This document shows, one piece after another, positions 1 to 64,000 of a stretch of 64,000 bases of DNA. A model generated the notes under the pieces. It searched no databases. It was not told the DNA's origin and was given only the letters and a program-made list of their open reading frames with translations. Each line of letters opens with the position of its first letter. Positions within the stretch are counted from its first letter, which is position 1. Both the position numbers and the translations under genes were made by a program. Source of the DNA: Octopus vulgaris (taxonomy: Eukaryota); assembly GCA_951406725.2 (NCBI GenBank), contig OX597814.1, positions 96,720,001 to 96,784,000 of the forward strand, in the 5' to 3' direction.

Positions 1-32
1 GTGTTCGATGCAGTGGCCCACGGTGGCGATAC

Positions 33-73
<41 letters not shown>

Positions 74-82
74 TATCGATAC

Positions 83-133
<51 letters not shown>
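33..133. repeat. (AT)n microsatellite, representative of dozens of AT/AC/ATAC tracts in the window
   Basis: Direct reading; produces the YIYIYI ORFs. Confidence 0.98.
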
Positions 134-135
<2 letters not shown>

Positions 136-137
<2 letters not shown>

Positions 138-533
138 AGCATTTATGGGGATAAACAGTTTAGACACATCAATATACACGAAATATGTTAAATACATCAA
201 TACAAAATATATCTATGCATAAAAGCAAAACGATCCATACATTGCAAAAGGTGGAAATTACAGATGATGAATTTGTATGTATAGATAAATATTTATATCA
301 ATAGGTCCAACTTACACACCCCTTTAATCTTCTCTGCCATTTGTACTCAGTGTAAGTTGGACCTATTAATATAAATATGTATATTATCTTCACATAAATA
401 TCCATCTGAAAGTTTCCACCTTTTGCTTTCTCTCGCTTTGCATGTGTACATATATATATATTTTGTATTTGCTGTATTTAATATATTTAGGTATGTTTGA
501 TGTGTATAATTTGTTTATTTCCATAATTGCTTC
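136..533. repeat. Long imperfect inverted repeat (fold-back element)
   Basis: Outer gaagcatttatgg..acacatcaa pairs with ttgatgtgt..ccataattgcttc; inner aataggtccaacttacac pairs with gtgtaagttggacctatt around a ~30-nt spacer. Confidence 0.85.
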
Positions 534-648
534 TATAGCCGCTGAACCGGATCGCTCTTATAGCCTTTCCTTCCCTTGTGGGATGATCTTGTGTAAAGAC
601 ATCGGAGTCTAAGACCGAATCTTTTGAGCACTACTAAGAGTATATATA

Positions 649-931
649 TATTTCTTTATTGCCCAGAGAGGGATAAACATAGAAGGGACAAACAAGGACA
701 GACAAACGGATTAAGTCGATTACATCGACCCCAGTGCGTAACTGGTACTTATTTAATCGATCCCGTAAGGATGAAAGGCAAAGTCGACCTCGGCGGAATT
801 TGAACTCAGAACGTAACGACAGACGAAATACCTATTTCTTTATTACCCACAAGGGGCTAAACATAGAGGGGACAAACAAGGACAGACATGGGTATTAAGT
901 CGATTACACCGACCCCAGTGCGTAACTGGTA
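649..931 (-). mobile_element. tRNA-derived SINE family A, tandem head-truncated copies
   Basis: Reverse complement of the recurring ..gagttcaaattccgccgaggtcgactttgcctttcatcctttcggggtcga.. body; second unit cut by the Helitron at 932. Confidence 0.9.
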
Positions 932-2110
932 CTAGCCTAAGTACCTGGCGTTGCTCGGAAGCTTAAAGAATATTAAAGGAAATAAATATATTTATTCTGA
1001 TAAAAAAGATATTTTCAGAAAAATTCTATCAGATGACGTGAGTATAAACAAAGTTATTAAAACAAATCCTAAAATCAATCACAGTTTAATTTTGTAGAAC
1101 TTCTAAATATACAATGTTTTCTGTGTGTCCTTTAATTGAAGAAACAAAGAAAAAGAATTCGGGGTCTTTCAACTCGTGCACATCCTACATATAATTGCAC
1201 ATAAGAGAAGCAAGGAGAAGCAAGGTTAAGTCCAACAACGTTGAGAGATTGTGGTTGAGATTTGTTTATGGACATAGCAAAACTTGGAGCCGTTTAAATT
1301 CATAGGGGAGGTCAGATGGGATTAATGGGATCCGTGGAATGAAGACATCGTCACCCTTATATTTCCCAAGAGAAATGAATTTTGGTGGTAAGGACTAAAC
1401 CTCATGTTTCATTATCACAATTAGAAAGCGTTTGTCTTTACCTTATGACGGAGAATTATTCAATATCGTGTTTGCTTCTATCAGAATCATTTGCCTTTAA
1501 AGCGAAAAAAAATCGACGTATACGACAGGTATGTAAAATATATTTCTGTTTTTGAAAAAAAGTAAAAAATTTAATGCCCCCGCCTCCAAACCTTCCCCGA
1601 CTAATGAAAACCTTCATGCCAAATTTGGTACAGATTGATCCAGCTGTGCAGAACAATAGGCCGTGTGGTTAGGGGTAAATTGTAGATTCGATTTTGAATC
1701 TGAGGTAGGACCAATATCCAAGTAGAAATAATCACATCGCATGTAAATATGAAATATCGAGTGTACTCTAGCTACCTTTATTAGGTCGATTCTACGAACA
1801 ATTATTTAAGTAACTCCTGTCGATATCTCTAACTTATGATCCGGAATATTGAACTTTAAAATTTACAAAGTTTATCGTATAAATTGAAAGATATCCTACA
1901 GTGTATAAGCGTGTATCCGTATGAAGACCTTTCGTTATTTAGAAACTTTACTGTTTCTTTTTCTTTAAACCTCGTTTCATTACCAAAATTAAAAAGCATT
2001 TCAGAATCGTTTACCTTTAAAACGAAAAAACAAAACCCACGCAATTTCCAGACAGCCAAATTTGGTACAGATTGATCCAGCGGTTTGGCCGTGCATAGAA
2101 GAACACACAC
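932..2110 (-). mobile_element. Non-autonomous Helitron (5' boundary uncertain)
   Basis: Minus-strand end ccgagcaacgccaggtacttaggCTAG followed by T resembles the 3' hairpin+CTAG of the Helitrons at 21076 and 43310; internal repeat caaatttggtacagattgatccagc at ~1620 and ~2057. Confidence 0.7.
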
Positions 2111-2170
<60 letters not shown>

Positions 2171-2176
2171 ACACAT

Positions 2177-2223
<47 letters not shown>

Positions 2224-2669
2224 CATACATATATATATATATACATATAGATATATGAGGGTATATATATATATTGGCTATTATTATTGAGTATGTAAGA
2301 TGGTTGATTCTCAAAGGGAATAAATGGATAAATGGATGCGCTATAGACCATACGACAAAGTGTATTCAAGTGGTCGAAGAGAAGAGCGGAATATAACATT
2401 AAGAGTAGGAAGGAGATAGGTAAAGGAGTAAAAAAAAAAGAAAAACAAAAATTGATATATAAAAATGAATGACAGAAAAAAAGAGAGATAGCGATATAAA
2501 TGCCCATATTTCCACAGCAACATACAAGCCGGAAGTCATACATACACATGCATAAGTGGCTAGATATAGATTCTTTGAAATTGTCACCCCTAGAATATAT
2601 GTGGGAGTCTATGTATGTATTATTGTATATATGTATTTATAATATGTATGCGTATACATAGATACATAG

Positions 2670-2713
<44 letters not shown>

Positions 2714-2714
2714 T

Positions 2715-2829
<115 letters not shown>

Positions 2830-2909
2830 TTATAATATGTACGCGTATACATAGATACATAGATACAATATATATAAGACATAATTATCTAATTTTTATG
2901 CTTCCTAAC

Positions 2910-3140
2910 ACAATAATATGAAACGTACGTCCGATAGGTGACTAAATATGAGTTTCAGATGATTGGGAATCCACGATTTCTTTCTCTTTTGCCTATCGTT
3001 TGCCTATTTGAAAATGCTGTGGTTTTTTTTTTTTCTCATTTTAAGTAGCCAGAAACCGAAGCCAGATGTCGTGGATTCCCACTTCGGCATCTGAAACTCA
3101 GAGTTTTATCTTGACTATCGAGTAATGTAACATATTATTG
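2910..3140. repeat. Imperfect inverted repeat with decayed hammerhead-like motif in the right arm
   Basis: tgagtttcagatg..gggaatccacga versus tcgtggattccc..catctgaaactca; outer ataatatg/catattat. Confidence 0.7.
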
Positions 3141-3227
3141 TATAGATATATAAATATATATATATAAATTTCCTCTATTTACATAATATTGAGGTCTCTT
3201 TCTTTATTTTGTTATCTTACCGTTTTA

Positions 3228-3270
<43 letters not shown>

Positions 3271-3697
3271 GTAAACAGAGTTAGCGGTTATAGTAACTGA
3301 CTAAGGGATAAAATATCCGTATATACTATCGGTATCCGTTACCTGTGTTATCCCCGAGCATTGGTGTGCTGGCACACCATGCACGTAGAGTGCACAGACA
3401 ACAACAGGATAAACCTCGCTCAATGATGTTACATGTTACCACATTTGTTTGCAAGTAGGTAACCCTTTGTTTTAAATTTTCCGGGTTCATAAGATTATAC
3501 TCAAGGTGGCTTCGTCATTTATACGTGCGATCCTTACTACTTTCACCCAACTTTTTTTGAAACATTCGCTAGACAAAACTTGCCTCTCTACTCTCACTTT
3601 CCTTTTCAAGTGATACTTGAAAAAGTTGATGAGAGATTGACCAGAGAGGAAAGTGTTTGTTGCCGTTTGAAGGAAGGAGGCGTGACAATATTGGCGA

Positions 3698-3746
3698 TAG
3701 ATGGATAGATAGATAAATAGATAGACATATAGATAAGTAGACAGAC

Positions 3747-3845
<99 letters not shown>

Positions 3846-3866
3846 CAGATAGACAGACATACAAAC

Positions 3867-3963
<97 letters not shown>
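3698..3963. repeat. (GATA/GACA)n microsatellite
   Basis: Direct reading; also at 23045-23192 and 24100-24179. Confidence 0.98.
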
Positions 3964-4278
3964 CTTATGCATACAAATATACCTGGTTATATACGATCAA
4001 CGAGAGAGTGAGAAGCATGTTTAATAACTGGTATCTTTTAAGAGTGTCACAATGGAGAAGTCTGCAATATATATATAGTGGACATAGAAGTCTTCTTTGC
4101 GTGTGTACCCAGTTGGAAAGTAGTCGGAAGATGACTGAGTGGGTTACTGCAAGAGATAGAAATAAGATTTGACAGATGGCAAGTAAAGAATTTTAGGACG
4201 GCTTAAGCGAGTCGGTATAAGATTGACGCGTTCGGCGATAATTTGCCGCCTCTGCATCTCATGAGTATTAAAGACTCA

Positions 4279-4364
<86 letters not shown>

Positions 4365-4717
4365 TGCATGTGCTTCTGTATGAATTTATGTATTTATATG
4401 CATAATTAATATATCTCAGCTTATGCTATGCTGATGATTTCTATAAAACAATGAAATAGTATTATATTTACCACTGAATAAAAATTTTAAGAACTTCGTA
4501 ATGTGTAAGCAACAAAAATAGAATGGCTTTTCTTTATTCCTTTCCTTTGTTTCAAATTAATTCCACCAAATATTATGAAGAAATGACAATCTCCTTTGTA
4601 TTAACTTTCCGAAGGATGTCACTTGGATATGTGTATGTGTGTGCGTGTGTGTGTAAGTAGGTAGGTAGGTACATGTATGTATGCACGTATGTACATATAT
4701 GTATGCATGTATGTATA

Positions 4718-6735
4718 TTAGAGTGGCCTTTATTTTTCAACTTTCTAAAAGTTTAGTTGCCACACCCTATCTTGTTCCAATTAACAAATAACCAATCTAT
4801 GCAAAATTTTAATTCAATCGAACAACTGCAAGGCGACCCTCATCGACCATGAAATTTTGAAGTTTTCGTCCGGAAAGTTATTTTTTCAGATAAAAATTTT
4901 ATATCCCGTATATAATTTTCTCTTAAATTAAAATATTGTTCAGACTTATTCATAATAATAGAAGAATAAGTGATAATTAATATAATGGGGAAGGCAACTT
5001 GCAAAGCTGGGGTCAGAGTAGAGGTATAGGGCAAAAACCTATTTTTTCGCCGTCATCCAGTCGGCGGCCAGCCGTGAACGAGTGAGGTTGTGAGATGCAT
5101 TCGGCCACTGAAAGAATTGCACCGCACCTAATGGTAGTTTAGAGAAATAAAATATTAAGAAATATACGCTAGTGATAATCAGTAAACTAGTATGACTAGT
5201 GCACGTTTGTAAATAGAAGTTAATTTATTTGATTTAAACTTGTAAGCATTCATTCATTTTGTTGTGGGACATTATGATATAGAACTTCCCCTAATGTGTT
5301 GGTAGCCCTGACAAAGTTGTAATACCATGTTTATAACCTTTCCGTTTTTATAATGTTATGTGTTTCGTATACTTATTTTCAACGCCTTAGAACAACGTTT
5401 AGAGAAGTGGGACACACAGAAATACAGCACAAATTTAATCTGAATGACTGTCAAGAATTAGTGTTGCACTGGGATGAAAAGCTCCTCCCGGCATTCATAG
5501 GCGTTGGAAAGGTTGATAGACTGACTATAACAGTAACTTTTCAAGGCAAGGAGCAATTGTTGGGACTCCCTAAAATTCCAACATCTTCAGGAGAACAGCA
5601 AGCCATGGTTGTTTACCAAGCAGTGGAGAAATGGGGTATCACCAACAAAATGCAGGCACTTTGCTGTGATACGACAACAAGCAACACAGGTCGAGTAAAT
5701 GGTGCCTGTAACAAACCTAGAAAAATTGTTCAATCGCAACCTGTTGTACTTCCCTTACTATCATCGTATTTTTGAGTTTGTTTTTAGGAGTTGTTTTGAC
5801 TTACTGATGAGTACAACTTCTGGTCCAGGCAGAGTGCTTTTCAAAAGATGGAAAGAAACCTGGACGAAAGAAATTTTACATAACTGGTAGCCATGAAGTT
5901 CCTGATGATGCCCGCTCTACCATTCTTGGATTTCTGAATATCACCTTTCTACAAAAAAACAACAGTGAAATGATTACCGAGAATTGTTGGAACTAACGAT
6001 GATCTTTCTTGGCGGTATTCTGAAGAACGGGATATCGTTTCGTACACCAGAAGCTGTAACTCATGCTAAGTGGATGTCAAAAGCAATTTACGCATTCAAG
6101 AGATACCTGTTTCAAGATAAATTTCAGTTATCTCCTAGGGAGAAGAACTCTTAAAGAAGAATATGTATTTTTCTTGCTCGAGTGTGTGTTCGAGCCTAGT
6201 TTCTGTCATCAGAAGCAATTAAAGCAACTTATGATTTCCTATTCATGCGTCAACGGATAAATTATCAGGATATTAATCCAGAAATCAGTACGGCTGCTGC
6301 GAAAGAATTTTCCAACCATTTCTGGTACTTAGCTCCCGAAACTGTGGCTCTAACTATATTTGATGACAATGTTCCAACAGAGGTAAAGGCAAATATTGTT
6401 CAAGTTATGCTGGAAACAGACACAGGTGAAGAAGAGGAAGAAGGAAAAAAATCAACTGAAGAGGTACATCCTGCACCAAAATGATTTTTCTTCCTTAACA
6501 AATATCGAGTTTTCGTACATTGTAACTCTTCGTACAAAAATCTTCTTCACAAGATTTTCTATCAGCATTGATTTCCTCGAGAAAGACCCTTCAACATGTA
6601 AGAATGATCCTAGTTACAAAAGTGGACTTGAAAAACTCGAGAAGACAGTTGTTGTGAATGATGTTGCAGAAAGAGATGTCAAACTCATTCAGGATTACAA
6701 TAACATTCTCACAAAAGATGAAACTGAAACAATTT
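4718..6735 (+). mobile_element. Decayed DDE transposon, hAT-like (probably hATm type), 3' end missing
   Basis: Frameshifted transposase blocks LHWDEKLL, CDTTTSNTG, LLYFPYYHRIFE (decayed CxxH), HAKWMSK (RW motif), HFWYLAPE, VVNDVAERDVKL; putative terminus TTAGAGTGG at 4718. Subfamily label is from motif recognition only. Confidence 0.75.
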
Positions 6736-6736
6736 C

Positions 6737-6918
6737 AGTCCACAAAAATGTCCAGCCTTATCACGTTCGGTGTGTTGCGCTGAATCTCTCCGACAACTAC
6801 TTTAAGGATACGCGTGTTCGTGAGTGCTCAGCCACTTGCACGTTAATTCCACGAGCAGGCTGTTCTGTTGACAGGGACAACTGGAACACAAGCCGTCGTA
6901 ACCGATAGAGTACCAGTT
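6737..6918 (+). mobile_element. 3' fragment of SINE family B
   Basis: Matches the 3' half of the copy at 15524-15843 (cgctgaatctc..ctcagccacttgcacgttaatt..cgtcgtaacc..gagtacca). Confidence 0.8.
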
Positions 6919-6959
6919 AACCTCTTTCTATACCTTGTATGTCTTCAGTATTGAGTAAT

Positions 6960-7522
6960 TGCTTAAAATTTTGGCACAGGATCAGCAACATGGGGAGAAG
7001 AGGTTAGTCGATATTATCGATCCCAGTGCTTGGTTGGTGCAATATTTTATCGCTCTAGAATGAATGAAAGACAAAGTCGATCTCGGCGGGATTAAAACTC
7101 GGAAAGTAATAAGCCGGAAGAAAATGCCGTCTAGTATTTTGTCTGATATGCTAACGTTTCTGCCAGCCCTTCGTCATTTTCAGCATAGAGTGATGATAAC
7201 TGGTTTCAAATTTCAGCACAAGGATGGCAAGTTTGGAGGAAAGAATAAGTCGACTTCATTGGCCCCAGTACTCAACTGGAACTTATTTTAATCGACCCCG
7301 AAACGAGGAAAGGGGGAATTTGAATTCAGAACTTAAAGACGGATGACATGCCGCTAAGCATTTTACCCGGCGCAGTAATGATTCTGCTAGCTCACCACCC
7401 TTCGCACGCACACTATATTATTAATTAATTGTTACTACTCTATAAGGCGGCGAGCTGGCAGAATCGCTAAGTAAAATACTTAGTGGCATTTCGTCCTTCT
7501 TTACCTGTTGAGTTCAAATTTT
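6960..7522. mobile_element. Cluster of diverged SINE family A copies (two minus, one plus head)
   Basis: Degenerate matches to family A at 6960-7170(-), 7200-7400(-), 7445-7522(+). Confidence 0.8.
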
Positions 7523-8002
7523 GAAACCCATATATTGTCCATGTAAATGACATTTTTAACTTGAAGGATAGGGAGAGTAAAAGTGAGATCGAATCATATA
7601 GCCTGAGAGATAGCTACAAACGGTTTGGAATTTACTCGTACCAAATTTTCTTCCCCTCTTTGAACAGTTCACGTTCGCTAATTTTCTATCCTCTTTTTTA
7701 TTGATCTTGTCAGCCATACTTCGTGTGTATATGCGCGCGCACATGTGTTTGCGTGTGAGTCTATGTTCCAACAATATCAGTGAGTTCTAGACACGTGGTC
7801 TTATCGTGCTGTTTCTGGATCAACATCTGTGAATACACCACGCTACGACCATCGTTGTGCGAATGAAGACCTCTCACTGTGATTGTTCATTATAAGCAGC
7901 TTAGTTTGGTCATTTTCATGTAAGAGAAGATGACACATGAATAGTAATACTTACTTGTTTGTTTGGGTTTCTTTTTTCTTCTTTTTTCTATTTTTATTTT
8001 TA

Positions 8003-8364
8003 AGGCGTCAAACTGTCAGAATCGTTACCACACCGGACAAAATGCTTAGCAGCATTTCTCTCGGTTTCTGAGTTCAAATACCGCCCGGGTCAACTTTGCC
8101 TTTCATCCTTTCGGGGTTGATAAAATAAGTACCAGTTGAGCATTGGAGTTGATGTAATCGACTTAGCCCTTAACCTGAAATTTCTTGCCTTGTTCCAGAA
8201 TTTGAAACTAATATTTCTTTGGTTTAAGGCGACCAGCAGATAGAATCCTTTCTACGTCGGGCGCACATACTCAGCGGCATTTCGTCCGACTTCACGTTTT
8301 GAGTTGAAATTCTGCCTGGGTCGACTTTGCGTTTCAACCTTTCGGAGTTGATAAAATAAGTATT
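8003..8364 (+). mobile_element. Two SINE family A copies; the second is split by the LTR element and resumes at 11144-11220
   Basis: gataaaataagtatt | aattaagcactggaatcgttgtaatcgg rejoins to the family consensus gataaaataagtaccagttgagcactggggtcgatgtaatcg. Confidence 0.85.
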
Positions 8365-8973
8365 TGTAGTGATATTATAACGGTGCGCGCTCGCGCACCG
8401 ACCATTTGTATTTCGCGCGTGTTGTTGCCTTCACCAAGGCACAGAAAGGAAGGGCCCTCTCGCGCATACGCGAACCACCGGCAGCACGACCCTATTGCCT
8501 ACGTAGCAGTTAGCGAGGCAAGGGGGTCGTAGAACGTTTGACCGCTAGCGTCCAGCAAGCGGTGACTTGGGAACCCAGCGATTGACGGCGACGGTCACGC
8601 ATATATTCTCTCCGTCAGGATTAGATTCTAGCAGTCCTTTGGCCGAAGACTTTTAACCAAAATTGTTGCAGACCAACATTGTCTCCATTGTTCGACGCCA
8701 TCTTGAATCCTTTCTGTTTTTGGGCTGGACATTGTAAATATTACAATCTATTAACTTTCAGCCTTGCGCGCCTGAATCAAGGACATCAGATAACACACTT
8801 ATTGTTATTGTTTACCAAGAAAGAGAATAAAGTAATTATATATATATATTTCACGTCAGCGTCCTGTTTGTTTCTGACTAGTAGAGATTCTGGATAATTA
8901 ACGAACGAGCTAGTGATTGCTTTGTGCACCCCAAAAGTGCACAAGAGATATTTACTTCACATAAGCTCGTACA
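8365..8973 (+). repeat. 5' LTR (609 bp)
   Basis: Starts TGTAGT, ends TACA, contains AATAAA at ~8825; direct repeat of 10522-11139. Confidence 0.95.
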
Positions 8974-8975
8974 AG

Positions 8976-8996
8976 TGGTGACCCCCGACGTGATTC
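8976..8996 (+). promoter_or_regulatory. Primer-binding site complementary to tRNA-Trp
   Basis: TGGTGACCCCCGACGTGATTC 2 nt after the LTR; complementary (one extra C) to the metazoan tRNA-Trp 3' end GAATCACGTCGGGGTCACCA. Confidence 0.9.
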
Positions 8997-10510
8997 TGGT
9001 CTAAAACCAGAGATCACTTATCAACAAAAAAAATCCAGTTTTTCTGCGAAGTCGGAACACGATTTAACTCTACGCATTCATCTTACGACGATTTGTTTTC
9101 CGGCCACCACAAAGTTGTAGAAGGAGCCTCTTTCTTATTCTACAGCCATGATGACGAACTCCATCAATTCATCGATGCCTTTTCACCACCTTCGTCATCA
9201 TCATCGTCGTCTGTCTACTTCACGTCGTCGCTATCTTCGTCGCCATCATCACTAAGAACGATGTTGTCCCAAGTCCACTACAGTCGCCTTCCACCACCAA
9301 CGTCGCCTTTCAACACCGTCGACCTCCACCAAGATGTACATGGCAACTCGCGGAAGTTTGGTCCACTTGCCGTTTGTGCATTAGCACACCAAGAATTCAC
9401 AGCCCAGCACTTTCTACGAGATTCTTCTGTTCCAGTTAACCTGTCACAGCATTGAAGCCACAACCGTTACACGATATGTGTTCAACCGGCATCTGCATTT
9501 TGTGATTTCAACATTTCTGTTACAGAACGAACTGCTATTGTACATCAGGCTATTACAGACTGGTAAATTAATTCTTGTCTGGAATAGCCCGAGAGACATT
9601 TTTTCTATGCGCTGTATTTTTTGTATTTTGCTCGCATTCACCTTGTATGTATTTCTGTCGCACACACGTACACACACATAAATGCTCTCTCTCACATACA
9701 TACGTCACACATGCTTTTCTCGCTTTTTTTTTTCCATGCTGAATTTGCCTTTTGTGGACACCCCTCATTTCTATAGACCCTAGGTTGGTCACGTATACAT
9801 AGAGAGGGTTGTTTGTCCATTATAACGCGCCAGCATGTCATACTTTTGTTCCTATACGAACGAAGCATATAATCGCTTAACCACTGGCATATTCTTGCTG
9901 TTTTTTGGTCTGGCAAGCACTATTGCATTTCATGCGCCTTTTGCTTCGCACGTGTATTGCCTGGTTTTTTGCAACACGTTTGCAGTAGCTTAGTTTTTCC
10001 CGACTCATAAGACGTCGGATGTTCAAATGCGCTGCGCCGATTTATAGGCGTAATTATTTTTCCCTGTTAGACCACTGTTGGTCACGTAATTAACAGAAAA
10101 CTATCTGTGTCGCGCATCACACCAGCATGTTTGCACCTTTGCCTTTTGTGTTACTAGCGAGCTTCTGCCAATTCCATTTCCTCTCCTGCAGCAATTGATT
10201 TAACTGCTATTTTGCAGGATCAACCACCTTTAGAGAAGTTGGATTTTAATTTCGTTTAGGTTCATTAACAGTGAGTTCTGCCTTTTCTTTCGCTCCCTTC
10301 AGCGGAAGGCTCTATACTTTGTGACGTATACACTTTCATGCATGCACTCTTGATTTTTGCTCATTGAGTATTTTTTCTCTTTTTCCTTTAGTAAATTTCT
10401 TGTGTATGTTATAAATTTTGCCATTATATTATTGTGTGCTATTTGGTTATCTGGTGTCCACCTTGAGTTTTGCAGTCACTACAATAAGTTTCCTTTCGTG
10501 CGTACGCACT

Positions 10511-10519
10511 GGAGGGGAG
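10511..10519 (+). promoter_or_regulatory. Polypurine tract
   Basis: GGAGGGGAG 2 nt before the 3' LTR. Confidence 0.85.
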
Positions 10520-10521
10520 CC

Positions 10522-11139
10522 TGTAGTGATATTATAACGGTGCGCGCTCGCGCACCGACCATTTGTATTTCGCGCGTGTTGTTGCCTTCACCAAGGCACA
10601 GAAAGGAAGGGCCCTCTCGCGCATGCGCGAACCACCGGTAGCACGACCCTATTGCCTACGTAGCAGTTAGCGAGGCAAGGGGGTCGTAGAACGTTTGACC
10701 GCTAGCGTCCAGCAAGCGGTGACTTGGGAACCCAGCGATTGACGGCGACGGTCACGCATATATTCTCTCCGTCAGGATTAGATTCTAGCAGTCCTTTGGC
10801 CGAAGACTTTTAACCAAAATTGTTGCAGACCAACATTGTCTCCATTGTTCGACGCCATCTTGAATCCTTTCTGTTTTTGGGCTGGACATTGTAAATATTA
10901 CAATCTATTAACTTTCAGCCTTGCGCGCCTGAATCAAGGACATCAGATAACACACTTATTGTTATTGTTTACCAAGAAAGAGAATAAAGTAATTATATAT
11001 ATATATTTCACGTCAGCGTCCTGTTTGTTTCTGACTAGTAGAGATTCTGGATTATTAAAGCAACGGCTAGTGAGAGTGATTGCTTTGTGCACCCCAAAAG
11101 TGCACGAGGATATTCACACTTCACATTAAGTTCGTTACA
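10522..11139 (+). repeat. 3' LTR (618 bp)
   Basis: TGTAGT..TTACA; near-identical to the 5' LTR except the last ~85 bp. Confidence 0.95.
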
Positions 11140-11296
11140 TATTAATTAAGCACTGGAATCGTTGTAATCGGTTTAGACCCTACTCTAAAATTGCTAGTCT
11201 AGTTCCAAAATTTGAAACTAATATCAATTTGATTTCATTTTTCTTTTCTTAAAGTTAAACTTATAATTCGACTGGTTACAATCTTCATGTGACCAC

Positions 11297-11478
11297 GTGT
11301 GTACCGTTGGCGATTTTTTTCCCTCCGTCTTCCCTTCTTTGGATCTTTCCTTTTCCTATGTTTCTGACGAAGAGCTCCGCTCGAAACGTTAGACCCGCCT
11401 TCTTTCCTTCTTTCCTGAGCGTCCAATAATACTATACTTGTTCCACGTCCTCGCGTTGTTGTGTTTTCATGTTTGGAT

Positions 11479-11484
<6 letters not shown>
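11297..11484 (+). mobile_element. Short dispersed repeat carrying a hammerhead motif (Penelope pLTR-like)
   Basis: Homologous to 31000-31192 on the minus strand; both abut (AT)n. Confidence 0.75.
11360..11394 (+). ncRNA. Minimal type I hammerhead ribozyme motif
   Basis: gttt CTGACGA a gagc-tcc-gctc GAAA CG T T agac: conserved core, stem II, palindromic ACGT stem III, stem I gttt/agac. Confidence 0.75.
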
Positions 11485-11526
<42 letters not shown>

Positions 11527-11629
11527 ATTAATATTTCCACTTGTTCCATATCTATGCGCATGTCAGTTTCTGCATATTTTACATCTTCAGTAATTAGTAG
11601 TGGATCGTAGATACATAGCTTTCATCTGC

Positions 11630-11795
11630 GGCCATGATGGAGCACCGACTGAATGCTTTAGTTGAACAAATCGAAACCAGTACTTATATTTTAAGCTTGT
11701 TGTTACCTATTCCATCGGGCTCTTTTGCTGAAAGGCTAGATTACGGGAACACAAACAAGCCACCATAGGTTTTCAAGCGGCGGTGGGGGACAACC
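11630..11795 (-). mobile_element. 3' part of SINE family C (CORE-type, OR-like)
   Basis: Reverse complement of the tail of the full copy at 60954-61397. Confidence 0.75.
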
Positions 11796-11919
11796 ACATA
11801 CACAAAAACACATACGCACACACACACACACACACACACACGTACTTATATACATATACATATATGTGTGTACATACATATATATATGTACATACATACA
11901 TACATATGTATGTGTGTGT

Positions 11920-11988
<69 letters not shown>

Positions 11989-12162
11989 TACATTCAGAAG
12001 TAAAAACACGTAAAAAAAATAAAAGCGAACAAAATAAGTAAAAGCATGAAAAAAAATAAACCCATTCTTTACAGCTGTGTATGAATTGCTTCGAGTACCA
12101 TTATTCCAAAAAGGAACTATTTCACGTTCTCCCGATAGTTTATATAATTCCTTTGACGTCAG

Positions 12163-12470
<308 letters not shown>

Positions 12471-12777
12471 TAAATATTACGTCTATACACATACACATAC
12501 ACACACACACTGCGTGTGTAAACATATATATGACATACATGAATGTATGTACATATTCATGTGTGCGCGTGCGAGTGCTGTCTTACTGAGTTTTTCATCA
12601 TACTGTAGAAAAGCACAGTGCCAAGCATACTTCCAGTAACAAATTCCTCCTTTTAGGCAATGCATCAAGCCTCCTACTTAGCTTAAAGAATTTTTCTGTT
12701 CGCGGGAAATTGGAATATATCTGTTAGAACGCAACTCCTTTGCACCAAATGAATGGATCATGGTATAATAGCTAACG

Positions 12778-12984
12778 GGCGGCGAGCTGGCAGAAACGTT
12801 AGCACGCCGAGCGAAATGCTTAGCAGTAATTCGTCTGTCGTTATGTTCTGAGTTCAAATTCCGCCGAGGTCGACTTTGCCTTTCGTCCTTTCGGGGTCGA
12901 TTGGCCGATATAATCGACTTAATCCGTTTGTCTGTCCTTGTTTGTCCTCTCTGTGTTTAGCCCCTTGTGGGTAGTAAAGAAATA
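12778..12984 (+). mobile_element. SINE family A with TSD
   Basis: Head ggcggcgagctggcagaa, B-box-like gagttcaaattcc; flanks ggtataatagctaac / ggcataatatctaac. Confidence 0.92.
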
Positions 12985-13259
12985 GGCATAATATCTAACT
13001 TCAAGGTATATTATCTGAGAATTTTGAAACAACTCATAAGTACAATTGATGAAATCAAACCTACAGTTAGAGACAAATGAGAAAAGCTCAGTATACACGA
13101 AATTTATGTGGACAACATAGTCGAGTCGTGTGATCAGCTGAAAAAATATGATTCAGCTATATCCGTAATTTTACAGGTTTTTCACCAGCAGAAAGTTTAC
13201 ATCAAGTAAACTTTAGTTTACGTCGAGTAAACCGCCATGGTTTACGTCAAGTAAACCAA

Positions 13260-13489
13260 GGCGGCGAGCTGGCAGAAACGTTAGCACACCGGGCGAAATG
13301 CTTAGCGGTATTTCGTCTGCCGCTACGTTCTGAGTTCCAATTCCGCCGAGGTCGACTTTGCCTTTCATCCTTTCGGGGTCGATTAAATAAGTACCAATTA
13401 TGCACTGGGGCCAACATAATCGACTTAATCCGTTTGTCTGTCCTTGTTTGTCCCCTCGTGTGTAGCCCCTTGTAGGCAGTAAAGAAATA
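13260..13489 (+). mobile_element. SINE family A, full length, with TSD
   Basis: TSD agaaagtttac(a/g)tcaagt at 13190-13207 and 13490-13507. Confidence 0.92.
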
Positions 13490-13879
13490 AGAAAGTTTAC
13501 GTCAAGTTCAGCAAGATAATTTGGTACAGACGAATGATGTAAGATTTTAAAAATTGTACAAGTTGATGTAGGCAAGGTACTAAAGTCCCAAAAAGAAAGT
13601 TTGTTTTATGTGAAGCAGAGGCTGTTAGAAGAAGACTGAGCTTCAGAGCAAGAAGAGGGATGTAGAAGCTCCATCCATTACACTAAGTTGAATGCAAAAC
13701 ATTGGCACTTATAGAGTAAGATCTAAAATAATTGCTAGTAACGAGCCTGATCGTGAAGGTAAAATTAAATTTATAATTCAGAATGAACTCAGTCATTCCA
13801 CCGAGGTTTAAAAAGCGACGGAACAGCTTTGAATACGTTCTTTAATTCTGAAACAGATCCTGATTATGACCATCTATAG

Positions 13880-14376
13880 CAGGGGTCACCAAACCTTTTT
13901 CACGGCGGGCCAGATAACTGACAGAACGACGAGCGCAGGCCGCATAACTATTTTTGTTTATTACAATATAGCGAATACACAGAGAATAAATACAATCAAT
14001 ATATTTATTTACCAAAGAGTTATCAAAGAAGGCGACGTTAATAATAAGATAGTTATATCTTACTCAGTGGACAGCGAGAAAGGTTAATGAGATTTGTGAA
14101 ACTGTGTTTAGTTTGTAAGATGTTATCAATATTTGCTTTGGAATTGCTGCAACCAAGCAAGAGAATTGCTTTCAAATGTTCATCAGTCACCTCGTTCAAT
14201 GTGCTGACTTCACATACTTCATTTCTGAAAATGTTTACTCACAGTCATAAGTTGTTCTAAACACTGATGCCATACCAGAGGCAAATGCACAAAGGTACAA
14301 AGCGGCGGTAGGCCGGATGAACTGAGCTCGTGGGCCGGATAAACTTAGCTCAGAGGCCGTAGTTTGGTGACCCCTG
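13880..14376 (-). mobile_element. hAT (Charlie/SPIN-like) deletion derivative
   Basis: TIR caggggtcaccaaac / gtttggtgacccctg; 8-bp flanks atctatag / atctacgg; minus-strand MASVFRTTYDCE*TFSEMKYVKS..TDEHLKAIL (hAT C-terminal dimerisation region). Confidence 0.9.
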
Positions 14377-15359
14377 ATCTACGGGGAAGAAGATAGTGCT
14401 CCTCTTCCTCTAAGTAACCCATATTGCACCACTTTTCAACATACAGCAATCGATATCATTTGTCTGAGTATATTCTCTACAATGATATTACTGCATTATT
14501 TTTTAGATATACATGTACAATGCGTGATTAAAAATTGTTATTTTCATGCATGAAAGTTATTGCATTATGTCCCTTGTTTTAGAGGGAAATACTATAAAAA
14601 TGTTTCTCGGTGCGTCTAAATTCGGGAACTCCATCTTGCTTGTTGAAGGCAAGATGAACAAGAGGAAAGATGATTAAGAGAGAGAATTAGAGAATTAGAG
14701 TAAGAGGGTGTTAGCAGAGAAAGTATTATTAGATAAATTAAATAGCGACAGGAGTGAGAGGGAGATATAGGAAGGAGTAATGAAAGAGAGACAGTGATAG
14801 ACAGTTATATATTGCTTGTTGGTAAGAAGATTTAATAGAGAAACAGCATACGTGGTGTACTTCGAGAATGGAATGTAAAAGATAGGAGTTGGAATGATGG
14901 AAGGAGTGATAAAAATGGGAGTAATATTTGTCAAGAAGGGAATAATGTGTGAGAGGGAGGGGTTGATCGTCATCAATAAAGGTGGGGGAAGTTAAGCGAA
15001 TGATAGATAAAGATAAATAAATATAGGTGATGTTAAAAACGAGAGTGATTGAGTCAGTAATGAATGATTGTGAAAGGAGGAAGTAATATTAGAGAAAGAG
15101 AGAGGGAGGGGAGAGAGAGAGATTTGGTAATGGCTAGCAATAAGAAGAGTAATAGCAGATGTACAATTCAGATAGATCCGATGAACATCTCTTGTTACCC
15201 AGGTAGTGTATACAGTAAAAGGAGAGAAAGTAAGTGATAAATGAGTGAATAATGAGGGTAGAAGATCGACAGTAACGTGGGGACTTAATTGTGAGCATAA
15301 CTAGCAGGAGACCCAAATGTAAATATTATAGATCCAACCTCTAGCACCATCCCCCTTTT

Positions 15360-15940
15360 TACGTTCGTTTCGCCATGATTACATAAACGGGCAAATTTCC
15401 TCCGGCACCTGATGTCTCCTCAAAGTCATGGTTTTCAGACACTTCTTTCGTGAAGTTCGGCTTCTTTAAATCAGTTTCCATCACTTGGTCACATGCCTCT
15501 TTTTTGGTCTTACCTTTGCTCATGTGAAGGCGCGTGGCCAAGTTGTTAGGGTAATCGGTTCATGATCGTAAGATTGTGTGTTAAATTCCCGGCGGCGAGT
15601 TGTGTCATCAACAAGTCGCTTTACGTTGCTCCAGTCCACTCAGCTGGCAAAAATTGAGTAGTACCTGTAATTCAAAGGCCCGCCTTGTCACATTCTGTGT
15701 CACGCTGAATCTCCATGAGAACTACGTCAAGGGTGTGCATGTCTGTGGAGTTTCTCAGCCCTTTGCACGTTAATTTCACGAGTAGGCTTTACCGTAGATC
15801 AGATCAACCGGAACCCTCGTCGTCGTAACCAACTGAGTACCAATTTTGCTCACGTTACATCCACTTCGAAGTTCGGCAATTAAAAGATCCCCTCCGTACT
15901 CATCGCATGATCGTATCATTGCAGTCCAGTCTCCCCCACC

Positions 15941-15971
<31 letters not shown>

Positions 15972-16420
15972 CCTCTTGTATGCTACATTTGATACCTCTC
16001 GTAGCCACTTTTCTTTTTCTCAGCTAATTTGTGTTCTATTCTTCGTGCACAACATTACAACACCCAGTGGAACATGTTCGCTTCACCTTTTCCAGTTTTC
16101 GCAAATGCTCAACATTGAAGACCCTTTTCTTTTGACTATGCAACATCGCACTACACAACCATCACAAAATATGCACTTTTCTTTGTAAGAGAAACCCTTT
16201 GTGTATAGAAAAGATGATTATAGGCCTACGTTTCTCCACCTTATTCTTAATCTAACTACTATGCTTTCAGAACAACACTAACTAGGTCACCTAGGTAACA
16301 AAAGCTAACAACTACTGCTAGGGAACCTTCCGGGCATTTCAAGATATCTATTTCACGTGTACTTTTAACTGCTGACTGCTCCTGTGCATCTGCCACTTAC
16401 GAACGAAGCCTACTTTCTCA
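15360..16420 (-). mobile_element. Decayed RTE-clade LINE 3' fragment
   Basis: Minus-strand remnant resembling RGRPRKTWxxVVxxDL near 15460-15520 and upstream RT tail; split by SINE B with tttgctca repeated on both sides. Confidence 0.5.
15524..15843 (+). mobile_element. tRNA-derived SINE family B, full length
   Basis: Head gtgaaggcgcgtggc, central ttgctccagtccactcagctggc, tail shared with 6737-6918. Confidence 0.85.
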
Positions 16421-16619
16421 GTCTGCCTGTGATTCTACTACACTTCTCCATACATACATGCGCATGTGCACGTGTGTATGTGTGCGTGTGCGTAAGTGTG
16501 TGTGTATGTGTGTGTACGTATGCATCCACCCACAAATACATACATACATACCTACATAAATACATACATGTCAGTGGCATTTCGTACAGGAAGGCAAAAC
16601 ATGCAATGCATGCTTAATT

Positions 16620-16674
<55 letters not shown>

Positions 16675-16863
16675 AAACAAGCAGTCGGGTTTTGACATAA
16701 ATCGTATATTTTTATGAGAAACCCAGCTGGAAAGAGGATATACACATGTTATATGTACTTTAATTCAGATATATGGTCCTCTTTTATTTTATTTATTTTT
16801 TAAAAATAATTTAATAATTTAATAATTAAAGCATTATCATATATGCATACATGCAATGGTACA

Positions 16864-16913
<50 letters not shown>

Positions 16914-17055
16914 CATACACATATACGTACATGTGTATGTACTTATGTATGTATATGTATATATGTATGTATGTATCTATCTATCTGTCTATCTGTGCGT
17001 ATGTATATATATACATTTATTTATACGTGTACATTTATTTATATATATGTATATT

Positions 17056-17088
<33 letters not shown>

Positions 17089-17622
17089 ACATGTATGTAT
17101 AATTATATTTGTATAGTCTTTGTATATATATATATATATGCGCGCACACACATACACACACACACACATACACACACACATGCAAATATACCAATGTACA
17201 TATGTATGTGCGCATTTGTGTTTGTGCCTGTGTACTCGTAAATATAAATGCACACACACATGCACATTCTCACACAAACACACACACACGCACGAACACA
17301 CACTCGCACACACGCGCACACACGCATGCAAGCACTAGAAGAATACTCGGTCTAGTGCAGGAAATATATCATTTTATGGCTAATTATTTGAATTCGAATC
17401 AGGGTGATTAAGTCTACAATTATTACTATTATAAACGAATTACTTCTATTATTTATAACAGATACATTTTTGAAATTCTTGAAAATTTGTGCTTCAATGG
17501 TTCGCTATAATTGGCACACACACAAACACACACGCACATATATTGTGTGTGTGTGTTTATTATAGTGTGTGTGTGTGTGTGTGTGTATTTATGGCTGTAT
17601 TTGAAGTAAAGATCCTATGTAC

Positions 17623-18008
17623 CTATTTCTTTACTGCCCACAAAGGGCTAAACACAGAGAGGACAAACAAGGACAGACAAACGGATTAAGTCGATTATAT
17701 CGATCCCAGTGCGTAACTGGTACTTATTTAATCGACCCCGAAAGGATGAAAGGCAAAGTCGACCTCGGCGGAATTTGAACTCAGAACGTAGCGACAGACG
17801 AAATACTTATTTCTTTACTACCCACAAGGGGCTAAACACAGAGGGGACAAACAAGGACAGACAAACGGATTAAGTCGATTATATCGACCCCAGTACGACC
17901 CCGAAAGGATGAAAGGCAAAGTCGACCTCGGCGGAATTTGAACTCAGAACGTAGCGACAGACGAAATACTGCTAAGCATTTCGCCCGGCGTGCTAACGTT
18001 TCTGCCAG
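17623..18008 (-). mobile_element. SINE family A tandem dimer
   Basis: Two units joined at gacgaaatac|ttatttcttta. Confidence 0.92.
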
Positions 18009-18489
18009 TATCATTTGCATATTAAATTAATTTCTTTTGTTTTTTTCATTTCTGTGTTTTGACCATTGACTCTTACTACTGACTGTGTGTTAAAAGAAAA
18101 TGAAATCCACAAGTTCAGTTTTTAAATATTATTTCCCGTTTCTTTGCACACCTGAAAGTTAATCTTAAACCATAACCGTAGACCCTAAACCTAACCCTAA
18201 CCTTAATTGTATACTTTTTTTTTTCTCTCGTGAGAAAAATCTCTTATGTTTAATACAACTAATTATGAAAAGAAATTAAGGAACAAAACGGCAAAAATGG
18301 AGCAGTTACTACTTGTATACTCCAAAACGAAGAGTGAGAGATGGTAGTAGTTTTTTAAAATGAAATTAAAATACCCCACCCCCACCCTGAATCTTGAAGA
18401 AAACTTTTCCAAAGATTTAGAAAGTAGAAATTATAGGCAGGTGGAGGTTTATATTGCACAACTTTGCTTATATAATTGTTTAATATACT

Positions 18490-19649
18490 CAAGATGCTGT
18501 GAATATATTGTCTAAATTAGTCAAAAGTGAAAATAACACTGAAAATTTATTCTAACAAATATATTTACCAAAATTATATAAAAATATCTTGAAATACTAA
18601 AGACAAACATTTGTCAGTAAAATCACCTTTGTGGAGGCGCAATGGCCCAGTGGTTAGGGCAGCGAACTCGCGGTCGGAGGATCGCGGTTTCGATTCCCAG
18701 ACCGGGCGTTGTGTGTGTTTATTGAGCGAATACACCTTAAGCTCCACGAAGTTCCGGCAGGGGGTGGTGGCGACCCCTGTTGTACTCTTTCGCCCCAACT
18801 TTCTCTTACTCTTTCTTCCTGTTTCTTGAGTAACGCTGCGATGGACTAGCGTCCCGTCCAGCTGGGGGGTAACACATACGCCACAGAAACCAGGAAACCG
18901 GGCCCATGAGCCTGGCTAGGCTTGAAAAGGACGCATAAATAAATAATTTTAAAAATCACCTTTGCCTTCAACCACGGCCTCCAGACGACTTCGGAATCTC
19001 CAACAACTTTTATGAACAGTCTCCTTCTTTAAGTTGGTGAATGTTGCTACAATCCTCACTTTCACATAATAATCAAGGAAGTTGTAATCTGGGGAGTTAG
19101 GTTGCTAGATGTCAAGGGTGATGTGGTCGCAGAAATTGTCTAACAGCCATGACTGGGTTCTCCTGCTTGTGTGGCATGATGCAGAATCCTGTTGTCAAAC
19201 ATAGGGTCTTCCAGCAGCCACCCTGTTGACCCAGGGCAGCACTACTTCCTCTAGGCACTTGATGTAGGTCTCCGTGTTGAGTGTGAGGCCGCGTGGGAAG
19301 ATGAATGGAAGCACAACGTCGCCATCACCAGTGATCACTCCAAACATCATGATGTTGACTGGATGTTTGATTTTTATCACTCTCGGTACATGTTTTGGGG
19401 ACACGGCAAACCAATGGTTGTTCTGTGTGTTCACCATCAGTTCGTTTTGGAGCTTCCAGCGCGAATGCCAAGCAGTACAGCATGTCGTTTCCAAATTTCT
19501 GGCAGAGTGAATTGCGTCATGGTGCTGATTTGGTCACAGACGGTGCCCAACTGACCCTACTATACTGTGTAGGCGACAAAATCAAAAACAAATAACACGC
19601 ATGAGCGAAATAAAAAATATAAAATGGTGACAATTTACCCATTGCACTC

Positions 19650-19650
<1 letters not shown>
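18490..19650 (-). mobile_element. Tc1/mariner DD37D (maT-type) element with internal deletion
   Basis: QQDSASCH..SPDYNFLD with 37 residues between the Asp residues; N-terminus MTQFTLPEIWKRHAVLL fused directly to the catalytic domain; TIR-like end at 19620-19650; left boundary uncertain. Confidence 0.85.
18631..18950 (+). mobile_element. tRNA-derived SINE family D inserted in the maT element
   Basis: A-box-like tggcccagtgg, B-box-like ggtttcgattccc; TSD aaaatcaccttt on both sides. Confidence 0.92.
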
Positions 19651-19685
<35 letters not shown>

Positions 19686-19751
19686 TGTATGTATGTATGT
19701 ATGTATGTATGTATGTATGTATGTATGTATGCATATATATGTATATATATA

Positions 19752-20150
19752 TCTCTTATTATAAAAGGCAGATTTTATCTGCCTCCCTTTGGGAGTTATA
19801 GAAATCTACAATATAGGATTTCTTCAATTACAATTTACCTAGCAGTTTTAAGAGTACAATGCATCGCGTCATGCCAGGTCCAGTTTTTAAGATTTAAACT
19901 CCAATTAAGCAAAATTTACAGAAAACTCACATTCTGGTGTGTGTGTCAAATGCTTTTCTTAGTCTGGTTTACACCACACGCAAACGCACACACACAGTGG
20001 GCAACGAATAAAGTGAAACTAGATGTAATATTTGTTTCTCTCTATCACGCTGATAGATACATGAGTAAAATGTATGGGAAGCTAACACATAAGTGTGAGT
20101 GAAAATGTTCTTGGAAGAGAGTTAATAGCCAGAGATAGTGAGATTAAATA
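19752..20150 (+). mobile_element. Possible Helitron 5' fragment
   Basis: aTCTCTTATTATAAAA start followed by hairpin aggcaga-tttta-tctgcct; no 3' CTAG end found. Confidence 0.4.
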
Positions 20151-20209
20151 ACCGTAGTGGCTTGTGTTAGTAATAAAGTAAACATACACTCATACATACA
20201 TACATACAT

Positions 20210-20244
<35 letters not shown>

Positions 20245-20566
20245 TACATACACACACACATACATACATACACACATACATACATACATACATATACATA
20301 CATACATATACATACATACATACACACACACACACATACACACACACACAGTATTGAAGCTTGAGAACAATCAGATACATTTGCAACACATCTGTCGAAA
20401 ATATTATTGTTCACACACATACATATACATATATACATACAGACAGACAGACAGACAGATACACACACACACACACACACACATGATCCAGCATGGCCAC
20501 AACCTCAAGGCTGAAACATATAAAAGAATAACAGAATATAAATGTGTGAGAGAGAGAGTGTGTGTG

Positions 20567-20598
<32 letters not shown>

Positions 20599-20789
20599 TG
20601 TATGTATGTATGTATATATATATAATAATGCGGTTTTTTCAACAGCTTGAACTAAAAGTCAGAGGGGAATGGGATAAACTACTTATATTAACTTGCTATA
20701 AAAGCAGGTAGTAATTTTATCTTGTCCTTATTCATAGTGCAAGTTTTGAAGAGTGCATTTCGATTTTAACAGCTATTTTTTTCAAAGCT

Positions 20790-21060
20790 ATATTGGAACA
20801 GCCTAGAAGACGAGCCTCATCCTGAAAGATCTGTAGAACTCGACAAGGACATCCTGAAAACCCTGGTGGAACAAAATCTCATCGTAACTGTTGAGGAACT
20901 AGCAGAGAAGCTTGGATTTGGTCATTCAACCATTCATTGAGACCTGTGTGCTATCGGAAAAGTCAGCAAATTGGGTCAATGGGTTCCTCACGAACTTTCC
21001 GAGTCTAATTGCATGCAGAGAGTGAATGTATGCTTTTCTTTGCTGTCACATCTCACCACT
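20790..21060 (+). pseudogene. mariner transposase HTH fragment
   Basis: SLEDEPHPERS..LKTLVEQN..TVEELAEKLGFGHSTIH..GKVSKLGQWVPHELS (WVPHEL motif). Confidence 0.9.
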
Positions 21061-21075
21061 ACTGCGCTATGTATA

Positions 21076-21701
21076 TCTATATATATAAAACTGTAGTTGT
21101 GTGAGTGTCTGTCCCCTTCGATTTAGATTCCCACATTTTGCGGTGCAGTTTAACCAAATTCGGGTAGCTTATAGTCGTGATTCATATCGAGCCCGTCTGA
21201 GTATTAGCGCGCGTCTACGATGAGTCTACGATTTTAAAAATAATTTAACATCATTTTTTATTCCATTTTAATGCATAATTTTTCGTGTGTCGATGGCGGC
21301 GGAGTTGGCGTCCACGCTCACACCTGCACCTGTGGGGAAGGGAGTGTAAGGAAATCAACGTCGTAATGCGTTGTCAAGGAGACCAGCGTTCTTTTAGAAC
21401 AACGACTTCATGGCTTGAAGACACCAAAACAGAAATGGCTAAGAAAGCATCTACATGAGTCTACGATTTAAAAAAAAAATTACCATCGTTTTTTTCCATT
21501 TTAATGCATTTTTTCGCTATTATATAAGGGAAGTAACTCTCTAAAAATGTCTACGATGAGTCAACGATTTTTCAAAAAATTTACCATCATATTTTTTCCA
21601 TTTTTAATGCATTTTTTGCTATTTTTTGGCTATAACTCTCTAAAAATGCTTATATAGTTATTTCCCTTACAAACCCGAGCAACGCCGGGCGATACTGCTA
21701 G
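21076..21701 (+). mobile_element. Non-autonomous Helitron, complete
   Basis: 5' TCTATATATATAAAA, 3' hairpin cccg-agcaacgc-cggg then CTAG; inserted between A and T; same family as 43310-44217. Confidence 0.92.
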
Positions 21702-21740
21702 TGTATATATATATGTATATATATATGTGTGTGTGTGTGC

Positions 21741-21779
<39 letters not shown>

Positions 21780-21869
21780 TGTAGTTCTATATTTAAGAGA
21801 TGAAGAATTATGTACATTATTTACATTATCTACATTCGATGGATATTTGTCCTCATCTTGTTTGTTGTT

Positions 21870-21915
21870 AACACAACGTTTCGGCTGACATACCCTCCAG
21901 CCTTCATCAGGTGTC
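21870..21915 (-). ncRNA. Minimal type I hammerhead ribozyme motif
   Basis: Minus strand: gacac CTGATGA a ggctgg-agggtatg-tcagcc GAAA CG T T gtgtt. Confidence 0.85.
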
Positions 21916-21968
21916 TTGGGGAAATTTCGAACCTGAGTTGTCATTCCTAAGGTATTTTGTTCGATGAC

Positions 21969-21970
<2 letters not shown>

Positions 21971-22048
<78 letters not shown>

Positions 22049-22051
22049 TAC

Positions 22052-22124
<73 letters not shown>
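21971..22124. repeat. (TTA)n microsatellite
   Basis: Direct reading. Confidence 0.98.
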
Positions 22125-22128
<4 letters not shown>

Positions 22129-22193
22129 TCTTTGCCTGGAATCGAACTCGGAATCTTGGGGTTAGTAGCCAGCGCTCTTAGCCACTGCGGCAT
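22125..22193 (-). promoter_or_regulatory. tRNA-like sequence with Pol III A/B boxes (SINE head; not a functional tRNA)
   Basis: Minus: atgccgcagTGGctaagagcgctggctACTaaccccaagattccGAGTTCGATTCcaggc; D-loop TGG, anticodon-like loop and T-loop GTTCGA present, acceptor stem absent. Confidence 0.75.
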
Positions 22194-22223
22194 ATGAGAA
22201 CCCAGATTCGAAATTACCCCCAA

Positions 22224-22269
22224 GACACCTGATGAAGGCTGGAGAGTATATCAGCCGAAACGTTGTGTC
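22224..22269 (+). ncRNA. Minimal type I hammerhead ribozyme motif
   Basis: gacac CTGATGA a ggctgg-agagtata-tcagcc GAAA CG T T gtgtc; perfect 5-bp stem I. Confidence 0.88.
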
Positions 22270-22342
22270 AACAACAAACAAGATGAGGATAAATATCCGT
22301 CAAATGCAAATAATGTAAATAATATATATATATATATATCTA

Positions 22343-22572
22343 TATTCTTTTAATCTTTTATTTGTTTCAGTCATTTGACTGCAGCCATGCTGGAGCATCT
22401 TTAGTCGAACAAATCGACCCCAGGAATTATTCTTTGTAAGCCTAGTACTTATTCTATCGGGTCTTTTGCCGAACCGCTAGGTTACGGGACGTAAACACAC
22501 CACCATCAGTTTTCAAGCAATAGTGGGGGAACAAACACACACACACGCATACATACATATATATATATATAC

Positions 22573-22665
<93 letters not shown>

Positions 22666-22790
22666 CACGACGGGCTTCTTTCAGTTTTCGTCTACCAAAA
22701 CCATTTGACACTTGCCCAAAGTGCCACGCAGTGGGATTCAACCATGTGGTTGGTAAGCGAGCTACTTACCACACAGCTACTCCTGCGCTT
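22343..22790 (-). mobile_element. SINE family C with internal (AT)n
   Basis: Reverse complement of 60954-61397 with internal deletions. Confidence 0.88.
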
Positions 22791-23049
22791 ATATATGTAT
22801 TATTTATACTGAAATATATATCATTTAACGTGAGCGCAGGCGTGTTTGTGTGGTTTAGAATATCACTTTTTAAGTATGTGCTTTCAACCTCATTCTATTC
22901 AACACTGCTTGATTAAAACATTTAACATGAAGCTTGAATTGTAGAAAGTGAAACATTTCAGCGCTTCGTCTCGCCCAGAGGCACATGTAAGTTAAAGAGC
23001 TTTGTGAAAAATACGTGGTTTCCATGTCAAAAGAATTAAATGAATAGAC

Positions 23050-23194
<145 letters not shown>

Positions 23195-23234
23195 TGAGGT
23201 GCTTGTGAATGCTTTTAGTGATATCTATGTAACC

Positions 23235-23522
23235 CATAGGTTCTCAAAGTGGACGCTACCGCCCCCCTGTTGGCGCTGTTGCCTAAAGGGGCGGTAGAGA
23301 AAAAGGAGGCGTTGGGAGAAAGGTAGTGGATTGGGGGGGCGCTATGTATTTATTACAGTATTTATTATAGTATTGAATACAAATTATATAATATTAAATA
23401 TCAAATGATTCATAGTATATATAAATTAGTAATATATAAAATATTTATTTGTATATAAAAATAGTGTAAGGTATTATGTGACTATGACGGGAGCGGTAGC
23501 TCAAAAAGTTTGAGAACATCTG
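23235..23522. mobile_element. hAT MITE
   Basis: TIR cataggttctcaaa / tttgagaacatctg; perfect 8-bp TSD ATGTAACC. Confidence 0.9.
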
Positions 23523-24093
23523 ATGTAACCTTTGCATGGTCCTATCGTGAGCAACTGAACTGGAAATCCCACAAACTTACATATTGAATTGGTCATTCTG
23601 CAAGATAAATATCCAGACCAGTCAAAATGTGAATGAACTTACGGAATCCACTAATGGCTATCATTTGATGTGTACATAAGCACCGTTAAGTGTGTGTGTA
23701 TATATATGGTTAGTGACGTGATTGTATAGAAATAATGAATAACTTTCATCTTCAGAACTTCGAAGCTAGCTGCAGCTGCCCAATGGGGACACCTAGTACA
23801 AGTGGCAACATACCACCATTCTGGGTTAGAAGCCATAATACACGCAGACATCTGATATAATTTTTTGTTACCTTTTTATGTGGTATTGCTAGATCTGGGG
23901 TTTCTTTCAGCCATTTTGATGATCTTTCAAACAACCTTGACTTTATCTTAGAATAAGTATACTTTGTAAAAGCGAGAAAGTGAGTCTGATGTGCATGCAG
24001 CTCTTTCTTATAACGGAAAAAATGTTTCGTTTGTCTAGCATTGCCTATAGAAAAGCCATCATCAAATAGATAGCTAGATAGAAAGAATGAAAT

Positions 24094-24179
<86 letters not shown>

Positions 24180-24383
24180 GGATAACAAGTGCTTGTACTT
24201 TTAATCTCTTTTAAACTTTACTTTTATCTATTTTTATAAAATAAAAACTTGTCGAAACCGGTGTGGTATTTTAATAATCTGCTACCAAATTTAAAAACTA
24301 CGGTACGTCTTCAAGAGCATTTTCAATCCCACAAACCAACCTTCCTTTATACATGTGTTTTTGTGTGTGTGTACCTATTTGTG

Positions 24384-24432
<49 letters not shown>

Positions 24433-24819
24433 TATGTATGTATGTAATGAATATATATAGCGGTATGTATATACATATATAATAATAAAAGGAGGAAAAT
24501 GCACATAGTTTACATAGTGTTAATATATTTTAAATGAAAGAGTATTGTGGTTGTCGACCAGTTTCACTGTCGCTTACCACGACATTGAAATTATTGTGAT
24601 TTCGTATTTTCTTAAGAAGTTTTTAGTATGAAAGTTTGTGAATGAACCAACTAGTATGAAAATCTAATATAGTTGCTATTCAGGACAGGGAAAGCAATTG
24701 CTCATTTTGGGGTTTGGATAAATAAATATACAAAACCTCACGAGCTAAAATGGTGAGATGAAATATGTACAGTGATGGATATGTGATTATGAATTAAAAT
24801 ATATACTGAGACCAAAGTT

Positions 24820-25330
24820 AGTTATGAGTTCACATTAGGCGTATTCTGTATTTTTCGATAGATAAATGTTCTTTATTTAAACTTTCCCGTACAGAAATTG
24901 TTTCTTTGAACTGGTAGATGGGTGAAACTGAAATTCGGTTGGAGATTCCCTGCACATTTTTCTATGTGTTCACACAAAGGTATCTGACTATACCTTGGGA
25001 AACGGATCTGTTCCTTAAGTGGTGTGGTTCACCGTCTAAGTGACATACTTGCCTGTCTTATATAGTTGCGTCCACAACCAGTTATATCATAAATTATCGG
25101 ATGCACAAATGAAGTTGGTCTTAATTGTAAAACTCTCTCCTTGTTTGAATTGGAATTCCGAGCCATCTAGTAGGTTGGGGCATGTTCCACAGTTTGGACG
25201 TTCACACTTTTTAAACATTGGTTTTGTGGTTGCTGTTTATAGCTTTGCATTTGTCAACAAGGCTAAAATTAGTTTTTCCAAGTTTTCAATATATCGTAAA
25301 GTGTTTAACATAATTTTAGATTTAAAGGTT
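24820..25330 (-). pseudogene. Penelope-like element GIY-YIG endonuclease remnant
   Basis: LLTNAKL..KKCERPNCGTCPNL..FTIKTNFICASDNL, then frameshifted GCGRNYIRQ..KEQIR..EHIEKCA. Confidence 0.75.
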
Positions 25331-25664
25331 GGTTATCTAATTAATAATAAGACTTACATAAGACTTACATGACCTCAACAGGGGACATTTCAAATAATCT
25401 GAATTGAAGTATATCTCGCAAGATTGATCAACCAATGTTTATAGGTAATTATAAATGCTTTCAGGCAGTGAGGAATTTAAGGGAATTCCTATATTACACA
25501 TTAAAGAGAATATGATTAGCACAGCCTAAAAGGTTTACAATACTATGACACAATTCCCATGTGTACATGTTTGAGTGATTGTGCTTTTATTAAGGTTTGT
25601 ATTGGGCTGAATTATATATTAAAACCAGTGGAGCACTAACTGAATTATAATACATATGTATATA

Positions 25665-25865
25665 TATTCTTTAACATGTTTCATTCATTTGGTTGTGGCC
25701 ATGCAGGTGCATCACCTTTAGTCGAACAGATCGACATCAGGACTTATTCGTTGTAAGCCTAGTACTTATTCTATCGGTCTCTTTGGTCGAACCGCTAAGT
25801 CACGGGGATGTAACTACACCAGCATCGGTTGTCAAGCGATATTGGGGGACAAACACAGTCACACA
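25665..25865 (-). mobile_element. SINE family C 3' part
   Basis: Matches the family C tail; a head fragment also lies at 27045-27142. Confidence 0.82.
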
Positions 25866-26653
25866 CACACGCACTCACACAAGTATATATATATATACAT
25901 ATATATAGATGCATCCATTTCCAAATAAGTTTATCTTAATAATTTTGATGCGACTCTATCCTATTCTGTTCTCTCTCTCTTCCTTTCTCTAATTATTTTT
26001 TCTCCCCTTCACTGTTTTCTATCTTTCTCTCTCTCTCTCGCGCGCGCTCCTTCTCCTTTACTCTCTCTCTCTCTCTCTCTCGTTGCTCACGCGTGACCGT
26101 CGTCCATCTTTCTTTCCTTACGTAATCATTTTTCTTTTCCTCCAGTCTGTCGTACAGACCACATGCATTCTTATCTGTCTCCTCTTCTATCTTTTCTCTT
26201 GTCAATTTCTCCAGTGTTCGCTACCTTACCTCGTTTGGCCTAACGGCCCTTCGTGTTTATTTTCATTTGGTTTGTTGTATGTCTCCACTGTCCTGTTTTG
26301 CTACTAACTTTATTTTGGTTCGCGGGAGCAACTGTCTTTCGAAGTCTCATACTGTCGTTGAATGCTCGAAATGAGGAGTAGATAGACAGCCGACAACTAA
26401 TGAAGGGTTGTTCTTTATGTTACTTGTCTTGTTTTCCATTTGTTTCTCTCGATGTTGCATATCCAAATTTGTCTTCGTATTTCATGTTGTTTACGTTTTG
26501 TGACGTCCTGTACGTATATATATATATATGCACGTATATATATATATATATATATATATACATACATATATATATATGTATGCATGTACATATAAGTATG
26601 TACATATGCATATATATATTTTATATTATTATATGAGTCAACGTCACGCATCC

Positions 26654-26750
<97 letters not shown>

Positions 26751-26794
26751 GGATGACTAATTCGCAATTTTACAACCTAAAGGTAGAAATACAT

Positions 26795-26992
26795 ACGTCA
26801 CTAAAGTGAACAAGGGCACTAATCAGCACCAGTATTGCTAGAAATAAGAGTTAAAACAACTCTATAGCCAACAAAAGCACTGTCTTAATGAGCTAACATG
26901 AGAGACTAGCTCTCTATGGCTATTGAGTTGTTTTGACTCTTATTTCTGACTATACTGGTGCTGATCAGTGCCCTTGTTCACTTTAGTGACGT
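26795..26992. repeat. Fold-back (palindromic) element
   Basis: acgtcactaaagtgaacaagggcact..tagcca versus tggcta..agtgcccttgttcactttagtgacgt; arms ~75 bp. Confidence 0.92.
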
Positions 26993-26996
26993 TTAC

Positions 26997-27042
<46 letters not shown>

Positions 27043-27144
27043 GTATACGACGGGCTTCTGTCAGTTTTCATCTAAATCTACTCACAAGGTGTGGGTCAAC
27101 CCGAGACCATAAGAGAAGACACTTGCCCAAGGTGCCATGCAGGG

Positions 27145-28156
27145 TAAAGAGGCATGGCTGATAGCAGCAGCAATGCATAATATGGAAGAAGAAGCGAAGA
27201 TACTAAAGAGCCAATAAGTTGAACTAATGGGGTTATGGCCTTGAAATGGCCATACAAGTGAGTCTAAGGACTTACATGAAATTGCAGAGGAGATAATATT
27301 GACAGATGATGTTAGACTGAGAGTGGTGGTGGTGTGCAGACCTCCAACATGCTACCAATGTAGGGAGAAGGAGCACATGAAGGCAAGGTTCCTCCAGAAG
27401 GAAAATAAAGATGAGGAGCAGCAGAAACAGCAGACTGTCGAACAAGAACAAAGTGCCTAAATGGCGGTACAAGAGGGTGAGGAAGCAGAAGAAGCTTTTA
27501 CTGTGGTTAACAGAAGAAAGATGAAGGAACGCGTGAGCTCTCCGCCGGAGAGTCAGAAAGAGAAAAAGAAAAAAGAGGTAGAGACGGACACGAAAGAGTT
27601 CCGGCGGAATATAAGTACACCATCTTCACCAACAAAAGATAGAGAAATGGAGGAAATACGCAGTATAACATTATCACCAACAAAAACGGAGGTGGACACA
27701 GGCGTTAGAGATTTTTTCCAGCAAGTGTGTGCAAAAGATACACCAACAGAAGATATAGACCTTAGAGATATTCTCCAGAGAGAATGCGAAAGTGAAACAC
27801 CAACAGAAGAACAGACTTTCCGGGGCAGTACAGGTGCGTCACAAGAACGAATAAATGAGAAACAGAAGAGGTGTAGGTATAGGTAGCATATGGTAACGTA
27901 TGATAAGGGTACGGCTGCCGAAAGAAGAATAGCGAAATATAAAACAATTATAAGGGTGAAGTTGTCAGCGGAGAGATACACTGAAAGCGTTAAAGGAGTT
28001 TTAATGGACAAGGAGAGATATGATAAGCTGAGGGATTTGTTTGGAAACGAAATTGGCCCACTGGGTGCAGAAGCAGAATTTGATGAACTGCTACTAGTTG
28101 TGGAATACAAAGAATTAGAAACTTTAATGACTTCAAAAAAAAAAAAATTAAAATAA
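27145..28156 (+). pseudogene. LINE ORF1 (gag-like zinc knuckle) remnant, no ORF2 adjacent
   Basis: One frame from ~27266 with single stops at 27458 and 27884: ..LRVVVVCRPPTCYQCREKEHMKARF.. (CX2CX4HX4C with the last Cys lost) then the 141-aa and 88-aa ORFs. Confidence 0.7.
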
Positions 28157-28941
28157 TAGAATATAAATATAATGCTAATAGAAGAAAAAGTGGAAAAAGA
28201 AAGCGATTAAAAACTGTATGCAAAAACATTTAAAAACATTTAAAATGGTACTGCTTGAGAGTGAGGCTCAATGCAGCCATATCATTATCATTAATTTTAT
28301 ACATTTTATACATTTCATGCCATCCGTTTTATGTTTTTGTCCCCACTATTGTGTTGTTTCTGTCCTTGTATTGTCCCCTCTGTGTTAGAGCCTAAGTGCT
28401 TTTTATAAAGAAAAAAATTATACCTTGGCAGAACGGACGGTAATGTAGGAAACTTAAACTTTTTTGGCTCTATCTTGAAAACTATAGCCTTCTCTACATA
28501 AGGCGGCAATGCTTTGTCTCTTTCCATGTGATAAATTACTAGTCTTGCCGATATGTATGTTGATTTTTAGGAATTTCACTAATTTTATTTTTAATAACTG
28601 AGCCTGAAAGAAACAATAACACATTTAATGCAGTCATTAAGCGATGTTATCTCAACCGACAACAGATAAGGAGCCTAAATAATTAAAATATACCGCAATG
28701 TTGCCAAAAAGTGGACGCTAAAATGATTTCGGCAACATTCCCAAATAGGCTTGCCCTCAACAACTATGACTGTCTGCATCTAAAATATGTATAAATAGTG
28801 TTATTCCATATTGAATAAACCCCAAACTTTATGCACTATGTTATTCCATATTTTTATACCCAAAAATTATCTAAATTGATGATATTGAACTAAAAATTCC
28901 ACTTTGAAACAAACCTTAGTAGGTGATCTTAAACTTTTAAA

Positions 28942-29127
<186 letters not shown>

Positions 29128-29134
29128 ATAAAAG

Positions 29135-29940
29135 GTGGGGAAATGTCCTGGACCTCTGCTTCACAAATAACGCGCCGCTCATCCATAATGTTATGGTGAC
29201 ACCGACTATTTTCTCGGGTCATAATTTAATAGAACTTGCAATGTATGGTCCGCAGAAGACTACAGACATGCAGGCCAATAGAAGCGCCCAACTCCTCTCC
29301 AGCTGAACTGTTACAAAGCTGATTGGAAGGGTATTGGGAAAGATGTCATGGAACAAAACGGTCTACCAGTGTCTCTATGCAAGATAGATCTGTAAAAGAA
29401 TCTGTTTCAGCACGGTACAAGACAGGGCTACTGTTCGAAGAAAATGACTCATCGATTTCACTAAAATATTGAATGTAGAATACCAGAGTGTTTTCACTTC
29501 TCCCTTGGGACACTTGCAAGTAGCTATGCCTGATGAGTTCCTCGGCACCACAGCTCTACACAAAGAAATGGCAATTATTGTTGCATCAAAATAAAGGAAG
29601 CAAATGTAATATCAGCCGTTTATGAAATAATCTCAAACTCAGCCCTAATGGATTTCAAGCAATCCTCTTAAAGAAATGTAAAAGGAGCTCTAGCAAGACC
29701 ACTTCAGATTCTCTTCCAGAGCTTCCTCGCAACTGGGAGACTTCCCAAAAAGTTAAAGGAAGGCATAATATGTCCTATCCATAATGGAAGTAGCAGAGCA
29801 GATGCTATATTTTATAGACCTGTCTCTCTAACCTCCCATGTCAGCAAAGTTGTGGAACACACTGTCAGGCAGAAACTGATTGCGTTCCTTTGAAGATAAT
29901 GACTTGCTCCCTGACACCCAGCAGTTTTGCTCAGGCAAAG
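29135..29940 (+). pseudogene. CR1/Jockey-group LINE EN-RT remnant
   Basis: GNVLDLCFTN..FSGHNLI (end of APE domain); LARPLQILFQS..IICPIH..YRPVSLTSHVSKVVE (RT start). Confidence 0.85.
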
Positions 29941-30089
29941 AGACCGAGTAGAACTGTTTCACTTTGTTGTGCCGAATAAGATGCAGATTCTACTGGAAAG
30001 TGTACTTAGTGATGCGTAGCTAAACTTCGCGCGATCTCAAGGTTGTAAGTGATCAGATATTTTTGCTTAGATATTTTATAGACATCGAA

Positions 30090-30540
30090 TTTATATAGCC
30101 CTTGATCATGACTTTTATAAAGGCAGAAAAAGCCTTTGACAGCGCACATGGGGTTAGAGCTTTTTAGGTACTTACTGTAACATGGCTTACCGGAAAATGC
30201 CGGTCTAGTTGATATTGAGGAAATAAATGTCCAGTAAACACATAGACGTTAGATTTCAAATACATTTGAAGTTTGGAAAGGTGTGCAGCAGGGAAGAGTA
30301 TTATGGCGTCTTTGTTTTGCTGCTGTAATATACTACGTCATGAAGGAAACAATCAAAAGTAGAGAAGGAGTTAAATAGATTTATGAGAAATATTAAAAGT
30401 TTTGGATTACACTGATGACATTACTGTGCTTAGTAATGAAACATTAGAATTTCAAAGAATAACATACCAGCTTGATAAGATAAGCAAAGGTGTGGGCTTA
30501 AACGTAAGCACTAGTAAAACTAAAATTTTGAAATACTGAG
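30090..30540 (+). pseudogene. Highly decayed RTE-like RT fragment
   Basis: KAFDS, GVQQG, LDYTDDITVL, VGLNVSTSKTK motifs in the expected order. Confidence 0.7.
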
Positions 30541-30816
30541 CAAGTGGATAGGAGAAATATGACAATGAAATTGTATATACTCTAAACAGTGAAATAGGTT
30601 TAACTATCTTGGAACTTAGAGGTACTTAGAAACCGGTTTTAAGCAATAGGAATAAGTTGTGGAAACCATATAGATTAGTAATTCATACGAAAAGTAAACG
30701 CCGTATACATCAGCAATAAACAATTATGCAATTTTGGAAGATATATGAGTTAAAATGAGATGTCAGTGTTATTTTCATTTTTGCGCAGTTTAGACGACAG
30801 TTTATTCACCGCACCC

Positions 30817-30900
<84 letters not shown>

Positions 30901-30999
30901 ATGTGTGTGTGTGTGTGTGTGTGCGTGTGTGTGCGTGTGTGTGTGTATGTATGTGTGTGTGTGTGTGTGCGTGTGTGTGTATAAGTATGTATATGTATA

Positions 31000-31192
31000 T
31001 ATAGTGAATCCAAACAAAGAAGACCAAACAAAAAAACAATATCGCGAGGACGTGGTATAAGTACTGTATTATCAGACGCTCAGGAAAGGAAGGAAAGAAG
31101 ATTTAACGTTTCTAGCCAAGCTCTTCTTCAGAAATAGAGGGAAGTCCAAAGGAAGGGAAGAAGGAGGAAGAAAATCGCCAACGATACACACA
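31000..31192 (-). mobile_element. Second copy of the hammerhead-bearing short repeat
   Basis: Homologous to 11297-11484; motif attt CTGAAGA a gagc-ttg-gcta GAAACGTT aaat at 31101-31135(-). Confidence 0.75.
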
Positions 31193-32253
31193 CACGAGAA
31201 AATTAACCAGAAAATATAAATATTATGATTTCAAGTGATATCTCTGACGTGTCAGATTCATGAAAGGACATGAGTTACGTGAGCAAACAAGATCAAGGAT
31301 TGGCCAGCGAATGCCTGACGAATATGTAACTGGGTAAAAAAAAAATTCATAGATTTATCATCGCAGGAAAAAGCAAATGAATATTTTAAAATGTCTTACT
31401 TTCAGAAGATGGGTACTCGCCTTGCATTTTACAATCCATCTAATAAAACTGTAAATGCTAAAAATTCTAAAAACATTATTGCCAAACAACCAAAGTCATT
31501 AGTATGTTTCTATAACCAAACCTTCAATATCATATGCATGGGAAATGGAATAGAGACAAGAATGGTTCAACACAGTATGAATTTATTACTACTTTAAGAC
31601 GTACTTGTCTGTGGGTTTCGAAGTTATCAAGAGATGCAGTGAAAGAAGAGATCAAATTTTGTAAGAAGTACAGTGTTTTACACTGCATGGAAATGGTTTA
31701 TGGAAAATGTGAGAATAACAAAGTTCCATTGATAGAAGCAGCGAGGAACTTGAATGTTTTATTTTCCAATATAGCAACAGCGAAAATGATATTCAAAACA
31801 ATCGACGATGACAAAGGCAGATGATAAAAATATAACTATTTTTCCTTATACTTATGCATAATTTTTAAATGTACAAAAGATAATCATTTTGCTTGAGTTC
31901 AGTCTTTAGTTTGTTTTAATTTTTTTTATTATTATTACTATTATTATTTATTTCTTTTTTTCTGTTTGAGAAATGTGTTTTATACGCTTTTTCTATTTGA
32001 GAAATACATTTTATACGAATTTTTTTTTTATCCGAAATTCTGAAATCGCAATATTTTTTCGATAAATGTAGGTTATTCATAATGCGAATATGGCATAAAA
32101 ATTCACATTTTGAAAAATGGAATTCGTTATTAGCGTGAATCTAATAAAAAAAAATTTTTTTTTCAAATTTTTCTCCTAAAATTAAGACGCATATTATACA
32201 CCGGCAAAAACAGTCTCTTTCTGTCTCTCTTTGTCTGTCTGTCTGTCTCTCTG

Positions 32254-32317
<64 letters not shown>

Positions 32318-32408
32318 GCACTCGCACACACACATATACACACATTTTGACTCACAGTGTGATTCTTCTATTTCGGTTTATACTTATTAACATTCATATC
32401 TCTCTCTC

Positions 32409-32461
<53 letters not shown>

Positions 32462-32619
32462 GTCCTTTGGATGGTTTAAATTGATTTGGTGGTACTTTTT
32501 CACCAAATAATTGACTACTGAGAAGGTTTATGAGTTGCACGGCAATCTGTGTTTCCGATTATCCTAGGAACGGAAAACCAAACTGAAGGCTGGTTCTTGT
32601 GGAGGTCGTTGCATTTTAA

Positions 32620-32915
32620 TGATCATCATCATCATCCTAGTCAGGTGTCACATTATGCGATGCTGTGGTCATCACGATGTCTTGCCACCTTGGACAGCTG
32701 AGAATAAAGACAATCCTGTGACTGTGATGTCTTTCAGCCAAGAAGTGGGTGGTCTGCCTCTTTTACATAATAATAATGAAATTATTGTATACAGTGCTCA
32801 GGTGCACCACAAGAAATTACGTCTGCCGTTCACCTTACCAGTTATGATCGTTCGCTCAAATCCATCCCGGCGCATGACGTGGCCAAAGAACCGTAGCTTA
32901 CGCTTCATGATCATA
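32620..32915 (-). pseudogene. RTE (BovB-like) LINE 3' end with small nested insertion
   Basis: MKRKLRFFGHVMRRDGFERTIITGKVNGRR|KRGRPPTSWLKDI and (GAT)n tail; ~55-bp insert at 32765-32820. Confidence 0.8.
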
Positions 32916-34469
32916 GAACATATAATCTTGCAAGCGATACAAAGTAGAGTTACTGGAGTATTTTTGGAGCAGATTACGGATAATGACTACAAAATATAGT
33001 TGTTTTAATTGAAAGTGAAATTTCTTGTCAGAAACAGCCACATAAATGGTGCAAGGAAGTTAACTCAGCGAGTTAATTTCATTCAAGAGCAAAGAAGCTA
33101 TTTTTTCGGAGAGATGTACGATTGGTACGTTAAAAAATGGCAATATAATACCGACTTGAAAAAGTAGAGTTATTTACAACATGCTTACAGTGTACGACTA
33201 CTCTGAAATTGACTTCAGGTAACGAAAAAGGAAGACATGAAGAGTTTGACTTCAGTTCACGAATGCTGCTTTGAATCTTTAGCAGTTCGCAGTGAATAGA
33301 TCTCGCGTTCGAAATATCATATTGGATGAGTAAAAAAGCATCCTTAAAGTGAAACAACGCATTGGTAGGTAAACAAAGGTATCAACAAATAGAAGAGACG
33401 GACGGGAACATCGCCTTTCAAGTAACTCAGAATAGGTAACGGTAAGTTTGCCGAAGTTCAATGCAGTTTAAATATGGAGAATAAAATTGTTTGGTATTAG
33501 ATAGTCATCGTGTACAATGTTCCTAGTCAATTTAATCACCGTCGCAGGTGGACAGTCGAAACAGATAAATAAATAAATAGACAAAATCCTTTCACTTTTA
33601 TAATATTCTCTAACCAAGTAATAATAGGCAGCTACAACATATAAATAAATAATAACAGGTGGACATCCGAAATAAATAAATAGACAAAATCCTTTCACGA
33701 ATCTTTTCGGTTTGGCTACCAGCATTTCAAAAATTAAAGTTTACCGAAAATTTTAAAATTTGGCACAATAATACACTTCTCGAAACTGAATTGCTGGAGT
33801 TATTTCATTTTTTCCAGAAAAAATGTTTTAAAAAAGTTATAGAGGTTTAAAGTCTTCTCATTTTCATCTAGTCAGGAAACAGGATTTGGAAGCTGTCATT
33901 TTGTGCGTGACTGCACATTTTGTTGTCAACATCCTGAAGATAGCGGGTGTTGTCAATATTTGTAAAACCTATAAAAGTGTATCATTACAGTGAATATGAA
34001 ATCAATTCGAACTGAATTGATGCTGGCAGCCAAACTGATACGATCCTTTAGCTGGCATATCTTTAAATTAACGTAAACAATTATTTACACAAAAGAAAAT
34101 TACTTTCATTTAATTCTTCCAAATCTTTCTATTAAAAATTGTAATATGTTCATCGCATGTAACGTGTTGTTTATCGCATTTGCATTAAATGCATATTGAA
34201 TGCTTAAATGTTTGTCTACTCGTTTCTTTTTGTCATTGAGTATTAAGGTGGTTGTGTTGTGTGCTAAAAATAGCAGCTAAATAAGATTTTTTTGAGAAAT
34301 CTTTTAAATTAACATAAACATTTATTTAAATGAAAGAAAATTACCGGAGACATAACACATATTGTTTACAAATATTGACAACACGGACTATTTTTAGGAT
34401 ATTGACGACAAAATGTGGCCTTAACCACCTTCCATACATTGTTTATTTCTGTGTCAGATTTTGGATGGT

Positions 34470-36050
34470 GCATCCTAAATCCTTGTCATTATTTTTATTG
34501 TTTTCCAGTCTATTTTGTTTAGTTCATTTAGAGTCCAGTTAAGAATATTGAAGCTTATAAGTGGGACGGCTAGATTGTTGATACCTATTATCTTGTTTTT
34601 CGCATTGAGCTCGTCTATAGTAGTTCTTTTTTATCTTCTCTTTCATTTGTGTGTGTTGTATTGTATCTAGTTCTTTGATTCCTAAATATTTGTATGTCTG
34701 GCTTTGGTCTAATTCTCTTATTTCATTCGCTTTACCTAGTGTGATGTTGCTACACATAACTAGTTTTCCTCTTTTCAATGTTGCTTTGGCACATTTTTCT
34801 AAGCTAAGTTTCATGTTTCTTTCTTTAGTAAATCCATGTACTTTCTGTAATAATGTTTCCAGCTGCTAATCATTTGTAGCGCACAGTTTTAGATTATCCA
34901 TATAGAAAAGATAGTTGATTGCTTTGCCATAACAGTTGTATCCACATCCAGTTATGTTTAATATGTCAGATAAAGGCGTCAGTGCCAAGCAGAAAAGTAG
35001 AGGTGAGCGCATCTCTCCGAAGAGAGCGAGTCTCTCCTCTTCTAATGGGATGGCTTTGGTTTTTATGAATCTTTCTTTTGTCTGGAGCTGTCTGTCAATT
35101 TATTCATGTAATGTTTTATATATTTTATGATTATCGGTGCTACATTGTTCATGGCTCGTGTTCCTAGGATTCATGTGTGGAGAATACTATCAAAAGCCTT
35201 TCGGTAATCGATCCAGGCCATACTTAGACCTTTCTGCGACTGTCTTCAGTTATGGCTTTATTGGTCAGTAGCTGATCTTTACAGTCATATGAGCCCTTGC
35301 AGCATCCCTTCTGTTCATCTGGAAACAGGTTGTTTTCTTCAAATGTTTGCCCATTCTCTGCAATATTATTGCAGTTAAGGCATTGTAAATTGTAAAGAGA
35401 CAAGTTATCGGTCTGTAATTTTGTGGGTTTGCCGTTTCAGTGGATATGGGAATTAGGATAGTTTTCCCTTTGCAGAGCCATTTGGGCATCGTCTCTGACT
35501 CTGCTTGTATTGCATTAAAATTTTCAGCCAGCTTTTTATATGTTCTTGTTAGGTATTTTAACCAGTAGTTAGGGATCTTGTCGTGCCCGGGTGTCTTCCA
35601 GTTGCTGAGTTTTTGCAGTGCTTGGGTGACCTCTTCAGTTGTTATAGGGATCCAGAGTTGTTCAGGTGCTGTGTTCGTTGTTTTGATAGATCTTTTCTGA
35701 GGTTGTTCTTTCGCCGACCATATTTCTTTCCAAAATTCATCCACTTCTGTGGCTGTTGGCGCTGCATTGATGTCTATTTTATTTTTGCCAAGTTCTTGGT
35801 AGAATCTTTTGAGGTTGGAGTTGAACTGTTCGTTTTGTTCAAAGAAACGTTAGCATTTCTCATACCGGTGGATTCTTTATGCTTTGGTGAGGATATCTTG
35901 CTTTAGCTGTTCTCTTACCTCAGTATACCTTGTTCTGTAATTTTGTATTTACGTAGTATTTTTCTTCTTTTCTTGTTGCTTAGTAGTGTTGATTGTCTCC
36001 TAGTTTCATTAAGGATTGACAGATCCTTATTCTTATTTTCTATTTTTTCG
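34470..36050 (-). pseudogene. R4/Dong-clade LINE RT remnant
   Basis: NWKTPGHDKIPNYWLK, NYRPITCL, CKDQLL, AWIDYRKAFDS, SPLLFCLALTPLS, YLFYMDNLKL, YKYLGI. Confidence 0.9.
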
Positions 36051-36088
36051 GGATATTATTTATCCACATGGTTTTCTCGTCATCATCA

Positions 36089-36206
<118 letters not shown>

Positions 36207-36219
36207 TATTATTATTATT

Positions 36220-37385
36220 TAACTCAGTACATTCACTGGGGGGATGTAAAAAAGTGGACTAAGATAGATTCTTCATTCAGATTTCGAGAACTTTGCGGTT
36301 CAGAGTTCATGCGGTTCCAAATAACTCTATTTCCTCCTAGATGTTCTATCTTTGTTCCTATCTTTTTCAATCCAGTTTTGGGGTTTCGTATTCTTCCCCA
36401 GGCTCCAACAACAACAACAACAGGTACAACCCTTACCTTCTTCAATGGCCACAGTTTTTCTTTTTTCTTTCTTCCACTTCAAATAATCGCATTTGATCTT
36501 CTCTTTCTGATACTTTGTCATCATCAGAACATTAATATATATGATTAAACAGGGATTTTTTCTCTCTTTATCCACAGTCGATAAATCCGGTTTTCGATGT
36601 TCAATTTCATGATCACATTGGATCGCTACATCAGATAGTATCGTCTCCATCTTATTTTCGATTACTCCTGCTAGGAATTGGCCAGACAATGTCTTTGCTC
36701 TGTCCAATCCACTACATCGGATAGTATCGTTCCCTTCTTATTTTCGATTACTCTTGCTGAGGATTGCCCATACCACGTCTTTGCTCTGTCCAATCCATAC
36801 TTGCCACGCATTTTCCAATGAATAATTCTTGCGACATTATCGTGTCTTCTTATCCATCCTTTGAGAGTCAGCTTGGTGCATGCACAATACGTCATAGTCT
36901 CACCTTTATCACAGCACAACCTGCAATTCTCAACTTCTGCTGTATTGTCATTCCAGCATTTGGTATAAATTGTCCTAAGTGCATGCTCCTATGCAGCACA
37001 ATAAACGCTTCTGTCTCGGACTTTAAGTTATTCCTCCGTAGCCGTGCAACTATCGATCGGCATTTGTAATCCTGCTACCCTCTCTTGCAAACTGTCCATA
37101 CATCTTTCCATCGTTTTTTCGTCTCCATTACTCTTTTTTTTTCTTTTCTTCGTAATCATCTATCTTCATACAAGTATATGTCCTGACTGTACCAGATACT
37201 TTCTTCAAAGCCAGCAAGGGTTCCATGGGACTCTTGATATATCACCACCAAGCTAATTTCATCTGAGTATACTGAGTTTTCGCAGCTGTTCAACCCTTGC
37301 ACACCTTTGTGCCTGGTTAGATACAGCCTGTCAATATCGCTCTTTGGATTGAATACTACGTTCACTGTGAATAGTTTTTCTCAAT
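36220..37385 (-). pseudogene. R4/Dong-clade LINE 3' region (zinc finger + restriction-like endonuclease), decayed, with ~110-bp internal tandem duplication
   Basis: IDRLYL, KSETEAFI, CRLCCDKGET, RRHDNVARIIHW, IEHRKPD, VVPVVVVVGAWG; ends at (TAA/TGA)n. Confidence 0.85.
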
Positions 37386-37399
37386 ATTATTATCATTAT

Positions 37400-37662
37400 T
37401 ATTATTCAGTAGTTTTATCTTTATAGCGTGGTTTCACTTTACTACCGAACGCAGCTCTGTGTGTCTAGGGTATGTGTTGTGATTTGTTGTGATGCTCTGA
37501 TGGTTATTCTATTGAAAGTGTTTTGCGTAGGATGTGTAAAACACTTTCAATACAGTAACCATCAGAGCATCACAACAAATCACAGCACAAACACAAGGCA
37601 CACAGAGCTGCGCTCGGTAGTGAAATGAAAGTGCGCTATAAAAATAAAACTACTGAATAATA
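37400..37662. repeat. Palindrome of two head-to-head LINE 3' ends
   Basis: Arms ~125 bp; the minus arm reads HILRKTLSIE* + 3' UTR + TAA repeats, the plus arm KTLSIQ* + same UTR. Confidence 0.88.
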
Positions 37663-37845
37663 TTAGCACACCGGGAAAATGCTTAGTGGCATTTTGTCCA
37701 TCTTTATGTTCTGAGTTCAAATTCCGCTGAGGTCGAATTTGCCATTCACCCTTTCGGGGTCGATGAAATAAGTACCAGTTGAACACTGGGGCCGATGTAA
37801 TCGACTCATCCCTTCCTCCGAAGTTGTGGCAAAAATTTGAAACCA
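37662..37845 (+). mobile_element. SINE family A
   Basis: Body matches family A. Confidence 0.85.
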
Positions 37846-37859
37846 TTATTATGATTATT

Positions 37860-38890
37860 ACTATTATTTATTCTCTTTGCACAGCTTCTAATGCTGAAGA
37901 TGCATTACGGTGCAAGCTGTTTACTACCAGTGAATTAAGGCAACGCCCCTTAATTTTCGAGCACCATCCGGAGTATTCGAGCGGTTCCAAGCAGTGCTGT
38001 TTTCTGCAAGTGCTCCACCCTTATTGCAGCTCCTATTTGTTCCATGTACGTCTCAAGATTTTTATTCACTGTTCCCAGGGCACCGACAATTAGTGGAACT
38101 ACTACCACCTTTTACAGCAACCACAACTACATAACCTCCCACACTTACCCGTCATACCTACCGACTTTTCTTTCTTCCTTATCGCATACTTTGTCAGCTG
38201 GGCATGCTATATCTATGACCCAGCATCGTTTGCTTTCTTTCTCGATTAACACTATGTCTGGTTCCCTATTCTCTATCTCACGGTCGCACTGAAAGATAAA
38301 ATCCCATAGGATCTTTGCATTATCATTTTCGGTGGTGCCTTCGGGTTTATGTTCGTACCACTTTTTTGCTCTGTCAAGTCCATACTTGTTGCAGAGTGTC
38401 CAATGGACAATCCTTGCTATATTGTCATGACGTCTCATATTCTTTCTGGGCTAGTGGCGTACATTGATTGGTAATATGCCATATGGTTTCAACATTTTGT
38501 CCACAGATTCTGCACTTATCACTTTCTGATGTGTTGTCTATTCTGTATTTTATGTAGTTTGTTCTTAGTGCTTGCTCTTGGGCAGCACAGATTAGAGCCT
38601 CCGTTTCCGGTTTTAAACCCCTTTTAGCCATCTTTTTTCTCTGTCTGCCTTATCTTCAACATCCCTATGAAACTGTCCATACATTCTTTTCTTTATCCAT
38701 CTATTTTCTGTTTCATTCATTCTCAAGTCCTTGTACAGTGCTTTGTCTTTGCAATCTTCCATCCTACACAAGCCTAACGTTCTTACTTCCAATAATGGTG
38801 GTTCTGTGGCATTTTTTACATACCATGCTATGTTGTTTTCTTCTGCTCTAATGCTGTGTTCGCATCCAATCAGTCCTCTCCCCTCATTTT
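37860..38890 (-). pseudogene. R4/Dong-clade LINE 3' fragment, better preserved
   Basis: LKPETEALICAAQEQAL, CRICGQNVETIWHI..C, RRHDNIA, ILWDF..REPDIVL..IDIACP, LQKTALLGTARILRMVLEN*; TAA repeats on both sides. Confidence 0.93.
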
Positions 38891-38915
38891 CTTATTATTA
38901 TTATCCAATCAGTCC

Positions 38916-39045
<130 letters not shown>

Positions 39046-39046
39046 A

Positions 39047-39700
39047 TGGTGTGCTGGCAGAATTGTTAGCACGCTGGGTGAAATGTTTCGCAGCATTTCA
39101 TCCGTTTATATGTTCTGAGTTCAAATTCTGCCGAGGTCGACTTTACCTTTCATCCTTTTAGGGTTGATCAATTAAGTACCAGTGAAATACTGGGTTCGGT
39201 GTAATCTACTTAACCTCCGCCCGCCAAATTTCAAGCTTTGTGCCTTCAGCCGCAATGGTTGTTATCATTATTATTACGGTGGCGAGCTTGCGGAGTCGTT
39301 AGAATGCCAGACAAAGTGCTTTACAGCATCTCGTTCGTCTTTACGTTCTGAACTCAAATTCCGCCGAGGCCATCTGTGCCTTTCGTCCTTTTGGGGTCGA
39401 TAAAATAAGTACCGGTGAAACACTGAGGTCGATGTAATCGACTATTCCCACTCCTCAAAAATATCAGGCCATGAGCCTGTTGTAGAAAGGACAGAATCGG
39501 GAGAACGCCGGAAAAAATTTTTTTTGCAGTATTGCTGCTGGCTCACTAAGTACTGATTTCTAACCTGACCGAGGTCAACTTTGCTTTTTATCTTTCCGGA
39601 GTCGATAAAATAAGTAAATAACAGTCTAGTATAAAAGTCAAAGGATATAGATTAACTCTTCCCTTCAAAATTATTGGCCTTCTGAATATATCTGAAATAA
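39047..39700 (+). mobile_element. Three consecutive diverged SINE family A copies
   Basis: Bodies at ~39047-39255, 39278-39490, 39492-39700. Confidence 0.82.
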
Positions 39701-40429
39701 GTTATTATCATCATTATCATTATTGTTTTCATACTTCAAAATAGGTGATGGTGAATATTTTTTTAGGACGGTGTATCAAAATTTTAATCTCTATAATAAG
39801 TATGTTATTGTAGTGCCTTTGTCTTAGTTAAATGCTTGTAGATAAGCTTTTTATAGCATAATATCACAGTGAGATTTTCCTTTTAATGTCCATTACGTGT
39901 CATTTAAAAGCCTACATCGTATCACTGCTGTCACGCATAGCAAAGCTGTCTGGTCACTACTTAAATATACAGTATCCAAATTTCGATTATAAATTTCGAT
40001 TTCTTTCTAGCAAACGCGTAATTTCTTCATTTCAGGAAATCAGTCCTTGGGTACACTTCTTCAAATGGCGAACAATTTACACTTTCCTATGCAATTCTTA
40101 TGTTTGAATTAACCATATATTTTCAGTAAACTTCAACACTTCCCCCTTCAGTTTCATTAATGTGTTTCATCATTTTCAAAGCAGACCTTCATAAATAATA
40201 ATTTTCACTTTTCTATGAAAGTTTTTCAATATTTAGCCAATCCTTTTCAAGAAGGTTCCCTCAGTTCAGGAGCTGTAACTTTAACGAAGGAAATAGTTGA
40301 CATGAATTAATAAAGGCTTGAATGAAAATTACTGTTTAATGAAATTATTACTTTTAGCGAAATAAATATTAAATGAATTTGATTAATGAATTGCTAACTA
40401 GAAAGATAATGCTTTACCCAGACGGTTGT

Positions 40430-40556
40430 GGAAAGGAGAGCAAGACGGCAGTAGGAGAAAGGAAAGCAAGATGGCGGTAGGGGAAAGGAGAGCATGATGG
40501 TGGTAGAGGAAAGGAGAGCAAGATGGTGGTAGGGGAAAGGAGAGCAAACTGGCGGT
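40430..40556 (+). repeat. Minisatellite, ~4.5 copies of ggaaaggagagcaagatggYggtagg (~27 bp)
   Basis: Direct reading. Confidence 0.9.
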
Positions 40557-40699
40557 TAGTTTAGTATAGTGGTAGTGGTGGTAGAAGTAGTTATTACTGT
40601 ACTGGTGAAGTTAATGATGGAGATAGTTGTGGTAGAGGTTATGGTGATAATTAATGTGGTATTGGTGGTCGATGAACAAACGAAGAAAAACAATAATCA

Positions 40700-41100
40700 T
40701 GCTATGGTGGTAACATGAAGATGGTGTTGGCAGGTTTTCAAACCTTGAGACAATGCAGTCCCTGACCATAAAGCCAACTCCCTCAGAATAGAGTCTTTTA
40801 ATCTCTGGCTTACAGGACCAGTAAACGCCATGTTCTTGAATGCTGCCTTGCTCTTTATATTGAACGTCACTAAGAGCAGTAATGTCAACCAGAACGAACA
40901 GTCGTTCCAGACTATCATTGTCTGCTGCATGAATATTGTCCCGGTTCTTCAGCTTGCAAACTTTAGTTTCTGTACAGCTTGTAAGACTATATGCCTTTTA
41001 TTTGACTGAACTTCACGATGAATGTTGGGTGCGGCTAGCCAGCTGGACGGAAAGATGGGAATGAGCTTTAGTTAGTACATCTTTTCTAAGGTTCTCAATA
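40700..41100 (-). pseudogene. RTE LINE endonuclease N-terminal remnant
   Basis: KLKFAS*, LVTFNI, GVGFMVRDCIVSRFENLP on the minus strand. Confidence 0.6.
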
Positions 41101-41924
41101 TGGAGCAAATAGTGTTGTTCATTGAGAAGGCTACTTCATTGTTCAGGAAGCTGCCGAATGATGTCATAGTCTCTAGCGTCAACGTCACATGAATCATATA
41201 TCCGAACCGACTGCATTCAGTATCAGATATGCGCTTCCCCTTAACATCTCCCACCTACTGTTTCTGCCTCTTTCTTATTGCTTCAAGGCTTGATTAATGG
41301 TCGATGGGGATGGTCGAAGATGTGGTGAGGATGACCTTCGACTTGCGCAATTGAAACTTTTAGGTAGATTGTTGTGGGCATACCATTGACTGTAAACACT
41401 GCACACAAGATCCATCTGCCATGACTAAGCTGTTGCTGTATTAATGGGTTTGTCAGGTCGCATGTTTAACGTCGGAGAGTCTTTGACCAATGAGTCCGAA
41501 CGGTGAAGATTTTGCCAACTACGGCCGAATATTCGGTCTCGTCATGGCATAGAAAACAACGTAATCGGGGTCAGTGATATAAAAGTATCACTACGAAGAC
41601 AGGAATGTAGAAGAGACCGTTTCTTGTCACTTCTCTTCGAAAGTCATACAATGGCCACTCAGAGTTCACTACATCAGAAAAGAATGTATTGCACGCAAAC
41701 TTAAAATATATACAGTGTATAAACACTGTATATATTTTATTAGCTCATAATAGAGCCTGAGGACTGCGTGAAAGCACCAAACGTGTGATAAAATGTTGTC
41801 TGTGTTGCTTTTCATCGCATGAAACTCTTAATAACTCATAAGAATATACACTATGTTTGGAAATTTTACCGGTGAGTGTTAAATTATAAGGCACTAAAAA
41901 GAATGACTCTCTCCAGACACAACA

Positions 41925-41987
<63 letters not shown>

Positions 41988-42040
41988 ATCGCATATAATA
42001 TATCAATCGCATATACATATATATACATATATACATATAT

Positions 42041-42219
42041 ATCAATCTAAATACACAACCGAAAGAGCTACTAATAGTTTCTTGCAATTATGATACTTGA
42101 ACAGGCATGTATCTTAAAGATTGCTTTAAGATACATGACGTATTTTATAAATATGCCTGCTCAAGTATCATAATAGCATGAAACTATTAATAACTCTTTT
42201 AGTCTTGTATTTAAATTGA
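42041..42219. repeat. Nested fold-back element
   Basis: Outer tcaatctaaataca..tatgatacttgaacaggcat versus atgcctgctcaagtatcata..tgtatttaaattga; inner catgtatcttaaag-attg-ctttaagatacatg. Confidence 0.88.
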
Positions 42220-42300
42220 TATTTATCTCTCACTGGATGAAGTACTTTTTTGTTGATTCTATCTCTGTTGGATCTTTATACTATATCTATATTTATCTAC

Positions 42301-42409
<109 letters not shown>

Positions 42410-43309
42410 GTGAAAAATTAGCAAATGCATACTAGATAGAATTATACCTCAAATCAGAAACAAAGTTAAGCTCCCTCTGTGGAGCTCGTTTGGGGATGTA
42501 ATTACATGGTTTAACTCCATAGTAGATAAAGAACATACCCAGTTCATACAATTTAACATCAACTATCCTTCTAAATAAAGCATTAATATTTGCTCGCAAT
42601 TTCGTCAACATTTCTAGGTCAGACATAGGTATATTAGCTACAAGGAAGACTTTAATAAACTTTAATGGACATAATTGGTTTAGATCTGATTCAATGGATT
42701 GTTTTAACATAACCATGGGATCACTAGACTCGGCTCAGATAACTGATTTAGTAGGCTTATATATCTTGTTCCAAATAATGGATAGTTTCCCTAATTTACC
42801 GGGTGGCTTATATATAGATGACGCGCTCTTTGCTACTAACGGTTTATCCAAACCGAGAATAGACAGGATTAAGAAATCATTAAGAAGATACCTCCTAGAA
42901 TTCTTTAACCTTAATATAGTATATTATATGAACACTAAAGTTATGAATTTCCTAGATGTCACTTTAGATCTTAATACTAAACTTTATTATCGATATAAAA
43001 AGCCCAATCAGGTAATACAATATATTAATGTTTCCTCAAATCATTCTAAAACTGCCATTAACAGTTTAGTCACAGCTATATCGATAAGTATCTCCAATCT
43101 TATGACTAATGAGGATATATAGTGCGCATGCACCCGTTTATAAGCAAGCCTTAAAATTAAGTGGCTTTAGCAATCAAATTTACTATATACCCGATTCTAA
43201 ACTTAAAACAAAGCTATCTAATAATAGTAACTCTGATTCGAACTTAACTAATACGCCACTGAAAAATGCAAGTATAATTAAGCCTTCAGGTAATTATAAT
43301 TATATTAAA

Positions 43310-44217
43310 CTAGCAGTATCGCCCGGCGTTGCTCGGGTTTGTAAGGGAAATAACTATAAAGCATTTTTAGAGAGTTATAGCCAAAAAATAGCAAAAAAAT
43401 GCATTAAAAATGGAAAAAAAATTATAGTAAATTTTTTTTAATCGTTGACTCATCGTAGACATTTTTAGAGAGTTACTTCCCTTATATAATAGCAAAAAAT
43501 GCATTAAAATGGAAAAAAATGATGGTAAATTATTTTTAAAATCGTAGACTCATCGTAGACGCGCGCTAATACCCAGAAGAGCTCGATATGAATCACGACT
43601 ATAAGATACCCGGTTTTGGTTAAACTGCACCGCAAAAAATGGGAGTAGTTAGGAATCTAAATCGTAGGAGACAGACATACAACTTCACTTTTATATATAA
43701 AGATTTGTGCAACAACTAAAACATTCGGTTGTGCAAATTGTTTGCACAGGAAACCAGCCCTGTGTGGCGGTTTTTGCCGTTTTTGTGGATCTGTTTCAGC
43801 TTTTTTAGCGATTTCTGTTTTGGCGACTTCAAGCCATGAAGCCGTTGTTCTAAAAGAACGCTGGTCTCCTTGACAACGCTTTACGACGTTGATTTCCTTA
43901 CACTCCCTTCCACACAGCTTCACGAGGGAGGGAAGAAGGGGGAGAAGCAACACAGGTGCAGGTGTGAGCATAGACGCCAACTCCGCCGCCATCGACACAC
44001 GAAAAAATATGCGTTAAAATGGAAAAAAATTATGGTAAATTATTTTTAAAATCGTAGACTCATCGTAGACGCGCGCTAATACCCAGACGGGTTTGATATG
44101 AATCACGACTATAAGATACCCGAATTTGGTTAAACTGCACCGGAAAATGTGGGAGTAGTTAGGAATCTAAATCGTAGGAGACAGACACTCACACAACTTC
44201 ACTTTTATATATATAGA
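43310..44217 (-). mobile_element. Non-autonomous Helitron, composite with two 5' ends
   Basis: CTAG+hairpin at 43310-43337; TC-type 5' ends at ~43703 and 44217; inserted at A|T. Confidence 0.92.
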
Positions 44218-44784
44218 TATAATAAAATAGGCCCCAGCAATAAGAATAAATACTCTACTCAAGAACATGATATATCTAAACAGTATAAATCTAGGAAGCG
44301 CGAAGTAATTTGGTTTGCCACTCCATTTAGCTAAAAATCTACCTAAACTATTTTTTCAAAATCCTAAAACATAATTTTCTAAAACATCATAAATACCATC
44401 CAATATGCAATAAATCTTCTATAAAATTTTCTTATTCCACAATGCCAAATTTGGGATCAATTATAGCATTCATAAATAAGAACAAAATCAAATATCCAAC
44501 TTCCACAACCGTTAACACTGATAGGAAACCTAGTATAAATAATATAAGTATATACGGAACACCTAATTCATATAATTCAACATCAAATAAAAGTAACTCC
44601 AATACGTCGGTTGCCTGGAATAATGGAAACCCGCCCCAAAAAATATAGATAATAGCAAAAATAAATTAGGGAAAACATGTAACTGTAGAAAAATTGATTT
44701 ATGCCCGCTTGAAAGATTTTGCCTTCGTAAAAATGTAGTATACAAATGTACAGTAGTGTCAGATAAATATCAGGCTAGAACATA

Positions 44785-46074
44785 TAGGGGTTGGACAAAA
44801 TAATGGAAATACCTTAAAATTTCAAACAAATTTATTTCAATATGAGGTAGGACCGCCTTTGGCAGTAATTACTGCTTGAATTCTACGAGGTATGGACTCG
44901 TACAAAGTTTTAATTATTTCCAACGGAATTTTTGTCCATTCTTCAGCTAAAACAGTCTCCAGTTCTTGTAGTGATGTTGGTGGAGGATATCGACTCCTTA
45001 GTTGTTTTTCTAAAATGCACCATAAATGTTCAATAATATTAAGATCTGTAGGCTGTGGTGGCCAGATAAGATGTTCAACTTCACTAGAATATTCCTCGTG
45101 CCGTTCAGTAACAACTTTAGCTGTGTAAATTGGTGCATTATCATCCTGAAAAGTTGCGTTTCCCTACAGAAATAGTTTCGCAACCATACGATGAATTTGA
45201 TTAGATAAAATGCTTAAATAGCCTTGACTAATTAATTCTGCAATGAAGGGAAACCATTGAGCCGGCGGATTTCCAAGATATAGCCCACCCCACCCCACCC
45301 ACCCACCAGATCATCACAGATCCTCCTCCATGTTTAACTGTTCGAAGAACGTAGTCTGGATCAAATGCTTCTTTTGCATGTATCCACACGTATATCGGCC
45401 GGTGATCGGAAATAAGGTAACGGATGACTCGTTCGAGAAAATAACATTCTTCCAATGCTCTAGGGACCAATTCTGTAGGTTTTTACTCCACTCTAAACGC
45501 TTTGCAACGTTTTTGAAAGTAGTGGTTTACTGATTGCAGTCCTCCCGTGAAATCCGGCTTTGTGCAGTTCCCGGCGAACGGTTTTTGTGGAAACTGGGTT
45601 ATCGAGTTGGTCATTAAGCTCTGCAGTAATTTTGGGAGCTGTACTTTTGTGATCCTTTCTAACAGTTCGCGTAAGAGTCTGACTGTCCCTATCTGAAAGT
45701 TTTGGTTTCCTTCCGGAGTTTTATTTCGACGAGGAGGTTTTTTCCGTCTTTCTCAAAGGCTGTCATTACTTTCGAGACAGTACTTCTTGATACACCAAAC
45801 ATTTCGGCTGTTTTTGTTATGCTAGCGCCTGCCATACGAGAACCAACAATTTGACCTCTTTGAAAATCCGATAGATCTATCATTTTAATGAATTTTAATT
45901 ACCTTTTTCTGATGATATCTGAAAAGAAACAGCTTTTTTAGCCAAACATATTAAACAACACTAATAATAAATAAAAAAAAACATATAAATAAACAAGCTT
46001 TTGACGGTTTTATAGATATTTCAAAATTATGATGCTATAATGCTAGGTGCTTCCATTATTTTGTCCAACCCCTG
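44785..46074 (-). mobile_element. Full-length Tc1 (DD34E) transposon, frameshifted
   Basis: TIR aggggttggacaaaataatggaa on both ends, TA flanks; MIDLSDFQRGQIVG, TVKHGGGSVMIW, FQDDNAP, DLNIIEHLW. Confidence 0.95.
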
Positions 46075-46711
46075 TATTTAGGTAGTACTGTTGAATTCAG
46101 AAAAAGATATAGAACTCATTTAAATTCATTTACGAACATTAAATATAAAAATTCTATTACTTTAGCCTCATATATATATATATACATAATTTAAGGAATA
46201 ACAACATTAATTATAAAATTTCTTAGTTTATAATAGCAAACTCCCTCCCTTATAATGCTACAACAAATACAATTTATGCATTAGAGAATCGTACATTATT
46301 CTTAAATTATGCAATTCGGGCACATTAAATAAATTCTCTGATACCATTCACTCATATACTCATAAATTTCACTCATATTTCATGAAGCTCTATAAGACGA
46401 GATATAAGGAATGAAGCATTTGGCTGCCCTGCTTCTTCCTCTATTACTAATTAAGTATTCCCAGAATTGATTGGAAAATCGACCTTTCATTCTTTATTCT
46501 GCCATCATCCTTCAGTTGCCATTTTTTACACAATTTAATTCTTCCGTCATCCTTCACTATAGGTTTCCTTCGTACGGTACGTATGAATCATCATAAAAGT
46601 GATTGCTATCTGATGGAGTAGCTGATGACTAACGTAAAGTAACCAAAAATTTCCTTTCTTTCTTTCCTTTCTCTTATATGCCTTCAAACTTGATTAATTA
46701 TCTATTTACTT

Positions 46712-46794
46712 ATTCCTGATGAAGGAGACATATCAGTGTGAATCTAAAGGATTCAGACCTGCAGACCAATGGACTCTAGAAACGGCTGTCGAAT
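46712..46794 (+). ncRNA. Type I hammerhead motif with enlarged stem II in the Penelope 3' pLTR
   Basis: attc CTGATGA a ggag..(tgaatc-taaag-gattca)..ctct a GAAA C-ggct-G TC gaat; GTC cleavage triplet, stem I attc/gaat. Confidence 0.7.
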
Positions 46795-47077
46795 TGCTTC
46801 ATATTGACGTTATAACCCTCTAAAAAACATTTCTTACACTTCGGAACTCTTCTAAACTTTAAAATCCATAATTCGGATTTCCCACTATTGCCGATATATT
46901 TTATAACTTTTAATCCTTATTCCAACGTCTTTCAACCTTAAATTTAAATTCAATATGATTTTTAATCGATATATCAACCTTTATTTATTTACCCTTTTAT
47001 GTACGTTTTTACCTCATATAACTCTTATTTCTTTATAAATAATACATAAATATGTTACTTGTCATGTAATTTTCTAT

Positions 47078-47109
<32 letters not shown>

Positions 47110-47498
47110 TGCATGTATGTATGTATGTATGTATGTATGTATGTATGTATGTATGTATGTACTATATACATATTAATATATAGTGCCCAATACCGTCATT
47201 AGTTGACGGTATTGGGTATTGAAGAGAGTGACTTAACCACTTCTGCTGTGCCTGGGATGTTTCTAGAAGCAAGCGCCTAGCCCCGAATACGCTGACCACC
47301 TCTCCACTCATGGATTCGCCACTAAGGAAAGAGAAATCAATACGTGCGCAACATCCATGGAACTGCAGAATATGCCAGATATTGGTTACATAAAACTGCA
47401 CGTATCTGGCATAACGTACCTCCCTCCGGATTTTCTGTAGAGGTTTACTCCCTTAACCTTTTTAAAAAGCACGTCAAATTACCCGGACGTAGTTAGTC

Positions 47499-47553
<55 letters not shown>

Positions 47554-47943
47554 CTTCAAACTTATACTGTTCTGGTGCATCAAGTGTCAGGAGCGCATTT
47601 GTTTTCAGGATACACAATTTGCATGGAGTTACCATCTCTTAGACGAACAGTTAAAGAGCTGAAGTGCCACATCTCTCCTGGGCCCTTTAATTTATGTGTC
47701 ATCTTCCGGAAGCAATTCCGTGACATACTAATTAGCCTAATTACTTAATAGCTGGGATTCTGACAGATGCCACGACTCCGGGTCACATTAGGCCTGAAAG
47801 TTATAGTGGTTAAGAGGCATTTCAATTCCCCTCGAAAACTTGGAACTCTCGAAACCAGGGCCCTAGCCGGATGCATTTTAAAGCTATATCTAGGACATAT
47901 GTGCTTGTGTATGCATATGCATCTTTGTGTGTGCGTGTGTAAC

Positions 47944-48161
47944 TAATGTTTGTTGCCACTTCAATATGGCCGTTCCGTACGGACCGACGTTACTGCCATT
48001 TTTAATCCCAAGAGGATACCTCCACTAGCTGGTTATCGTTGAAATCTACACCTAATATAGATTGCTTGCAATATATATCGGGTGCAGATATATATCTCGT
48101 TAAAAATGGTAGAAACGTCGGTCCGTACGAAACAGCCATGTTGAAGTGGCGACAAACATTA
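47944..48161. repeat. Fold-back element
   Basis: taatgtttgttgccacttcaa..cgtacggaccgacgtt..ccatttttaa versus ttaaaaatgg..aacgtcggtccgtacg..ttgaagtggcgacaaacatta. Confidence 0.9.
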
Positions 48162-48347
48162 CTTCTCAGTATGATTATTATTTTCATATAGAAATTTTCT
48201 AACTAGCTACTTTGTTTATACATACATACATACATACATACATACATACATACATACACACACATACACACATACACACACATACACACATACACACACA
48301 TACACACATACACACATACATACATACATACATACATACATACATAC

Positions 48348-48405
<58 letters not shown>

Positions 48406-48406
48406 T

Positions 48407-48469
<63 letters not shown>

Positions 48470-48766
48470 GAAACATACAGTGTACATTTAAACACATAAG
48501 AGATGGCCACTAATAGAACATCTGACTCACTAGAAAGAGCAGTTAAAACTCCAAGTCACTAATAGTTGCAATTCCGAAAGGGAATGAAAAATAAAAACAT
48601 TTACCCTATTTTTTCTGGACTATGCATAGTTTCTGCAATCTTATATAAATTAAAATAAAATAATTTTAATTTACATCTGACGTTGCTTCGTCAGCAGGAT
48701 ACCGGGGATCAACATATAGACACGAGGCGATAAGTAACATGCCTCGTGGCTATGTGTTATAATTAT

Positions 48767-48822
<56 letters not shown>

Positions 48823-48937
48823 TGTATATGTACATCTATATATGTATGTATATATGTTAATGTATGCGTCTCTGTGCATGTATTTATATGTTTGTATATT
48901 TGTGTGTATATGTGTATATGTATACATATGCAAGTAC

Positions 48938-49015
<78 letters not shown>

Positions 49016-49445
49016 TTATAATAATAGTTTCAAATTTTGCCACAAGGGCAGCCATTTTGGGGGAGGGGATGCGTCTATTATCTCGACCTCATTGTTCAAC
49101 TGGTACTTATTTTATCGACCCCGAAAATAATAATATCCAGGGATTCATCGCTCTTTCTACCGTTGTCTGTCTCTGGATATGTATATGCATATATAAGTAT
49201 GTATGAACGTAAATGTATATATACACATTATATATACATATGTATATACATATTACTTACATATGCATATACTTGTCCAGAGACAGACATGTGTATGCAT
49301 ATATGTGTATGTGTATATATATATACATTAGATAAAGATATTTACGGCCGGTTTATGGTGTTACCCTGGGTTTCACGTCTAAAAGCGCTTAGCTTTCAAG
49401 CGATTCTTCATACCCTAATGGCCAATTGACTATAACTTCTATATA

Positions 49446-50137
49446 CAGGGTGTCCCAAATTTCACTGATGGGTCTCAATTTTTAAAAACTTCCTTAACTC
49501 TAAAAATAAATGTATGAAATTTCGATACAATATTAAGGACATAATGGAAATTAATATGCACAAGTCAAATTTTGCAACACCACTACATCGCTTAAATAAC
49601 AGCCATTCTAAGCTTCGCACGCCTGTGCTCTTTCTAAAACTTGCACCATAACACCCTCAAGGGTTTCAGACTCCACTTCTCTGATTTCTCTATTGATGTT
49701 CACCTTCAGTTGCACCAGGGTTGACGTAAGCCCTCTCTTTCAGGTATCCATGACTGAGACCTTTTTTGCGACCAGCCATTCAAAGTAGACCTCAAACATG
49801 GTTCCAGCAAGATGGGGCAACCGCACAAACCGCAAGAGAAACAATGCAGTTCCTACAGCAGTGCTTTGGAGAGAGAATAATCTCCCGCTACGGCAATGTC
49901 AACTGGCCTTTATGTTCCCCAGATTTGACTAGCCCGGGTTTTTCTTGTGGTGATGCCTGAAAGAGAGGGTTTATATCAACAAACCAGAGACCCTGATGCA
50001 ACTGAAGGAGAACATCAATAGAGAAAGTGGGGTTTCCATTAGGTCCTTTATATTGAATTGAAATTTCATGCATTTGTTTTTAAAGTTAAGGAAGTTTTTA
50101 AAAATTGAAACCCATCAGTGACTTTTGGGACACCCTT
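49446..50137. mobile_element. Tc1/mariner DD41D (rosa-type) derivative, internally rearranged
   Basis: ~95-bp TIRs starting cagggtgtcccaaa; WFQQDGATAQ..WPLCSPDLTSPG with 41-residue spacing to the third catalytic position. Confidence 0.88.
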
Positions 50138-50730
50138 ATATACACGCATATAAATATAAATAAATGTGTGTGTCTGTGTGCGAGTATATGCACATGTACT
50201 ACGTATGTATGTCTAAATGTATACATGCATCCATGTACGTATAGTATGTATATATGTATGTATGCATGTAAATATGTATGTATGTGTGTTTGTATGTGTG
50301 CATGCACGCATTCAAGCATCCTTATATGCATGCGTCGTGATGCTATAGTCGCGGATATCCTACACCGTGTCCACAGAAGGACCACTCGGAGGATCGGCAA
50401 TACATTGTTCACACAAACACTTCTGTCCCTCTGCCACTACGCTGGCCGGTCTCCTACATTATACACTCAGGGTCCCCAGTCAACTGCTTTCTAAACCTCT
50501 CCTCACTTTTAATGTATCCATGCTGTTCCCCACAGGTTTTCTTCCCCATAACATCGTATTCTGGTCCATCTTCCTTCATCATGTCTTTGGCGCAGGAGCT
50601 GATTTTCAGCAGTTTAAAGCGAATATCAAAAGCATAGAGGACCTAAAATCGGCATGGTCTCTGTTCCTCCCTCAAACCTAACAAGTGTGTGTGTGTGTGT
50701 GCATGTATACACACATATATATACGGATAC

Positions 50731-50800
<70 letters not shown>

Positions 50801-51075
50801 CCGTATGTATGCATATATAGTTCATATATGTATACAAATATGATACATAAGTGCATAAAATATTTCTGTTTCACTGTGTTTCTATATATACATATAAAAC
50901 TTACTGATGTATGTATACATGATAGATACATGCATGCATATATATTATATAAATATATATATATGAATATATATTATATATATACATATATGTATATGTA
51001 TTTATGTATGTATGTAAGTTTGCTTAACATGCATAGACGTATTTATGTATATCAGGCGCACGTATATATTATATA

Positions 51076-51114
<39 letters not shown>

Positions 51115-51122
51115 TTATATAT

Positions 51123-51204
51123 ATATAGAAGGAGCTTCTACAGGACTCTTCTGAAGATTTCATCGGAATGAAACAGTTCTAGTCCTGTAGAAGCTCCTTC
51201 TATA
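51123..51204. repeat. Perfect ~24-bp inverted repeat enclosing a hammerhead-like core
   Basis: tatagaaggagcttctacaggact / agtcctgtagaagctccttctata around ctt CTGAAGA tttc-atcg-gaat GAAACAGTT ct. Confidence 0.85.
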
Positions 51205-51277
51205 AAATAAATTACTTTACTCTGCTATGTATTGAGTACCTTATTTACTGTGGTTAACCCCGACTCAACCCGGGACC

Positions 51278-51327
<50 letters not shown>

Positions 51328-51411
51328 TACATATGTTTCTTATTTTACAAGATCCTTGATGTGAAATCGTGTGTTGAACCAGATAATGTTTTATATGTGT
51401 GTATGTGTATG

Positions 51412-51474
<63 letters not shown>

Positions 51475-51502
51475 TTGTATATATATATACATATATATAT
51501 AC

Positions 51503-51569
<67 letters not shown>

Positions 51570-51670
51570 ACAAAGTGAAATAGGGGTTATGAGTGTAGTT
51601 AATAAATAATATGAATTGGTAATTGTAAGTTGATGATTGAAATGAATTTGTTCCTCCATTTTCTTACTTG

Positions 51671-51777
<107 letters not shown>

Positions 51778-51898
51778 ATACATATATGTACATACGTACA
51801 TATGTATATTATATGCATGTATACATTATACATATACATATATTTATATACACACACATATATATATACAAATATACATATAAATATATACATGTATG

Positions 51899-51956
<58 letters not shown>

Positions 51957-52228
51957 TGTATATGTATTTATGTATGTATGTAAGTTTGCTTAACATGCAT
52001 AGACGTATTTATGTATATCATGCGCACGTATATATTATACATGTGCATACATATATACAAATATGCATGTATATATATATGTTTCGTTTCGTTTCTTTCC
52101 TTTCTCCCATATATATATAAAAGTACAAAGTGAGATAGGGGTTATGAGTGTAGTTAATAAATAATATGAATTGGTAATATCTGTAAGTTGATGATTGAAA
52201 TGAATTTGTTCCCCCATTTTCTTATTTG

Positions 52229-52271
<43 letters not shown>

Positions 52272-52527
52272 TACTCTCATACATATATGTACATACGTAC
52301 ATATGTATATTATATGCATGTATACATTATACATATACATATATTTATATACACATACATATATACAAATATATATATAAATATATACATGTATGAAGAT
52401 ATATATGTATATGTATTTATGTAAGTATGTATGTATGTATGTATGTATGTATGTATGTATGTATGTATGTATGTATGTATGTATGTATGCTCACATGCAT
52501 ATATATATATGTATGTATGTATATATA

Positions 52528-52820
52528 CAAGCCTTGTGAATGGATTTGGTTGACAGAAACTCAAAGAAGCCCGTCATGTATATGCGTGTGTGGGTATTTG
52601 TGGGTGTGGATGTATGTGCGTGTTTGTGTTTGTCCCCCTATCACCACTTGACAACCGATGTGGGTGTGTTTACTCCCCGTAAATTAACGGTTCGGCAAAA
52701 GAAACCGATAGAATAAGTACTAGGCTTACAAAGAATAAGTCCTGGTGTTCGATTTCTCGACTAAAGGCGGTGCTCCAGCATGGCTGCAGTCAAATGACTG
52801 AAACAAATGCCAGAATACAA
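52528..52820 (+). mobile_element. SINE family C, 5'-truncated
   Basis: Matches 61070-61397. Confidence 0.88.
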
Positions 52821-52830
52821 GAATATATTA

Positions 52831-52984
<154 letters not shown>

Positions 52985-53269
52985 CTTTGATAGGTTTCGG
53001 CCATTATTGGCCCAGGCCATGTCTAACTTAATACCACCACCTGGTGCTATTATATGCACCACCTGGTGCATATATATATGAATATATATAATTACGTTTG
53101 TTATTTGTTTTGCAAGAACCCTGATGCGACATAGTGTGTTGAAACAGATACGGTTTTGTGTGTGTGTATACATAATATATACAAGCATACATATATTACA
53201 TGTGTGCGTGCGCGCGCGTCTATATATATATATATATATATACATGTGAGTGTATATGTGTGTATGAAG

Positions 53270-53300
<31 letters not shown>

Positions 53301-53610
53301 GTGAGTGTATATGTGTGTATATGTGTGTATGAGGTTATATATATATATCACACAAACATACATACACAGTTTGATTACATATATGTAGTTGGTTCTCACC
53401 ACTTGCAAAACAAGTATCCTTAGCTCTCCAGCTCTCTCTCTCTCTCTTCCTTTCTCTCCCTCTCTCACATACACACTCGCTCACACACTCTGTGTGTGTA
53501 TTAAGGGCGTGTGTGGTGAATGTATCAAGGTATCGAGTTCTGATTCCCACTTGCAAAAACAAGCATTCTTACACACACTCTCACACAAAAATAAGCATTC
53601 TTACACACAC

Positions 53611-53688
<78 letters not shown>

Positions 53689-54259
53689 ACATATACACAT
53701 ACACATGTAGACAGTTACATAGAGAAGTTGATGTTGTGAAGATGTGTATGTGTGCGTATGTGTGTGTGTACATGTGAGTGTGCGCGCTCGCCCCTGTAAT
53801 TATTACTTGATTTGCGAAACACTTTGACTTACTTGTTTCCTATCGACTAAGCAGGGAAATACTTTTAATTCTCGGTAAATTCATCTCGTGTATTCTTTCC
53901 TGTTATGCCAAAAACTGCAACTTATATACTGAAAGCGGAACACTATTAATACATTCATTTTGATTCATAGGACAGAAGAGTAGTGTCCTTGACCAAGATA
54001 AATTTATTAAGAAATGACATGTTTGTTATTTTTACCAATAGATCGATATTCAATTTACATATTCTAATTAAATAAAAAGTTACCTTTTGCATTTGTCTAT
54101 CAGTTTCTTTGTTTTGATGTAGAGGCTATCATTTTTCATTTTTATTTTTTTTATTTGTCTTTTTTTTTTTCATTTATAGTTTTATGAATTCATTGACGTC
54201 GTCAGTGTGGTTGGTCCTCCTCTTATGTTGTTGGTAACATTCATGGTGTCGTCATCATC

Positions 54260-54625
<366 letters not shown>

Positions 54626-55069
54626 AGCTTTGTGAATTTGACTTAGAACAATTACCTCTCAGCACATATGTTCACCTAGAGTAAAATAAAAAAAATTACG
54701 AAGAGTGTTTAAATGCGTGCAACCGCATTGCTAAGTGGATGTAGTTTGATTCGATTCTGACTCACGGTCGGGAGTAAATATTTTAACCCTTCTGGGACAG
54801 TATTTCCCTGTGAATTTAGATGAAAGAAGAAGTAGAAAATTAGGAATTTATTGTTAAGGATTTTATTTACTAAAAATAAATTGGTAACCAATAAAACAAG
54901 CGCTATCAATAAGTATAGCTGTTGCTTAAACAATCAGAATAAAAATATCCGTAAATTGGCAGGCGAAAAGGCCACAACCTTATCGGATAGTGGTTTAACC
55001 GATTTATTCTATTTCTATATATGTCTTCAGGTCTGAGCCTCCCTCTCTCTCTCTCTCTTTCTTTCTTTG

Positions 55070-55520
55070 CAGTTACAAGACTTGGACACTGTCCAGAGCC
55101 CTTAGGGGCTGTCTGAACTCCTTCGGTACAAGGACACTTTGCAGGTTTATGGGTTATCATTGGTCGATTTCGTATCCAAGCAACAACTATATTCAGAAAC
55201 CGAAATGCGTCCTGTTACTTGTATGATTCAAGAGCTGTCAGCTCAAATAGTTTGGCCATGCTGCTTGATTTTCCGAGTCGAATCCTATGTATCATGTTCC
55301 TTTCTCTGAGGATCCGGCTAGAATGGCAGCTCGTGTTGGTCGGCTATATGCTTCATGGTTACAGCAGATAAGGAAGTATTTGACGGGGATGAGAACTGAT
55401 AGAGATACTGCTCGGAGGGCTGCTCTAGACGACCTGAGCAGATGCCGACAAATGGTGAATGCAACGACGCTTTGAAACGACACATTCCCCCCCACTCTGC
55501 CTGACCTGTACAGGAAATTA
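55070..55520 (+). pseudogene. RTE LINE 3' end
   Basis: TWTLSRAL..LNSFGTRTLCRFMGYHW..QLK*FGHAA..VGRLYASWLQQI..RQMVNATTL*. Confidence 0.8.
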
Positions 55521-55859
55521 GGCACATACTGAATGTTTTACGGACTCTCCTGGAATGAAAGGGGAAATTGCCACGAGCAGGATTTGAATTTAGAATATTA
55601 TGAATCAGGGCTAAATTTAGTTTGACATTTTATCCGGAGCGCTTTCTTTTCTCTCGTTTTTTTCTAGCATAGAATTATTCTTTATTAACTCTGTAGCTGT
55701 GGTAACTGTTTAGTTCCAAGTTAGTCTTGAATAGTCCTATGATAAAAGACTCTCCGGTCATGATCATCTCGTCTTTGTATGTAGAAAACTACACTGTTTT
55801 AAGATAATTTATGGGGGTAGCTGTAGTCCTCAAAGTTTTCTGAAAGTTTTCTGTAACAG

Positions 55860-58800
55860 ACCAGCTAGTTGAAACTTCTCAACGTCCAGAGTTATTTCCA
55901 GTTCCCCACCATGAGTTTTCTACATGATGTCAACATGGAAATTCCATTGACCACGTTAGCCGACTTGGTCTTCGTTTAGCCAAGAAATACAGGTCTACTA
56001 AAGAGAGGAGCTGTGGAGAAACCACGCTTAATCGTCGTCAAGAAATTTTTGTAAATGCCGCAAACACATTGCATTTCTGCACTTCATGAGCGACGGCTTA
56101 ATGAACTCAGTTCAGAGTATGTTGACAGTAGATGGAATGCCTGACCTATAGAAAGTATCCCTTCCACAAGAAGCGAACGAATGGCTTCTCTAGGCTGGTC
56201 AGAAAAAAACTAGGACACGGCTCTGTGGTCGGGTGGTATTATATGACGTCGTTGCATAAACCAACAAAGCCCACCTGCGTCCCCTTAAAAACTCTTATTT
56301 CCATAGTAATTGATCGAAGAGACACCTTTAATGAACCAAGTGCGTGATTTGAAAGACTTCCAAAAGTGGTTGTTTAATCTAACCACTGAGCAGATTCCAC
56401 GATATTCTGAAGCGATATAGTCGCGGAGTCGGAGCTGAAACCTCTTCCTAAAGCACAGGCTCCAAATAGCGAAGGCCAACCTATTTTGATTGATCTAGAC
56501 CAGTGGTTCTCAACCTTCTTCAGCCTAGGGACCATTTTTTACTTGAAAAAATTTCTAGGGACCACTTCTACTTTTACTTTATACTGTTCTATTTTCACAT
56601 TAAAATACTTAATGAAAAGGCAAAATAGTCTATTTACACTTTAAAATTTATTTTAGCAAACCAAAGATAAAATTTTTTATTTATTTTAGTAAACAAAGAT
56701 AAACATAAGATATCAAAATCCTTTTTCATAAAGTCGTTCATTTTTAGTTCATTCAGCTGGTGACTAACTTGATACTGGTATTTTTGACACAAGATATAAT
56801 CAATTTTAATGAACTCATTTAGTCTTAGTCTGATAGTTCCTCTGCTGTTGACATCTAATTTATCTCTTTTTCTACTTAAAATATCTACAACAGCTGAAAA
56901 TGCAGATTCCACCATCCATGTGGTAGAGAAAAGGAATGATGCTTGCTTCTACATGTCGAAAAATATTTGGGTGTGATTCCTTTATTGATATGTAGGCAAT
57001 GACTCCTTCTTTTTCAACTCTTCTCAGTTTCATATTCTCTTTCAAATCCAACAACATTTCAGTCAACTCAAAATTGTCATCTCCTGGCTCATAATTTTCT
57101 AGGTCTACAAACCAGAGTGGATAATCCATCTTTAATAAATCATTGTATCTTCTCTCAAAGTCTACATGAAGACATTCAAGATGGGTAATGCATGCAGTAA
57201 TGCATTCTGATGTAGGAACAGTGATGTTAAAATTTTGAAATGATGCCAAATTGTTTTTCAAACTTTTTTTCTAAAATTTTAATTTCCCCATATACCTTTT
57301 TATCTTCTGAGAACAGGTGACCAAATCTGATTTTCTAAGTTAAGTAGATTCACTGTTTTAAAAATATCGCTCAAGTAGAATATTTTTGATTTAAATTCAG
57401 AAAATTTTTCCAAAATTTTCTTTGATGTATCAGCTTGCTTCTTGGAGTTGTAGTGAGTCATCTGACTCTTCAGCATGAGAAAATTAATTAATGGTTCCCA
57501 CAAATTCACTAGTCTTTCAAGGCTCAGACCTTTTGACAACCATCTTACTTCTGTGTGAAGCAATAGGATTTTAAAATCTTCATCTTCACAGAATTGCATT
57601 AAAAAATCTATTATTCACTGAGTTTGATTTGACAAAGTTAATTGCATGTATGGCAGTGTTGAGTACTTCTTTCATGTGTCCTCCAATACTCTTAGCAACC
57701 AAATACTGTCTTTGAAATGGCTTCAATTTTTTTATCGCTACGAATTCTCTGGGGACCACCGGTGGGCCCCAGGAATCACGTTGGGAATCACTGATATAGA
57801 CTGATCTGTTCCACACCCTCACTACGATTTATTTATTGCATGAGATAGAGATTGTCGTGCTCCCATTCCGCGAGTCACAAAGCAGCACATTTTCTGCCAC
57901 TTGCACGAGACGGTCGTAAGACGTCGACAAACAAGTCTGTAAAGCTCAAAGAACAAGCCACCCAAACCAGGTGACACATCTCCGTACAGAGTTTTGTGGT
58001 AGGCTATCGTGGTAGGTACTTAAGTCCGCTATCGTCTCTGGTCATTGGAACAAATTCCGCTGGAAGTCTGCACACAATTGTTTGGAATCGAGTAGTATTA
58101 ACCCATTCCTGTTTAGTCAAAGAACAAGTTGTGGCTTTGTTGCCCTATTGCATCTCTTCCACCTGGACCCAACGAACAGCTTTCGTTCTTTCGTGTCTTT
58201 AGAGTACGCATCGTAATTTTGACAGCGCAACCTTCGTGTTTTACATTGAAAAAATAATCGAGAGGCATTCCTACCGCTAACACGTCAGTCGCGATTCCTT
58301 TCTTTACCGCCTCTTATAATTTACTCTCTAACTCGTATATTTTCTTTTTCTATCGCTACTTCTTTTCTAACCCTTATCGATCCTGTTTAGCTCTATCTTC
58401 ACACTGGTACATACATAAAATTTAGTCGGTATCTGCCAGATGAAACTGTCTTAACAAGTTTGTAAGGTTTATGACGTCTGAAATCCAGTCGGTCTACCCC
58501 TTTAAAGCATAGGTAGTCTCTAAACTGAAGGCTCCTCCTGATCACAACCAGTATCACCATCATACCATCTGGATCCTAGAAAATAGCCCATGCTTCGAGA
58601 TCCAAAGTTTTCCAAAACAACGCAGCTACTTCTTCTATTCAAGGCCAAAAAAGAAAGCGTACGCGTCTTAGTTGTCGAAAATGGATGCGAATCTAATGGA
58701 ATAAAGTCATTAAACAAGCGACCTTGTTTCTAAGGTGATCCCGAGATGACATACATTTATGCTTCCTACTCTAAATACAGACTTTTGGTCGAAAAAAAAA

Positions 58801-60200
58801 AGGTGGGGGAGTGAGAGAAGTAACTCATAATAGACTTGTGAGGAAAATGAATAATCCGGTCTTTCTAAAAAAAAAAAACCTTCAAGACGTCACTTGTTTA
58901 CTGTTTCTCCGGTAGATTCCCATGTTGTTTTAGAAATTTAGGGCATTCACATAAAAAATTTATTTGATGAAAGTTTGAAAGGGATCCCCTTCAAAGTCCT
59001 CCCCTTCCGTTTGTATGTTCTTTTGTTGGGTTGTATAACTCCCAACTCATTGTCTTTTTTTTTTTGTTTAGGAGAGCAAAGAAAGTATGGTGCTTGCTGT
59101 CCTTGTTTTTTATATATATTTCTTTTTCTTTTGAGGTGACTGATGTGTTTTCCAGTAGTAGTAGCTGTTGTTGCTGTTGTTGTTGTTGTTGTTGTTGTTG
59201 TTGCTGGTGGTGGTGGTGGTGGTGGTGGTGGTGGTGGTGGTGTGTTTGTGGCTGCGTGACTGGCTGGTGATGGTGTTGATTGTAGATTTGGTTATCTTCG
59301 TTATTCTTGATGTTGAAATGGTTGTGTTTGTGGATGTTTCTTATTATTTGCGTGGGCGGGTGATATATTTTTTTTTCCCTCTTGACTCCTCTGACAACTA
59401 ATTATTGTCTGCTTTCTTCTGTTCCTCATCATTTATCGAGGAACTCAAGGGGGAGTTGGAGGCTGCTTGTGTGTCTTTCCATCGTTTCTGTTGTGTTGTT
59501 CTTGCAGGGTGCGTGACATTCTTGCAAAGCAACTTCTTTCCAAGATTGATGGTAGCACTTTCATCATCTACGTTGTGGTTTTGATTTTGTTGTTTTTGTT
59601 GTTGTTGCTACTGCCGCTACTGTTGTTGTTGTTGTTGTTGTTGTTGCTAACCAACAAGACGGGTAAGGGAGATTAGGTGATGGTCTAGGGCTTATGAGCG
59701 GGAGACGCCAGACCTTGGAAAAAAAAACTTTGGTCGTCTTGTTGTAGTCGAGGACTCTTCGTTGACGCCCGACACCACTGGGAGGTGATCCTCGAAGTCG
59801 CTGGAAATGAAGATCTCCAGGTCCAAATTCTTGGATGGCTGCTGCCGCTGCTTCTGATCTTGCTATGCTGCTACTGTTGATAAAGTTGTGGTTATGGTAT
59901 TGACAGCGAAGAGGCTTTTACATTTCTTCCTGAGTTCATAAAGCTTTCTGATGGCTAGTGCAACAGCAAATATAGCACATAGCTCTCCTGCCTTCCACTT
60001 TTGCCTGCGTTGTCTGGAGTTAAAAGCATTTGCATCTGTATTTTTAAACGCTGACTTGTTTTTGTAAGAACTAAGTTTGGTACTGATAACTTCCCCATAC
60101 TCCTCCAAGATCATATACTTAAGATTACATAAAATATTTCAAGTTGATTTCTAAGGAAACATTTCTGAGTCACCTTAGTTATATACCTTTCCATGTATTA
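55860..60200 (-). mobile_element. Decayed Tx1/L1-clade LINE (ORF1 knuckle, EN, RT) split by a hAT element
   Basis: ORF1 VEGRRAMCYICCCTSHQKAL at ~59940-60000; EN KQGRLFND and IFLDPDG at 58560-58730; linker KHEGCAV; RT ISL|DQSK and GICSVVRLNNHF across the hAT insertion. Confidence 0.65.
56501..57793 (-). mobile_element. hAT (Buster/Charlie-type) transposon, 5'-deleted transposase
   Basis: TIR cagtggttctcaac / gttgggaatcactg; TSD atctagac / atatagac; INFVKSNSVNNRFF, LLLHTEVRWLSKG, YLSDIF, MVESAFSAV. Confidence 0.93.
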
Positions 60201-60273
60201 ACATTGATGAATATTCGTTAGAGGAACGTGTATGCCATGCTATTTTTCTGGTTGAGGTATATGGCCATCATTA

Positions 60274-60538
60274 GTGGAGGCGCGTGGCTTAGTAGTTTGG
60301 GTGTCAGCACCATGATCGCAAGATTGTGGTTTCGATTCCTGGAGCGGGTGACGCGTTGTGTTCTTGAGCAAAACACTTCATTTCACGTTGCTCCAGTCCA
60401 CTCAGCTGGCATAAAGGAGTAACGCTGCGATGGACTGGCGTCCCGTCCAGCTGGGGAACACATACGCCATAGAAACCGGGAAACCGGGCCCATAAGCCTG
60501 GCTAGGCTTTTTAAAAGAGCGCATTTATTTATTTTTTT
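60274..60538 (+). mobile_element. tRNA-derived SINE, chimeric (family B head/core + family D tail)
   Basis: TSD tatatg(g/t)ccatcatta; see finding on modular SINEs. Confidence 0.9.
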
Positions 60539-60953
60539 TATATGTCCATCATTACATTGTTTTGCTTTCCTTATCTGTCATACTTCCTATATATGTCTTT
60601 TTCTGCTTGTTCAAAGATAGGGTTTTCGGCACCTTTCATTTGTTTGTTTGTTTGTTTTTAATACTAACGCATTCACCTACATTTCCGGATCCTACTCAAT
60701 ATGTTTAGTTCTGCTTCGAAGAGTTGGAGCAAGTTAGGCAGTATTAGGAAATGTTTCTGTTTTAGGTTGAAATCTTCCTTGTCTTTCAAACAACGCTTAA
60801 TCAACATTTAGATGACAATTTGAAAAAAAAAAATATTTTGCTGTATTTGTGTTTAGGGACACGCCAGCGAAGGCAATGGTTGAAAAAGTGTTTTATTTGA
60901 TGGTGGTTGTGATTGTAGTTGTGGTGGTTGTGTTAGTGTTATTGGTGATAATA

Positions 60954-61118
60954 GGCGCAGGAGTGGCTGTGTGGTAAGTAGCTTGCTAACCAACCACATG
61001 GTTCCGGGTTCAGTCCCACTGCGTGGCATCTTGGGCAAGTGTCTTCTGCTATAGCCCCGGGCCGACCAATGCCTTGTGAGTGGATTTGGTAGACGGAAAC
61101 TGAAAGAAGCCCGTCGTA

Positions 61119-61171
<53 letters not shown>

Positions 61172-61397
61172 TTGTGTGTGTTTGTGTGTCTGTGTTTGTC
61201 CCCCTAGCATTGCTTGACAACCGATGCTGGTGTGTTTACGTCCCTATCACTTAGCGGTTCGGCAAAAAGAGACCGATAGAATAAGTACTGGGCTTACAAA
61301 GAATAAGTCCCGGGGGCGATTTGCTCGACTAAAGGCGGTGCTCCAGCATGGCCGCAGTCAAATAACTGAAACAAGTAAAAGAGTAAAGAGTAAAGAG
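60954..61397 (+). mobile_element. SINE family C (CORE-type, octopus OR-like), full length
   Basis: Head ggcgcaggagtggctgtgtggtaag, B-box-like gggttcagtccc, CORE-like cttgggcaagtg, internal microsatellite, (gagtaaa)n tail. Confidence 0.9.
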
Positions 61398-62044
61398 TAA
61401 TAGCAGTTTTATTGACTGTCTCCGCATCAACGGCCGTGGTGGTGGCAGTAGTGTTTGGTTGTTTTTGCAAATCATTTTGGTGCAGTTGTTAATACAGTCT
61501 TTTATTTTCATTTTCAGTGTTAATTCTTGCATGCTCTCTTTCATTGTCCGCCCGTTGTTGTTACTATTGAAAGAAGTGGTGGTAATGGTGGTTTCATTTG
61601 ATACGTTACAGCTGTTGTTGCTTGATATGCTTTTTTAGCTCGACAGGGTTTTGCTCTTCTATTCTTCTCAGGAATAAACGTTAGACTTAAAAAACGTCGT
61701 TTTCGAAGACAGCCTCTCCTTTGCAAACCTTTTCCTTTTAATTTTTAATTTTCTGTTCATTTATTTACTTTCAAAATTGACGACATGTTTAACGTTCTTT
61801 TTTTTTTTTTTTTGAAAAATTTACGAAGAGAAAAAAAATTATTCCAGATGTTACATTTAACCTCAAAGATGTGAGAAATAAATAAATAAAACAACAAAGC
61901 TAACCAGAAGAACTGGCTAGTTGGTTGCTCTGCATTAAAATGAACAAAATTTCAAAATAACAAATACCTGAAAGTGCACAAAACAAATTTTCTTAACCTT
62001 ACAGAAACAAGTTCAAACAAGTTTGCAGTCAGCAAGTAATGATA

Positions 62045-62260
62045 ATCCTTTCTACTATAGGCACAAGGCCTGAAATTTTGGGGGAAGAGACTAGTCGATT
62101 ACACCGAACCCAGTATTACACTGGTACTTATTTTATCAACCCCGAAAGGATGAAAGGCAAAGTTGACCTCGACGGAATTTGAACTCAGAACGTAGCGACG
62201 GGCAAACTACCGTTAAGCATTTCGCCCGGCGTGCTGACGATTCTGCCAGCTTGCCACCTT
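62045..62260 (-). mobile_element. SINE family A
   Basis: Near-full-length reverse complement copy. Confidence 0.9.
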
Positions 62261-62279
62261 GATAATAATAATAATGATG

Positions 62280-62359
<80 letters not shown>

Positions 62360-62363
<4 letters not shown>

Positions 62364-64000
62364 CTATCAACAAAAAAAATACAGAAGAATACAGATCTGC
62401 TAGCCTTAAGAAGCTGCGCTGCGAACAATGTTTATGTGCAGAGAATCCTAAACTGACAGATCCGTCTCTTAATGTAAGAGTCGAAGCTCGTCATGCTTCA
62501 ATGTCAACAAAACAACCTACAATCCGCGATGGTCGGCGAGCGGACTACAAAAGACCACGTACCCGAAAATTGAACCAAAGCCTGATTGAAAAATCAGCTA
62601 CTGGATCAAATCTTCCCGACATACAGGAGCTGGACGTACCCCGCAACTGGAATATTCCAACAGATGGCCATCCATGCTCGTCACCAAACACTCAAAAGAA
62701 AAAGAAGGAAAAATGGACTAGGGAAGATAATAAAGAAGTTCTTGCGGCCTTCTACCATGCCATATATTTCCCCACAGATAAATCGAACACTATACAAACC
62801 TACATAAACTGGAGGCAGAAGCACCCTGAAGTAAGACCCTACATAGACAGTAACAAACTTGCCAACGTCAGAAGAAACATAAAAAAAAATTACTGACTGA
62901 AATAGAGATTGATCAGTAACGGATAGAATGAACGAAACTGCAGCTAAAGAAGATAATACAGAGGAAATAATTATAGACCAGCCCAGGGCTGATAAAAACA
63001 AAGTAAGGATTGAAAGAGTTAGTATAAGTGATAGGCAAAGTGAAATACTCCCTGAACCAAATATAAACACTAAGACAGATGAACATCAAATAGATGAAGA
63101 AAGTCACGCAAATATTGACCCGACAGAACTACATGAGCTTAAAAGTCAAATCATGATTGAATGGCTGAAAATTAAAGAAACCAGTATGGATGAACGTGAT
63201 ACACTCCCTAAAATCCGCAACTCTAACCAAAACATGAAAATAAATGGTACAACCCGGCTTGCACTTAAGGATATAATTTCAGCTAATGATGTTGATATCA
63301 CAGATCTCAACCACCTATACTATGCATCTGCGAAAATCTCAACGATCCTATGTGGTGAAAAGATTAGAAAACGGCAACATTTCCACAAAAAGCCTTCTTG
63401 GCAAGAGCGTTTGCAACAACAAATTAAACTATTTAGATCTGACATTGAATATTTGAAAAACCTTAAGGTTCATAAGACTACCAAACCTGCAAAAACTCAA
63501 AAACTAATGAAAAAATATATGAAAACTATACTTGATATTGATGCCACCATAGAAACCATCAAGCAAAAGGTATCTGCTAAAGCTGTCCGCATAGCGAGGT
63601 ATGAAAAGTGTGTTAGATTCTTCAGGGACAACAACATGTTCAAAAATAACCCCAAAAATATTTACAGGAAGATGGGAAAAACACCAGTTACTGTAAAGTC
63701 TGTACCATCAAAAGAAGTGCAGGGATTTTGGAACAAAATTTTGGCAGAAGAAAAAACACACAGCGAAAAGGCCCCTGGATTGATAGAATATCTAAAGAAC
63801 TGGACTCCTTAGAAGAGCAAAAGTGGGAGGGTGTCAAGGTAGAAGATATAAGATCTGCTCTCAGGAGGTCAAGCAAATGGAAGTCTCCAGTGCTTGAAAG
63901 TGACCACATCTCACTCCTCTAGAACTTCACCATTCAAACTGACAGAAAGATAGATGCAAATAGGCCAGACATCATATTGAAAGACTTCAATCAAAGATCA
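62360..64000 (+). pseudogene. R4/Dong-clade LINE 5' region with large internal deletion; runs off the window
   Basis: Follows (TAA)n; KWTREDNKEV, KLANVRRNI, KPSWQERL, IKQKVSAKAVRIARY, NNMFKNNPK, FWNKI, KWKSP then a jump to *NFTIQTDRKIDANRPDIIL (endonuclease). Confidence 0.85.

Follow-up and report, generated by a model that had tools for sequence, protein, structure and literature searches.

A tRNA-like head, probably a Pol III promoter, in the pseudo-LTR of a Poseidon-type Penelope element of Octopus vulgaris

The fold-back at the locus

The window analysed here is a stretch of 64,000 nucleotides from Octopus vulgaris (assembly GCA_951406725.2, contig OX597814.1, positions 96,720,001 to 96,784,000 of the forward strand). 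It contains a fold-back made of two inverted pieces of one repeat family, with the following parts.

21783..22196, minus strand: long-tail pseudo-LTR copy with head, (AAT)n, ORF start, hammerhead and full tail (query positions 1-182, L001 left)
22125..22196, minus strand: tRNA-like head, best match tRNA-Arg among those tested, candidate Pol III type-2 promoter
22182..22192, minus strand: A box, damaged relative to the family's commonest letters
22138..22147, minus strand: B box, intact
21970..22124, minus strand: (AAT)n linker, variable in length from copy to copy, into which other retroelements insert
21783..21944, minus strand: start of the Penelope ORF with its ATG at 21944, 54 codons that are open in the window copy and overlap ribozyme and tail
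21870..21915, minus strand: left minimal type I hammerhead, with its cleavage site predicted between 21875 and 21874
21783..21869, minus strand: tail with two preferred 3′ ends, long at ~21783 and short at ~21805-21825, the putative RT start sites (compare the accessible text of PMC11167929)
22194..22322, plus strand: second copy, inverted, more 5′-truncated and with a short tail
22224..22269, plus strand: right minimal type I hammerhead, in the second copy, with cleavage predicted after 22264

The inverted arms align at ~89-90% identity over 21798-21944 (minus) and 22194-22341 (plus), the final ~20 nt of the right arm being (TA)n overlap. An earlier note on this DNA had given the arms an extent of ~130 bp; the arms are real, but the left copy exceeds that extent, running from the head to the end of the tail (22196-21783). 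The minimal type I hammerheads that the note saw in the two arms are present at 21915-21870 (minus) and 22224-22269 (plus). Both have a 5-bp stem I, CUGAUGA, one bulged A, a stem II of 5-6 bp, GAAA, a palindromic ACGU and a GUU site, and both match the minimal motif in the accessible text of Cervera and de la Pena 2014 (PMC4209133); the proposed Rfam check gave no hammerhead call in the region or in L022. The two ribozymes differ at three sites, two in loop II and one that keeps a stem I pair, in line with the note's observation that differences fall in the stem II loop or are neutral to pairing, and three sites are too few to mean selection.

The tRNA-like head had also been recognized correctly, as a minus-strand A and B box followed by an AAT-type repeat; ARAGORN and Rfam made no tRNA call in the window. 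The stretch between head and ribozyme, reported to lack a T4 run, is indeed free of one, as is the whole unit from head to tail, and the first T run on that strand lies at 21646. The long-tail copy begins 4-5 nt upstream of the A box, and the second copy joins the head through a 3-nt overlap at 22194-22196. At two positions, one of them a box-consensus G, the A box has letters other than the commonest of the family, and as a consequence of this damage the window copy is probably dead. A target duplication was not resolvable at the window locus within the microsatellite, and 3-4 diverged copies of an AT-rich repeat of 40-70 nt lie immediately left of the insertion (21213-21634).

Two truncated copies from one insertion

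The fold-back is almost certainly a single insertion of a Penelope-type retrotransposon, with two truncated copies head to head; it is one insertion product and not a working cassette. Head-to-head pairs are present in 68 of 116 non-redundant loci, with breakpoints that vary from locus to locus. One long and one short tail characterize 64 of these pairs, two short tails the other four and two long tails none, and this distribution is the same in all four sampling schemes. Exact repeats of at least 9 nt in the outer flanks occur in 24 of the 65 pairs that remained after three were excluded for tandems or a locus edge, compared with 0.8% of 2,132 mismatched control flank pairs, and the target duplications measure ~9-15 bp.

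These properties resemble those of known Penelope-like elements (PLEs). The hallmarks given in the accessible parts of Craig 2021 (PMC8557442, including the legend of its Fig. 2) are an inverted truncated copy and a tail of 30-40 bp at one end only, and an inverted 5′-truncated copy with a one-sided tail is what the 64 pairs display. The Anolis Poseidon element, in the accessible text of Frangieh 2024 (PMC11167929), has both strands cut and extended, with reverse transcription starting at two internal sites that bound the tail. Pairs of minimal hammerheads on opposite strands, 100-700 bp apart, have been reported previously (PMC4209133, accessible part). The arms within one insertion share 20 derived letters where 6 are expected, but at 10.1% their divergence nearly equals that of unrelated copies (10.7%), so that this sharing is weak evidence. 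A hairpin in the tail was not significant (z −1.6).

A dispersed family

The 2.8-Gb genome was searched for family copies with exact patterns. A 41-nt ribozyme pattern gave 1,117 matches, a 37-nt head pattern 659 and a pattern of the 37 nt upstream of the head 329; the reversed control gave 0 in each case, indicating that the matches are not due to chance. Dividing these counts by the share of copies that match exactly (6/65, 6/46 and 3/21, all small denominators) yields estimates of ~12,000 copies of the ribozyme, ~5,000 of the head and ~2,000 of the head-upstream stretch. The co-occurrence of arm and head, which the earlier note had asked to be checked, holds genome-wide and is not a chance insertion at one locus. 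Among 60 loci chosen by ribozyme or arm, a sense head lies upstream in 38 and an antisense head in 7, and the other 15 are headless. In five of the headless loci the 3′ end of a restriction-like-endonuclease LINE, presumably of the Dong/R4 type, lies within the linker. Such LINE ends split head from ribozyme in the (AAT)n linker of L050, L076, L084, L087, L089 and L029, and a different recurrent insert occupies the linker of L004, L019, L025, L027, L059 and L108. That the head is itself an independent, LINE-driven SINE inserted into (AAT)n was considered and rejected, since (AAT)n is lacking upstream of heads and both inverted arms can contain a head. The copies diverge by 5-8% from column majorities and none of those examined has a whole open frame; the family thus looks inactive. 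Viral contigs that were searched contained no match.

The autonomous parent

The unit of head, (AAT)n, ribozyme and tail is the pseudo-LTR of an autonomous Poseidon-type element and not a borrowed Penelope end, and the head is fixed in this parent. The element is ordered as head, (AAT)n, ORF start, hammerhead, tail, the remainder of an RT/GIY-YIG ORF, stop codon, ~40 nt and head again. It was located through Penelope RT matches upstream of the head in L108 and L100; a genome search with the Pfam GIY-YIG profile, another route to the parent, led mostly to Neptune-like families without similarity to the end of the cassette. BLAST placed the head ~40 nt past the ORF stop in 24 of 30 loci chosen by their ORF end (query locus included) and past the ORF in 25 of 30 chosen with a GIY-YIG stretch of the lizard Anolis, two sets that overlap by at least three loci. 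By eye, the remaining loci of both sets retain the first bases of the head, and no headless version of the element was seen in either. The proposal that Penelope RT/GIY-YIG mobilizes the cassette is supported by this adjacency of head and Penelope ORF and by the insertion scars. The classification of the cassette as a non-autonomous SINE/retrozyme hybrid does not hold, since the head is built into the autonomous element's pseudo-LTR as a constant component.

At the other end of the ORF, the tail is in frame with the ORF start, and the junction of tail and ORF N-terminus is present in 29 of 30 ORF-start loci, with a variable upstream extent. A pseudo-LTR derived from a 5′-truncated tandem copy upstream is visible in these ORF-start loci (L243, L245). 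The ORF N-terminus, including the 54 residues coded by the left copy of the window, aligns with an 847-aa relative, and the residues over the ribozyme core are kept. The RT domain matches RVT_1 (E 3e-7), the family ORF compares with full-length relatives at 57-59%, and the Anolis GIY-YIG region matches the family (E 1e-19); the Pfam GIY-YIG profile gave no score on L191. Translations lack the Zn-finger linker of Neptune/Nematis type, and quick trees (SH-aLRT support only) put the family beside P0001-P0004 and far from the Neptune-like family of the same genome. By these sequence comparisons the family appears to belong to the EN+ Penelope-like elements, in the Penelope/Poseidon clade.

Other Penelope-related sequences were observed along the way. 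L257 and L268 share the same internal deletion, joining the ORF N-terminus to head position −13, possibly as a small non-autonomous derivative. The window holds a decayed Neptune-like Penelope linker with a GIY-YIG remnant (24836-25347, minus) and an RT fragment with a YIDD motif (~42740-42920, plus), which presumably resembles Naiad-type Penelope elements. A young Neptune-like family with many open frames of 781 aa, found in L127, L132 and many further places in the genome, has a long 3′ region of CCAAT/CRE-like tandem repeats.

The ribozyme and the inserted 3′ end

The earlier note had envisaged a stand-alone SINE/retrozyme whose Pol III RNA is trimmed at its 3′ end by the hammerhead and mobilized by Penelope, the two outward-facing ribozymes acting as a unit. 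The trimming step is largely refuted. Just 2 of 348 copies end near the cut site (query 85-100), inserted copies extend 50-90 nt past it and there is no peak of 5′ starts there, indicating that the inserted template was uncleaved and that cleavage does not make the inserted 3′ end. In the Anolis Poseidon element, according to the accessible text of PMC11167929, the ribozyme cleaves only with the protein present, and insertion in vitro does not need cleavage. Jumps of the template at the cut site in ORF-start loci were also considered and rejected; the junctions consist of microhomologies, and position 93 is not enriched in 5′ starts (5/348 at 93-94).

The ribozyme core, predicted to be more conserved than its flanks, is not: it diverges by 6.7%, compared with 6.2% upstream and 8.6% in the tail. 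Stem II differs from the majority at 6.9% of sites in head-chosen loci, cores are intact in 34 of 65 copies and there are no compensatory pairs. This lack of conservation is what neutral decay would produce in dead copies, and it is hardly informative on the source elements. By prediction a dimer has a slight edge in stability over two monomers (−31.7 vs −28.2 kcal/mol), but the cassette carries its ribozymes on opposite strands, so that they cannot form a dimer within one RNA. The ribozyme is coding sequence, and it probably cleaves solely as a dimer or with the help of protein. The window also has a second repeat family of minimal hammerheads with a short stem II (11359-11400, plus; 31108-31131, minus), with an 89% match in L137, and a hammerhead-like motif (51151-51174, plus) resembling one ~1.3 kb downstream of a Neptune-like GIY-YIG in L147.

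A stand-alone element would account for the co-occurrence of head and arm and for the rare tandem arrays (L032, L070). Short copies moreover exceed ORF-linked copies in linker length (median 60.5 vs 27 nt; n=70, 21; p 3e-6), so that short copies could have source loci of their own. Nevertheless, the head belongs to the autonomous element, the 3′ ends lie beyond the cut site, the ribozymes cannot pair within one RNA and each locus has different breakpoints. Furthermore, when sampling bias is taken into account, short and ORF-linked copies are not told apart by any diagnostic substitution: the letter at ribozyme position 61, a candidate subfamily marker, goes with a head letter used to select the head samples, and head position 47 (10/26 vs 0/25, p 0.0007) is a CpG site and one of ~250 columns tested. 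We give the note's model as a whole hardly any credence. Compared with the SINE definition of SINEBase (PMC3531059; <700 bp, non-coding, with a tRNA-derived A/B-box head), the short copies, at ~300-450 bp, agree in length, in being non-coding and in their head; they depart from it in lacking a partner LINE and a 3′ simple-repeat tail, their 3′ end being the Penelope tail with Penelope scars and their (AAT)n internal. The tandem hammerhead units that define retrozymes occur in 2 of 60 ribozyme-chosen loci. In L032 (450-2100), six tandem units of middle, ribozyme and tail follow a single head in a retrozyme-like array.

The head as a candidate Pol III promoter

Taken as a whole, our preferred reading is one Poseidon-type insertion of head-to-head 5′-truncated copies, with a head that is fixed in the pseudo-LTR and likely a Pol III promoter (probability roughly 0.6). 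The head, considered on its own, probably acts as such a promoter; this would account for the many short, SINE-like copies that begin at it. It was compared with 25 distinct genomic tRNA sequences from 30 loci, and its best match is to two tRNA-Arg genes (z 6.5-9); these sequences cover six isotypes only, so that the assignment to tRNA-Arg is provisional.

The distribution of 5′ ends is the first line of evidence. Of 129 aligned heads, 101 reach the A box; 76 of these end at −16..0, 15 end 17-40 nt upstream and 10 beyond, which overstates the wall. Sampling by head or ribozyme misses many ORF-linked copies, of which 2/42 match the exact head pattern and 0/42 the ribozyme pattern, and pattern counts suggest that ORF precedes ~30% of heads, so that the true proportion is below 76/101. 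A second method puts 5′ ends at −14..0 in 89 of 97 heads, and the truncation rate within the ORF is 0.0014 per nt (27 events). Two loci, L253 and L270, have the head as their 5′ boundary and extend from it into the ORF. In L276 and L279, on the other hand, the copy carries on across the head into ORF lying upstream, which speaks against a Pol III start.

The second line of evidence is the scarcity of T4 runs. Majority columns of the ORF have none in 2,403 nt, where synonymous shuffles lead one to expect 2.7-3.0 (P 0.03-0.04), in contrast to 7 in 1,791 nt of a Neptune-like ORF. Natural decayed copies have a T4 density of 0.38 per kb, compared with 2.4 in 43 T-matched relatives, from a set of 58 of 79 metagenome loci kept after short matches and duplicates were removed by hand. 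Together, 5′ ends near the A box and a T4-free ORF appear to fit Pol III transcription.

The same observations can be read differently if a piece of tRNA origin once landed in the 3′ UTR of a Pol II-transcribed master element and has been carried along as a passenger, with RT stalling or snapping back at a hairpin just upstream of the A box. Such a hairpin exists (−9.6 kcal/mol, about −24..+3) and coincides with the wall of 5′ ends, and its palindrome is the centre of many head-to-head junctions, many of them perfect fold-backs. The want of T4 runs reaches a P of just 0.03-0.04 and is common to 8 of the 43 relatives, several of which have T-rich UTRs and no A/B box. Also in favour is Penelope of D. 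virilis, which has a TATA-less, LINE-like internal promoter (PMC2377424, accessible text). On the other side, 36 of 43 heads without an adjoining inverted piece still end at −15..0, and the ends fall at the loop and 5′ arm of the hairpin and not at its 3′ foot, where a stall would be expected. The head or its first bases are also retained in 30 of 30 ORF ends, and A and B boxes recur at the same place in a second lineage (L311, below). On balance a passenger head is unlikely, but it is the chief rival to the promoter reading.

A further alternative is that the head is a processing signal: a longer Pol II transcript would be cut by an RNase P-like activity at tRNA position 1, which lies 7 nt ahead of the A box, and would thereby receive its 5′ end. 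Among single 5′ positions −7 is indeed the most frequent (13/97), but −14 is just as common (12/97), and the head lacks a cloverleaf fold and is missed by ARAGORN and Rfam, making this option very improbable.

Returning to the head as promoter, it sits at the position in the pseudo-LTR where the Penelope promoter lies, that promoter being within the pseudo-LTR according to the accessible text of PMC2377424. The A and B boxes are not visibly better conserved than the remainder of the head. Three RNA-seq runs (unstranded, ~6% of each) gave 5,664-7,742 family-like reads per run, equally in both directions and without a pile-up of ends, and these reads neither show nor exclude Pol III RNA. A promoter of this kind would raise the question of how an uncapped Pol III RNA gets translated, which counts against the promoter reading.

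One of 29 relatives with downstream sequence, L311, has A and B boxes, CCA and AAT repeats followed by a hammerhead over the ORF start. The probability of meeting its box pattern by chance in 450 nt is 0.0008, 4 of 150 shuffles reach the tRNA score of L311, its unit has 2 T4 runs where 6.1 are expected, and a quick tree groups it apart from the octopus family. This is no more than suggestive of a second lineage with the boxes at an equivalent place. The L311 head (2829-3020), which lies after the stop of a tandem Poseidon-type element with a 918-aa open frame, looks unlike that of the octopus family and may be a separate capture.

A possible route of insertion

In the mechanism that we propose, Pol III would start ~7-14 nt upstream of the A box and read through the T4-free unit. 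The element's protein would cut both strands of AT-rich DNA ~10 bp apart, and one cDNA would be begun per strand, at the two internal tail sites of the uncleaved RNA, giving one long and one short end. cDNAs begun at the tail nearest the RNA 5′ end would run out at the head and produce short SINE-like copies, and those begun one unit further down would carry ORF; the two cDNA ends would then join through short overlaps into a fold-back. The Poseidon template requires ORF sequence past the RT start sites (Frangieh 2024, PMC11167929, accessible text). Since solo copies lack this downstream ORF, internal priming on a head-initiated RNA that runs into the ORF would be favoured.

Meaning and comparison with known systems

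By definition SINEs are transcribed by Pol III and rely on LINEs. Here, tRNA-headed short copies by the thousand bear Penelope scars, and their head is also that of their autonomous parent, which implies that a Penelope pseudo-LTR can give rise to a SINE-like repeat directly; repeat pipelines would divide this family into 'SINE' and 'Penelope'. In addition, Penelope integration has left an extensive natural archive in these short copies, in which the long and short ends of 64/68 pairs and the ~9-15 bp duplications bear on steps left open by in vitro work.

The papers compared here are cited for their accessible text. The Poseidon element PAc of Anolis carolinensis (PMC11167929) shares an RT with a C-terminal GIY-YIG, a hammerhead over the ORF start, and two 3′ ends that bound the tail with both strands used; an 836-aa Anolis protein with a 38% match to the family is probably PAc. 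A tRNA-like head goes unmentioned in that text, whereas the octopus pseudo-LTR holds A and B boxes at which most sampled copies end. Penelope of D. virilis (Schostak 2008, PMC2377424) likewise has a promoter region in a partial-tandem pseudo-LTR that drives the downstream copy, but this promoter is TATA-less and LINE-like with an intron, in contrast to the tRNA-like type-2 layout here. Schistosome Sm-alpha and Sj-alpha (PMC6765202, PMC8490949) are short repeats with a Pol III-type promoter followed by a type I hammerhead; they are tandems that self-cleave to monomers, with no mobilizer identified in those texts, whereas the octopus copies appear to be dispersed head-to-head insertions of uncleaved RNA, and their autonomous parent has been found.

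Non-autonomous PLE derivatives are already known (PMC8557442; 10.64898/2026.07.22.740005). Among them, the animal non-LTR retrozymes (Cervera and de la Pena; Li 2026, 10.64898/2026.07.22.740005) are short non-coding derivatives of PLE pseudo-LTRs with type I hammerheads, but they are tandem repeats by definition, and octopus tandems are found in 2/60 loci. The words 'tRNA' and 'promoter' are absent from the accessible text of the Li 2026 preprint. Helenus, Ajax and Cassandra (Kojima 2024, PMC10886601) have in common with the octopus family a Pol III-type small-RNA promoter in a retrotransposon terminal repeat, without being LINE-dependent SINEs; they are non-autonomous LTR elements with PBS and PPT. 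In the octopus family, by contrast, a Penelope pseudo-LTR forms the repeat, and the head is borne by the autonomous element too.

Ohshima and Okada are said to have assigned the octopus SINEs OR1, OR2 and OK a tRNA-Arg origin in 1994. They reportedly share a tRNA-Arg-like head with the present family, and their length is near that of its short copies. OR1 and OR2 are listed as CORE-SINEs (PMC4824008, PMC4758252), whereas the body here is the Penelope ORF start; the family is thus set apart from them by description, and may equal OK. A repeat annotation of Octopus vulgaris (PMC13282606) has no 'ribozyme' in its accessible text and no 'Poseidon' in its supplement. In the openly accessible literature no description of a tRNA-headed Penelope was found; Repbase, Dfam or Ohshima and Okada 1994 may list the sequence as a SINE or as a Penelope. 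PLE scars, minimal hammerheads, opposite-strand hammerhead pairs and tRNA promoters in LTRs are all known; what is new is the tRNA-headed Penelope pseudo-LTR.
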